NCBI RefSeq assembly: GCF_000143415.4
Contig: NW_003314273.1
Coordinates: 2,236,597 to 2,300,596 of the forward strand
DNA: 64,000 bases
Direction: 5' to 3'
Source: Selaginella moellendorffii
Lineage: Eukaryota > Plantae > Lycopodiophyta
The position numbers were made by a program, and so were the translations under genes. Of this stretch, positions 1 through 64,000 are shown in pieces. The notes beneath the pieces are model-generated. The model was given only the letters and a program-made list of their open reading frames with translations, made no database searches and was not told the DNA's origin. The number at the start of each line of letters is the position of its first letter. Position 1 is the stretch's first letter.

Positions 1-298
1 TGGATCGCAGACATCACACTCAACGAAGATGGCAAACGGAGGATTAGGATTCGTCAGCTAATGGTGCTCCTCTTTTACCAAGCTCAGTGTTCACAGCCCA
101 TTCTCACATGACAATTCCACAATCGTCACGCATCGCAAGTGCCAGCACCCTTCCTGGAAAAGACAATTCGTTCGAGTGAAAGTGAGCCAATGACGAGAAC
201 TTATTCTCTCCACTTTTTTTTCTCTTTGCTGTGTGTGCCAAAAGAAGAGACATACCAATGCCAGTGATGAGGACGCAGGAGCCACCTCCAACCTTCAT
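1..298 (-). pseudogene. SDR (ARP/NQR N-terminal-like) pseudogene fragment, copy 1; runs off the left edge
   Basis: Near-identical to exons 1-2 of the gene at 20707-21889. Exon 1 reads MKVGGGSCVLITGI, with a 12-nt deletion in the TGxxxGIG motif. Exon 2 has further deletions. Upstream ~300-450 is also homologous to ~21890-22040. Confidence 0.8.
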
Positions 299-469
299 CT
301 TCTGCTTGTTCAAGAACGCATTATAGACGTTTTCAAAAGAAAGGTATAAGCTACCTGGATTTGAGGATTTCAATTTTTGCCAGCCAGCTTTCTCGATAAT
401 GACATGCTCTCAGGAAAATTGGTGTTTAAAGGGAAGGATGATGTGATGTAGAACACTAGCCCAGCCTCC

Positions 470-960
470 ACATTTTCTGGTTTCAGTTGTTTGTCGTTCC
501 ATCTCCTTTGAAATTGTGCCAAGACATCCCAATGTATCGTTGTCCAAGTTTTTATAAATGTTTCTTTTTGCTTTCACATAATCAAGCCTGATGTTTGGAT
601 CGCCTCAATGATGGCAGCCCAAGGGACACCAACAAAGGAAGGAGCAAAAGTCGTGGAGGAGGATGTAAGAGCCAGTAGAAGAAGAATGTAATAGTTGAGG
701 TGTTCAGGGAGACATGCACGCAAAGGGAGGCTTAGGAGGCTTGTGTTCCTTAGCTTGCGTGTTGCGGCTTCCATCTATTTGCAACTTCCACAGGTGAGGC
801 ATTGGGCCCTAGAGTGGACATTCCATGGCTGCTGACTTCCCAAATTGAGGGAAGCGATCGTTGGTGAGGAAGGGACCATCATGTCTAAACACACCATATC
901 ACCTTTGCTTCCATGCTGTTCACAAGGTTCCCCCTAAGTGGGAGGCAATAAGTCATCCGT
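470..960 (-). mobile_element. Possible degenerate non-LTR (LINE) ORF2 remnant
   Basis: Broken reading frames; RKLRNTSLLSLPLRACL..LNYYIL resembles the L1 post-RT 'LSLAGRxxLIxSVL' region. Weak motif evidence only. Confidence 0.3.
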
Positions 961-994
961 CCTCGTCCTCCTGGACAGTCCTGGAGGAGCCATC

Positions 995-1481
995 ATGAAT
1001 CTTGCTTCGCGTGTGCATTCGATGGCTGCCATGAGGTTCATGCTCAAGACCTTACGCCATTTGCTCACGAAGTCCCCCTGCTCGACATGACGCACGCATC
1101 CAGTCTCAAGAATGTTTTGTGACTTGCTCTACAGGATATAAATGTTTTTAAAAACAAGAAAAGGAATGCTGAAAGTGTCTCTTGACCTGGATCGCGGACA
1201 TCACACTCGATGAATATGGCAAAGGGAGAATTCAGATTTTTCAGCTTTTGGTGCTCCTCCTTCACCAAGCTCAGAGTTCGCATCCCATTCTCACGTGACA
1301 AATCCACAATCGTGATGTTTGCACCACCAGCGCCCTCCCTGGAAAAGCTAATTAAAGTGCTTTCCAGACGAGAAATTCTTATCTCTCTTCTTTCTCTTTT
1401 TCTGTGTGTGCCAATGAAGAGACATACCAATGCCAGATCCAGAGCCAGTGATGAGGACGCAAGAGCCCCCTCAGACATTCA
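995..1481 (-). pseudogene. SDR pseudogene fragment, copy 2 (exons 1-3)
   Basis: Homologous to ~21345-21889. ATG AAT GTC TGA puts a stop at codon 4; there are internal deletions. The upstream flank (1482-~1800) matches ~21890-22220. Confidence 0.8.
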
Positions 1482-2087
1482 TCTTCACCTCGTCTTGTAA
1501 TTCAAGAACACATTATAGACATTTTTAAAAGAAGGCTATAAGCTGCCTGGGATTGAGGATTTCACAAGTTTTGCCAGCCACTTACTCGATAATGACATGC
1601 TCTTAGGAATATAGTCATTGGTGCTTAGGGAAGGATGATGATCTGGAACACTATGATCACCGTGAGAGAAGCATGCTTAGAATGCCCCACCAGGATCAAC
1701 GAGACAATTGTGTCAGGCACGATTTCTTGCGTGAAGATTTTTTCCAGAGAATCCCACGTGAGATGATGATCCTTGACACCCTGCTTGTTCAGACAACAAC
1801 AAATTTTGACTTATGCTGATGATTATTTTAATAAAATAATGATTAGTACAGCTAATTTTAAATCTGTTGCCAGTTAGAGCATAATTAAATTTATAAAAAA
1901 ATTAATGATGGCGGGAATGAATTCAAAAAAAGATTAAGTTTTAATCTTTATTAATACTAATTTTGAATTTGACTGATATTTAGCGAGAGCATTCACCGCC
2001 ACTCTGCCATGCTTCAACTTGATACGCTCAAGACGTTCGCACAATAGATACTAATACTACAATTAATACTAAAATGATATTAATACT

Positions 2088-2260
2088 GGTATTAACTTGG
2101 GCCACGCAGGAGAGAGCTCAGGTAGACATTGATCGCGATGATAGCCAAGACTCGGCAGTGGTGAAATGAAAGTGCCAAACATCTCTTTCTTAGGTCTTGT
2201 ATTCTCTTCTCTCTCGCACCTGGATTTGCCAGTCTTGGGAATGGTTACCAAGGCCACGGA
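2088..2260 (+). repeat. Dispersed duplicated segment, inverted copy at ~14075-14235
   Basis: Shared blocks such as aagtgccaaacatctctttctt(a/c)ggtcttgt and ctctcgcacc match the reverse complement of 14075-14235. Confidence 0.7.
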
Positions 2261-5200
2261 GGTCCGCCGACATCTGCAAACCTTGTAAACAAACAAGTTC
2301 TTTCGCGCTCGTCCTTTCCCAAGCTCGGTCTTGTCGCCATCTCTTTTCCCACTCGCTCGCGGCCTGACCCTTACCACCATTCTCCCTTTTACTTCAGAAC
2401 CTTGATCTAAATTGGTAAAACTATCATCGGCTGCGTGGCTTGAGCGGGCTCTCTGTCCTCTTTGAGAAAATGGTACCTGGAAATGTTGTAAACTTGTGAA
2501 TACATGTAGTGCCTAGAGTTGGCCTGGAAACCAATACAGCAAACTCGTCAGAGAAGAACAAGAGAAGCAGCAAACTTACATTTCTAAAGTTGGAGGATAG
2601 AGCTCCTCAGGTGTCTGGTAGTTCTTACCATGCACCGTCCTGTCTTCAAGGACGTCGCGTGGTACAAGTCGGCCCCTCCGACTTGTACCACAAGCTCAAA
2701 CGTCAGCCGGAAGCAGCCACGCCCGCCGCCTCGAGCGTCGAGAACAACAACGACGACAACGGTACGTCGAGGGAGAAACACGAGCCTCTTACTTAAAAGA
2801 GGCGGCACGGGTGGAAGGACAACTCAGAGTCAGCGGCGGAGGAAAGGAGGGGACGAGGAGGAAACAAGTGCTAGGAACAGCTCGGCGGACAAGGCACACT
2901 ACTTCTACGGCAAAGGGGACTTCTCGCAAGGACCATCTTGATCGAGCAGGGGAAGAGGATTAGTTTTGGGAGATTCTTACAACGGGGCGAGCAGCACAGA
3001 GAAAGAAGATCGCGCGGAATAACAAAACCAGAGATGGTCACACACACACACAAGAAAAAGAATTTGTTTTTGGGGAACTTGGGCTGCAAAAAGAGTCGCT
3101 TCGATCGAACGAGATGGTCTGGTGGCGAGCGAATTGTACAGGGAGGGGGATTGTCCATACAGGAGGAATGGAATTCCACATACACGAAAGCTTGTATTTC
3201 TTGACAATCCCCGTCGACAAAAATCCTATTTTTTGGTCTTGTTCTTGTCAAGCCAGGCGTTGATCTTTTCTTCGGTTGGAGAGAGCGTCTTGTTCTTGGT
3301 GGTACGCTGAAAAAACACGAAGAACTTGAGTATGGAATCGAGTTTTTCATACCTTGATGTATTCGAAGTAGTCTGTGTAGTTGCGTTTGTAGTAGCTTTC
3401 CAGCCTCTAAATCACAAGAATGTGAGTGATCTTATCAAGAGAACTTACTTCTCTATCGTTCTTCTCTTTGTTGGCTTTACTTCTTTCCAGGAGCTCTGCC
3501 AGTGGCAAACAAGATTTGCTCCAACTGATAAGATGCTGTGGCACTTACTTTGGACGAATTCGTTCTTCTCCGCTGGTGGCGGGCCTTGCGGAAGAATCGC
3601 CGCGGCGGCGCAAGAAGAATTTAATGCCACTCCAAAGCCACAAATCGAAGCCACCATTTCTCTTCTAGAACACAAGCAGCCATGGCAGATTGCCGCCATG
3701 GAAGAATTCTTGGTGCTAGGGAAAGCTATCTGCAATTATATTACACTGAGAGTTATCAGAGATTGTGTAACTTTAATCAATGGTCATAGGAAGGATCTCG
3801 CGCATACAGGCGTCCAGAGAGGTCCCTGCCAATGGACTTGGAACTTGATGGAATGAATGCGGCATCTGTGCGTCTGACAATCTTCTTCTTGAAAATTGAG
3901 CTTTTGCATAGAACCCAAATGATGCCCGGGTGTTTAGGTTTGCCACGTGGTACCCTCCCAATTAAAGCATAGCATATTCAATACCCGCATATGGCATAGG
4001 ATCCCCTCTGCTACATGAGGCTGCAGATCCCAGCCCAAGGCCACCATTTTATTAAATGGTCTTAGGCTTACATTCCATTGCAAAAGTTGAAGGTATACAT
4101 TATTCTAAGCACTTTAGTCTGATGAACTATGGAAATAAAAAGGAAATATTGTCAATTTCCAAAGGTATGGGCTTATGAGAGGTTTAGCTCTTTCATGGAT
4201 TAATCTTACAGTGACAATATGTTCAAAAGAAGTTTGTGAGTTTTTAAAACAACTTTCAATCTTCTTTGTGAAATACTTTTTAAGTAGTTGTTTATTGAAG
4301 ATATAGGCTTTGAAGGGCTATTCTAGTAAAGACTAAGGTTACGATTGCTTTGACAAGGTATGGTGCTACTGTATAATGAGTTAGTTTATAATTTTGTAAA
4401 GCAATTAACATTGAGTTTAGCAAGTTTTATATAAAATAGTCTTATGCTGATTATATGCAATTATAAGTAACCAAAGAGAAAAATTTGAAAAGTGATCCAT
4501 AAGGGTTCAAATATAGAAGGAAAGGGCCTATGAACAAAAGTGCAAAAGCCTTGGGAAACGTTCTTAGATTTGAATAATAGTAGGTTGGGTGACTTCCCAA
4601 GAAATCCAAATTAAAAACTTACATTTAGTATTAAAAGGGTTTTAAGTTGAACTCTGTTAGTCAGCTAAAAGAATCACACTATATGTTGAGATTGATATCC
4701 TGTACATCCAATTTGCCTATAATTGAGTTTGATACGAAGGATATAATGTCAAAAAAATGGGGCTCTCAAAAAAGCTATGGCTCTCAACTTTTGTTCAATT
4801 TTATTTAGAAGCTAAAAGGGATATTATGTATAACTGGAGCAATTGAGCATTCCTAAGTGGCAGTCATTCCAAGAGAGCCTATGTTAAGGCTAGAGAAAAA
4901 TAAATTGTAAGCAACCAAAGGAAATGACTCGAAAAACGATCTATAAAGGTTCAAATATAGAGGAAAAGAGCCGATAAGCACCCCCTTTTTCAATTGGTTA
5001 AGGGTATTAGGATATTTGGGGTTAAACATCCTTGTCTTAGGTCTGATTTTGTTGGTTGGGTTAAGGGAATTGCACCACGTGTTAATTGACATTTAGCAAG
5101 TTTAATTTGCTCCAGCTGGGCTTGACCTAAGGGGTAGGGTGTGTATAGCACACTTTATCTCTCTCCCCTTAAACCAATTAGAAAAGGGGCAATTGTTTGA

Positions 5201-5349
5201 TGAGAGGGTTCTTAATAGCTATTTTATCCCCATTTATTTTCCAAAGTTCCAAAAATCCACGGTGACAGTATATCCAAATCTCATCCCATAATCACATGTG
5301 CTACACTCACCCCTCCTTTAGAGATGTCAATGTCCTATTGAACAAAGGG

Positions 5350-6180
5350 GAACCAACACCTCCATTTCTACACTGAATTTACCAATCCTTTCATTGTGTA
5401 AATTAGCTATTCCATGTGAGGCAACTAGTTATCCACCCATGCCACAATCCCATAGCAGATACTTTCGTTTATAGGTACTCTACACAAGAGGAAAAATGTA
5501 CATATGGATGCTTAATACGTACAATTTCAAATTTAAGGGTAAAAAGTAGAACAAGGGGAAGCAACACCTCCATTTCCCCATTGAATCTACCAATCCTTCC
5601 ATTCGTAATCCCACAGTGGATACCTTTGTCTATGGATACTCCACACAAGAGGAAGGACATATGCATGGATGCTTAATACATACAATTTCAAATTTAAGGG
5701 TAGGAAGTAGGATAAAGGGAACTAACACCTCCATTTCCCCATTGAATCTACCAATTCTTCTATTTGCAGTCCCACGGTGGATACCTTCGTCTATGGATAC
5801 TCCATACAAGAGGAAAGACATATGTATGGATGTTTAATATGTACAATTTCAAATTTAAAGGTAGGAAGTAGGATAAAAGGAACCAACACTTCCATTTCCG
5901 CACTGAATTTTACCAATCTTTCCATTGTGTAAACTAGCTATTCCATGTGAGGCAACTAGTTATCCACCCGTACCGCAGTCCCAACCAACACCTCCATTTC
6001 TGCACTAAATTTACCAGTCCTTCTATTGTGTAAACCAACTATTCCATGTGAGGCAATTAATTATCCACCCGTACCGCAGTCCCACGGTGGATACCTTTGT
6101 CCATGGGTACTCCATACAAGAGAAAGGACGTACGTATGGATTGCCTAATATGTACGATTTCAAATTTAAGAGTAGGAATA
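5350..6180 (+). repeat. Tandem repeat, ~161-bp unit (3-4 degenerate copies)
   Basis: acaagagga...atggatg.ttaata..tacaatttcaaatttaag recurs at ~5483, 5644, 5805 and, after an insertion, ~6115. Confidence 0.8.
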
Positions 6181-6427
6181 TACCTTACTTAAGGGTATAT
6201 TATATTTTTAAGTAGCCACTAATCAATAAAAATCGAACCTGTGCCATTTGCTCCAATACCACATATAGTGCACCTTATCTCTCTCCCCTTAAGCCAATTG
6301 GAAAAGGGGCAATTGCTTAATGAGAGAGACTTTAGTGGTTATTTTATCCCCATTTATCCCCCAAGGTTCCAAGGATCCACGGTGACAGTATATTTAAATC
6401 TTATCCCATGATCACATGCGCTACAAG

Positions 6428-7045
6428 CTCTCAGCTTTCGTTCATGAGGGCGTGAATTTGCAAGGAAGTGTGGTGAATTGTAAAAAACCAAGGGAACGAC
6501 TCGAGAGATGATCTATAGGGGTTCAAATATAGAAGAAAAGGGCCCATGAACAAAAATGTACCCCCTTTTCCAATTGGTTAAGGGTTTTAGGATATTTAGG
6601 GTTAAATGTCCTTTGGTTTGAATAGTACTAGGCTGGAAAGTCTAAATTCAGGAGCTTACACAAGTTTGCATTCTAATTCTAAATTATATTCTTTGCAAGA
6701 TGTTTGTGTAAGTTTTTGAATTTGGACTTCCAAGAAGTTACCCAATTTAGTACTGTTTAACAAGAAAGTTTTACTCTGTTATTCTATAAATTATACTTTT
6801 TGCAAAATACTTATATAAGTTCTTGAATTTTGGAAAGTCATTAGCCCAATACTATTTAAAACCCAAGGACACCCCAAATAACTAATTGGAAAAGAGGGTG
6901 CATTTTTACTTATGGGCCCTTTTCTTTTATATTTGAATCTTTATAGATCGTCTCTCAAATCAATCCCTTTAGTTACTTATAATTTATTATATTTCCCTAC
7001 AAATTCATGCCCTCGTGAATGAAAGCTGAGAATCACAACTCTTCT
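6428..7045. mobile_element. Foldback / long-TIR non-autonomous element
   Basis: Arms ~6428-6670 and ~6800-7032 are imperfect inverted repeats (ctctcagctttcgttcatgagggcgtgaatttg ... caaattcatgccctcgtgaatgaaagctgaga). The same arm sequence recurs at ~58490-58750. Confidence 0.65.
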
Positions 7046-8186
7046 TAAAGCCTTGCTCTCTTAACAACCAAGAAACCCTATCTCTCTCCTCTTAAACTAA
7101 TTGGAAAAGGGGCAATTACTTGATGAGAGAGCCCTTAGTAATTATTTTATCCCTATTAATCCCCCAAGATACCAAAAATCCACAGTGACAGTAAATCACA
7201 TGATCATACACATTATACTCACCCCCCCTTCAGAGATGTTAATGTTCTCATTGATTAGTGAGGACATATTAAGCGAAGAGGAGCCAACACCTATATTTTT
7301 GGATTTAATCTATCAATCCTATTTGTAGATGAATTATTTTTTGATACCAATGTTATGATCTAGCGCAAAAAGACAAAGATCTAGCCAAGCTACCTCAAAA
7401 GCTCCATTGCGCTGCTGTTCCATTATGAGCCCTAGGGTAGGGTAATTGTGTAACCAACACCTTCTTTATCAATCATTCCATTGTGTAGATTAGCTATTCC
7501 ATGTGAAGTAACTAGTCATCTTACATCCTACATTGTGTAAACTAGCTATTCCATGAGGCAATTAATCATTCTACTAATGAGTCAACCTTCATTTTCAGAT
7601 TGAATTTACCAATCCTTCCATTGTGTAGATTAACCATTCCATGTGGTCATCCTACATTCTACATTGCATAAACCAATTATTCCATGAGGCAATTAATCAT
7701 TCTATTGATAAGTCAACTTCTATTTCCCGACTGAATCTACCAATCTTTCCATTTTGTAGATTAGTTATTCCATATGATACAACTAGTCATTATATTGATG
7801 AGTCAACCTATACATATGATGTTATTCTGTTTCAATTTTAAGGGTAAGAATATATACTTTGCTCAAAGGTATATTATATTTTAAGTAGCCACTAATCAAT
7901 GGGAATTGAACGTATGTCATTTACTCTAATACCATATATAGCGCATCTATTTTATCCTCCAAGATTCTAAGGATCCATGATGACGGTATATCCAAATCTC
8001 ATCCCATAATCACATGCATTATAGGATTTAAGACTTGTTTGATACTAAATGTAAGCTTCTGAATTTAAACTTCTCAAAAAGTCACCTAGCACAGTATTGA
8101 ATGCATTTTTATTCACAAAACTTTTCTCTCTATATTTGAATTTTTATAAATTATTTCTCAAGTCATTCTTTTTGATTGCTTATAGC

Positions 8187-8555
8187 TTGATTTGGGATTT
8201 TCATTTACATGGGTGGTAGTTGTTATAATTGGTCAGAAAGATATGTTAGTAGGAGATACAAATTATCCACCACGCCCATATATATTTAGTCCATATAAGG
8301 GATTGAAATACAAGTTAAAAAAATGTTAATAAAATTAGAACTTCAACCACAAGAATAGCAGTGGAAAGAGTTTTTGGCATGTTAAAATCAAAGTAATTTT
8401 ACTTTATATTATATCTAAAGATGATTATTTTGTTGCCTTTTGTTATTAGATTTTGAATTCTCTTAAAATGAAATGATTCAAGACTTGACAATATCAAATA
8501 TCACATCACTATATGTTATATCTTACACAATATATGTATAAATCATAGTGATAGT
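8187..8555 (+). mobile_element. Degenerate PIF/Harbinger transposase (DDE_Tnp_4, HARBI1-like) fragment
   Basis: Manual translation gives LIWDFHLHGW*, LVGDTNYPPRPYIFSPY, TSTTRIAVERVFGMLKSK and ITICYILHNIC. These match the Harbinger motifs GWPGS, GDxxYP, RxxVERAFGxLKxR and CCxLHN, with stops and frameshifts. Confidence 0.8.
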
Positions 8556-9939
8556 TTTGATCTTTTATAGATTAATCAAGTTGAAGAGTTGATGAGTCAA
8601 TTTAATCTGAGAAGGAAACATTAGAATGCATTCAGTCACTTGAAACACAAAGTGTCAAAGAAATCAATTATGCATAGTATATAAACTATATCAAATCAAA
8701 GCAATAGATGTCAGAGATAAATTATAATGTGCACATGCACTAGATGGCTTTAATCAACTTAAAGCTAATGGAATTCAACGAAAAAAAAGCATAAAGAAAT
8801 GTGAAATATTGTGATGCTCAAGCATAAATATTATTCCAAATTTGAGCAAAAGAACTTGTCCATGATTAATTTCAAAGAGAGATTGATTCTTAAAAAGATG
8901 AAGATTAAATTAGTTTGCTAGTACAATAAAAAAAATTAAAACATCTCAAAACTTTCACTAGAGTATGAAAGGAAGTTTATATAACTTGAGATAATTGCTC
9001 TATATAACTAATGATCTTTGTTTTAGTGTTCATGATGATCTCAATCAATAAATTATTACTATCATTTTCCTTCTTCACCTTCTTGCATCAAACATTTGGT
9101 CATATAGTATTGTCTTGCTTTATGTCATCTATAATAACAATAATAGTAGCAGTAAAAGTAGTAATACTCTACTCCACATTCACCACCTCCAATGACTTTT
9201 AAATAAAACCAGTATGAACAACTTTCTTCACTTGAGGTTTCTTTAAGAAATGTTCCTTTATTGCATCATTAAATTTATATTTATCAGATCTGTATGTTTT
9301 AAAAATAAAAATCAAATAAAAAGGATATTGTCAAAAGGAAAAAAACCTTAACTACCACTTCTAGAGAGTTGTTGTGAATTTTATCTTCTACATACTCTTT
9401 CCACATTTACTTTAGCTTATTTATATAAGCTATAGAATCTTTGTTAAAGTTTAGACAAACACTCATAAGCATAACAAGTAATTTGTCTTAAATATCTACT
9501 TGGACTTTTTGAATTTATTTTTTATTTAAAATTTAATATAAATTAATTGTAACACTTAATGATCCTTTTACTTAACCCATTTCCTTTTTTTTTCCTTCAC
9601 TTCTTCTTTATTTATCTCCTCTTACACCATATTTCTTTTCTTTCCTTGCCTCTTCTTTTTTACAGTTAGATGTTTTGGAATTAAATTGCTTGGAGTTGGA
9701 TGGATTAAAGTTGGTTGGTTTAAATTTTGAAAACTTAGAGTTGGATGACTTAAAATTTGAAAGTTTGGAGTTGAAAGGAATGTTATGGTTTGCAGTGGCA
9801 AAAAATATAAAAATAAAAATATTTGACATAAAAGGAAGATGAGAAAACATAAAGGGATTAAGAATTTGAGAGAATAATATTGGATTAAATGGAAAAATCT
9901 ATTTAGGATATAGTTGGAATATGTATGCCATAAATCTTT

Positions 9940-11830
9940 CCTTTCCAATTTATTAGTTTATCTTATTTATCTGACCACCACTACCTTGGTATTAATTATG
10001 TTCCTTTACTAAGGTTTTTAGCTATTATACCAACTCCTACTTTGTCTTACTTAATTTAACTACTTACTGTACAAGCAACAGAGTGTTAGCCATTCATCCA
10101 CGGATTCCCAAATTTTCTCCTAATCCTCCTTCCTAGGTTATATTGGACTTAAGGTTTGGATACATTTTGTAAACAATTAAATTTTCCATTCTACTTTAAT
10201 CACTCAACCCCACTTCTGACAACTTGGAGGAGTCTCATTCACAACCTCCATAAGTTCAATTCATGACTTAGGATTTGCTAGCCTTGAGAATGACATTTAT
10301 GCCACTCAACCTTTGCACTTAGTCCAAGTGCTCCACGTGTCCGATCCTATGACCGACACTCTAAGGTACCACCGACATATCAACCCATTACACTAATGCC
10401 ATGCCCATTCACCTTGATCATACCGGTGGTTCAATACACCTACATCACAGTCTTATCACTCAAAGACTAGGCCATTCGTCCATGGTTGTGGCCCTATGCG
10501 AGCCGCTTATGTATTATCCCCACTTTCCACCTTTGGGTGCTCTAGCCATGGGCGTAGAGTGAGGTTTTGTTGAGCCATACCAGGTATCCAAATAGGTAGT
10601 GCCACCCACACTTGGACTAGGAGTATCGACCATTCAATCTCCTAAGGGAACTAAAGCCGGCTCTTGAACACTTCACTAAACTACCCCATTTGTTAGTCTG
10701 TATTCACTCTAGTTTTGGATTTCCCAATGGTTATCCCATCACCCAACATCTGGGTATAGCTTTCTTAGGCCAAACTAGCCTTTCCTAACTAAACTAGCTC
10801 CACTGGGGTCCAACCCCCACACTCTCTCTACTATACTTTTGAAATCCCTTGTAGCCCCCTTTGAAATCCCTTGTAGAGACTCACTTATTGCTTACTTCAT
10901 GTTCATTCCTTTAGCACTTTGTTAGGAGTTCCACTCCTGGTCTTGACTTTTCGAGTTAGCACTTTTAATCCAAATGTGCTAAGCTCATTTGGCCTCCACC
11001 TCATCCATTACCACATGGCACCCTTTTGGCTTCTCTTTGGGGCCTAGGGATTTTGTGTCTCACACACTCCTTATAAGCATAAGTAGCCAAACACACCAAA
11101 CCTCCAGATTTCTAACATCTTTTGGTATAGCAAAACTTGATTATGGAACCTTTTAAATCTTAAACATTAGATGCATGTCTTACTTTGAGACCCTGAGAGA
11201 AACATTATGCCCTAACAACTTGATAATACCCCTACTCCCCCACTTCCATCTCAAAGGGAAGGCCCAAGCCCCACATAGAAGTAAGGATCAATGAGCTACA
11301 TGGTATTCAAGTAGGGCATTATTCCACATAAGTCAGAAGCATTGTAATTGGTTTCCCTTTAGGGAGTGGGAGTTGCTCTTGAGCATTTCCTTGGGTGGCT
11401 TCTATAGCACTACCAAAGTCTGTGTTCACTCCCACCCAAGGCCTTTAACCCCTCAGTCCCAACATCAAATTAGTTTAGAAGCACTATTGGGAAGTCCTTT
11501 CAAAACTTATTTTTGAACCTCACTATCCCTATTATACTTTTAAAACCCCCTACATCCCCCCCCTTTGCCACCCCCCCCCCCCCCCAAGAGATGATCTCTT
11601 TAAGGTTTCACCCCATAATTTGTATTAGAATTTGGACTTGGACTTGAACTCCATCTTGAACTTGATCTCGGACTCAACCTTGAACTCGGTCTCGGACTCA
11701 ATTTCAAACTCAATCTCAAACCCGATCTCAGATTTCAAACTTAGTCTCAAACTCGGTCTTGAACTCGGTCTTAGACTCAATCTTGATTTCAAGATCCTTT
11801 AGCTTTTGACGTCTCAAAGAGTTTTATTCT
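9940..11830 (+). repeat. Degenerate TE-like unit, copy A (ends in poly-C tract plus 12-bp periodic array)
   Basis: Colinear with 11980-12980 (e.g. cccacttccatc.caaagggaaggc, ggagtgggagttgctcttgagca). It has ~0.9 kb (about 10170-11080) that copy B lacks. Confidence 0.7.
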
Positions 11831-11979
11831 TTATAAAATGGAAGATGAAACATATCTTGTGGTGACCATTCTATAATATTTTGATCCTTTTGAAATTTCT
11901 TCTTCATTCTTCCACCATAACCTTTAAAACCATAGTATGTTAGGCAAAATAAAGTGCCTGTAAGTGACAAACTTTTCCT

Positions 11980-12980
11980 TTCCAATTTGCCAAATACCTC
12001 ATTTATCTAATTAACACTACCTTGGCCTTAGTTAAGTTCCTTCGCCAAGGTTTCTGCCTATTATACTAGCTCCTACTTGGTTCTACTTAGTTTCAGCTAC
12101 TCATTGCACGAGCAATAAAGCATTAGCCATCTATCCACAGATTCCCAAATCTCTCCCAATCCCCCTCCCCGGGTTAAACTAGATTTAAGGTTTAGCTGCA
12201 CTCCCCGCAGGCACAAGCAGCCAAGCACACCAAGCCACTAAGTTTTTAACATCCCTTAGTACAACAAAACTTGATTATAAAACCCTCTAAATCCTAAGCC
12301 TTGGGTGTAACATTTGCTTTGGGACACCAAGGGGGGGAACACCATAGTTTAACGGCCTAGTATAGGTATTTTTACTCCCCCACTTCCATCCCGAAGGGAA
12401 GGCTCAAGCCTCTAGGAAGGGTGAGGACTAATGAGCCACAAGGTACTCAAGTGGGGCACCACTCCATATAAGCCAAAAGCATCACAATTAATTTCCCTTC
12501 TGGGAGTGGGAGTTGCTCTTGAGCACTTCCTTGGGTGGCCCTTTTAACACCACTTAAGTCTATGCTCACTCTCACCCAAGCCCCTTACCCTTAATCTCAA
12601 CTTATAGTCAGTTTGGAAGTACCATCCTAGATCTCACTATCCCTACCCTATTATACTTTTGGAGCCCCCTACAGCCCCCCCCCCCCCAACACACACTTCA
12701 AACTCGACTTCAAACTCAGTCTCGGACTTGATTTTAGACTCAATCTTGGACCCAACCTCGGACTCGATATAGAATTCAGTCTTGGACCCAATATTGGATC
12801 TCAGACTCAGTCTTGAACTCAGTCTTGGAATCGGTCTTAGACTCAATCTTGGACTCGGTCTTGAACTTGGTCTTAAAGTCGGTTTCGGACTCAATCTCAT
12901 TTAATAAATTCTTTATCATTTTGGTCATGCTTTTAGAGATCCTTTAACCTTCGACACCTCAAGAGTTGATTTTTTATAGT
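11980..12980 (+). repeat. Degenerate TE-like unit, copy B (internally deleted direct repeat of copy A)
   Basis: Same ordered blocks as 9940-11830, including the C-tract (12675-12687) and 12-bp repeats (12700-12897). Confidence 0.7.
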
Positions 12981-13439
12981 GCACTAAAAAAAGGTGCTAC
13001 AAAATGTCTTCTAATTTGAATGTTGACTCACCCTTTCTAATGTTATAGTTATTACAAGTGGTGAGTTAGCACTCAAATTGAAAATTTTCCTACCAGCCCA
13101 AAGTGTTTTAAAATAATTTTTTTAGAGATTTAAACTCTTTTCTTTTCTCAATCTTTTTCATTCAATACTAAGCAAACTAGTTTTCTGTGCTAATATCCTC
13201 AGAAACAGAAAACCAAAAGCTGCTTCTTGTTTTTAGTTTTAAGAAAATGGAGGCCTTTGGGCTCTTGGCTGTGGGGGATCAGCCCAAAGAGACCGCAGCC
13301 TCATGTAGCAGAGGGAATCCTACACTACATGCCCCAGTAACCGGGTATTTAAATGTGCTATGCTTCACAACTGCACAAACCCCTGCTTATATAGACTTGG
13401 GAGGGCTTGATTCCAGATCTCGGCATGTGGGATAATGTA

Positions 13440-13720
13440 TAGCCCCTACCACGTGGCAGGCCTAAAACTTCCCAGCGCAACGTCGGCATCTCATTGGGCC
13501 TCCAGATTCCAAAGCCTGGGATCTGTCGGGGATCTGTCCTCTTCGATCAGAACCGCAAGACAACCGCCAGTTATAACTCGCAGACAATCCCACGGAGCTC
13601 CCACTTTCTTGGAGCCAAAATTCTGGGCAGTATCTCCTGGCATCGATTCTTGTCCAGGTAGATGGACTAACAATCGATTAAGGTTGTAAAACTTTTCCAT
13701 AGAGCTGCGAATGTGAGTTG
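13440..13720 (+). repeat. Duplicated segment, inverted copy at ~20430-20640
   Basis: agcccctaccacgtg.cag.cctaaa, gagctcccactttcttggagccaaaat and tccaggtagatg match the reverse complement of 20430-20640. Confidence 0.75.
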
Positions 13721-13812
13721 TGGACAGTGATCTTTTCTGACATAAGTTTTCCAGAGATCCCCGAGGATTTGCACCCTCGCTGCTAGATCCATAGCTTCTC
13801 TACTTCCAGGGT

Positions 13813-14040
13813 TTGTGGAAGTTCTATAGCTCGAGCTAGACGCTGGCCAGGGCTCAACTCGAGCGGCTTTAGGTTGTGATCTGGAAAGAATGGCATGGCT
13901 CCTCGGCGTCCTCCAGCCTTCCAGACCTCGCGAGAACATCCAGATCATGCTGTAGTGATCCTTGACGGGTCTCAATGCAATGATCCGCCTGCTCACTCGC
14001 GCAACAAGATGGTTGTGAGGATAACTCACAACCATCTCCA
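13813..14040. pseudogene. PPR (PLS/E) gene fragment within a duplicated segment; second copy at ~18004-18280
   Basis: The minus strand here and the plus strand at 18105-18248 encode KDHYS..LDVLARSG(RL)EDAEE, a typical terminal PLS motif. The flanks are direct repeats. Confidence 0.65.
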
Positions 14041-14456
14041 ATTGTTGCCTTGACACCGCCGTGGCGATCACCGTGATCCACGTCCCTTGGTACCATTATC
14101 CGCCTTGACTCTTAAATCTTGGTGCGAGAGAGAAGAGAAGATTTTGAAGGACAAGACCGAAGAAAGAGATGTTTGGCACTTCTTGATCAATCTCTACATG
14201 AGCTTTCTCCCGCGTGACCCAAGTTACCACTCGCACAACCTTTTATTTCCTGGTCTTCGAAACAAAATCTCAGGCGTAGTCCGAGGATCCGGATACAAAC
14301 CACACCTTCCTCCTGCGAGTTAAAAGCGATATCAGCTCTTGCCAAGCCTGGGGATCACCACGCTCCCCACTCATGGATTTTTGGCGTCCACCTCGGCAAG
14401 AGCTTCCCTAGTAAGCTGGTCGTATCGTTCATCAGGGTTAAGGCCTAACTAAACTC

Positions 14457-14677
14457 GTTATGTAGAGGAGGGGCGCAATATTTTTCAAGTGATCAACCCT
14501 GGGAAGATTGGCCAGCCCAGGGACCTGAGGGATAGTCTTGTAGAGCCGATCCCGGGTTCGAACCCACCCGAAGAAGAGGGACCCTCAAATAAAACAAACT
14601 GATCACTCCCTTTTATTTTAACTCCCTTTTATTTTCCCAAGCATGTTGGGGCACGGATTCGAACACACCACTCCTTC
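14457..14677 (+). repeat. ~205-220-bp repeat with tRNA-like B-boxes, copy 1
   Basis: Nearly identical to 17433-17637. Contains gggttcgaaccc (+) and gtgttcgaatcc (-). This copy has an extra 16-nt tandem duplication. Confidence 0.85.
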
Positions 14678-14914
14678 GTACTTACACCTAAAATGTATCA
14701 AACTCCACTCAAACTTGCAACGACGCGATCGTGTTTAGTGCTCTTTGAACATTACTTTGAACGCTCTTTTGAGCTGGACGACTAGAGTTTCATGAATGAG
14801 ACACACTAGAAGACGAGTGCCATGAGATCATGAAGGCTAAAATCAAGGCAATGCTCCTAGCGTGAAGCTCTAATTTCGGGGTTGTCTTTGCTTCTTTCAA
14901 GAGACTTTTTCATC

Positions 14915-15901
14915 TCGCACACCGTGTAGACTGCATCTGTGTGGTTCAATGGCGCACAGCCGCAAAGACCATCTCCATCACAGTTAAACTTGCCACCGCC
15001 GCCACAGCACGACTGGAGCGAGTTCGTGAAGCCAAACTCATCCATGTTCTCCAAAACGTAGGTGTTGGCAGCAAACCAATCAAAGTAGTAAACAGTGAGA
15101 CCGGGATACTCTTGGGTGAGCTCGGCCGCCAAAGCCTGGAGTTGTGAGTTGAAGTAGGAGATAAGCTGGGCAATCTCGACAATACAACCATCCTTGTTGT
15201 AGTGGTACACGGGGAACTGCTGGAAGGACTGAAGATAGTTTGGCGAGCAATCGGCGCGGGGCATGTTGTAGAGCAAGACATGGCGAGCTCCGTGTGCGTA
15301 CAAGTTGTGGATTCCATCGGCCAGGCCCCGGATCACGGCCGGAATTGTGACATTGATCACGTAGCCACCTCCCAGCGGCAGCCCGAAGTTGATATCGCCA
15401 CCTCCAATCTCGACCATGTAGAGCGCACCATGGAGAGCTATCCTCGCGGCCGTATTCACCCACGACCTTGGAGCGGTGACGCACGAAATCGTCAACCTGG
15501 GCAGAGAAGATGTGCGGGTTGGAGAATGGTTGGTTCTCGACCTTGGTCACGGTGGCTCCAGCGTATCCAAAGTTGAGGCTGACAAACTCGGTGCCATTGA
15601 ATTCGAGGCTCGGTGGAGCTTCTGGATCAGAAAGTCGGGGATGACGAGGCCATCGCTGTAACGTCCGGTGGGCCTTCCGTAGGTGATGTCATAGGGAAAC
15701 ATGCCCGAGAGAGTCTTCCCGCAAGCCTCGATGTCGCGGTTGCCACCATCGCTGAGAGAATCTGCGAATGTAAAGACTACAGTGGGACAGATTGAGCCCC
15801 GCCTTGGGCGATCGGATCGCAGCAGACTGAGAAAACAGTGAGGCGATGAAAAGAGCAAAGATTGCAAGAACAGTGGAGGCTATCTACTTGACGAGCGACA
15901 T
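14915..15901 (-). pseudogene. GDSL esterase/lipase pseudogene (intronless, 3'-truncated)
   Basis: Blocks FADSLSDGGN, PTGRYSDGLVIPDF, NFGYAGAT, ALYMVEIGGGDI, LYAHGARH and FGFTNSLQSCCG are present. TAG at codon 6, several frameshifts, and no C-terminal DxxH block. Confidence 0.85.
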
Positions 15902-15944
15902 GGAGCATTAGCTGGTCCCTAGGAATTCCCATGTACAAGATTAC

Positions 15945-17200
15945 GGGCGTCATGTGGATCTTCTACGGCGGCAGGAGCAGGGGCTCTTCGAAATCTGGAA
16001 TGCGACGCGCGATTCTTCTCAGGCCGATGCCTTGCGCTCGCAGATCGAGCTCAATCACCAGATCCAGCAGCTGGTATCAGCGCCAGACATGGATACGATC
16101 CGGGAATGCGGGGCTGCCAGGGCCAGAATTTTTCTCATCCAGACGCCACGGCAAGCTCGTACAATGGCGGCCGAGAGAGGATCGCTTCCTTCTCGTGATT
16201 TGCACGTCCGACCAGATCTCCAATCACCTCATCTGCCTCGAGAAACACATGTTCTTCGCGGCGCTGCTCGATCGCACGCTCGTTTTTCCCGACCCCTGCG
16301 TCGATTACTCGTACGAGAAGACGCTCGACATCGCCCACATTTGCAGCTGCCTAGGAGAGAAGACTCTCCTCACACTCCATGAGTTTCTCGGCAAGAACAA
16401 GACGGACATCCGGCTCCTGTGCTACATGAGTGGCTGCTTCTTGGACGAAGATCACGAGAAGAAGATTAAAGCTTTGGGACTTCCAAGACCGATGCCTGGC
16501 CTGAAGAAGCTTCTCTCAAAGGCTATCCATCTCGTCCTCGCGCGAGCGAATTCGTGGCGAAGTTCTCTTGCGAGGACGAGGTCCTTGGCATAGGGGACGT
16601 GTTCTACTCGGACGTGGAGTCGGAGCTCGTAGCACAGATTGGTGGTCCATTTCAGCACTCGTGCAAGACGATCATCCGTCCAAACCGGCCCATTCTTCTC
16701 ACCGCGCAAAGGTTCGTGCAGACTCCAACTTCATGGCGCTCCACTTTCGTCAGCATGGCTCCTTGAAGTTCTGGTAAGAAGAGCTTCGCCACCTTTTCTC
16801 TTCTTCTTATGATCTTTTGTCTCTTTTTTGGCAGCAATGTAAAGAATGAGAGCTGCTTCTTCCCGATTCCTCAAGCTGCCAGCTGCATCTCGAGGAAGAT
16901 CCAGGAGGCCAAGCCCTGAGTGATCTACATCTCGCGGTGGAGAGCGAGATCACTCTCCTCCAGCAATTGCTCGGCCCTGACGTTCCAATGATCCAGAGGC
17001 CACAGCACGACTCGAGAGAGAAATGGGACGCGATCCTGCAAAGAAAAGGCCTGCTAGCTGATAACCAGGTGAGCGATCTAAGCAAGCAGCTTCTTCTTTC
17101 TAACGCATTTTTCTTTGATTGCAAAGGTGGTAGCGATGCTGGACAAAACGATCTGCGCTATGGCCCAATCGTTCATCGGGACGCGGGGCTCCCAAGTTTT
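15945..17200 (+). pseudogene. O-fucosyltransferase family (OFUT36/At5g50420-like) pseudogene
   Basis: QISNHLICLEKHMFFAALLDR, IGDVFYSDVE, PILLTAQRFVQT and NFMALHFRQHGSLKF are spread over three frames. Introns remain at ~16774-16834 and ~17069-17126. Confidence 0.85.
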
Positions 17201-17432
17201 AATCTGTGTTGGCTATGAAATTTGGATGCTGTCTTTGGCATAGAACACCATCGCAGCTATTGCTACTTCCCCACTCTTTCCGCAATCTCACGATATCATC
17301 TGTGAAAGAGAAATTCTCTTCTTGACTTGTTCAAACGCATGCTTCGACGATCAAGCTCCAAGTCTTCGAATTTTCATTTTCCCGTTAGAATATACGTTCC
17401 AAGGCTTAAACCAAACTAAGTATAGTTCACGG

Positions 17433-17640
17433 GTTATGTAGAGGAGGGGCGCAATATTTTTCAAGTGATCAACCCTGGGAAGACTGGCCAGCCCAGGGAC
17501 CTGAGGGATAGTCTTGTAGAGCCGATCCCGGGTTCGAACCCACCCGAAGAAGAGGGACCCTCAAATAAAACAAACTGATCACTCCCTTTTATTTTCCCAA
17601 GCATGTTGGGGCACGGATTCGAACACATCACTCCTTCACA
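17433..17640 (+). repeat. ~205-bp repeat with tRNA-like B-boxes, copy 2
   Basis: Direct repeat of 14457-14677. Ends tgtagaggag...ctccttcaca form an imperfect terminal inverted repeat. Confidence 0.85.
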
Positions 17641-17665
17641 AACCCATCAATAATACATTCTTGAG

Positions 17666-18005
17666 ATGAAGGCTGGAGGTGGCTCTTGCGTCCTCATCAC
17701 TGGGGTATGTATGTCTTTTGGCACACACGAAAAAAGCAGAGAGAATAAGTTCTCGTCATCGGCTCACTTTCACTTGAACGAACTGTCTTTTCCAGGGAGG
17801 GCGCTGGACCTTGCGAGGCGTGGTGGAAACATCACGATTGTGGATTTGTCATGTGAGAATGGGCTGTGAACCCTGAGCTTGGTAAGAGAGCCGACGAATC
17901 CGAATCCTCCCTTTGCCATCTTTGTTGAGTGTGATCTCTGCGATCTGGGTGAGAGAGATACTTCAGCATCGGTTTGTTAGATATTTTCCTCCTGTAGAGC
18001 AAGTG
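17666..18005 (+). pseudogene. SDR pseudogene fragment, copy 3 (inverted relative to the others)
   Basis: Exon 1 MKAGGGSCVLITG (GAGSGI partly deleted), exon 2 with a deletion, and the start of exon 3. Reverse complement of ~21500-21889. Confidence 0.8.
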
Positions 18006-18702
18006 TGGAACTTCTGTAGCTACCTAGGCACTGGCTCCAGCGGCTTTACGTGAACTTTGCAAGCCGCGAGGAACAAAGCCCAAGAGATGTGATCTGGAAA
18101 GAATCTTGTTGCGCGAGTGAGCAATTGTATTGAGTGTTTTGCATCCATGGAGGCGGATCATTGCATTGCGTTAAAGATCACTACAGCAGCGTTCTGGATG
18201 TTCTCGCGAGGTCTGGAAGGAGGACGCCGAGGAGCTCATCTACACGCCATGGTTGTGAGGATAACTCACAACCATCTCCAAAAGATAGAATAACTCTTTT
18301 GTTGCTAGCGACCGCAGGGTCAAATAAGGATTAGGGCTCTTGAGGTTCTGAGAGACTAGGGCTTTTTCTATCGCTCTACATTGGCAACGCTGACGATCGG
18401 CATGGATCCTCATGGATCCATTTTGCCTGGGTGATGGCTGCGCGTCGCCCGGCAGCTCCCGGCAAGATCGTCCTTGCAAAGCTTATACTCCATAGCTTTG
18501 TGTTCGAGCTCACGATCTTCTAACAGAGGGGTGGAGGGGGTGATTGTTCTCGTCCACTGCATTGGCGGGTTTTCTCGCAGCGCGTCGGTGGTGACGAGGG
18601 GCTTGGACGAGGCGCTAAGGAGGGGATTCGCTTCAACGCGGGATTGCTTGCGTCTTACCAACGGAGAGAATGTGTATGATTTGAAACTTCCAATGTCAAG
18701 AT

Positions 18703-20067
18703 CTAGAGAAGCTCCTTTAGACGAGCGCGGGAAACCTCCATGGCCTCCATGGCCTTGGATTTGATTTCCTTTGCTCGTTTCCTCAGCGTTTCACTGCCCA
18801 TCAAACTCCTGGCTGCTCGCTCGACTTCGCTCCTTCCAACAATCCTGGAGCTTCCATCGCTGCTGCTCTTGCTCTCGATCCTCACCCCGGCTCTCCACAT
18901 GTCCACCATGAACTTACAGTTGATGGGCTGGTCGCCCAAGATCGGCCACCCAATCATCGGGACCCCGCAGCTCAAGCTCTCGAGCGTCGAGTTCCAGCCA
19001 CAGTGCGTAACAAATCCTCCCACGCTCGGGTGCCTGAGAATATCAATCTGCGAGCTCCATGACACGATCAACCCCCGCTTTCCAATCCTCGTCCGCAAGC
19101 CCTCGAGGAAATCCCCGAGCTTCCGCTGGGAGCTCTCAGGTAGGACCCAGAGAAAGCTCTGCTGGCTTGCCTCCAAGCCATAGCCGACCTCCATGACTTG
19201 TTCTTCCGGGAGCTCCAGCATTGTTCCAAAGCACACGTACAATGCGGACGAAATCTCTTGTGCGTCGAGCCATTCCTTTTGGGTGTGATCTTCCAGATTT
19301 GATCCCGGCCCGACGGGCAAAGGTCCAACGTTGACAAGCTTGCGAAATCCCTGCTCTCGCAAAGCACCCAAAGTTTGCTCCTCCACCTCGTCCAAAGTAT
19401 TGACGAGCAGCCGTGGAGCCTTGAGCAGCGGGTTTTTGAGCTTTCTCATCGAGCTAAAGCCCACTGGATCCAGAGGGTCCTCGGGGATGTCTGTGAAAAC
19501 CGAGAGCTCGCAAGGAATGCCTGGTATCACGGACGAATCCACCACTTTCTTCTCGGGCGACCGATCATTCCTGGAGAGCGGAAGGAATCCTTTCTCCAGG
19601 AGCGTCTCGACGTTGACAGAGATGTGGAGCATGGCCGCCGACGACGTCCAAAACGCAGCAACGTTGCAATCTAAGCTCTCGAGAGGCTCGACAAGCAAGA
19701 AGTCAATGATGGCCAGGGAAACCGGCCCGACCTCGCGAGCAGAAGCCGCGACGAGCTTCTTAATCTCGTCCGAGTTCCTGGCCATGATCTCGATGCTCTC
19801 GGGGAACTTATAGCCTTCGCTGCGGTTTCTATCGACTTCCAGAGCCTGAAATCTAATGGCTTGCCTCAAGTTTTGGTCGCCATCGCAGAGATGATTGAGG
19901 GCCGAGAGTGATGCTCGGAGAGTGCTGCTCGTTGTGATGAATGTGATGTCGGATCCAAGGGACGCTAGCTGCACAGAGAGCTGGAGCAACGGATTAGTGT
20001 GGCCAGCGATTGGAAGAGGAATCACCACAACGTGAGACGGATTGGTTTTCGTGCTTCCGGACGCCAT
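18703..20067 (-). CDS. Family-1 UDP-glycosyltransferase (intronless)
   Basis: Intact ORF with N-terminal HVVVIPLPIAGHTNP (catalytic His) and a full PSPG box WSSQIDILRHPSVGGFVTHCGWNSTLESLSCGVPMIGWPILGDQ. Confidence 0.95.
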   Translation of the reverse strand: MASGSTKTNPSHVVVIPLPIAGHTNPLLQLSVQLASLGSDITFITTSSTLRASLSALNHLCDGDQNLRQAIRFQALEVDRNRSEGYKFPESIEIMARNSDEIKKLVAASAREVGPVSLAIIDFLLVEPLESLDCNVAAFWTSSAAMLHISVNVETLLEKGFLPLSRNDRSPEKKVVDSSVIPGIPCELSVFTDIPEDPLDPVGFSSMRKLKNPLLKAPRLLVNTLDEVEEQTLGALREQGFRKLVNVGPLPVGPGSNLEDHTQKEWLDAQEISSALYVCFGTMLELPEEQVMEVGYGLEASQQSFLWVLPESSQRKLGDFLEGLRTRIGKRGLIVSWSSQIDILRHPSVGGFVTHCGWNSTLESLSCGVPMIGWPILGDQPINCKFMVDMWRAGVRIESKSSSDGSSRIVGRSEVERAARSLMGSETLRKRAKEIKSKAMEAMEVSRARLKELL

Positions 20068-20706
20068 AGCTGACAAGCTCTCTCGGCTTGAGAATGAGAA
20101 AATGACTTCACAACAAAAGAGTTAGGTTTGATATTAGTAGAACTTCTGACCATTTGCTTGTTGCTTGTTGCTTGTTGCTTCCTTGCTCTGTGAACACTCC
20201 CGTGTTTACCGGATCTCTTCATACGTGGCTAGGCTCAAGCCGGGCATTCAACGGAAGGTGGCAAAGCGACACCATTCCAAACGACAGAAGAAAATCTTGG
20301 TGAATCTGCTGAAGCTAATGCCTTACTCTTACATGCTTATCAGGTAAGAAAATGTTTTAAGTTGAGATTATATGCATATGTTGAGATTTGTGCCAAGTTG
20401 GGCCATAAACAGCATCCACGGTATGGATCACTCATTTTCTCGCAGCTCTTTGGAAAAGTTTAGTCGATGGTTCATCTACCTGGACGAGAATCGACGCCAG
20501 GCGATGAGAACCGACTGGAATCTTGGCCAGGATTTTGGCTCCAAGAAAGTGGGAGCTCTGTGGGATTGTTATAGCTGGTGTTCCGATTGAAGGGGAGGCC
20601 ACAGATCCTGGTTTAGGTCTGTCACGTGGTAGGGGCTTACATTTTTCTGCTGGATGTTCTAGCAGTCTACGTAGAAGCAAACTATTTTTGTGATCAAACG
20701 CTACTT

Positions 20707-21889
20707 TCATCCGATCTTACTAAGATCGCAGGGCCAGTAGAGGGCACCCGTTGAATAGACCCACAGGCATGCGCCAGCTTGTTTCTCGTCCTTGATCAGC
20801 TCCAGTATCGCTGCGAACAAGGCAAAGAGAAAGAAAAACATGACAAATGAGTACATGAAAGATACTGTATGTGTTACCTTGAATTATCTTTTCCATTGGT
20901 ATGAAGCCACCAGTTGCAGCGATCATCTCCTTGGGGACAATGTCAGTCATGGGCGTTTCAACGTACTGAAACATCAGCAATAGTATCAAGTTCGCTTATG
21001 ATTCTGCAAAAGAAAGAAAAAAGGATGAACTCCAAACACAGAACGTTTGCTCGTATGCCTTCGCTCTGTAATTCCACAAGCGACCTTGTGAACATCACGA
21101 GTCCACCTATCATTAAAGAAGAAAACAAACTTAGAAGTCGAGAAACGAAAAAAAATGTACTTACCCTTGGATGCCGAGTAGATTGGATACAAAGGGACAG
21201 GAAAGAGTCCGGCAGCCGAGGCGAGATTGACAATGGCTCCTCCGGGACCGTCCTGGGACTTCATAGCTTGGATCTGTTCAAATGATCATCCAGATATGTT
21301 TTAAAGGTGTCAGTGGAAATCTCTTCCAGAATCGAGAGTTACTGCTTGGCTTGTGCATTCGATGGCTGCCATGAGGTTCACGCTCAAGACCTTGTGCCAT
21401 TTATCATCGCTCACGAAGTCCCCCTGCTCGACGATCCCTGCACAGTTGACGCACGCATCCAGTCTCGAGAACGTGTTCTTGTGCTCCTTGAACGCCTTTG
21501 CGACTTGCTCTACAGGAGAAAAATATTTAATTGGGAAAAGAAATGCTGGAGTGTCTCTCTCACCTGGATCGCAGACATCACACTCGACGAAGATGGCAAA
21601 GGGAGGATTCGGATTCGTCAGCTCTTGGTGCTCCTCTCTTACCAGGCTCAGGGTTCGCAGCCCATTCTCACATGACAAATCCACAATCGTGATGTTTGCA
21701 CCACGCCTCGCAAGGTCCAGCGCCAGCGCCCTCCCTGGAAAGCCAATTCGATCGAGTCAAAGTGAGCCGATGACGAGAACTTCTTATTCTCTCTTCTTTC
21801 TCTTTTGCTGTGTGTGCCAAACGAAGAGACATACCAATGCCGGATCCAGCGCCAGTGATGAGGACGCAAGAGCCACCTCCAACCTTCAT
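20707..21889 (-). CDS. Stand-alone short-chain dehydrogenase/reductase, 7 exons; possibly recently disabled
   Basis: Exons 21889-21835, 21734-21564, 21509-21343, 21273-21165, 21106-~21030, 20965-20878 and 20810-20707. Motifs TGAGSGIG, NCAGI, LASAAG, YSASK and ELIKDEKQAGACLWV..YWP. The exon-5 donor lacks an in-frame GT. Confidence 0.8.
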
Positions 21890-22419
21890 CTTCAGCTCGT
21901 TCAAGAATACATTATAGACGTATTTAAAAGAAAGCTATAAGCTGCCTGGGTTTGAGGGTTTCACAAGTTTTGCCAGCCACTTTCTCGATAATGACATGCT
22001 CTGAGTAAAGTTGGTGCTTAAAGGGAAGGATGAAGTCGTCATTGTGATGACCGTGAGAGAAGGATGCTTAGAATGCCCCGTTAGGATCAACGAGACAATT
22101 GTGTCGGGCAAAAGACTCGCAAGAATTTCTTGCATGAGGATTTCTTCTAGAGAATCCCGTGCGAGATGATGATACTTGAGAATAGCATTGAGCTTTATTT
22201 TTCCCTGCTCTTGGTCTGACAACAGATTTCATTGAACCAATGGTGATATATATATATAATCTGCTTTTAATAAAATTTAGATTAGTAGAGTTAGTCTTAA
22301 GCACTAGCAGCTGGCTACGTTTGAAGTACCAGCTTATAGCAATTTTCTCTCTATGGTATTATTTTCATTATAAATTGAAAACTTCCTTTAAACAAAGTAA
22401 TTATCCAAGAAGAAGGCCT

Positions 22420-23800
22420 TAACGTGAAGCTCTCTTCATTTTTGGAAACAAAGTCCAGATACGAGTGGAATTTCTGCCGTCAATCAGCACCTTTGAGCCA
22501 CCCTTTGAATGCCAGTGCAATCCAAGACTTCTGGAATGGTTGTGACTGGTTGTTGTACATGTTGAGGTTTATATCGAGTTTCACTGTGCATGGCAATCAT
22601 GCCACCTCAGTTGTTGAGAAGCCGCATAGACACATCGCTCTGTGTCATCCTTTTGGGCACTAAGGATGAATTGGAGCGTGTCTCACCAGGCCCGGGTTTC
22701 AATTGGAAGAACACCAGCTTTCATACCAATCAGCCTGTACTGAATTGGGCTGCAAAGTTTCGGTGGGTAACTTCTAGGTCTGCCCAGCCTTTCTTGTGTT
22801 GTCCCAGCAGGATTGCCAGTATCTGTGTAAGAGTTGGCGCTGAGCATCCCAGTGGACAGAGCATTTTGTGGAGGGCTCGCTGTCCAGCTGCCATCTGGGT
22901 TTGAATGCCTGGTTTCCACAGTCTCATGTTGCTCAGCATGTACCACAGGTATTTGTATTTGTTGGTCTTGCTCACATCCTGCCCATGATAGTAAAGACGC
23001 AGGCTTTTTTGCCACGGCCATATATGAGGAGCTGAGTCTTCTCGAGATTGATTGAGAGTTATGTGAGGGAGTAGAAACGTTGAAAGGCATTTAGTTGGCA
23101 TCTAGCAATAGCTGATAGAGTCTGGCTAGCTATATAGCTGAGAGCTTTTTGTCCTAGAACGGCATCAATGTATGACTCGATGCTGGGTTGTCCCCATAGT
23201 GCTCGTAGAGTATGGGCGTTAAGGTTCTGGATCCTCCTCAACGTATCGTGGGTGCCAAGTTGGACGACGCTCCACTCGCATGGGTGAGATCAAGTCGGAT
23301 CCACGATGTCAGCCGCAGTCATGGTCGCGTGCATGTAGCTGATGGTGGAAGTAGTTTATCCTTCTCATGGGGACTGCGGTGTAGAGAGGGATTGACAAAG
23401 ATGATCACCGTTGCCCAGTTGCTTTGCGTTTGAATGGCACTGCTGCAATTCAAAGAAGCTACTTGATATGACAAGATGAGGATGGTGTCCTGTGTTGGGT
23501 GTAGTCCCTGGGCTCCATCATACTCCAGCTGATGAGTGCTCGTGATGGGAATGCCTGTGGCTATGGGCAGGAGCAAACTAGATGGCACCAATGAAGCGTG
23601 TCCTAATGGGGCATGCTTGTGATTGCACCACTCCAGATTCATTTGCGCTCTCTTTGTGACCAAGGGTGAGAGGAAGATTGGGCTCTACCCTTCAATTTGT
23701 CTTATAAACTGGCGAGAGAAAGCGAAGCAGGGGTTGTTTTCTGAGATTTCGGCTTGAGCTCCCGCCTGATCTTTGCTGCCATGTCTCGTTGCCATAGCTA
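22420..23800 (-). mobile_element. Probable degenerate LINE ORF2 C-terminal remnant
   Basis: Intronless chain of broken Trp-rich frames (WPWQKSLRLY, KYLWYML, KSWIALAFKGWL) in the style of the L1 post-RT region. No diagnostic YADD motif seen. Confidence 0.35.
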
Positions 23801-24004
23801 TCTTGGTGGCTCCTCATTATAAACATTGTCACAGCTCCTCACAATACCCACCATCAAGGGGGACAGATCCGAGGTTCTTGTTATTACCATCCACACTGTT
23901 AATTTAGGTCATTGTTCAGAGAAGCTTTTATTTATAAACACGCCCACGTGGCAGACCTTTATATTTACTTTGGAATATTCCCGCGACCATTTGTTTTAGG
24001 GTTT

Positions 24005-25747
24005 ATGAGGAGCAGTGACGCAATTGTACAACACATCAAAGCTTGCGCCAGGCTTCCCAATCTCGATCGGGCAGCCCAGATCCATCGCCACATTCTAGAC
24101 GACCCACAGCTCCAGCACGATCGCCTCCTCGCCAATCTTCTCATCAATCTCTACGCCCAATGCGGCAGCCTCAGCCACGCCAAATCCACCTTCGATTCCA
24201 TCCAATCCCCAAATCCCTTCTCCTGGAATCTCCTCCTGCAAGCCTATGCCCAGAGCGGTCGCCTCCAAGATGCCGCTGCTGCCTTCCGCAAGATGCCGGC
24301 CAGGGGCATTGTTTCCTGGACCTCGATCCTCGCGGCATTTGCCAGGAGTGGGCATTTGGAAGAGACCTGGAGCTTGTTCTTGGAGATGCCCTGCCGGGAC
24401 GTGGTGGCCTGGACGACGATGCTCGTGGCTACGATCCAAGCCGGGCTCGTCAGCCACGCATCCCAGATCTTCCACAAGCTGCCCCAGTTCGATGTGATCT
24501 CTTCCACCGCCATGCTCCAATCACTCGCCAAGGACCCGTCGATGCAGCACCACGCCAAGGAGCTCTTCGATTCCATGCCTGAGCGCAACGCGTTCTCCTG
24601 GAACGCGATGCTCCAAGCCTGTGTTCTTCATGGAGGCAGCGATCAAGCGAGGGATTTCTTCCACCAGATGTCGCAGAGGGACGCAGTGTCGTGGAATCTG
24701 CTCGTCGCGGCCTCAGCCCAGGCAGGGATGAGCGATGAGATGACCACGATCTTTGAGAGAATGCCACAGCATGATATTTCGACCTGGAACCAGCTGCTTG
24801 GATGCTTCTCTGATCTTGGAGAGCTGGAGCAAGCCGAGACGATCTTTTTCACCCGAGCTCCCCAGCGCAATGCGCTCTCCTGGATCTCGATGATCCACGC
24901 CTACAACCGCAAGAATCTCCCGGACAGAGCGAACTCCACCTTCCATCGCATGCCGGCATGGAACGATTTCGCCTGGGTCGCGATCATCCAAGCCAACGCC
25001 GCCAACGGCGATCTCCCCCAAGCGCAGACCCTGTTCCACACCATGCCGGCCAAGAATCTCTTCGCCTGGAGCACCATGGTCCAGGCAGCGGCATCCTCCT
25101 CCTCGGATCACTCCCAGCGCCTCGCCCGGCGATATTTCGATCGAATGCCGCAGCGGGACGTCGTGTCATGGGTCGCCATGGCCGCATCGAGCGCGCGGCT
25201 TGGAAACCTGGAATCCGCGCTCGAAATCGTCGAGCAAATACCCGACAAGAACATCATCTCCTGGACCGCGATCATCCAGGCGCTCATCCGGAGCGGCTAC
25301 CATGCCCAGGCGCTCGATCTCTTCCTCGCGATGCAGCAACTAGGGATCCATCCCAACGAGGTAACCTTCCTCGCGGTTCTTACTGGCTGTAGCCACGCCG
25401 GGCTAGTGGATCGAGCCCGCGACCTCGTGCTCTCGATGGGCCAGTCGTACGGGATGTGGCCGTCCATGGACCTCTACCTGTGCATGGTGGACGTACTGGC
25501 ACGGGCAGAGCGGCTGGAGCTGGCCGAGGAGCTCATCCGTACAATGCCGTACTTCCCCGATGACGTGGCATGGACGTCGCTACTGTCCGCCTGTAACTCC
25601 AATGGCGACCGGGCAGGCGGTGCCCGAGCTGCCCGAGAGATCATACGGATGGTCGCGGGCGATGGCACGCCGTACGTCCTTCTCTCCAACACGCATGCTC
25701 AAAGCGATGGCAATGGAGCTTTAGATTTTCCGTCCTTCGATTTGTGA
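24005..25747 (+). CDS. PLS-class PPR protein with E domain, no DYW (putative organellar RNA-editing factor)
   Basis: Intronless 580-aa ORF with tandem ~31-aa FDxMPxR(N/D)xxSW repeats, PNEVTFLAVLTGCSHAGLV, YLCMVDVLARA..AEELIRTMP, WTSLLSAC and PYVLLSN. Confidence 0.93.
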   Translation: MRSSDAIVQHIKACARLPNLDRAAQIHRHILDDPQLQHDRLLANLLINLYAQCGSLSHAKSTFDSIQSPNPFSWNLLLQAYAQSGRLQDAAAAFRKMPARGIVSWTSILAAFARSGHLEETWSLFLEMPCRDVVAWTTMLVATIQAGLVSHASQIFHKLPQFDVISSTAMLQSLAKDPSMQHHAKELFDSMPERNAFSWNAMLQACVLHGGSDQARDFFHQMSQRDAVSWNLLVAASAQAGMSDEMTTIFERMPQHDISTWNQLLGCFSDLGELEQAETIFFTRAPQRNALSWISMIHAYNRKNLPDRANSTFHRMPAWNDFAWVAIIQANAANGDLPQAQTLFHTMPAKNLFAWSTMVQAAASSSSDHSQRLARRYFDRMPQRDVVSWVAMAASSARLGNLESALEIVEQIPDKNIISWTAIIQALIRSGYHAQALDLFLAMQQLGIHPNEVTFLAVLTGCSHAGLVDRARDLVLSMGQSYGMWPSMDLYLCMVDVLARAERLELAEELIRTMPYFPDDVAWTSLLSACNSNGDRAGGARAAREIIRMVAGDGTPYVLLSNTHAQSDGNGALDFPSFDL

Positions 25748-25802
25748 CAACTATATAGTAACAAACAGAGTGAGGTTTTGTATACTGGAAGATCTTCTCC
25801 CA

Positions 25803-27000
25803 TCACTCTTCCGTGATCCTGGATCGATAGCTTCGACTTTTCTGGTTCTTGGAGCTCGACTGTGCGTTTTCTTCCATGGCCACACCCTCGTCTTCCAATC
25901 CTCTAACGGCGAAGCTCACAGAAGTAGCGCTGCCGCTTGGAGTAGTCGAGTCCTTGGTCGATCCACCAGGCTTGGATGATCCAGCTCTCTCTTTGTTGGC
26001 TCGAGGAACGAAGGGGACGTGCTGTGGAAGCTCAAAAGGCTGCTCTCCTTCTCCTTCATTCTTGGTAGAATTGATGGCCGCCATGGTGGATTGCCACGCC
26101 TGGACGTTGTTGCTATTGCCTTCTTCCCCCCAGTCAAGAGTGTAGTGCGTATACTTCTCTGGATGCCTTACGTGATGAGGAACGTTTCTGTAGCGATCGA
26201 TCCCAGCTCTCTGGCGATGACCACCATCATCTCTCGGAGTTCTTCGCGTTTTCTGGTTCTCCTCCTCTACTGCAAACCTGACCTTCTTCTGTGGACGATC
26301 GTCACGGCTTTCGTTCTTCCTCTTGTCACTAGAGTCGGAAGTCCGAGTTCCATCACCACTACTTTTCGGCCTGGAACTCGAAGTTCTCCTGTACAAATCC
26401 CCGGTCCTATGCAAATCCGGTGTGGTGCCATTGATCTTGGCTTCTCTCGCTTCTGCGAGACGATCTGCTGCTGCTGCTTTGCGCGATGCTAGATCATCTC
26501 GAGCCATAAAGCTGGCGCCGGAAAGAACACTCAAGCTGTCAAAACTTGCCTTGACATCGCTTGTGTAGAGCCGATCACCAGCGCCCTCTCTTCCCACAGC
26601 CACCTTATCATACTCGTCCTCTTCATCCTGGGGTATATGAAAGATCAAACAAAGCAACGAAAAACTAAGAACACTGGGCATTTTTCTCCAAGATTTTCTT
26701 GCTTACCTCGTAATCCAGAGTGGTGTCCATGCCGACCATAGCTTGCACTCGAATCATCTCTTCTTCTTCGTCCACATTCTCGTCCCCATTCTCGTCCTGC
26801 CTCACCCTCTTCGTCGCCTGCTCCTCCTCAGACCTAAAACTCGACGAGCAAGTCGGCCCTTCGTCCTCGTCGTCACTGTTCGCCGCTGGCCGCCATTGCT
26901 GCCGCTCCAGCTGCGTGCCACTGACGGACCACAGCGATGGCGCGCTTCCATTCCCCAGCCCGCCAAACACCTGATCCAATCTGCTCTGGAATCCCTCCAT
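25803..27000 (-). CDS. TSSC4-family protein (U5 snRNP-associated), 2 exons
   Basis: Exons 27000-26707 and 26627-25803 with a GT-AG intron. FQSRLDQVFG, GMDTTLDYE|DEEDEYDKVAVG and VPHHVRHPEKYTHYTLDW motifs. Confidence 0.8.
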
Positions 27001-27157
27001 TTTTCCCAAGAACCCTAACTTTGCCAGGGACAAAACTTTAAACCCTATGTCAGATCCACGGTCACAGAGCCCGCCACGTGTCACAAATTCAAATATTTGA
27101 ATTTTAGGGCGAGTAATTTGCGAAGATGGCTAGAGATCTTTCGATCTTTGGCGTTGA

Positions 27158-29377
27158 TCACCGCCTGCCGTGGATCGAATTGTATCTGTTGTTGTGTTGA
27201 GCGTGATGCAATTTGCTGCTCCCGCTGGCTTTCGCGGCCTTTGGACCTCCTTTCCCTTTGGGAAGATCCGTGAGCTCCATCACTTGAACTGTTCGTTGCT
27301 TCTTGGCTACACACATAGAGTTGCAAATCTCTTAACACCTCGAGCAAAGAATCAAAAGAGATGAGAAAAAATTTACCATGCTCTGCCTGTTTGTAGCCTT
27401 CATGTAGCTTTCTCTTAGCAGCCGCAAGCTTATCAGTCGATCCCCCGGCCTGGAAAGTTTACCAAAGTTTTTCGAGCGAAGAAAAACTCCAGGAGATGGA
27501 AGAGAAAGAATACCTTGCTTGAGCTGCTCATCTTGCAGCTCTGTATCCTCTCATCAACACTCCTCTTGCTGGCTGATGATGGAAGAGACGTAGACGACGA
27601 TTTTGGTTTCGACACGGACGCTACGCCGGGCTTCAACGAGCGAGACGTGTTGCTCGTCGCTGCCCTGTGTCTCTGATCGTCCGGCCTTTGCTGCTTCGCA
27701 GCAACACTGCTGCTACCAGAGCTGTGCTTCCCATTCGCAGCAGCAGCTGCTGCTCCTCCTGCTTGGCTTCCTCTAAATCCATTTTGCTGTTGCGAATTCG
27801 GCACTTTTGCCCTGCTCGATTCCCTCTCACCGCTTCTTTTGCTGTCCGAGTTCTTCGAGCTATCCTTTCTGCTAACGCTAACCTGATGCTTGTTTTTTCT
27901 GTCCGCCTCCGACTCGCCAGTCTTCCTGCTTACCGCCGCTGCTGGCTTTGTCTCTTCCGGCGAGTGCGCGTCCTCATAAATTCCTCTCACCCAGTCGCCA
28001 GAGCTTCCTCGTCGGGGCTTCTCGTTCATATCTCCGGAGCCAGCAGCTGTTACATTCATTAACACAACATGTGAGGAAACTCGAACTGGAAAGGAAGAGA
28101 TGACTTACACATATCATCCTCAATAAAATCGAAGAGCTGGAGAAAACGATCACTTAGACTAAGAGGACAAAGTGCTATTAGCTAGCTCGAAAGCTTACCT
28201 TGTTGACTTCCAAAGGAGCCGTCCCGGCAGCGAGGAGCTCGCCTTCGTCAACAGGTGGAGAAGGCAATCCATAGTTATTGTCAAAATGGCCTGCGGATTA
28301 AATTGAGAAACACAAAACAAGCGAAATTTCATTTAATGACGAACCTGTAGCATTAGTACCACCAGCAAAATGCTCTGCACTCTTGGTCCATTCTTCAGCA
28401 AGAGTCTTCCATCCACTGTTTATAAGAAGAAAAGAATTTTTTCCAGAGTTTAGCTAGAGAGAACTAAAGAAAGAAGAAGTCGGGCAAAGAAAACCTGACG
28501 AGGCGTTTCACAATGGATCGTACTCTCAAGGACGGATGCTTGCGCAGATTGTTCACCGGTCTTCCAATCTCAGTAGCCTGCGCGCCACCAAACAAACGTC
28601 ACAAACCGAGCACGCAAAGGAGCAAAGCAATGCACATAAAAATCTCCACTCCACGCTACCTTGAGAGCCTCGAACGAGATGTGCATGCTCTCCAATCTCT
28701 CCAGCGCCTCGCAGAGATAATCCTCCTGGAAGAAGAAGAAGAGACCACAAAGTTACTTGTTCCAGTCGATCGATCACCAATAAAAACGAGGACGAGGAAC
28801 CAAGACCAACCTCGTCTGCAAAGTGGGAGATTTGGTTCTTGATCCGGTTGATCTCTTTGATCCTCCGAGACTCCTCCTCCATCTCGTCCGTGAGAGCTTC
28901 CACGTCCATGTAGCTACAATCCGCCTTGGATTTTCTCCTGTTTCTAGACTGTTCTTGGTCGGCATTATCATCCTGGTCGTCGTGTTCTTCCTCCTGGTCC
29001 TCCTCTTCGTCCACGACCTCCACCTCCTCCTCCTCCTCCAAATCCTCCTCGTCCTCGCGAAGAGCTCCTCCTCCCGACACCACCAGCTTGTTCTCCGCGA
29101 CATCATCCTCCTCGTCCTCGTCCTCGTCCTCCTCGCCATCGCCACCGTCGGATCTAGACATGGCTCCTCCGCCATTCTCCTCCTCCTCCCCCTCGCCATC
29201 GTCACACTCGCACAGCCCTGTGAGATGCGCCGTCGGGCAGAACATCTTCTCCGTGAACTTGTCCCGCCGCGCGCGCAGCTCCCCCGGCTGCTCCACGGCC
29301 GCGATGGTGATCGCGCGATCGATCACGGTCCAGATGTCCGATCCGGAGCTCTGGAAGAAGGATTTCCACTTGTCCAT
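27158..29377 (-). CDS. Mediator subunit 26-like / TFIIS N-terminal domain protein, multi-exon
   Basis: MDKWKSFF..DIWTVIDRAI, an acidic tract, ATEIGRPVNNLRKHPS (TFIIS-N), and C-terminal AAKRKLHEGYKQAEHAKKQRTVQVMELTDLP. Canonical splice sites. Confidence 0.88.
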
Positions 29378-30221
29378 GGGCTCTCCCGCGCGGCGGCGCC
29401 GCCGGGAATTGGATCGCCGCGCCGCCCTTTTCCTGCCCAGGGGATCACAAACCTTTTTCGCAGCTGCCGCGATCAATGCACGCCATATCCGGTCTCCTCC
29501 TCTCTAGCGTCGCGATCCAACCCTACTTACACCAAATCCAAGCCTCCATTCCCAATTCCCCCACTGCGACAAAAATCCTGGGGATTTGATTTTGGGGGTT
29601 TGGGTTTGTGGGAGTTTTTCTTGGTTTTCTTTTTTGCCCTTTTTCTTTTTTGGGTGGTTTTCTCAGTAAAATTCTCTAACGAATATTCGACCATCGTTCA
29701 CGCGCATGCGTCCGTATCTACACATGTAGTATTTTGTTTCCTTGTATGTGATTTAAGAACATTTCTCGCTAAGTAAATATGTCTGTCAATCTTGTGGCCG
29801 GGAATATTCGACTACGGAACCAAGTTTCACGCGCATGCGCTCTTCCGATACGTATATCGTTTTTCACTACCTAGTACAGAAATCTCGCAAATTAAAAAGA
29901 AATTAAAACGTAGAAAAAAGCTAACCATTGTTTTACTGTCGATCCAACACCCGGACAAGCGCAACCGCACTGCCGCCTCCACAGAGCCGCGTAAAAACTC
30001 TCAGTGCTAGCTGTCATGGCCGAATCGCAGCCGCAGCTTTTTTGTCCACATGGCAAAATCTCCGGGCCCCGCCGGTACGGTGCAGGGAATATACCCAGGT
30101 TTGAATATAAATGCGCAGGGGTTCACCCCGGGGTGCGTTCTACACACGGAGAGAGCGAGCGGCGAAGAAAAGGAGGAGAGAGAGGGCGGGTTTTGGAAAA
30201 ACAGAGTGCTGCAGCGAAGCT

Positions 30222-30810
30222 ATGGCTTCTCGAGTGCTGGGTTTTGCGATTCTCGTCTTCCTGGTGGCAGCATTCCAGGTCTGGAATCTGGATGATATTT
30301 CTTCTCCCATCTTCTTTCTCATCTCTTTGCTCTTTCTTGCCTGTGACAGATCTCCGCTGTGTCCTCAATGATCCAGGTTCGAGCTTCACTCCCCAGCCTC
30401 GAGCTGAATCCATCGCCGTAGATCGAGGCGACACCCAAGTTGTGTATTGACAAAGACGAGTGTGTTTTGTGTGTGGTTTTGGCAGGGTTCTACGGGCCGG
30501 AGCCGCCAACTTCTGGCCAAGATAGGTGAGAGATCGATGGGGAGTGCCCCGTTCTCGGGAAAACTTCGCTAAAGTTCTTGGGTTTTGTTGCTCTCCTCTC
30601 GATCGTGAACTTAGAAGCTGTCTTGCAGATTGCGCGCAGGCTTGCACCTCTCGGTGCGAGGTGGCGTCGGTTCACGACCGGTGTATGAACTACTGCGGGA
30701 TCTGCTGCCAGAGCTGCAACTGCGTGCCGTCGGGCCACTACGGGAACAAAGACGAGTGCAGCTGCTACCGGGACAAGAAGAACAGCAAGGGGAAAGCAAA
30801 ATGCCCCTGA
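30222..30810 (+). CDS. GASA/Snakin cysteine-rich peptide 1
   Basis: Exons 30222-30278, 30350-30376, 30486-30525 and 30629-30810. Signal peptide plus a 12-Cys GASA domain ending KCP. Confidence 0.93.
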
Positions 30811-31386
30811 GCGGCATTACAATCAAAAACCAAAGTGAGGCAAACGACTTGTGACTCTACATTAACTAATACATACTAGGCTCGTTTTTTGTGCTTCTTT
30901 CCTGAGACAAAAGCTACAAAAAAGCGTTGTATCCACCTGGAACTTTCAGCTTTTTAAAAAGTAATCAAATCTGGAAGTACGGAAATGAGGAAAGAGAAAA
31001 TGGCTTCCAGCCGTGATGGCGGGCTTCTCTTTCAGTAGCAGAATATTCTATGGCTCTCCGATCTGTGAGCTATAAGATGTGATGTGACACTGCACAAATG
31101 TCACCAGCTGTTTTCCTTGCGATTACATTAACTTTGGAAGGGGAGGACTGAAGTCTGGACTGGAAAGTGAGAGCATAATAATAATATCAATAATAATAAT
31201 AATAATTATTATTATTACTAATTATTATTGAAGAAGAATAGAATTTCTACATGAAACCAGCTACCGACAAACAAAAACTCTATTATACTACCCAGGTCCT
31301 CGACAAGAATTCGCTCTCGTAGCAACAACACACCGATACTAATCATACAGATCGAGAGCGATGGGAAAAGCTCTTGGAAATGCCAC

Positions 31387-31940
31387 TCACGGGCATTTGT
31401 CACCGCCTCGCGAGTTCTTCTTGTCTCGGTAGCAGGGGCACTCGTCCTCGTTTCCCGAATGCCCCGACGGCACGCAGTGGCACGCGACGCAGCAGATGTT
31501 GCAGTACTTGAGGCACCGCTTGTGGAGATTTGCGACCAGGCACCTCGTCTCGCACGCGGACGTGCAGTCTACAAATGCCACAGAGCAGATCTACATAAGC
31601 TTCGGCGCGCCAGAGAAACAGAAACAAAAAAAAGAAGAGAAACCACAGAGAACGTACTTAATGGAGCTGCTGGAGCTGGAACTGGAGAGACTGGAGAGGG
31701 ACCTGGAGAGACTGGAGCTGGAACTGGCGCTGGGGATGGAACAGTAGCAGGAGAAGCGGGAGTGGTGTCTAGAACCTGCATTCACCATAAATGGGGAGAT
31801 CTCGTTCATATCACCCGCTCTGGAAACTTTAAGGAGGCATAAAAATGTACCTCCCGAGATTCCTCGTTCGATCCGGTGGCCGCTGCTGCTGCGCAGAGGA
31901 GAAACAGCAGCACCATCGCGTTGACAAACGGGGAGGCCAT
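31387..31940 (-). CDS. GASA/Snakin peptide 2 with Pro-rich linker
   Basis: Exons 31940-31851, 31775-31658 and 31568-31387. Signal peptide, [21 protein letters not shown] linker and a 12-Cys GASA domain. Confidence 0.92.
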
Positions 31941-32196
31941 GATCTCTTGTCTTGGATCGGACTGGATTGGATGGATTCCTCCTTTTCTCTTCACCAAAAC
32001 GTTGGAATCTAGCGAGGACTAAGACTCTGTGTGTGTGTGTATGTGGGGTGTGTCGTCAACACACAAAACACTAGTAAGACTAGGAAGGAATATCTCCAGG
32101 CCGTCTTAAATATCCACGCCTCGCGACACAGCTGCGCCCAGCTGGAAAAGACGAACGGAATATGCCGTGAGCCAAAGATGCCGGAGCATATCCCGA

Positions 32197-32288
32197 GGTC
32201 GCGTCAGCCCTAATATGCCGGAGGCATATTCGCCCCTGCCGGCCATTATCGGTCGCGTCAGCCCTAATATGCCGGGGCATATTCGCCC
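32197..32288 (+). repeat. Short GC-rich direct repeat with internal palindrome
   Basis: ggtcgcgtcagccctaatatgccgg(a)ggcatattcgccc at ~32197 and 32251, plus a degenerate copy at ~32160-32195. Confidence 0.75.
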
Positions 32289-34332
32289 ATGGCCTCGAGG
32301 GCGACACATGTCAACTAAGTCAGAAGTGGAGATTTGGAATGGATCGATACATCGGTATTAGGTGTCGACTATTTATCAAGTCGTGTACGTCTGATCGAAG
32401 GTTGGCGGAGACGCCTCCTTTGGTTTTTTCGTTCCACATTGACGCCATAGTTATTAGGGGATGAGAAAAAAAGCTGGCAAGAGATTGATCTCATCACTCG
32501 CTATCGTTCACTCTTGGCGCTCTCAGGGTAGAGCCGTGAGGAGCTATCAAACAATTTGACAACACTCCCCAAGAGATAAAGAGGAAGAGTACACCCTCCG
32601 TACGCCCACCGTTTGGTTTTTTTTTCTCCTAGGCAGCTGCCACTGTGGCCCATTTGGAGTTAAACCCTCTCACACACAATTCATGTGTGGAGCCCCAAGC
32701 CCTAGAAGAGTCAAAACACATGGCTCCAGATAACTCCAACAAGTGACCCATGACACGGAACTTTCGCGGGTTCTTTCCTTGGCGGCAATAATTTCAAAAA
32801 AATCGAATTTTTTTTCGAAAATTTGAAAACCTAAACCCTATCTGGCGCGCCATCGTTGATCCAGCGGCCCAGGTACGGGGGGTGTCGCCATTGTGGCGCG
32901 AGGGCCACCCCTCCAAAACCCCACATCCTTCTCTCTTTTTTTTTGCTCTCTCACTCGACGCGCGTGGTGGCGGCCTTTCCATCGTCTCTGATCTGGCCCC
33001 TTTTCTTTTGTCTCATCCTTTTTCTCGTGTCGATCAATCCCGGGCCGTGCCAAATGTGCGGCAACGATTTCGTCCAAATGGAGCGATCGAGAGCTTGATC
33101 CTATAGGTGGCGTCCTGGACGCCCAATGCCACGAAGAACAGAGAGCGCAAGCCCTGCCAAAATCGCGAAATCCCAAAAAGCTGGCGCAGCCACGCCAAAA
33201 CCACGTAAGTTTCTGGAAAGGGCGACGGAGGAAGAAGGTCACCAGATCACAGCGCAGAGAAAATGGAATGGATTGGGATTGGACCACCCGAGTCGAGCGC
33301 AAGAAAACGAAAACATAAATATGAGCTAGAGTTGGCAACTTTGACGAGGCTCGCAACATCCTCCATCCTCGAGAATCTAGATGTTTCAAGCCAGGCTTTT
33401 GTTTGATTCGGGCAAGCATAGACGAAATCATAGCTTTTAGTGATTCGGAGAACAAAGAAGTTGGAACCACAAGCCTCGCTGTGAGTGTTCCTGGCGATAG
33501 TGGACTGCCGCCGTGGCGAGGCTCGCGACGAAGATTCCCTCACACCCGGGATGGGAGATTCCTCGCGGTATAATGAAGATCCTTGCGTGCGATCCAAGCG
33601 ACCCACGAAACAACACGGACGAAAAAAACCCAAGACCCATCGAATCGGAGGAGTTCACATTGTCCACACCACCCAAGTGTTTAGCCTCTAATCTAATCCT
33701 CTCTCTCTTTTTTTAAAGAAAAAAAAGTGATTTTGTCCGCTTAATTCGCATCTCCTTGTCAGTGTGGTCCCTAAACAAGCCCTACAATCCGATTCCAAAT
33801 CCTGCTATGACTTGTAAAAGAAAGAAAGAAGAGAGTTTTGGAGTGAATTCTATGTCATCAACTTAATCGTTTCTACCTATGGATTCATCCAGAGAACGAT
33901 TGCTCTGCCGGTGCATCGGGTCCAGTACGTATGGACTCCCCCGCAAACCGTGATGACTATACAATCTATGATCTCCTCTTCGATCGATGGATCCCTCCTG
34001 GGCGATCGATTGAGGAGGAGGAGGAGGAGTAGCGGCCTACGTATGATCCAAGCCGAGAGGAGTAGAGAGAATGCACAGATATCTACAAAATGGTCGCGTG
34101 TCGATCGATCGGCCGGCTTGTAGAAAGACCCACCACCACCGTGTACGAGACGATCCCAGCGTGACGATCGATCGGTGACGAGACGACGAAGGAGTTTGGA
34201 TCGCGAGTGGAGGCGATATCCAATCCGATCTTGCGGTGTGTGTGATGATCGTATGGTTGATCTTACGTGAGTGTGAGTGTAGACGTGAGTGTAGTGTCTA
34301 GTGTATGATCGTAGGCTTGGTGTGGAGTTCTT

Positions 34333-35787
34333 CTAGATGGCGCTCCCAAAGGGGGCTCTGTGAGGAGTCCCCTTTCGCCGCTTGGCGGTCCTGGTGGGCG
34401 GCGGTGTGGGCGGCGATAGCTCGGGCGAATTCACCGCCATGGGACTTCCCGGCGGCTTCTTGGATTTCACCACGCGCGCCGCCGCCGCCGCCTCTTCCAT
34501 GCTCACGCTCGGCGACGGCGATGGCGATGGCCGCCCCAGCTTGAGCGTCCCCAGGCTCCTCTGGATGGAGCTCGTGTCGTGATCGATGACTGGAATTTGC
34601 GACCGAGAGGTGCTCTTGGCGATGGTATCCGCTAGATGATCCTCTTCTTCCTCCCGCGATCGCGAGCTCTGGCTCTGCTGCTGGTGCTGGTGCTGGTGAT
34701 GATCGATGTGGTGCTCGCCCGCGGTTGTGCCGCTCTTGCGCGACGATCGCGTCCTCTTTCCTACAATCGTGCTCCCTCCGGAGCTCGTCTCCTCGGAGAC
34801 GACGCTGCTCCTCGTGGGAATCGCCGGCGCTAGAGGGCTCTCGACGTGATCCACAGCCGCCATGGCGGTCGTGACGCTTCCTTGCTCGTGAGAAACCTCT
34901 TGTTCTTGGCCGTGATGATCATCGGAGACTTGCGGATGGTGATCCTCGAGAATTTGCTGCTGCTGCTGCTGTGGCGGCTGTGGATTCTTGGGCGGCAAGT
35001 GGAAGGTCATGTCATTGTGGCGTCGGATTCCGGTCAACTGGAAACGATCAAAGCAAAACTTTTAGTTGGAGATCGAGCAAAGCTTCTCGGTGGAATGGAA
35101 AGAAATCCGGTGTTTCTCTTACCTTGCAGCCGAGTGAGCAGTAGCGAAAGGTGTCGAGCAAGCTCCGGTCGCAAATCTCGCAAGTTTTGGTGACGCCCTT
35201 GGCGTGGCGGGGCTGCGGCCGCGCGTTTAGAAACACCACTCTCGCGCTGTTGATGATGTATGTTTGCACTCCTCCCAAATCCAAGACCTTTTGGAGCTCC
35301 GATACGCGGACAACGTCGTGGTAGGACGACCTCCGGATCTACACTCGCCAAATCGCACAGAAAGATTAGAACTTTGGCTCAAGAACAGTGGTTTTCTGAG
35401 TTGATCGATCGATTCTCACCTGGACAACGTGATGATCGCGGTGCTGTGGCGAGCAGCCCGAGCAAAGCGCCTCTCCTCGGCAATCCAGGCAGTAGAGATT
35501 GCACTCGTTACGGTTGCTGTCGCCATGGACCTCGCAAGTGTCGAAGAATTTGGTGGTGAGAAGAGGCCGCAGCCACAGCGGTCCAATTTGGTATCCGGGC
35601 TTCTGGGAAGAACAAAAGAGAGAAAAAAAATCGGTGAGATTCTCGGCCAGAGTGAAAAGAATTCTCGCTTTTACCAACATTCATCTACACTAAAGAAATC
35701 TACTCGGGGGAAACTTACCAATTTCTCCAATTTCGTGGGCAGGAGGAGCTCCGCGTTGTAAGTCTGGCGGTCGAAATTCACCACCAT
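34333..35787 (-). CDS. PLATZ transcription factor 1
   Basis: Exons 35787-35719, 35602-35420, 35338-35123 and 35037-34333. [62 protein letters not shown] and C-terminal [12 protein letters not shown]. Confidence 0.93.
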
Positions 35788-37856
35788 CGCTCCCAAGCTC
35801 GATTCTTCCTCCCGATCGATCGATGAGGTGCTACGATCGCACGCGAGAATCGCGTGGAAATTGGGTGCTCTGTTCTTCCCCTTGTGTGGCGGCGAATTTC
35901 CGGTCCCCGCGTAATGCACGTCAATGTAGCTCTCGCTCTCACAATCGCGAGCGCTGCGATCGCTCACGCCGCCCTGGCCGCCACCACCGACACGAAATGT
36001 GAGCTAATGCAGCATCGCCGGGGCCCAAATCCGCACTTGGGCGCTGCCAATTCGCCCCGAAATCGATCGAATTCTCGCGCTTCCTGCTCGTGGGCCGTCG
36101 CGGCGCGAGCGTTTCTGCCCAGCCAAGACGAAGATTTTCCCTCGACTGGGAGCAAAGGAAAAAGCAAACGCCTCGCGGCTCGCGAGAGAGTGGAGTGAAA
36201 AAAATCGGCTAAAAACTAGGCTTTGCTTCTCTCCACAATGAGGGAAGACCAAAGAGTAGAGGCGGCCCCCTTAGAGGCACAGCCTCTTTGGACCGCGCCA
36301 GGCGCATCCGACGGTCAAGACGACGACACGTCGCTGGCCAAAGCAAAGGAGAAGATTCTCGCGCCTGCTGTCGTGGCGCCCGGCTATTGCGTCTCGCCCG
36401 GCTTCTCCGATGCCCGGCAACTTCGTAAGCCATAGCATGATCGAATCGGAGGGGCACGGGCTCCCCACGTGGACGAATTGCGTGCGCCGATGACGTGGTG
36501 TGCTGTCATCCCCGTGGCGGCGGGGGTTTGGTGAGGCAATGCTGCCGTGGCTTGCCACGACGGACGTTGATGTGGACGTGGCCAAGGTTATAAAGTCCAA
36601 GCTGGCGCGTGGACTGACTGGACTAGCGTTGACTCTCTACTTTTCATGTTTACTTCGAAGCTTCATGTCATAGCGTCCTTTGCCGACTTTGAATGGTCGT
36701 ATCACTATGAAGCTGCGGTGTAGCTTCATCGTGGAAGCTTTTTTTCTTGTGGGAAAAGAAAATACATTTTCCCAATCCTTGTGTATGTGAATCTCCACGA
36801 GCCGTCGTAGAAGATCCTACTTACAAGTTACAAGCTTTTCCACGTCTCTCGCGTCTCCAAACTACGACAACGCACACACACACACACCTTTGTAGATAGA
36901 TAAATAGATAGCTGTTTATGAAGGTCATGGAGATAAAAACGAAAGAAAACAAGAGTAAAACGATGGCTTTGAATTTTACCCATCGCACAAAAAAATAAAG
37001 ATTTGATCACATCGACTCCTCTCTCTCTCTCTCTCTCTGTGCTTGATTGATGTCAAGCAAGGATAGAAAGCGGCAATTTGTGCAAAGTTTAGACACGCAA
37101 GGATGATCGTTAGGTGTGTGACGAAAAGGGATTCGCATTTCTTCTTTCTTTTCTCTCGGCGGCCATGTCATTACGGAAATCCATGGGTGACACGGCACGA
37201 CGACCCCGGCAGCCAATCCCCGCCCTTGGCGCCTTTTACACGACACGTATTCCAGAGTTGACCCGGAAGCTACGAGGTCAGCCACGGTCAACCCCGCGTT
37301 TTCTAGGGCTGGCTTCGGCAAACAAACTACCAAAAGTGAGGATTCATCTGGGTTTGGTAACGCTCTGGTTTAACAAGAAAAGCTTTTGCTTTGTTGGTGA
37401 ACTAACGGACAGCACAGGTTTGGTCGTCTATAACACTTGGCATTTTAAAAGGTCCACGTATATAACCAAAGGTATATTCGTATACTGTAGAAAGGAAGGG
37501 AATAAATCTAAATAATAAACTAGATTGCAACCAAGGATAAGATCAACAACGTGTTACTTATATCCTCCATGCAAAGCAAAGGAACAAAAAAAGAGACTGT
37601 GGTGGAGGAATTGGGGGTCCAGTGTGACATCACAAATCACGCCAACAATTGGCAATTTGGCGGGCGGATTTTAAGTGGAACTCTCTTCTGTGACTATGCT
37701 CTTCTGCGGTGACTCAAACCATCTATCTTTCTTTTTCTCACTCTCACTCATTCATGCATTTATCAGTGTAATTTACAATAATAGCTGGGTAGATTGTTCC
37801 ACAGGAAAATTTATTATTGATATAGAATAGTGTTTTTTGGAATTTTTTTTGGATTT

Positions 37857-38753
37857 TTAGAGAGGTGGCGCCCTCTGAGGTAAACCCTTTCGTCGGCTGG
37901 GATTCCTTCTGTCAATGTTTGCGATAATGGGTGGAGGCGTTGGAGGCGACAAGCCGAGCAGCGTGGAGTCTGGAATTTTAGCGGCATTGATCCTGCTGCT
38001 GCTGCTGCTGCTGTCGGTGGCACTGGCACCATCAACTTTGCGATGATCCATGAAATCCTCGTATGCTTCGTGATCCAGTTGCTGTTGCTGTTGTTCTTGG
38101 TGTTGCTTTGGTTGTTGCTTGTTGCCACCATTCTTGTCTCGCTTGGGTTCCCGAGGCACGAATTTCTCGTTGAGATGGGTGATCCCCGCAAGCTAATCAC
38201 AAATCCATGGCAAGCATTACGGAGAGCAAAGAAAGGAAGGCGAACCTTGCAAGCCAGGGAGCAAAAGCGGTAGCTTTGTGGCAGGCTCCGCTCGCAGATC
38301 TCGCAAGTCTTGAGCGATGGTTTCACGGGCTTGATCTGCGGCCTGTGGTGGAGAAACACGACGCGGGCGCTGTTGATCACGTAGGTTTGGACGCCCGTGA
38401 TGTCCAGCACCTTGTGGATCTCCGAAACTCTAATCACATTGTGGTAGGACGAGCGTCTGATCTGGAAACAATGATCCAGAGTTATAACTAGAAAAATTAA
38501 AACCAATTTTCTATGATGGTGATGATTTGATCAAAACGTGATCATCACCCACCATGATATAACTTGCCTGGAGCATACGGTGATTTCGATGGTCAATCGT
38601 GCACGGGCAGCAAATTGCCTGGCCGGGGCAATCCAGGCAGTAGAGATTGCACTCGTTGCGGCTCAAATGTGGGTGCTTTTGGCACGAGTGGAAGAAATTG
38701 GTGTGGAGGAGTGGCTTGAGCCATCGCAGGGGATCATCGCAATTCCGGGACAT
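37857..38753 (-). CDS. PLATZ transcription factor 2 (tandem paralog; start codon uncertain)
   Basis: Exons 38753-38568, 38461-38246 and 38192-37857. Same PLATZ motifs, ending [10 protein letters not shown]. First intron is GC-AG. Confidence 0.9.
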
Positions 38754-40135
38754 CCCAATTGTTTCTAAATCAAGCAATCGATCGATCGATCGAATCTCCT
38801 ACAATGGCCACATTGTCACCTAGATCGCAGCGAGATTGGCGCATACCTTTCAAGTCTCTGCTCGATCAATCAATGTGGATCGAAGGATCGAAGGAAACGA
38901 AGTCGCCTGAGTGAGAGCGCGCTCCTCTCTGCTCGATCGTGCAATGTGGGGAGGAATTGAAGTGGGGATTGTGGGGAATTAGGTGAAGTGGGGGTGTCAA
39001 GGGTGGGGAATTAGGCGAAACCAACCATCGCCATCCCCGCGATTTACCCTTCGTGCGACTGCGGCAAAATGTAGGAAGCTACCGCGCCCGAAAATTCCAT
39101 ACCGCGATCGATCACTCACGATCTCGCGCGCCGAGGGAGAGTTCTAGTGCGGCGATAAAACCGGGACGAATCCTGGCAAATCTAGGGCGCAAAAGAAGAG
39201 AAAGCCGTGGCGACTACCGCCTCCTCCATCATTGGTGAGGAACGAGAGCACTGAGGAAGAGGGAGACGTACGGAATGCGACCGGCTGGAGCCGGTTTGCC
39301 CGCGAGAGAGATTCTCCATTTTCATGCCACGTCATGAGCTTTATGGACGGCGGCGGACCAGGTACTCTTTTGGCCGTGGGGCTGACGTGGCAAAAGCGAC
39401 CCAAATAATTGGCCAGTGGAGGACCCTTTCAAAGTTATGAATTTGGGATTACAAGGCTTTAGAGGAAGAGAACTGGACGAAGTCTTTTCTCTTTGATTGT
39501 TTGACCCAAAGACAAATTTTTTTTAAAAAAAATTTAATTTTTTTTTTTTTTGTTTTTTGTTTTGGCGCTGAGAGATTGAGTGCTTGGTTCGTGCTGCTGG
39601 TCCCCCCGAAAGATTGGGCCTTTCCCCTTTTTTTTAATTTGGCGAGAGAGCAAATGCGGTGTCGTAGCTATCAAAGCCAAAACGAACGAGAACAAAATTG
39701 GAAAAGATGAACGTACTACAATAGATTGCGAGCTAAACTACACGCAAGAACGACGAGCCCTCCAATTCCAGGCTCCAAAAGTGGCAAAGGATCGCATATA
39801 GATATAATACTTTGGGAAGTGGAAGCTCCTAGCCCCCTTGGGCTGGAAATCTGGAAAGGGAGAATCTCTAGAGAGGAGCTAAAGCTGTGAGAAGCCTTTG
39901 CACGTACGGGAAAGAAGAATTGGAGGCTGGGAGATGAGCTAGGTATCGCTATTGCAAACATGACTCACTCTGATCATGAGCAGCGATCAAGAGCCACATT
40001 GTGGAGTTCTCATTCCATCTCCAATTCGTCACAGCAAATGGTTTGGGACCAGATTACCATAAGCTTGGTCGATTCCCTGGCAATCTGCCCTTAAGCCATG
40101 GATCATCGGTGTTGGAGATGAAAGGTTTGCTCTTT

Positions 40136-40208
40136 GACACGTGGCAGACACGTAAGCGCCACGTAGGCAATAAAAGTTTTTAGGGCTTTGGCCGTCATGA
40201 GCCCTAAT
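40136..40208 (+). promoter_or_regulatory. Putative RPS24 proximal promoter with ACGT/G-boxes and telo-box-like motifs
   Basis: gacacgtggc, acacgta and ccacgta cluster, followed by tttagggc and gccctaat just upstream of the ATG. Confidence 0.4.
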
Positions 40209-40231
40209 CCAGGGAGAGGGGAGAGCGCGCG

Positions 40232-40899
40232 ATGGCGGATCGCAACTACACTGTCCGCACGCGCAAGTTCATGACGAATCGTCTCCTCCTTCGCAGGCAA
40301 TTTGTAAGTGCCGATCGTCAGTTTTTCGAGCTGATTTAACACGGTTGAGCAGGTCGTGGAGGTTCTTCATCCGGGGCGAGCCAATGTTTCCAAGGTGGGA
40401 TGGATTTGTAGATTGTTTTCGAGCCTAGGCTAAGAGAATGTGGGTTGTGGATCGGTCGGACAGGCTGAGCTCCGGGAGAAGCTGGCCAAGGTTTACGAGG
40501 TCCGTGATCCCCAGGCGGTGTTCGTGTTTGGGATGAGAACCAAGTTTGGCGGCGGAAAGTCGTCGGGATTCGGTCTCATCTACGACTCGGTCGAGGCTGC
40601 CAAGAAGTTCGAGCCCAAGTATCGGCTTGTCAGGGTGAGTGAAGTGAGCTCATGGTTTCTCGACTTGCGCTCTAACTCTGGAAGCTTTTCCCCTTGCATC
40701 TTTTGCAGAACGGACTTGCAACCAGGGAGCAGAAGTCGAGGAAGCAGCTCAAGGAGAGGAAGAACAGGGCCAAGAAGATCCGCGGAGTGAAGAAGGTCTG
40801 CTTTCTCTCTCTCTCTCTCTCTCTCCATTGATGTGCTTGCTTGCTCCCATTCAGGTCAAGGCTTCTGGAGAGGCTCAAAAGGCAGGAAAGAAGAAGTGA
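40232..40899 (+). CDS. RPS24: 40S ribosomal protein S24 (eS24), 5 exons
   Basis: [24 protein letters not shown]|[14 protein letters not shown]|AELREKLA...[30 protein letters not shown]|[23 protein letters not shown]. Confidence 0.96.
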
Positions 40900-41454
40900 T
40901 GTGATTTCCAGGTAGTTTTCTTGAAATTAACCGGGCTTAGCGCGAGGCTTTCTAAGTCAAAAGAAGAAGTGTCGAGATCAAATGTATTCTCTCTCTCTCT
41001 CTCTCGCTTTCTTTCCAAGCATCAAGCGTCTCGTGGTGTGTATTTACTTTCCAAGCGTCAAGCGGCTCGTGGTCTATGAGTTTTTCGCTGCGTCAAAGGT
41101 TATGGATACAAGAGCGGAGATAATTCGTGAAGAACTTTTTCAAGGTTGTAAAGATTTGGATCCAAAGAAGCAACACCACGTTTTCTTTAGTGTGATCGTG
41201 TCTTACGACTGTCGTGACAATGTATAACATGCGACAACAAAGAGGAAAGCAATTCTAACAGTGATTTCAATAGGATTTTATAGAAACCTGCCGGGAGAAT
41301 GTTCCTGAAAATTTACATTGAAAATATCTTAATCGATTTCGGACCATAGGTTTTTATAGAAAGGTGGGATGGATAGATTTAGCACCAAGCCTTTGTATAA
41401 ATCCTGAGGAATTCTAAACGTAAAACATCTTTCATTTGATCAATCAATTTTCTA

Positions 41455-42033
41455 ATGGCAACTTCAGTGGTGTCTTCCTTGGTATTTTTCTCCTTGTTGG
41501 CTCAAGTTTCTGTGGGTTTGCTGGTACAGTACGGTTCCACCACGGTCGGGAATGGCAATTTCATCCCCTTGAGCAGTACTGACGCGGCCCCCACTGTTGA
41601 TATCCAAGGATTTGGGAAGAATGGCACTGCTCGTCTTTTCTCGGTGGTCATGGCGGATCAAAAGGCACTGGTAGCACCAAACAAAGTTTACCCCTACATC
41701 AACTTCTGGATCGCAAACATCCCAGCGGGTAGCACTGGTAAGTGTAGAACAAGACTAAGACAAATCTATTGATCATGGCTTGGCTTTGCAGGAGCTGTGA
41801 AGAGCAGCATTTTGGAGCCTTATGTTGCTCCTTCCAATACCAGCAAGAACATCCCATACCAAAATCCATTCAGTGCAAAGAACCATACTTACGATTTTGT
41901 GCTAGTCCCGCAGAGGAATCCCTTGGTGAAGCCCATGGATAGTCGAATTGTCAACTCGCTGGCGGATATAATTCAGCAGTACCATTGTGGAAGCCCTCTC
42001 CAGACTGTCTCCTTCACCACCTCGCTCGCTTGA
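41455..42033 (+). CDS. Divergent PEBP (FT/TFL1/MFT-superfamily fold) with N-terminal signal peptide, 174 aa
   Basis: Exons 41455-41737 and 41792-42033 (GT-AG). VQYG..VGNG..IPLS..PTVDI.G..LFSVVMAD..YINFWIANIPA..Y.AP..HTYDFVLVPQ..N..Y..GSP..F follows the PEBP motif order. Confidence 0.8.
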
Positions 42034-42675
42034 TGTCATTCACTAAAAGGTTGATATTTATCAACTTAGCTTAATGAAATATAATAATTTTAGGTCGATC
42101 AAAGAATCAAAACGTATGAAAGATGGATCATGAAAAACATCCATCATGCCTGATTCAAGGAGCACAGGCATCGAAAACTTGTGCATGATTGCAACTCATG
42201 GATTACGTGCTGTGATCAACAAGAACATCGCACCATGGGATCAACTTCGCCCATTTTTGGAAGTTTGAATGACATTCTCCCCTACTGCGATGATTCTTAA
42301 AGCTACGACTGATCCGCCAGTAAGTGTAAAATTTGTCTCCCTCGACACTTTCTTTGTATCCGGAGTAGCCGAGCCCCTACTTGAAATGTCCATGGATTCC
42401 AAAATCACACCTCTTGCTGACCACCTGTTTTTTATGCTCGTACCTTCGCAAAACAACATAGCAATAGTTCAAGAAAAACAAATGAAAGAAAAAGGACACA
42501 GACGTACCGCATACGAGAAGGGACTACGTCCATCCAATTCCAGGCTCCAAATGTTGCCATTCTTGTCGAGAATTCTATGGCCCAGCCCAGGAGAGACTCT
42601 TCCCGTTTAGCCTACAGCTCCTCGTAGTATATACACGCGTTACGTAAAAAGAGGAATGGAGCGAGAGAATGCCTA

Positions 42676-45600
42676 TTATGCAGGTGCCCTGGACCTTGCG
42701 CGATTGATAGCTTGCCTGTAAAGCTCGATGTACTGATCAGCGGAGGAGTCCCAGCTAAAGTCTAGCCGCATTGTCTTCTTCACAAGCTGTTGCCACCACC
42801 CGGGCTTTTCCAAGTAGTACTTGATTGCACGATCTAGTGCGTAGTTCAATCCCTGCGATGCAAACAATGGTTTATGGAAAAAGTATTTCAGAAAACAGCT
42901 AGTTGTACCTGAATTTCAGCCGCCGAGAAGCTAAATCCATTGCGTTTTTCTTCCGAAATCGTCGTGTCATCGACGTCAAAGACACTGCACAGAACGTAGG
43001 AGAGCGTCAAGCAGCTCGTCATCATGCATTTGACGGAGAAAAGAACAAAGAGAAAAGAAAGACCTGTCATTTAGACCGCCTGTTCTACGTACTACTGGGA
43101 TGGACCCATATCTCATGGCAATCATCTGCGCGACAAGGAAAGGATCTTCTTAGTTTGACAATTGAGGATAGCTACTTGCCTGAGTCAGTCCACATGGTTC
43201 AAACACCGATGGAATGACGAAAATGTCCGAAGCCGCGTAGATTGAATGTGCCAAAGGCTCGTCGTACTTTAGCAGCAACCGCACATCCGAATGGCCTTCA
43301 AACTTGTAAGAAAGTGCTTCAAATTCACGCTGTAGTGCAGTAAAATGTCAGGAACTGAAAAGATGAAAAGAAAGTCACTCGAACGCACCTGAATTTCAGG
43401 AACAGGACTAGACCCCAGCAGAACAAATTGTCCACCTTTTTCTGCAGTGTGATATATTGCATGTCTTATCAAATGTACGCCTTTCTGGGGTACAAGCCTA
43501 GTGATGCATCCTATCTGAAATCCTGGTCTTAAAATCTCACAAAACAAGAATAGAAAAAAACTTACCAAGGGCCGTTTTTTGTCGACATTTAGTCTCAATT
43601 GAGATTGAAGAGAAGCCTTGTTGGCTGCTTTGCCACTCAAATCTTCTGCACTGTATTGGTGCTGCAGTATAGGATCATATGAAGGATCCCAGGCTTCAAC
43701 ATCAATTCCATTCAAAATTCCATAGAACTTGTTTGAATGTACAGAGAGTGCGACTTGCAGTCCTCGGCCGGCCTGCACAACAAAGTCGTCAAGTCAAGTC
43801 ATACGTAGTGATTAATTCTATTCTCAGTGAGTCAGATGTGTACCTCCGGCGATCTGACTTCTTGAGCATAAGTTGGAGAAACGGTCGTGACAATGTTTGA
43901 GAAAACGATACCTCCCTGAGAATAAAACATGAGAAAAACAGGAGGACTGTAAAAATACCACCTTCAACAGGTTCACTCTATCATGCATGAAACTGTCCTG
44001 CATTCGATCCTGTCTGAATTGCTGCTGCACGTTCAAGCCAAAGGCAGCCAAAGCTGCAGGAGATTCCGTGCCTTGATACTCAAAATTGTGGCATGTGAAT
44101 GCCAACCGAGCTGAATTCAATCCTAAAGGAACATAAATGTCCCAATATAATGGTGCCTGAAATGTGAAGTTAGTCCGAAACCAAGTTACATAAGAGTAAA
44201 ATACATACTACTGCTGCAGAAGTCCAGTCATGGCTGTGGATTATGTCAGGCCTTTTGTTGCTTTGCAGAAGAAACTCTAAAGCAGCACGGCAGAAATACG
44301 TAAACCTCCTAAAGTCGTCTCTTTCACCATAGACGGTGCGCCTCGTGAAGAAATTTGCCGGATGAAAGGGCTCAATAAAATAAACAGGGAGACCTGCAAG
44401 CGCAAATTGCTCAAGCGTAACAAGTATGACGAGATTCTGATCACCTTCAACAGTGCCCAGCCAAACTTTGTTTTTGAAAGTTTTGTTGTCGAAAAACGAT
44501 AAAAGCTCCATATCTAGAACCTATCAAGTAGAGATGGCTGAGGGACCGGTAGAAAAAATCAATACCTTCAAGTTTTTTATGCGATCGTAATCCATGCAGT
44601 CGTATTTGGGAAGGATGATCTCAACCAAGTGGTCTTTCCTTTGCAAGGATCGGCTTAAACCAGTCACAACATCCCCCAGGCCACCAACCTGGTAATACCA
44701 AGATTGGTTATATCAGACGCTTATACAACCACAATTTTACCTTCGCAACTGGTGCCATTTCTGCTGCGATGTGAACAACGTACAGCCCCGGCCTGCGAGT
44801 GAAGAATGCAAGAATGAAAAGGAAGCACTCTCATTCCAGACACTAACCTCTTTCGATCGTTGACAAGCTTCAAGAGACCAGACATGATCTCCTCGTTGCT
44901 CTTTTCCTGCAGCTGGACAAATGCATCTCGAAGTCGTGCATCTCTGCGCCATGCCATTAGCATTAGTTCCTCGCCATCCTCAACAGTGATAACTTTATCC
45001 AGCATCCACGCATCTATACGAAGATGTATACCCGTCCAGAAATCCCATGGCATTTCTCCTGCTGGAACCTGTAATATCCCCGACTTTTTTTCTGATTTCA
45101 GACGCTCAAGCCTGGCCTGAAAGCCTTCCACCTCCGCTTGATAAGTTTGCAGCTGTGCTCGTATTTCGGCATCCGATTCCAGTAGCCGGTGCTGTAACAG
45201 CTGAACCTGTTCCTTGAGAGCTTTCTTGTCAGCTTGAGCGTGTTCTAGAAGTATTTTCTGACTCTCGGCCTGAGCCAATTGTACTAGCAGCTTCTTGACC
45301 TGTTCTTGTAGCATGCGGTTCTCCAAAAGTAGCCTATCGTTTGTGCTTCCAACAGCTTCCGAGCCAGTCGTCGTAGGAGAAAGCATTTGCTCGGACAGTT
45401 TGAATGCTTCTGTAGCTGATAGCTCGGCAACTTGAAGCTCCATTTGCAGCTTACGAATATTTTCCTTGAGTGTATCGTTTTCAGCCTTTGCGTTCTTGAG
45501 GTCCGTAAGGGACACCGTGTTCTCTTCCAGCCTCGACTCTAACGACTGGAGCCTGTCTTGAAGCTCTGTTTTATCATTTTGTAGTTGTTTCAGCAGCTCA

Positions 45601-46590
45601 TCCTTGCTTCTCAGATCGGCAAGACTTGCTTTCAGTGATTCCACCTCCTCCTCAAATTTAGTACCTTTGAGACTAGAGCTTTTGGTTGTCAGGGCCTGTT
45701 GTTGCGAGTCCTCTTTCTCCTTCAGCTTCTTTTGGAGGATTTGCACCTCGTCCTGGAGCATTTCATTCTTTAATCTCTCTTGCTCGGCCAGCTTTATCTT
45801 TGCACTTGACTCGGCCAGCCTCGTCCGCAACACCTCTACTTCTGCTCGCAAGCTATCCTTCTCCCGGCGAGATTCCTGGAGGTCTTTGAGCGCTCGAGCT
45901 CGGACCTGGTTCAAGAGTAGAATATCTTCAACCAGAACATTTCAATCAGGACGTGAACACGATCGAAAACTCAAGGCCTGTTAAGGACAGTACCCACTTT
46001 TTTCGGCTTCTCTGATCATTAGCAGCAGGTCTTCAATGCTAACACTGAAGGACCGCTTCTCTTCCACGTCCAGACTTTCCTCAGTCTATACAAAAAGAAG
46101 GAAGAAAAGAACGTATGAGAAAGTTGGTATTTCAAACTGCTGCTATGGAGAACCTTGGAGTCCTTCGATGGAAAGAATGGACCGTTTGCCAGCATTTGGA
46201 CATTCTTCTCCCCCTCGGAGCCCTCATCTCTCGCCTCTTCCGATGGAAAATCCTCGGCATCAACCGCGAGACGCTCTCGGGCGCTCTTCTCCGCTTGTAA
46301 TCTTTTCCTGCGAGGTAGCGAGTCAGAGAAGAGAAAGAAGAAAAGCGAGAAAGAATGCTCTACAAGGATTTCGATGGATAATACCTTAGATTCTTGTGGC
46401 GCAGCCGGCAGGACGTGAAGACGAGCCTCGGGCATGGATTGCAATGGCCGATCCAGGAGTCCCCGTGCAGCTTCCTCAAGCTGGCGATGGAGCTGAGCGA
46501 TCGCGCCGCCGCGACGGTAATCATCCCCCCGGTGGTGAGGGCCATCTCTGTGCTCATCCAGAGAGAATTTGGGGCGGCATTGGCGATCAT
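42676..46590 (-). CDS. SS4: Soluble starch synthase 4 (GT5) with N-terminal coiled coil, multi-exon
   Basis: Transit-peptide-like start, long coiled-coil exon, [11 protein letters not shown]|[37 protein letters not shown] and [11 protein letters not shown]. Confidence 0.93.
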
Positions 46591-46815
46591 CACCCCGCCT
46601 CCGCCATAGCCACAGCGAGCCAACCACAGAGTCACGATTTATTCGCTTAGGGATTTCGATAAAAGGGAAACGCTAAAAAATATACCGTACTACAATAATC
46701 ACAAAATTCCGTACAATGGAAGTTTGTGAAAAAGTAAAACACTGTTCTTTCAGCATCATCATCATCATCCTATAGACAAGGTGGTGTTTTTGTGATGGTA
46801 CAAAAGCATCAATTT

Positions 46816-49785
46816 TTACATGCTCGCGGCTCTCTCGAGCTCCAATTCTTCCTCCGCCTGAGAAGAGATTTCCAAAACAGAATGAGGACGATCGGAAGTA
46901 GCAAACTCTAGAATGCTTTACCTGTGTCTCCAAGTATCGCACAAACGCGCCGTCTCCACGCAAGATCTTGGCACCCGAGCCACTGTTCTCGGGAGTTCCT
47001 ACTGATGCTTCGTCGATCACCACGGCGTCAATGCGCTCCATCGCGCTCTGGGACTCCGGGATCTGGAGAATAGCTAAAAAGTGAGGAGAAGAGAAAAGAG
47101 GGAACGTTAAACGCACCTCAAACATGGCATCGGTGAGGATCTGTTCCATGAGGGAACGTAGGCCACGAGCACCTGTGTTCTTGGCCATTGCTTTCTGAGC
47201 AATCTTTCGCAGTGCACCATCCGTGTAATGTAGTCGCGCCTGAAAGAAGAATCCATCACCGTGTAGAGAAGTTTTGCAAAGAAAGCACGGTGTACTTACG
47301 TTGTTCATTGCAAACATTTTCTTATACTGCTTCCCAAGAGCGTTCTTCGGCTCCACTAGAACCTGAAAAGCAAGGCCGTCCGTCAGAACTTGTTTTCTGT
47401 TGTAGAAGTCAAGTTACCTGCACAAGCTCGTCTTCTGACAACGCTGCGAGACTTACAAGAACAGGAAACCTCCCAACGAATTCCGGAATTAATCCGTATG
47501 CTATAAGATCGCTACTCTCAACCTGTGTAGAGCACCGGTCAGATTGGGTAAGAACGTTAGTTTAGCACCTTCTCAAGAAGTGACGATGTTACAGCCGCAC
47601 TAGAGGGGCCACCAGCCCTCATATTTGCTCGGACAGGTGCTCCAAAACCTATCGACGAGTCCTGTCTCCTGAAAACAATCTCATTGTGAGCCGATGTTCA
47701 AGTTTTCGAAAGATAAACCTCTCAGAAACTGTCTTTTCCAGATCAACGAAAGCCCCTCCACATATGAACAAAATATCTTTCGTATCCACCTAAAAACAAG
47801 ACAGATTGTAACGGTTATTCACTCAAAAATAGACGACCGCACTTGCCTGGATATGATCCCCGCGAGGATGCTTTCTAGCACCTTTCTCGGGTACATTGAC
47901 AATCTGCAGGATAATCACACTAAGCTGGCAGTGGAACAGTAGAACTAACCGTTCCTTCAAGCATCTTCAACAGAGCTTGCTGAACGCCTTCGCCGGAAAC
48001 GTCCCTACTTATGTTGAGACTCTCCGCCTGTGACGACAAAAGGAAAAAAATTTGTCAAAACCAAATTTGACCAGGCAGAAAAGCAGTACCTTTTTCGTTA
48101 TTTTATCAACTTCATCGATATATACAATGCCCTGCTGAGCTGCTGGAACATTAAATTCCGCAGCCTGGTAGAAAAAAGAAACCAACATCTGAAGCTACAA
48201 GAAATAAAAAGTAATGTACCATCAAAAGTTTGTACAGAATCGACTCCACATCCTCCCCGACATATCCTGCCTGCACACAGAATTATTATTTCACGAACCG
48301 GGAGAGAAAAAAAAGTCCAAACCTGCGTTAGAGTGGTTGCGTCCGCAATAACAAAAGGAACATTTACAAATCGTGCAAGGGTCTTAGCCAACAGCGTTTT
48401 TCCTGATCACGACAAAGAGAGGGGTGATCAAATTACCAAACAATTTAGCAAGAACACTCAACCTCACCTGATCCTGTAGGACCCATGAGAAGAACGTTGC
48501 TCTTCTCAAGCTCCACATCGCTGTCATCTCCTTCATCGTCGCTGCCAACAAGTTGGTCCAGTCAGTGCTCAGAGGATCACAATCATGAAAGAAAAAGCAA
48601 AAAACGGAAAAGAAAAAAGAAAGAAAAACAAAAATCAAACAAATATCTACCCTTCAGACTTGTAGTTATTCTTCTTCGTCGTCTCGTAGTAAATCCGCTT
48701 GTAGTGATTGTATACTGCAACCGAGAGCACCTACAAATACAAAAACCAACGCAGCCATTAGCGACGTCTCGAAGCGGCCGAAACAATAAATAAGAAAGAT
48801 CTCAATAGCTCACCTTCTTGGCACGTCCCTGGCCGATGACATACTTGTCAAGAGCATCACAAATCTCCTTCGGCGTGGGTAATTCCTTACCCAAGTTCGA
48901 GCCACCCCAAGTGTCCTTCACACCGTACGAACCACTCCCTCCAGATCCTCCTCCCGATCCAAGCTGCGCTCTCACCAAGTTGGTATTGGGAGGATACGGC
49001 GGGCACGGTGGCTGAGACATCGCTACCACCGGAGGCAAATTCACTCCAGCGCCCTGCTGCCAATGCTGTGGATTGTCTCCATACCTCCTCGACCCTTCAC
49101 CACTTGCTCTATCAAAATCAAACGGTCCTCCTCCAGTAGCCTGGCTCTCACTTAGAACCAAAGACTTGCCCCGCCTCGGAAACTTGTTCTCCAGATCCTT
49201 GAGTACGTAGCATGGCACCGGGAGCGACCAGTATGCTCCACAGTTCGGGCAGCAGCACATAGACTCGGCCACTTTGGACGAATCCTTGCCGGTTCCTCCT
49301 CCCTGTTGCAAGCTGCCCGATATAAACACCGGCAAGCTCGACGTAAAAGTGAGCGTCAAACCGGTCAGGCAAGTCGGGCACCGAGAAGAGGCCCTGAAGC
49401 TCCAACACCGCTCGCCCTCCTGCTCGACCAGCGAATTTTGCCTCTTCTTATCCACAGCATCGCTGACAGGAGTGGAGGATGGCGGCGATGGGGGTATCAC
49501 CGATTTCTTCCTGCCTCCTTTGGGCAATCCCATGGCGCCCCCGGGATTTAGCTCGTCGCCCTTGTGCGTCGTCGATACCGCGGGAGTGGTGTGGAGCCAG
49601 GCTGAATTGGAGAGCCCGAATGGATTGCCGAAGAGCGCCGGGCTCGCGGCGGCATTGCATGATACGGATTGATAGGCGCCCGATTCTCGAGAAATGCTGG
49701 CATCGGGTCTCGAGACGTACACCAGAGCGAACCTGGCGGCCGCAATATCGCTCAGCTTCCTCCACCGCGTCAGACATCCCGCCAT
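46816..49785 (-). CDS. CLPX: ClpX ATP-dependent Clp protease regulatory subunit (probably mitochondrial)
   Basis: CPTC/CPNC zinc motif, [27 protein letters not shown]|[37 protein letters not shown] and TGARGLR. Many short introns. Confidence 0.94.
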
Positions 49786-50903
49786 AGCACTTCTCGAGCT
49801 GCCGGACAAACCCTACGTGCGCATTCTCGGCTGGGAACAGAAAATCCGTGAAATTCTGGATCCCGATGGAGCTGCCAATCCGGGAGGGAAGAATTTCGAG
49901 CGAAATGGATCTAGAGCCCCGATCTTGACGAGAAACTGGCCGAATTCCTAGATTTTCCTGGCGGCATCGATCAAATACCCCACCTGGCCATCGCCGCGAC
50001 AAGATTTGAGACGACGCGCCAACGCTCCCAGACGCCGATGGGGATCTAATAATCCAGCCCTCACAAGAAAACTCCTCTCTTTCTCCTCCTAGCCCAAGAG
50101 AGAATATTCAGTCAGTGAAAATGGGTATATTCACCGCCGTTCAGTTCATGCATGTCTTGGCCACCGGCACCAGGCAGTCATCCGGTAAATCACCTCGTCT
50201 ATTCACCGTTTTACTAGCGCTCGATCTTATCCACATACCGGCTGCCGCCGGTGTTTTGCGGCCAGCTCCGAGTCTCCGCCATGTGGCTCATTGGCCACTG
50301 TACATACGATTAAAAGATAATGGCGTGGTTGGTACATGGTTTCCAAAGGATATGAATGTTCCAAATGATTTTCTTGCGCCATACTCCATGCCCGATGGCC
50401 ACATTTTCCGTGCGTACGGAGATTTGACCAGCGTTTACTTTCCATTCCAGTGGAGAAATCTCCGCCTCGAGCTGCTGGCCGTCGGATGCGCTCCTCCCAT
50501 CGTGGCCGCCCACATCGTCACAATAAAATTAGTGTGGAACCAAAGAAGGGTTCCGCCATAGCCGATCGGGGAGGAGGACAAGGGCGCCGCGCCGATGCTC
50601 GTCGCCGCCACTGCCGCTGCCGCCGCGCCGATCTCGATCTCCACCGCCTCGCCGCCGCCGCTGCCGCCGCCGCTGGAGCACAGGATTTCACAGCCGGAGC
50701 AATCCCCGGATCGATCATGTTCTCCCCGGAGCGGCAGCAGCAGCGGCAGCAGTGAATCGAGGGAAATCTCACGAGCACAGGCAAGTGTGTGGGCTTTGCG
50801 ACTGCTAGATGCGTAGGCCGGGGGAAATCTCGAGCAAGAAGGGGTTTTTGGGGAGCACACCCTAAAGAAGGGTTTTTGCTTGTTACCACCAGGCAGTCCA
50901 GAC

Positions 50904-52507
50904 ATGGTCAACATAAAGCTCAAGCAATTAATTCGCAAGCCGTCGTCCAGGAATGATAGCAGCATTGAGTCCTCGATTGGCGCTCCAGCTCCTCATCCAG
51001 GCGGTATAATGCCGGGCTCTACCAGTGTTCCTTCCAATCCTGGCTCTCGGTCTTCGTCTTCCTCCTCCGGGCCGGTGAATGGGCTCCTCCCACTGACCAA
51101 CTTTGAGCCGCTGCCGCTCTTCCGCGACGTTCCCAGCTCCGAGAAGCAATCGCTCTTCGTGAAGAAGCTACATTTGTGCTGCTGCGTGTTCGATTTCACT
51201 GACCCCTCCAAGCACACGCGAGAAAAGGAGATCAAGCGGCAGACACTCCTGGAGCTCGTCGACTACGTCACCTCGGGGTCGGGCAAGTTCACGGAGAACG
51301 TCCTCGAGGACATGACCAAGATGGTGTCGGCCAACTTGTTCCGGAGCCTGCCACCCTCGTCCCGCGAGAACAGTGCCGTGTCCGAGAGCTTTGACGAGGA
51401 CGAGGAGCCGGTCATGGACCCGGCATGGCCGCATTTGCAGATCGTCTACGAGTTCTTACTCCGCCTGGTGGTGTCCACCGAGACCGACGCCAAGGTCGCC
51501 AAGCGCTACATCGACCACTTCTTCGTGCTGCGGCTGCTGGATCTCTTCGACTCGGAGGACCCCCGAGAGAGAGAGTACCTCAAGACCATCTTGCATCGGA
51601 TCTACGGCAAGTTCATGGTCCACCGCCCCTTCATCCGCAAGGCCATCAACAACATCTTCTACCGGTTCATCTTCGAGACGGAGAAGCACAACGGCATCGC
51701 GGAGATGCTGGAGATCCTGGGCAGCATCATCAACGGGTTCGCGCTGCCGCTCAAGGAAGAGCACAAGCTGTTCCTGGTGCGAGCTCTGGTGCCGCTCCAC
51801 AAGCCAAAGTGCGTGGCCATGTACCACCAGCAGCTGTCGTACTGCATAACGCAGTTCGTGGAGAAGGACTGCAAGCTCGCGGACACTGTCATAAGAGGGC
51901 TGCTCAAGTACTGGCCTGTCACCAACAGCCAAAAGGAAGTCCTCTTCTTGAATGAGCTGGAGGAGGTACTGGAGGCGACGCAGGCGTCAGAGTTTGAGCG
52001 CTGCATGGTTCCCCTGTTCCGACAGATTGCCCGCTGCCTTAATAGCTCCCACTTCCAGGTACACATTCTCGTCTTTAAAGTTATTCTTCCTTGCCTTTTG
52101 ACTCTCTTTTCCGGTTTTTTTTCTTTCCCCAGGTAGCGGAACGAGCACTCTTTTTGTGGAACAACGATCACGTCGTGAGCTTGGTGGCACAGAACCGGCA
52201 GACGATACTGCCACTGATCTTCAGTGCGCTGGAGATGAACAACCGGAACCACTGGAACCAGGCGGTGCACGGGCTGACTTGCAACGTCCGCAAGATGTTC
52301 TCGGAGATGGACCCGGAGCTGTTCCAGGAGTGCCAGCGAAAGTTCCAGGAGGACGAGGAGAAATCCAAGGGGATCGAGGAGAAGCGCGAGATAACGTGGA
52401 AGCGGCTCGAGGCGGCTGCGGCCACCAAGGCCGTGAGCTCCGAGGCCGTGCTGGTGATGGGAATGGCACCGTCGTTTAACCAGCAGAGAACCATGGTAGG
52501 CGTCTAG
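50904..52507 (+). CDS. Protein phosphatase 2A B' (B56) regulatory subunit, 2 coding exons
   Basis: Exons 50904-52058 and 52133-52507. [35 protein letters not shown] and SHFQ|[11 protein letters not shown]. Confidence 0.96.
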
Positions 52508-52993
52508 AAGATCGAGCCCAGCGTTCCCTGTTCTTGTTGGAGGATCTATCTCCACTGACCGGCTGCCCTGTAAATCGCCACCAATCCAGAGAACCAGTCC
52601 CGGTGTACACAAAAACCAGTAAGTTCGTCCGAGAGAACCGGTCGGTGTCGATGAACCAGAACTTGAGAAGAATACTGCGGCTGGAGTTGCTTGAATATTT
52701 ACTCCTGTTTATTGGTTGTTCTGTGTGTGTTTGTAGAAAACAACGCTCTCTCCCCTTTCTATACGAACCATCCACTTTCTATACGAGCCACTGCTTTGCC
52801 GGAAAATTCTTTCTCTGTGCATTATTTTCTTCGGGAAAAAGCAGCAGCCATTTTGTTAGAAATGAGCTGCGAACTTACAAAAGAATACCTTGATCCGTAT
52901 TTACAGCACAGGTGCCAGGGGTTGATGGAAGGATGGAGAACAAAACTTGGTCGGTCGATCGATCTGTTTGTTTTTCTTTTTTTTCTTCTTGGA

Positions 52994-55512
52994 CTACTGG
53001 ATGTTGCACTCCTGCAAGTAAGGATGATCATACTTCACGTACCTCGACCAGTAACCTTTGAATCTCGAGAGTCCAATTTCTAGCCAAGGTTTAAGGTTCC
53101 CATTGTAGTGGACAACGGCGGCAGCGTCGATATCCTCGGGCTCCACACCGGGGTTGTAACCGAGTCCCAGGACGTGCCAGGATTTGTCGAGCGGGTACGT
53201 GAGGTTGTAGAAGGTGATGAGTCCCGGAGGCAAGGTTCCCAGCTTCCAGAGTGTCCTATCCTTGTTCTGCAAGAGAAAGAGCTTAGCCACATCGTTTTAG
53301 ACTTTCCAAAAAACGCTTACCATCGTTTGCCACTTGTGGTAGATTCCTGTGATGTCGCGCTTCTTCCACTCCTCCAGGTCGAAGATGTTCATCCCGTAGG
53401 CCCAGCCACACGCGTTTGGATCGAAGTTCCTTGCGATGTGAGGATTGGAGAAGTTGAGGTACTTGTCGAATCGATGGAAGCTGGCTCCACAAGTCTCCAC
53501 TGCACCGTTCACCTTGCCATGGAGGTCCACGGACCACAACGGAGTCAGGTCCTTTTGCACAACGATGTCGTCGTCCAGGAACAGGATCTTGCTCAGTCCC
53601 GGGAACACCTCCGGAAGATAGAACCTGAGATGGTTGAGCATCGACAGGTACTTGGGGTTCCGGTACTTCAGATTGGACGTCCCAGAAGTTACGCTCGTTG
53701 TCTGGTCCGGTTTGAAGTAGTAGTCCTTCATCGCTGCGGATTCCAGTTGCCGTAGGACGGGACAGTAGGAAGAATTGAGCCACGTAAAGTCGTCGATATT
53801 TTGGACGTGAATGGTGGCGTTGCCCGGGGGATTGTCCAGAAACCACATCTTCATGGCCCCGAAATTTAGGCGGTCTGTAACCAGATGAAACACATGCTTG
53901 TCGGGTTCCTGCACAAACCAAGACACACAAGTCACATGTCTTTACAACTCCTGAAAAGTAAATGTACGTACCTCGGCGTGGAGGACAGTGGAATTGACCA
54001 CCACTGCTGCTGCAAGGACGTTGTCCGAGAAGAGCGCATAGTGATACAAGTCGTCGTCCTCGAGCTTTTCCCGGTTCGGGAACTGACGCTCATCTGGGGG
54101 CAGTACATGATACTGTACGTTGAGGCGCAGCGAAAGGCAATGCAGGCCTTTCGGCATGGTCTTGGCAGCAAGCTGGCTCAAGAACGCACTTTGCTTCCTG
54201 AGTGAGCGCGCGTAATCTTCAGCTCCATGCAGCATTGCTCGCAAACCTTTGACTAGAGAGTTACAGTCGTAATTCTGCTGCCTTGCCTTGGCCAAAACCT
54301 GTCCCATGGCACGGATTTTATCGGGAGCACTGCAAGATAGAGACGCTAAGTTCCACTCGTAAGGTACTGCAAGGAAGAAATATTACCTCCGTGGTAGCTC
54401 AGCATCAATGGTTGCGTCACCCACGACACGCTCGCTGTCTCTGAGACGTATTCTCAGATCGCGAAGAAGCCTCTGATTGTTGCGAGCCTGAGCAACCCCA
54501 ATGTATGCTCTGGCCATAATCACTTGATCGCGAATCAATCTGACCAGGGAGTCTGAGTTTTCGTTTTCATCCCGCCTCCAAATGCTGTACTTGCCGAGTA
54601 TCGCCCCATCCACAGCTTTGGAGCGTTTGATAGCTTCCTCTTCCAGGCGTGCCTTTTCTCCTTCATCCTGCTGGAGAAGCTCTGTCAGCCTTTTCTCATG
54701 TCTACGCAGTCTCAGTTGCTGCAAATCGAAAAATAAAGTGTGCATTTCAACATGCAACCAGATATGCAAACATTGTCAATCTGCGTAGACTTTGGGAGCT
54801 TACCTTTCGGATCTCAGCAGCTGGATCGGTCTTTACTTGAGAACTCTCGTCGGCAGTAGCGACAGTGGTATTCACATCTTCTCCATGAGGCAGGTTTGGA
54901 TTCACCACAACCTTTCCCTGGTCCTCAGCTTCCGCAGTTTTAACATCCTCAACAACGTTCTCCTGAACAAAAATAGCAATAGAATTGTACAAGCTGTAGG
55001 TGGCATCCCCTATTTATTTACCTTCTTCGCGACCTCTTTCTCCGAATTCTCACGTACTAACGAGGACGAGTGAGATTCCTCGGAGTTTGCTATTATAACG
55101 TCGAGTACCTACATGCACGAAAAAAAATGGATCTCTTGCCATAAGAATCTCTTGCCTAACTCCTCACAACCAAAAGACTTAAAACTTACTTGATCCGCTA
55201 CACTGGCTTTCTGCCCGTTACGCGAATCATCCTGGAAGTCGAGAATTAAAACACGGAACAAATCTACAAAGCCAAACTCACATTGCTGGTTTGCGGCAAT
55301 TCGCTCTTCCCTGAGTAGTTAAGTTAAAACCCCACGATAAGCAAAAAGAAAAAGATCTCACCAAACGAAGTGCTGAAGATCGCGATTCTTGGCGCAAGGA
55401 AAATGAGTGGAGCGATCATAGAAACCGCAAGAAGCACCCCCACAGAGATCCGGAACTTATCATTCCTCACGCGATGCTGGGGACCTGCCGCTGGCCCTCT
55501 TTTGGATCGCAT
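52994..55512 (-). CDS. GAUT1: Galacturonosyltransferase (GT8), GAUT1-like
   Basis: N-terminal TM segment, GKYSIWRR..NSDSLVRLIRDQVIMARAY, HYALFSDNVLA, SMLNHLRFYLPE, FLDDDIVVQKDL and VHYNGNLKPW. Confidence 0.92.
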
Positions 55513-58159
55513 GGTAGTCACTACATGTGTGATCTCCTCCTTTCACCGGCGCTGCTGGAGCTAGATCCAGTGATCACGAACCCTAGCCTGGAACAGTAGG
55601 GGCCTCTTCCCTCTCTCGCCGGAGACAATGCCCCCGAAATACCCCCGACGAGGATCAATACCGAGAATGCTGCTGCGCAAGAAGATCCAGGCCACGGCTG
55701 TGCGCAATCTGGCGCTGGGGAATGCCGATTCCGAGCGGGGAGAGAGGCTGGGCTGCAAATCTTGGCGAAGACGAGGAAGAACCAGCAATGTGGAGCTCCC
55801 GGCACCGCCGCAGCCAAGCGGCGTCACACCTTTGCCCTAAGAAGCGCCATGGCTGTGCCCCCAGCTTCGAGCCTGACGAAGAAATTTCCACGCCCAGAGA
55901 AAAATGCAGGTACGTGTGGGAGAATATTCTCTTAGTCAGTGCACGAATCTGTTATTTACATTTTCTCCAAACTAGGTACTTTTCTTACTAGGCAAAATAC
56001 GTTGTGTAAGCTGATCTTGCGAATGGTCCAGATGCAAATTAAATGTGCTTTGGCATTATATGGCTATATTCATTTTCTTATTTTTATTATGTGGTTCAAA
56101 ATTGAATGTTGTTATGTGAGTGCATGGAATATATATTAATTAGCCCAAAAACCTTATATATGAGTGGTTCAAATTAAAATCAATCTAATAGTTATTAAAA
56201 TCCCATTACGTTAATATTAATATATGGCATTATAGCAATACATTTGGACTTCATATCATCCCTTCCTCTCGAAATGATGGAAGATAATCAGGATTCTATA
56301 GTGAATAGACCAGGATATGAAGGAACATCAGAAGAAAGCATTGATGGATATGTAAGTGGTGTTAATTGTTTTTGATCCCTTTATATGAAATGTTTTAGCT
56401 ATTGTATATGTATAATTTTTAGAGGATCAGCTTATTGAACATCATGTTGAACTTTATAAACTTGCAACTCAACTTGCCGCAACACTCGATACAGTCCCTT
56501 CCACTAAGAAAAAAGCCTCTTAAATAAACCATATACCATAGGATTAGGAAAACAAACTAATACTAAGTCATTCACTTTGTACTCCGTAGGTAGACAATAG
56601 TGGGAATTATAGTGCTGTTATTGCCCCACTTGTATGTGGCTCAAGTGTTTATTAAACTTTGTTTAGACCAGTGGAAGAATGTTTGTTAAATATTAATCCC
56701 AAAACTTAACATCGGTAGCTCGTGGCAATCGCAAAGGTAAACTCAACTCTGTTGGTAGTATCAGATTATGACCATAGAGGAGTTTATATAGTGAAGCACC
56801 AACAAAACTCTACACCTTTGTGATATACACATATAAAAAAAATAGCAAATAACCATCCCAATTTGAATATTGAAAATTTATGTACTTTGTTATTATCCCT
56901 TTGAAGGTCCGAATGAGCCATTTCACCAAACTATCAAACTATGGATGATAAACACTTGTGAAAGTGTGCCATATCCTCAATTGAGATGTTAAGATGTGAA
57001 ATGCATCAACTATAAATATGGGACTATTATCCAAAGAATTCGCTCTAAACATAAATACTAGAACACCACTCGATTGAGGGGGAAATATTCAACAACAGTT
57101 GTAGATGCACTAACAAGAGCTCCGACTTCCATCAACGAGGTATGTAGTTAGAAGTAATAATAACATACTCATTGCCAATAGTCGATTGTGGAAAATGCCC
57201 TATTAGATTAAATGCTACCAACTCAAACGAACAAGAAATTACAATTGACTATAGCCATCCTTTCGCAACACAAAGGGGAGTATTATAAGCTTGGCATCAA
57301 ATGTAGTTATGCATATATCGGATATTAAGTTACATCTCTACCAATAAAAAGACCTGTACAGCTTTTTAGTCACACAATACTAATCTATATGCCCATCTAT
57401 AATAAGAAAATCATGGTATGTGTGGAGAAAGCATGGAATAAAGATCGAAGGCACTATTAAATGTAAATAATCATTAACAAATGGTCTTCCTCAAGGCAAT
57501 ATTGAGAATATAAATACCAAAATGATAAATTATTAATAAGTGATACAAAATTCTCAAACTCATTCACAAAACTTTCGGATCCATAATTTAACCTTTTGAG
57601 CTTTGTCAAAAGAAGGTAAATTTAAAATAATAAGCTCATTAGAAACATGAAATAGAGCGAAGAAGGAAGAGGAGCTCAAGAAAAGGCATTAGCATTAACT
57701 ATAGAACTCCCTGGGTAATGAACAACATTAAAATCATATATCTGAAGCTTCAAAGTTTACCAAGCAATACGACCAACCAAGTTCTTCTGCTTCAATAACA
57801 AAGTAACTATAACATAATCATCTTCTAGTAATGTTTGAGAACTATGTATGTAGGTATGAAGTTTTTTGAAACCTTAAATTGCTGCTAAACACTCTTTTAT
57901 TGTGGAGTAGTTCACCTTTATGAGTTGTAACGTACACCTCATGTATACAATAGGATGACATTGACTAGGCACACTTAGATTCTCTTGCATTAACATGCCT
58001 CCAAAACCGATATCAAAAGCATCTATGTGCAAAATAAAAGGTCAAATATAGTCAAGACATGCCAAAACTAGATGAGTCATTAACAATTCTTTGAGATCTG
58101 TAAACGCCTGCTTACAGTCCATGGACTAAATGAAAGATGATATTAACAACTTCAATTAT

Positions 58160-58750
58160 ATGTAAGTAACCAAAGTGAACAATTTGAAAGATGATTTATA
58201 AGGGTTTAAATATAAAGGGAAAAAGCCCATGAACAAAAGTGTACCCCTTTTTTCAATCGGTTTTGGGATACTTGGGGTTAAGTGTTTTTGGGTTTGAATA
58301 GGGGTTAGATGACCTTCTGGGAAATTTAAATTTAAGATATTACATTTGGTATTAAAGAGGTGTTATGTTCAATTTTGTTGGTTAGCTAATGGAATTGCAC
58401 AATATATTGATTGAAATTTAGTAGGTCCAATTTGCGTTGGCTAGGCTTGACTCGAGGGGTAGGGTGTCAAAAGAGTAGAACTCTTGGGAGAGTGGTGGCT
58501 CTTAGCTTCCATTCACGAGGGCGTGAACTTGTAAGGAAACATGGTGGATTATAAAATCCAAAGAGAATGACTTTAAAAATGATTCATAAGGGTTTAAATA
58601 TAAAAGGAAAAGGCCCATAATAAGAATGCACCCTTTTTTCCAATCAGTTAATTGTTTGATCCTTATGGTTAAGTGTCCTTGGGTTTAAATAGTATTGGGT
58701 TGAGTGACCTTTTGGGAAGTCCAAATTCAAGAACTTACATAATGTTTGCA
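58160..58750 (+). repeat. Two copies of the AT-rich repeat module also seen at 4.5-7.0 kb
   Basis: aagggtttaaatataaa..gaaaa.gcccat at ~58201 and 58589; cattcacgagggcgtgaac at ~58510. Confidence 0.75.
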
Positions 58751-58859
58751 ATAGGATAGTACAATGAAAAAGATGATCAATGAAATGGTTGAGATATTGC
58801 ACTTTGCCTAAAACGTGCTATACATTATATATATATTTTAGAGTAACAGTTAGAATTTT

Positions 58860-60420
58860 ATCAGGATTAACTTACAAAGTTTTACAAGAAACACAGTATC
58901 CAAGATAAGTTGTGTCCTCGAACATAAACTGATACTTCAATTGCTTTAGCTTTAAATCAATTTTTCGCAACCAATCCAACATCTTACAAACATTATTAAA
59001 CAATGCTCTTATGACTTTCCGGTGGATGATGAATGAGGTTCTTTGTGATATATTAGGGTTGATTATTGACTTCATTGATGTTGTCTTGATCCACTTTGAG
59101 GGGATGTAAGAAGAGCATATCTAACCAAATGATATCACCAAAAACTTATAGAAACAAAAAGTGTATGAAAATCAATTTTGGGAATATCTTCCTCGGCTAT
59201 TGGCACTTACTAGTACTTAGAAGCAAAACTTCTCCCCAAATGATTTAGGAGATCAGTAATGTGAAGAAGACGGTACATATTTGGGATCGTCACTTTGTTT
59301 AATGAGTGATAGTTAATGCATAAATGAATACTCCCATCAAACTTCATCACAAGATGAAGTTCACATGCCTAAAAACTCTATGACTTTTGAATAACACCTT
59401 TTTCCAATATATCCTTGATGTTTGCATATAAAATTTTGATCTCTTTTGGTGATCAATGATGAACAGAAATCTTAATTAAACAAGCATCTCCAATTGAAAT
59501 AGGATAATAAGGTGCAATCTTGATCCTAAACAACAAATCAAATTTAAAGAGATCGACATACTCCTTTATGAGTTGGTTAACCCTTGCAACACAAAAACCA
59601 TCGAAGGGATTAAAAGAGGGAATAGAAGAACAACACAGAAATATAGGAAAAATAATAGGGAAACAAAAATGATGGAAGTAGAGATAGAAGAAAATGGATG
59701 AAAGGGAATGAAAGTGAGAGAAATAAAAAAAATATAAAAAAATATAAGATAAAGGGAAGAAGCCTCAAAATCACACTTGGTATGATTGTATCGTAACCAA
59801 TCCATACCAGGGATGAGGTCTAAAACTTGATTTGGCACCACCTATAATGACTGCAACTCAAGCTTGAGATTGCTAATATGCACAACTAGGTTTTCCTTAT
59901 CTCGTGTATATATATGTGTATGGCCATTGCCATAAAGAATGAAAATTAGCTCTGCAAATATAGATTACAATGTATGGCAATAGGTCAAGCAATAGAAGAT
60001 ATACTCGAGATTGTATCAACCAATATAGCAAGAATAATAGAAGACCTGGAAAATAAACACTTGATGAATTAGTATCGAGTGAACCCTTTAATGATACTCC
60101 TGAAAGAAAGATGAAAGAGTCACTAACTTATTGGCGTAAGAACCCTCCGCTACTCATGTAATTCCTTGTTTCTTAGAAACATCTCGGTATCTAAACCTTC
60201 CATTGCAATAGCACCAATAGAACATTGTTAATGCCAAGGTTTCCAACTAGGAAATGGAGGTCGCTAATTTGGAAAATGCCAACAACACCGATAAGTATGA
60301 CTAACTTCATTATATGCTCAACAATGGATATCACAGCTACAACTATGTCTTTGCCCTTGAATTTGGGCAGCAACAGCATCAACCTCTAATGGAATAAAAC
60401 CATTTCATACAAAAAGTAGA
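58860..60420 (-). mobile_element. Degenerate Ty3/Gypsy pol remnants
   Basis: DLIPGMDWL (retropepsin-like), IKDILEKGVIQKS and LKLKQLKYQF..TYLGYCVS (RT-like), and LPKFKGKDIVVAV (integrase-like), with many stops. Confidence 0.7.
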
Positions 60421-61711
60421 GTTAAAGGATGTGCAATGAAAAGTGGAAGATGTGATATTTTATAACATTGTACTAAGAAAAGAGCATTGTCAAGGGTGGC
60501 TGAAACAAGTGCACGCACAAGTTCCATAAGATCTTAATAAAGTGCTAACTACAACATTTTCAATTTGATTCATTCCAACATATTTGGCTTTGCACGAAGT
60601 AAGAGGTTTCGAAAGTGAATGCCAAATTGCATCATTGACTTAAATGGTCCTTGATGAAAACGATGGGAAGGCATCATCATAATCATTGGCATGTCCAAAT
60701 GTGTGTTGTTTGAAGATGTCTAAGAAAATGCTCCAATCTTTATAAATAGCTACACTTAAACCATTATACCACTACAGTGTCATCTCTTAGAGACACATAG
60801 AAAACTCACACAAATGTCAAGCATCATCCAAAGAATGATATGTGGCAATCACCATAAAGTGATCGAATTAATGGTACACATCATCCTCAAGATTCTCATG
60901 GAAAAATTCTGCCTGGATGTAAGGATTAATAGTAAGAGCAGAAGAAGTTATACCACATGCCGTGAATGCCACCATTAACTGAGTGTAATTGTTTAATTAC
61001 AGCTGCATGGCATCAAGCAACTACACCAACTGCTACTCCAAAGTCAAAAGAGGAGAAGGCTACTGCTTTGCCATGAAGATGAAGGAAAAAGAAAAATCAA
61101 AAGAGAAAAATTTGAAAAAGCTAAAGATTTAAACAATATAAAAGTTAAATTTAAACCAAAATTCCAAATTCAAGCACTTCTCAGGGACAATCAAAGTTGC
61201 CCCTCTCCTCCACCAATATGAGTGCATGGAATATAGAAGTTAGATTTTCTCCAAGAACTTTATAGCCTTGGAGAAGAGTAAATGATCTTTGCTACCATGA
61301 ACTCATGAAATGAAGACTTAGAAACTTACATGGAAAACTAATCTTATAAAAATATCATGGTTTTAAATGTAAGTGCTAAAAAAGTTTATTTCAATTCCAA
61401 TTTTATAATTATGCTTTGAAAGAATCAATGTTATACATGGCTGAAAACCCATATGTATGGGAGATTGTTAGAAAAAGTGGTAAAACATAAATAATTTTTT
61501 AAAAATTTCCATTTATAGAAATCAGCTATATTTTTTCCAAATATTATTCTGAAAATAAATGTGAAAATTAGAAAATAATCAAATATTTTTGTATAACTAA
61601 TTATAAGATAGTTTTAATTTCAGTTAATTTTTTTTACCATTTTTGGTTTGCTTCAGCAAACCTGTAGGGAAGTGGATATACCTAGAAGATGCTTGGATAT
61701 TCTAGGATATT

Positions 61712-61905
61712 TTACCATCTAACGGTTGTTATTCATTTAGATTAATCTTGTATTTGTAATTTATAAATATGTTTATAATTTATAAACTTTCTTAAACACT
61801 TTCTAGTAATTTTTTATTCTACCATCTAATGGTTGATATGAAATAAGATTAATCTTGTGTTTATAAATTATAAATATGTTTATAATTATAAAATTTTATT
61901 TAATC
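61712..61905 (+). repeat. Tandem duplication, ~108-bp AT-rich unit
   Basis: taccatctaa.ggttg.tat...agattaatcttgt.ttt.taa.ttataaatatgtttataatt occurs twice. Confidence 0.7.
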
Positions 61906-62160
61906 AATTGGATTAATAAATAAGAATAAAAATATTATTAAGCATAATTCATAACAAATTTTTGTGATAACCTATAGAAAAAAAAACCATATATGGGAAA
62001 AAAAACCAGTGTCGTATCTTTAGTAAGGAGATATAGTACTCACTTCCACGACAAAGATAGCCTTCTTGACAGCCTTGAGGGAGATGGCACAGGCTCCTCT
62101 GGAGGCAGCAGCCATTGCCAAAGGGTACTACTGTCAACTTCCCAGCCAAGATGAGAGATG

Positions 62161-62429
62161 CTTTATTTCGTTAAAGTGGAACTTATTCAGTAAAGTGGGA
62201 CATTAATTAGCATGTGTCCACATGCCATTTCCTAGTACTTAATTAATATTTATCAGTTTTTTAATTTATTTTTTATATTTCACAATATTATAACACAAAA
62301 TCATATGAAAAGTTTCTAATTTATAAATTATAAAGCTAAAACTTCAATTTTTTATTGTTGTTATAAAAATAGCATGTGGCCACACACCATAAGTGGGATA
62401 ATAAAAAGTTCCACTTTAACAAAATAAAG
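62161..62429. mobile_element. MITE-like element with ~65-bp imperfect TIRs
   Basis: ctttatttcgttaaagtggaactt...gtccacatgccattt pairs with aaatagcatgtggccac...aagttccactttaacaaaataaag around an AT-rich core. Confidence 0.65.
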
Positions 62430-63429
62430 TATAGAGCCAACTGCAAAGATTTTCTACTCGAGAGCATCCCGAAATGCAAATCTGACTATCCTCTGGTGAG
62501 GCTCAAGGGGGACTTCCAGCAGCACTACACTGGATCACGCATGGTATGGCTTCAAGAAGCTGGAAACTTTCCTAGACTTTGCTGGAGCTGCTCATAGGCA
62601 TCTGGACGGGGTCAGGCTGCCAGAAGCTTCTTCACTTGAAGAAGTTGGAAGATAACAAGATCAAGGGCAAGGACAACATCAAGAACAGGTGCTTCTGTTC
62701 TTGACGAGGAGGAGGAGCTTGACGAGGTTGCGATGACTCTAGAACCAGAGGAGGAAAAGAAGAAGGAAGAAAAAGCAATGGTGGATGTGAAGAAGTGGAA
62801 GAAAGCTACCACGGTTAGCGTCCAGGCAACATGGAAAGCCCAGGCTCCCACAAGCAATGCCAAGGCACAAGGAGTGAACAAGAGTAGCAGCAGTGGCAAG
62901 CTCAAGATGGGGGGTGGAAAGCTAAGCATGAGCTCCCGCCTTGTTTGAGGCTCTGTTTCACGGAGAATGTGGCTGAGAGTAGCCTCGCTGATGGATTGAT
63001 TGATTATCATGGTGTGACTTGAGCTGCGAATTTTCGTTAATAGGGTGGACTGACGCTGACTACTATCAGTCAACGCTATCTCATTACTGTTCTAATGAGC
63101 TCATTCTAATGAGTTCATTGATGTGCTTAAAAAGCTGGTAAAGAATTAGTGACTAACGTTGACTTCGATAACTACTATAATCTACTGATAAGAAATGTTA
63201 TTGAAAGTTTATATTTTTAAAAACAGGAAATTAAATGTCCAAAGTGTTTGTTTGAGACTTGCAATATAATCTCCCAATTGAATATCTCTCTGTTGTCTTA
63301 ATGAAAAATTGTTGTCTTGTTGCCTTGTTTGAGACTTGCAAATCATAACCTCCTACTTCAAATGCCTCCAGACTTCTCCATCTGTTATAATTTTGATTGA
63401 ATACGGCCAACAAGCCTTTGCCTGTTGCG

Positions 63430-64000
63430 GTTTAGAAAAACCGAAGTAATTTGTTTCATGAATCTTCATTCTGTGCCTGCAACCTCAAGCGTATCATCAG
63501 TCCAAAACGACTGAAAATTATACCTCCTTTCGCTCTAAGCTCCATCGAGCTCAAGCTTAACCTCCGAGGTGGAAGGCTAGTTCAAGCAGAAGTTATACTT
63601 TAACTCGAGGCATGGAGACTGTTTACCTTGGCATCTGAGTCGTGTACACGAGCAGCCAAATGCAAACCTCCAGAATTGGCCGAGTGATTTGCCTCAACCA
63701 CGGGCTTCTCCAGATTCTCCACCTCACGGATCCTAAAAGTGCTCCATTAGTCACTTGTTCTATCTCTCAAGCATGAAGACTTACCTGTGGGAGTGCTTGT
63801 TGCCGGGCCTCCTCATCCCAAACTCGATGATCCTTTGCATGTGCTTCTCCATCTCAGCTCACTTCTCCGCTGCTGCCGGAAGCCGAACAATGAAAGCATC
63901 TCCAGGATCGAACACAGTGCCACGACAAGACAATGGATCCAAAGCCTGTTCCTGGGCTCTTCAATCATTGCCGCTCTGACGAGCAGCACTCGACAAGAAT
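63430..64000 (-). pseudogene. Spliced gene fragment of unknown identity, continuing off the right edge
   Basis: Alternating GC-richer segments and ~50-bp gt..ag introns (e.g. ~63734-63784), but in-frame stops and no recognisable domain. Confidence 0.3.

What the first reader, a model, noticed from the sequence alone, without database searches (positions are those of the whole stretch)
41455..42033. Apparently secreted, pocket-remodelled FT/TFL1/MFT-like PEBP
Seen: an intact two-exon 174-aa ORF with PEBP motif order, a hydrophobic N-terminus (MATSVVSSLVFFSLLAQVSVG) and three N-glycosylation sequons (NGT, NTS, NHT). The conserved DPDxP reads DQKAL, YLHW reads YINFW, and GIHR reads ...SAKNHT after an insertion. 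Its one intron is phase 1 in a Gly codon just after NIPAGST. Known: canonical plant FT/TFL1/MFT proteins have no signal peptide and have four exons, with intron 3 in phase 1 in the Gly after DIPxTT; secreted PEBPs occur in animals (PEBP4) and bacteria (YbcL). Inference: a plant florigen-family gene lost two introns, gained a signal peptide and was redeployed to the apoplast, perhaps as a lipid binder, protease inhibitor or extracellular signal.
Basis: partly seen in the sequence, partly recalled or inferred. Interest (0 to 1): 0.8.

Follow-up and report, generated by a model that had tools for sequence, protein, structure and literature searches.

The report
Secreted-type divergent PEBP gene, Selaginella
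This spikemoss gene encodes a protein with the fold of the flowering hormone FT that carries an export-signal-like leader and has lost the family's pocket motifs; it belongs to a multi-copy family found so far only in lycophytes, which papers on plant PEBPs do not describe and whose function is unknown.

Summary
Window 41455-42033 (+) holds an intact two-exon, 174-codon gene: exon 1 41455-41737, GT..AG intron 41738-41791 in phase 1, exon 2 41792-42033. The window is Selaginella moellendorffii scaffold GL377577.1.

Pfam finds no PBP domain in this gene or in its full-length paralogues. Other evidence does place it in the PEBP family:
- A 23-sequence family profile hits rice Hd3a, TFL1 and FT at E 3e-20 to 7e-18.
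- An AlphaFold model of paralogue P0002 (pLDDT 85.7) superposes on FT, TFL1 and Hd3a at Z 16.0-16.5.

The leader is signal-peptide-like. It evolves freely (dN/dS 0.6-1.3), whereas the mature part is strongly constrained (0.06-0.18). Three N-glycosylation sequons are conserved across the copies compared.

The gene is one dispersed copy of a larger family:
- Selaginella has three subgroups, some in tandem arrays.
- Diphasiastrum has a less derived member that keeps GIHRY and YVHW.
- A search of 1.84 billion representative proteins found only these lycophyte sequences.

Three things remain unshown. Descent from the plant MFT lineage is plausible but unproven. No spliced transcript was seen, and secretion was not tested. 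The function is unknown.

This scan has already flagged the same family on other DNA of this genome (s1-420264, s1-432151, s1-430214).

The parts
41396..41402 (+). TATAAAT, a TATA-box-like motif 53-59 nt upstream of the ATG
   Evidence: Read from the sequence. This is a motif match only; no transcription start was mapped.
41455..41737 (+). Exon 1: 94 codons plus the first base of the Gly95 codon
   Evidence: It is collinear with P0001/P0002. The 283-nt length is the same in five copies.
41455..41517 (+). Signal-peptide-like leader, residues 1-21. Likely cleavage after SVG, directly before the first beta strand (LLVQYG).
   Evidence: The mean Kyte-Doolittle value over 12 residues is 2.42, there are no charged residues, and a (-3,-1) site lies at residue 21. 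dN/dS is 0.75-1.28 here against 0.06-0.10 in the mature part for this copy. Model residue 1 aligns to FT residue 28.
41620..41628 (+). N-glycosylation sequon NGT (N56)
   Evidence: A sequon (NGT or NGS) is kept in every group A copy compared.
41656..41670 (+). DQKAL in place of the PEBP DPDxP motif; only the first Asp is kept
   Evidence: Alignments to Hd3a and FT and the family alignment.
41695..41709 (+). YINFW in place of YLHW; the pocket His is replaced by Asn
41716..41736 (+). NIPAGST, the counterpart of DIPxTT
41738..41791 (+). Intron, 54 nt, GTAAGT..CAG, phase 1, with an in-frame stop at 41770-41772
   Evidence: The same position and phase occur in groups A and B. No spliced read was seen.
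41792..42033 (+). Exon 2: two bases completing Gly95, then 79 codons and the TGA stop
41836..41844 (+). N-glycosylation sequon NTS (N110), inside a 10-residue insertion specific to group A
41881..41889 (+). NHT sequon at the place of GIHR; the His and the following Tyr are kept, and Arg is replaced by Thr

Best explanation
The gene is a functional, dispersed member of a family of eukaryote-type PEBP-fold proteins that bear a signal peptide and have so far been found only in lycophytes.

Inferred steps: the leader takes the protein into the ER and is cut just before the first beta strand. The mature domain of about 153 residues is N-glycosylated at up to three conserved sequons. With no retention or anchor signal visible, it is released to the apoplast.

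Shown: the canonical anion pocket is rewritten. The Asp, the second His and the Tyr remain, while DPDxP, the first His and the Arg of GxHR are gone. A glycosylation sequon sits on the former GIHR. Phosphoryl-ligand binding and 14-3-3/FD florigen signalling are therefore unlikely.

My best guess is that it acts outside the cell as a binding protein. A protease inhibitor in the manner of yeast Tfs1 and mammalian PEBP1 seems more likely than a small-ligand or lipid binder. The fold, the constraint and the leader features are shown; the localisation and the activity are inference.
For: Homology:
- P0001 and P0002 match exon 1 at E 1.7e-37 and 4.6e-35.
- P0002 against PDB sequences hits only Hd3a (4.5e-5), FT (3.6e-4) and TFL1 (2.6e-3) among PEBPs.
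- The family profile A3 hits Hd3a at 2.9e-20, TFL1 at 6.8e-19 and FT at 6.6e-18, over the full length.

Fold:
- The AlphaFold model has pLDDT 85.7 and pTM 0.84.
- Foldseek gives TM 0.72-0.75 to FT, Hd3a and TFL1.
- VIA-align gives Z 16.0-16.5, rmsd 2.4-2.6 A over 137-138 of 153 residues.

Selection: dN/dS is 0.06-0.18 in the mature part and 0.6-1.3 in the leader. All five copies compared are intact.

Leader: a hydrophobic h-region and (-3,-1) sites occur in groups A, B and C and in the Diphasiastrum member.

Secretory hints: sequons are conserved. Group C has a conserved Cys pair, one of them the last residue.

Intermediates: P0005, P0008, P0009 and P0011 pass the Pfam PBP gathering score.
Against: - Pfam PBP does not hit this gene or its group A paralogues.
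- No signal-peptide predictor was available, so the leader was judged by rule of thumb only.
- About 9.2 million records were read from each of two RNA-seq runs. These gave no reads on the gene in one run and a few in the other. These few reads, and the contigs of a third run, cross the intron unspliced.
- The fold was predicted for paralogue P0002 (72% identical in exon 1, 91% in exon 2), not for the window's own protein.
- There is no evidence about function.
Confidence: 0.78

Rival explanations
1. This copy is silent or decaying. It would be a recently inactivated duplicate whose intact frame only reflects past constraint in the family.
For: There was almost no RNA coverage in the two RNA-seq runs, and the few reads and contigs present retain the intron. 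The copy is a dispersed singleton without the LTP neighbour that accompanies the tandem copies. One contig of run X2 suggests a variant copy that lacks exon 1.
Against: The frame, the splice sites and all three sequons are intact. dN/dS against every paralogue is 0.06-0.10 on branches with dS 0.6-0.9. Only about 12% of two runs from unknown tissues was read.
Confidence: 0.12
2. The hydrophobic N-terminus is not a cleaved signal peptide. It could be a membrane anchor, another targeting signal, or the result of a wrongly chosen start codon, so that the protein stays inside the cell or on a membrane.
For: No predictor was run. The n-region has no positive charge. The RefSeq model of P0009 starts differently.
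Against: The h-region is only about 12-16 residues long, which is short for an anchor. Small residues at -3/-1 precede the first strand in all groups. The leader evolves freely but stays hydrophobic. 41455 is the first ATG of the ORF. The P0009 locus also has an intronless ORF with a signal-like start.
Confidence: 0.1
3. The family does not descend from the plant MFT-like lineage. It would instead be an older eukaryotic PEBP paralogue, or a gene transferred from an animal, nematode or microbe into lycophytes.
For: Group C member P0008 scores mammalian PEBP1 (50.7 bits) and the nematode protein Tm16 above Hd3a (39.2 bits). RefSeq names members after nematode secreted PEBPs. Only one intron is shared, and only approximately, with plant PEBP genes.
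Against: Group A, the family profile and the least derived member P0011 all score plant FT, TFL1 and Hd3a first. The structural match is best to the plant proteins. There is no close relative outside the lycophytes among 1.84 billion representatives, and no bacterial-type match. The phase-1 intron lies next to the NIP motif, as in plants.
Confidence: 0.2

Closest known systems
Plant EuPEBPs (MFT, FT, TFL1/CEN; e.g. rice Hd3a 3AXY, Arabidopsis FT 1WKP, TFL1 1WKO)
   Same: They share the fold (Z 16.0-16.5, TM about 0.75), about 25% identity, a short C-terminus without the animal terminal helix, the (D/N)IP and LGSP blocks, and a phase-1 intron shortly after (D/N)IP.
   Different: This gene has a signal-like leader instead of the 27-residue N-terminal segment. 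It has three conserved sequons, two exons instead of four, and a 10-residue insertion before the GxHR site. DPDxP, the His of YLHW and the Arg of GxHR are lost. It gets no Pfam PBP hit.
Secreted animal PEBPs (human PEBP4; nematode TES-26, Ov16/'protein D', Trichuris Tm16 5TVD)
   Same: They are PEBP domains behind a signal peptide that are exported from the cell. RefSeq names Selaginella group C members after them.
   Different: To my knowledge these keep the canonical pocket motifs. Similarity to Tm16 is lower than to the plant proteins for group A (Z 14.0 against 16.5). A signal peptide acquired independently is the simplest reading.
Yeast Tfs1 / carboxypeptidase Y inhibitor (1WPX)
   Same: It has the PEBP fold (Z 15.5) and is a documented protease-inhibitor use of that fold. 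This makes it a model for a possible extracellular inhibitor role.
   Different: It is cytosolic, and by my recollection it inhibits through its own N-terminus, which has no counterpart here. Sequence similarity is weak.
Bacterial periplasmic PEBP (E. coli YbcL 1FUX, YbhB 1FJJ)
   Same: They share the PEBP fold, and YbcL has a signal peptide.
   Different: They are much more distant (Z 10.0-10.3, TM 0.50; no sequence hit at E<1). A bacterial origin is not supported.

Membership tests
PEBP superfamily (Pfam PF01161 PBP) | Pfam PBP HMM hit above the gathering score (24 bits) | tested here: not met
   There was no hit, even at E 10, for either exon or for the full-length paralogues P0001 and P0002. 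Relatives P0005, P0008, P0009 and P0011 do pass (26-52 bits).
PEBP superfamily (Pfam PF01161 PBP) | Significant profile-level homology to proteins with solved PEBP structures, over the whole domain | tested here: met
   Family profile A3 hits Hd3a at 2.9e-20, TFL1 at 6.8e-19, FT at 6.6e-18 and PEBP1 at about 1e-14. Profile positions 2-144 of 147 are covered.
PEBP superfamily (Pfam PF01161 PBP) | PEBP fold | tested here: met
   The AlphaFold model of P0002:22-174 has pLDDT 85.7. All top Foldseek and VIA-align matches are PEBPs, with Z up to 16.5. The test was done on a paralogue, not on the joined window protein.
PEBP superfamily (Pfam PF01161 PBP) | Signature motifs DPDxP and GxHR of the anion pocket | tested here: not met
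   The gene reads DQKAL and KNHT. The first Asp, the GxHR His and the following Tyr are kept. The YLHW His is Asn.
Plant MFT/FT/TFL1 clade | Four exons with conserved internal exons of 62 and 41 bp (PMC6514984, PMC12193392) | tested here: not met
   This gene has two exons of 283 and 242 nt. Diphasiastrum P0011 has three exons and group C has none of these introns.
Plant MFT/FT/TFL1 clade | Intron 3 position: phase 1, 10 codons after the D of DIP (from my recollection of FT exon sizes 201/62/41/224) | tested here: inconclusive
   The phase is the same. The position is 7 codons after the N of NIP in groups A and B, and 10 codons after it in Diphasiastrum P0011. The loop alignment contains indels.
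Plant MFT/FT/TFL1 clade | Phylogenetic nesting within plant EuPEBPs | not testable with these tools
   No canonical PEBP sequence could be obtained by reference. The ranking of PDB hits is plant-first for group A and P0011 but animal-first for group C.
Plant MFT/FT/TFL1 clade | Cytosolic protein without a signal peptide | tested here: not met
   The protein has a hydrophobic leader with a (-3,-1) site.
Classical secretory proteins | Cleavable N-terminal signal peptide | tested here: inconclusive
   It passes the rule-of-thumb h-region and (-3,-1) test, and the leader evolves under relaxed constraint. Neither SignalP nor any experiment was available.
Classical secretory proteins | Conserved N-glycosylation sequons or disulfide cysteines | tested here: met
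   Three sequons are kept in all group A copies compared. Group C has a conserved Cys pair that includes the C-terminal residue. Whether the sites are occupied was not tested.

The most novel reading that the evidence does not exclude
Lycophytes evolved an extracellular branch of the florigen-fold family. The proteins would be glycosylated and amplified, and would work in the apoplast as a new class of plant protease inhibitor, or as a secreted ligand or carrier. In some loci they are duplicated together with lipid-transfer-protein genes. This would be a use of the PEBP fold not described in plants.
Probability: 0.2. Interest if true: 0.8.

Novelty: new variant of a known kind. Interest (0 to 1): 0.55.

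Why it matters
PEBPs are studied in plants almost entirely as intracellular regulators: florigen FT, TFL1 and MFT. A published survey reports that lycophytes have only MFT-like EuPEBPs (PMC8408984).

A constrained, multi-copy PEBP clade of secretory type with a rewritten pocket would show that the fold was recruited to the plant secretory pathway. It would also give a natural series running from canonical motifs (Diphasiastrum) through half-changed ones (group C) to fully changed ones (groups A and B). That series could be used to study how the PEBP pocket is remodelled.

Practically, Pfam-based family censuses miss these genes. Several GenBank and RefSeq models of them are fused or mis-spliced.

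Tried and rejected
- Pfam on each exon and on P0001/P0002 gave nothing.
- AlphaFold with a 4-sequence alignment gave pLDDT 34 and was unusable. It was replaced by a 23-sequence alignment.
- Word-index searches with P0011 and with profile A2 returned only family members and one ENA protein, P0021. No canonical plant or animal PEBP was available by reference, so no rooted tree could be built. The internal tree is unrooted and weak, except for the group A+B clade.
- A weak tblastn hit at 36088-36315 is noise; it contains stops.
- A search for an LTP neighbour in the window found none.
- Two paper look-ups for the FT exon/residue boundaries were not held, and a search on exon sizes found nothing. 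The exact position of canonical intron 3 therefore rests on my recollection.
- The scan for bacterial-type promoters and terminators is irrelevant in a plant.
- Rfam found nothing in the window.
- Group B member P0012 alone finds no solved PEBP.

Full report
**What is there.** The sequence and the ORF list show an ATG at 41455.
- Exon 1 runs to 41737 (283 nt) and is followed by the donor G|GTAAGT.
- The intron is 41738-41791 (54 nt). It ends in CAG and carries an in-frame stop at 41770-41772.
- Exon 2 is 41792-42033 (242 nt) and ends in TGA.
- This gives 174 codons, with the intron in phase 1 inside the Gly95 codon after NIPAGST.
- A TATAAAT lies at 41396-41402.

The full-length paralogue P0002 stood in for the whole protein.

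**Where the window comes from.** Neighbouring ORFs are plant genes: PPR, UDP-glycosyltransferase and PP2A-B56. A ribosomal protein S24 exon and two PLATZ genes lie upstream. The UGT protein is identical to one on Selaginella moellendorffii GCA_000143415.2, scaffold GL377577.1.

**Is it a gene?** Exon 1 finds two full-length S. moellendorffii proteins of 177 and 174 residues, P0001 and P0002, at E 1.7e-37 and 4.6e-35. They are collinear with both exons across the splice.
- Five genomic copies were compared: the window, L002, and three tandem copies in L007. All are intact, with identical exon lengths and the same donor.
- Exons are 84-88% identical without gaps. The intron is about 60% identical, with indels and lengths of 54-76 nt.
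- Nei-Gojobori dN/dS was computed exon by exon. It is 0.06-0.18 for the mature part and 0.6-1.3 for the first 21 codons.
- This shows strong purifying selection on the domain and relaxed constraint on a leader that stays hydrophobic, which is the usual pattern for a signal peptide.

**Is it a PEBP?**
- Pfam's PBP model does not hit either exon, or P0001/P0002, even at E 10.
- phmmer of P0002 against PDB sequences finds only Hd3a (4.5e-5), FT (3.6e-4) and TFL1 (2.6e-3) among PEBPs.
- A full scan of 1.84 billion representative proteins with a group A profile returned ten hits. All are from S. moellendorffii or the clubmoss Diphasiastrum complanatum. Four of them (P0005, P0008, P0009, P0011) pass the Pfam PBP gathering score.
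- A 23-row family alignment (A3) used as a profile hits Hd3a at 2.9e-20, TFL1 at 6.8e-19, FT at 6.6e-18, fly CG7054 at 3.9e-17 and mammalian PEBP1 near 1e-14, over the full length. It hits no bacterial YbhB or YbcL.
- With that alignment, AlphaFold models P0002:22-174 at pLDDT 85.7 and pTM 0.84. A 4-sequence alignment had given pLDDT 34.
- Foldseek's best matches are Hd3a, FT and TFL1 (TM 0.72-0.75), ahead of animal PEBP1 (0.67-0.69) and YbcL (0.50).
- VIA-align gives Z 16.0-16.5 and rmsd 2.4-2.6 A over 137-138 of 153 residues for FT, TFL1 and Hd3a. It gives 15.5 for yeast Tfs1, 13.2-13.8 for PEBP1 and 9-11 for the bacterial proteins.
- Model residue 1 aligns to FT residue 28. The leader therefore replaces FT's N-terminal segment and ends exactly at the first strand.

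**The family.** S. moellendorffii has three subgroups.
- Group A includes this gene, P0001, P0002, P0003 and the three L007 copies.
- Group B is P0012 plus fragments. It has the same phase-1 intron and the same 242-nt second exon.
- Group C includes P0005, the P0008 cluster and P0009. These genes are intronless and read DRRASR, YVHYW and HxYEF.
- Diphasiastrum P0011 and P0020 keep DLDSSRP, YVHW and GIHRY and also have a signal-like leader.
- This forms a graded series from canonical to rewritten pocket motifs.
- In an unrooted tree, groups A and B form a 100/100 clade on a long branch. The rest of the tree is weak.
- RefSeq and UniRef label members automatically as 'PEBP-like protein', 'protein D2', '26 kDa secreted antigen-like' and 'FLOWERING LOCUS T-like'.

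**Signal peptide.** No predictor was available.
- By rule of thumb, every group has a 12-residue window with mean hydropathy 2.4-3.4, no or few charges, and small residues at -3/-1 between 15 and 27 residues in.
- P0009's RefSeq model is the exception. Its locus, however, holds an intronless ORF with a signal-like start.
- Group A's three sequons are conserved.
- Group C has a conserved Cys pair, one of them the last residue.
- I see no KDEL/HDEL and no C-terminal hydrophobic tail, so default secretion is the simplest inference.

**Descent.** The evidence is mixed.
- The phase-1 intron lies 7 codons after the N of NIP in groups A and B, and 10 codons after it in P0011.
- Papers confirm the universal 62- and 41-bp internal exons of plant PEBP genes (PMC6514984, PMC12193392).
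- From my recollection of FT exon sizes (201/62/41/224), canonical intron 3 is in phase 1, 10 codons after the D of DIP. That would match P0011 on the donor side and lie 3 codons from the position in this gene. This is suggestive, not proof.
- Similarity ranking is plant-first for group A, for the family profile and for P0011. For group C member P0008 it is mammal-first: PEBP1 50.7 bits against Hd3a 39.2.
- I could not obtain canonical PEBP sequences by reference, so the decisive tree was not built.
- No close non-plant relative exists in the large library, which argues against a recent transfer.

**Expression.** About 9.2 million records were read from each of two RNA-seq runs of the species (roughly 12% of each run).
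- One run gave no reads on the gene and the other gave a few.
- Those reads, and short contigs of a third run of uncertain type, cross the intron unspliced.
- The minus-strand neighbour from 42250 onwards is well covered and shows a clean 64-nt intron.
- Splicing and expression of this copy are therefore not shown. The gene model rests on comparative evidence.

**Literature.** Searches found no paper describing signal-peptide-bearing plant PEBPs. Bennett and Dixon 2021 (PMC8408984) state that lycophytes possess only MFT-like EuPEBPs.

**Earlier notes of this scan.** This scan has already flagged the same family on other DNA of this genome, and follow-ups reached the same reading (s1-420264, s1-432151, s1-430214).
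- I saw their tandem and LTP-linked arrangement myself in L007, and two group C copies in L003.
- The window copy has no LTP neighbour.

**Verdict.** This is a real, constrained, secretory-type and highly diverged PEBP-fold gene, one copy of an amplified family seen so far only in lycophytes. Descent from the MFT lineage, secretion, expression and function all remain to be shown.

Noticed in passing
L007:10001-17782: There are three tandem repeats of an LTP-like gene followed by a group A PEBP-like gene, next to an HSP90 gene. GenBank model P0022 (257 aa) fuses the LTP-like exon to the PEBP gene, although each PEBP copy has its own ATG and leader (10583, 13516, 17201).
   Followed up: partly
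P0003 and P0023 (S. moellendorffii GenBank models): Both models leave the family sequence after ..QRNPL and continue into unrelated text. The intact copies read on to ..TTSLH. These are probably mis-spliced annotations.
   Followed up: no
L005:5323-5838: An intronless 171-codon ORF with a signal-like start encodes the group C protein. RefSeq instead models it as 'FLOWERING LOCUS T-like' with a different 5' exon (P0009).
   Followed up: partly
window 41739 (run X2, record 7): A contig with 4 mismatches and 1 indel joins letters resembling 41404-41417 directly to 41739. This hints at a variant copy or allele that lacks exon 1.
   Followed up: no
window 42145-42600: A well-expressed minus-strand transcript has a 64-nt intron at 42439-42502 (CT..AC on the + strand). 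It is probably the 3' part of the starch-synthase-like gene at 43269-45914. Reads with five clustered mismatches at 42167-42208 and an opposite-strand joint 42145/42304 suggest a related copy or a fold-back.
   Followed up: no
window 35048-35680 and 37814-38777 (-): Two neighbouring PLATZ-type zinc-finger genes lie here, and a ribosomal protein S24 exon lies at 40440-40790 (+), just upstream of the PEBP-like gene.
   Followed up: no
window 56100-62000: An AT-rich stretch (GC 0.31-0.33) is 74-77% identical to L004:11100-16300 on the opposite strand. It is probably a dispersed transposable element.
   Followed up: no
P0021 (ENA, 182 aa): This is a PBP-domain protein of unknown organism with a Lys/Arg-rich tail. 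It was the only hit to the family profile from outside the lycophytes (E 2e-10).
   Followed up: no
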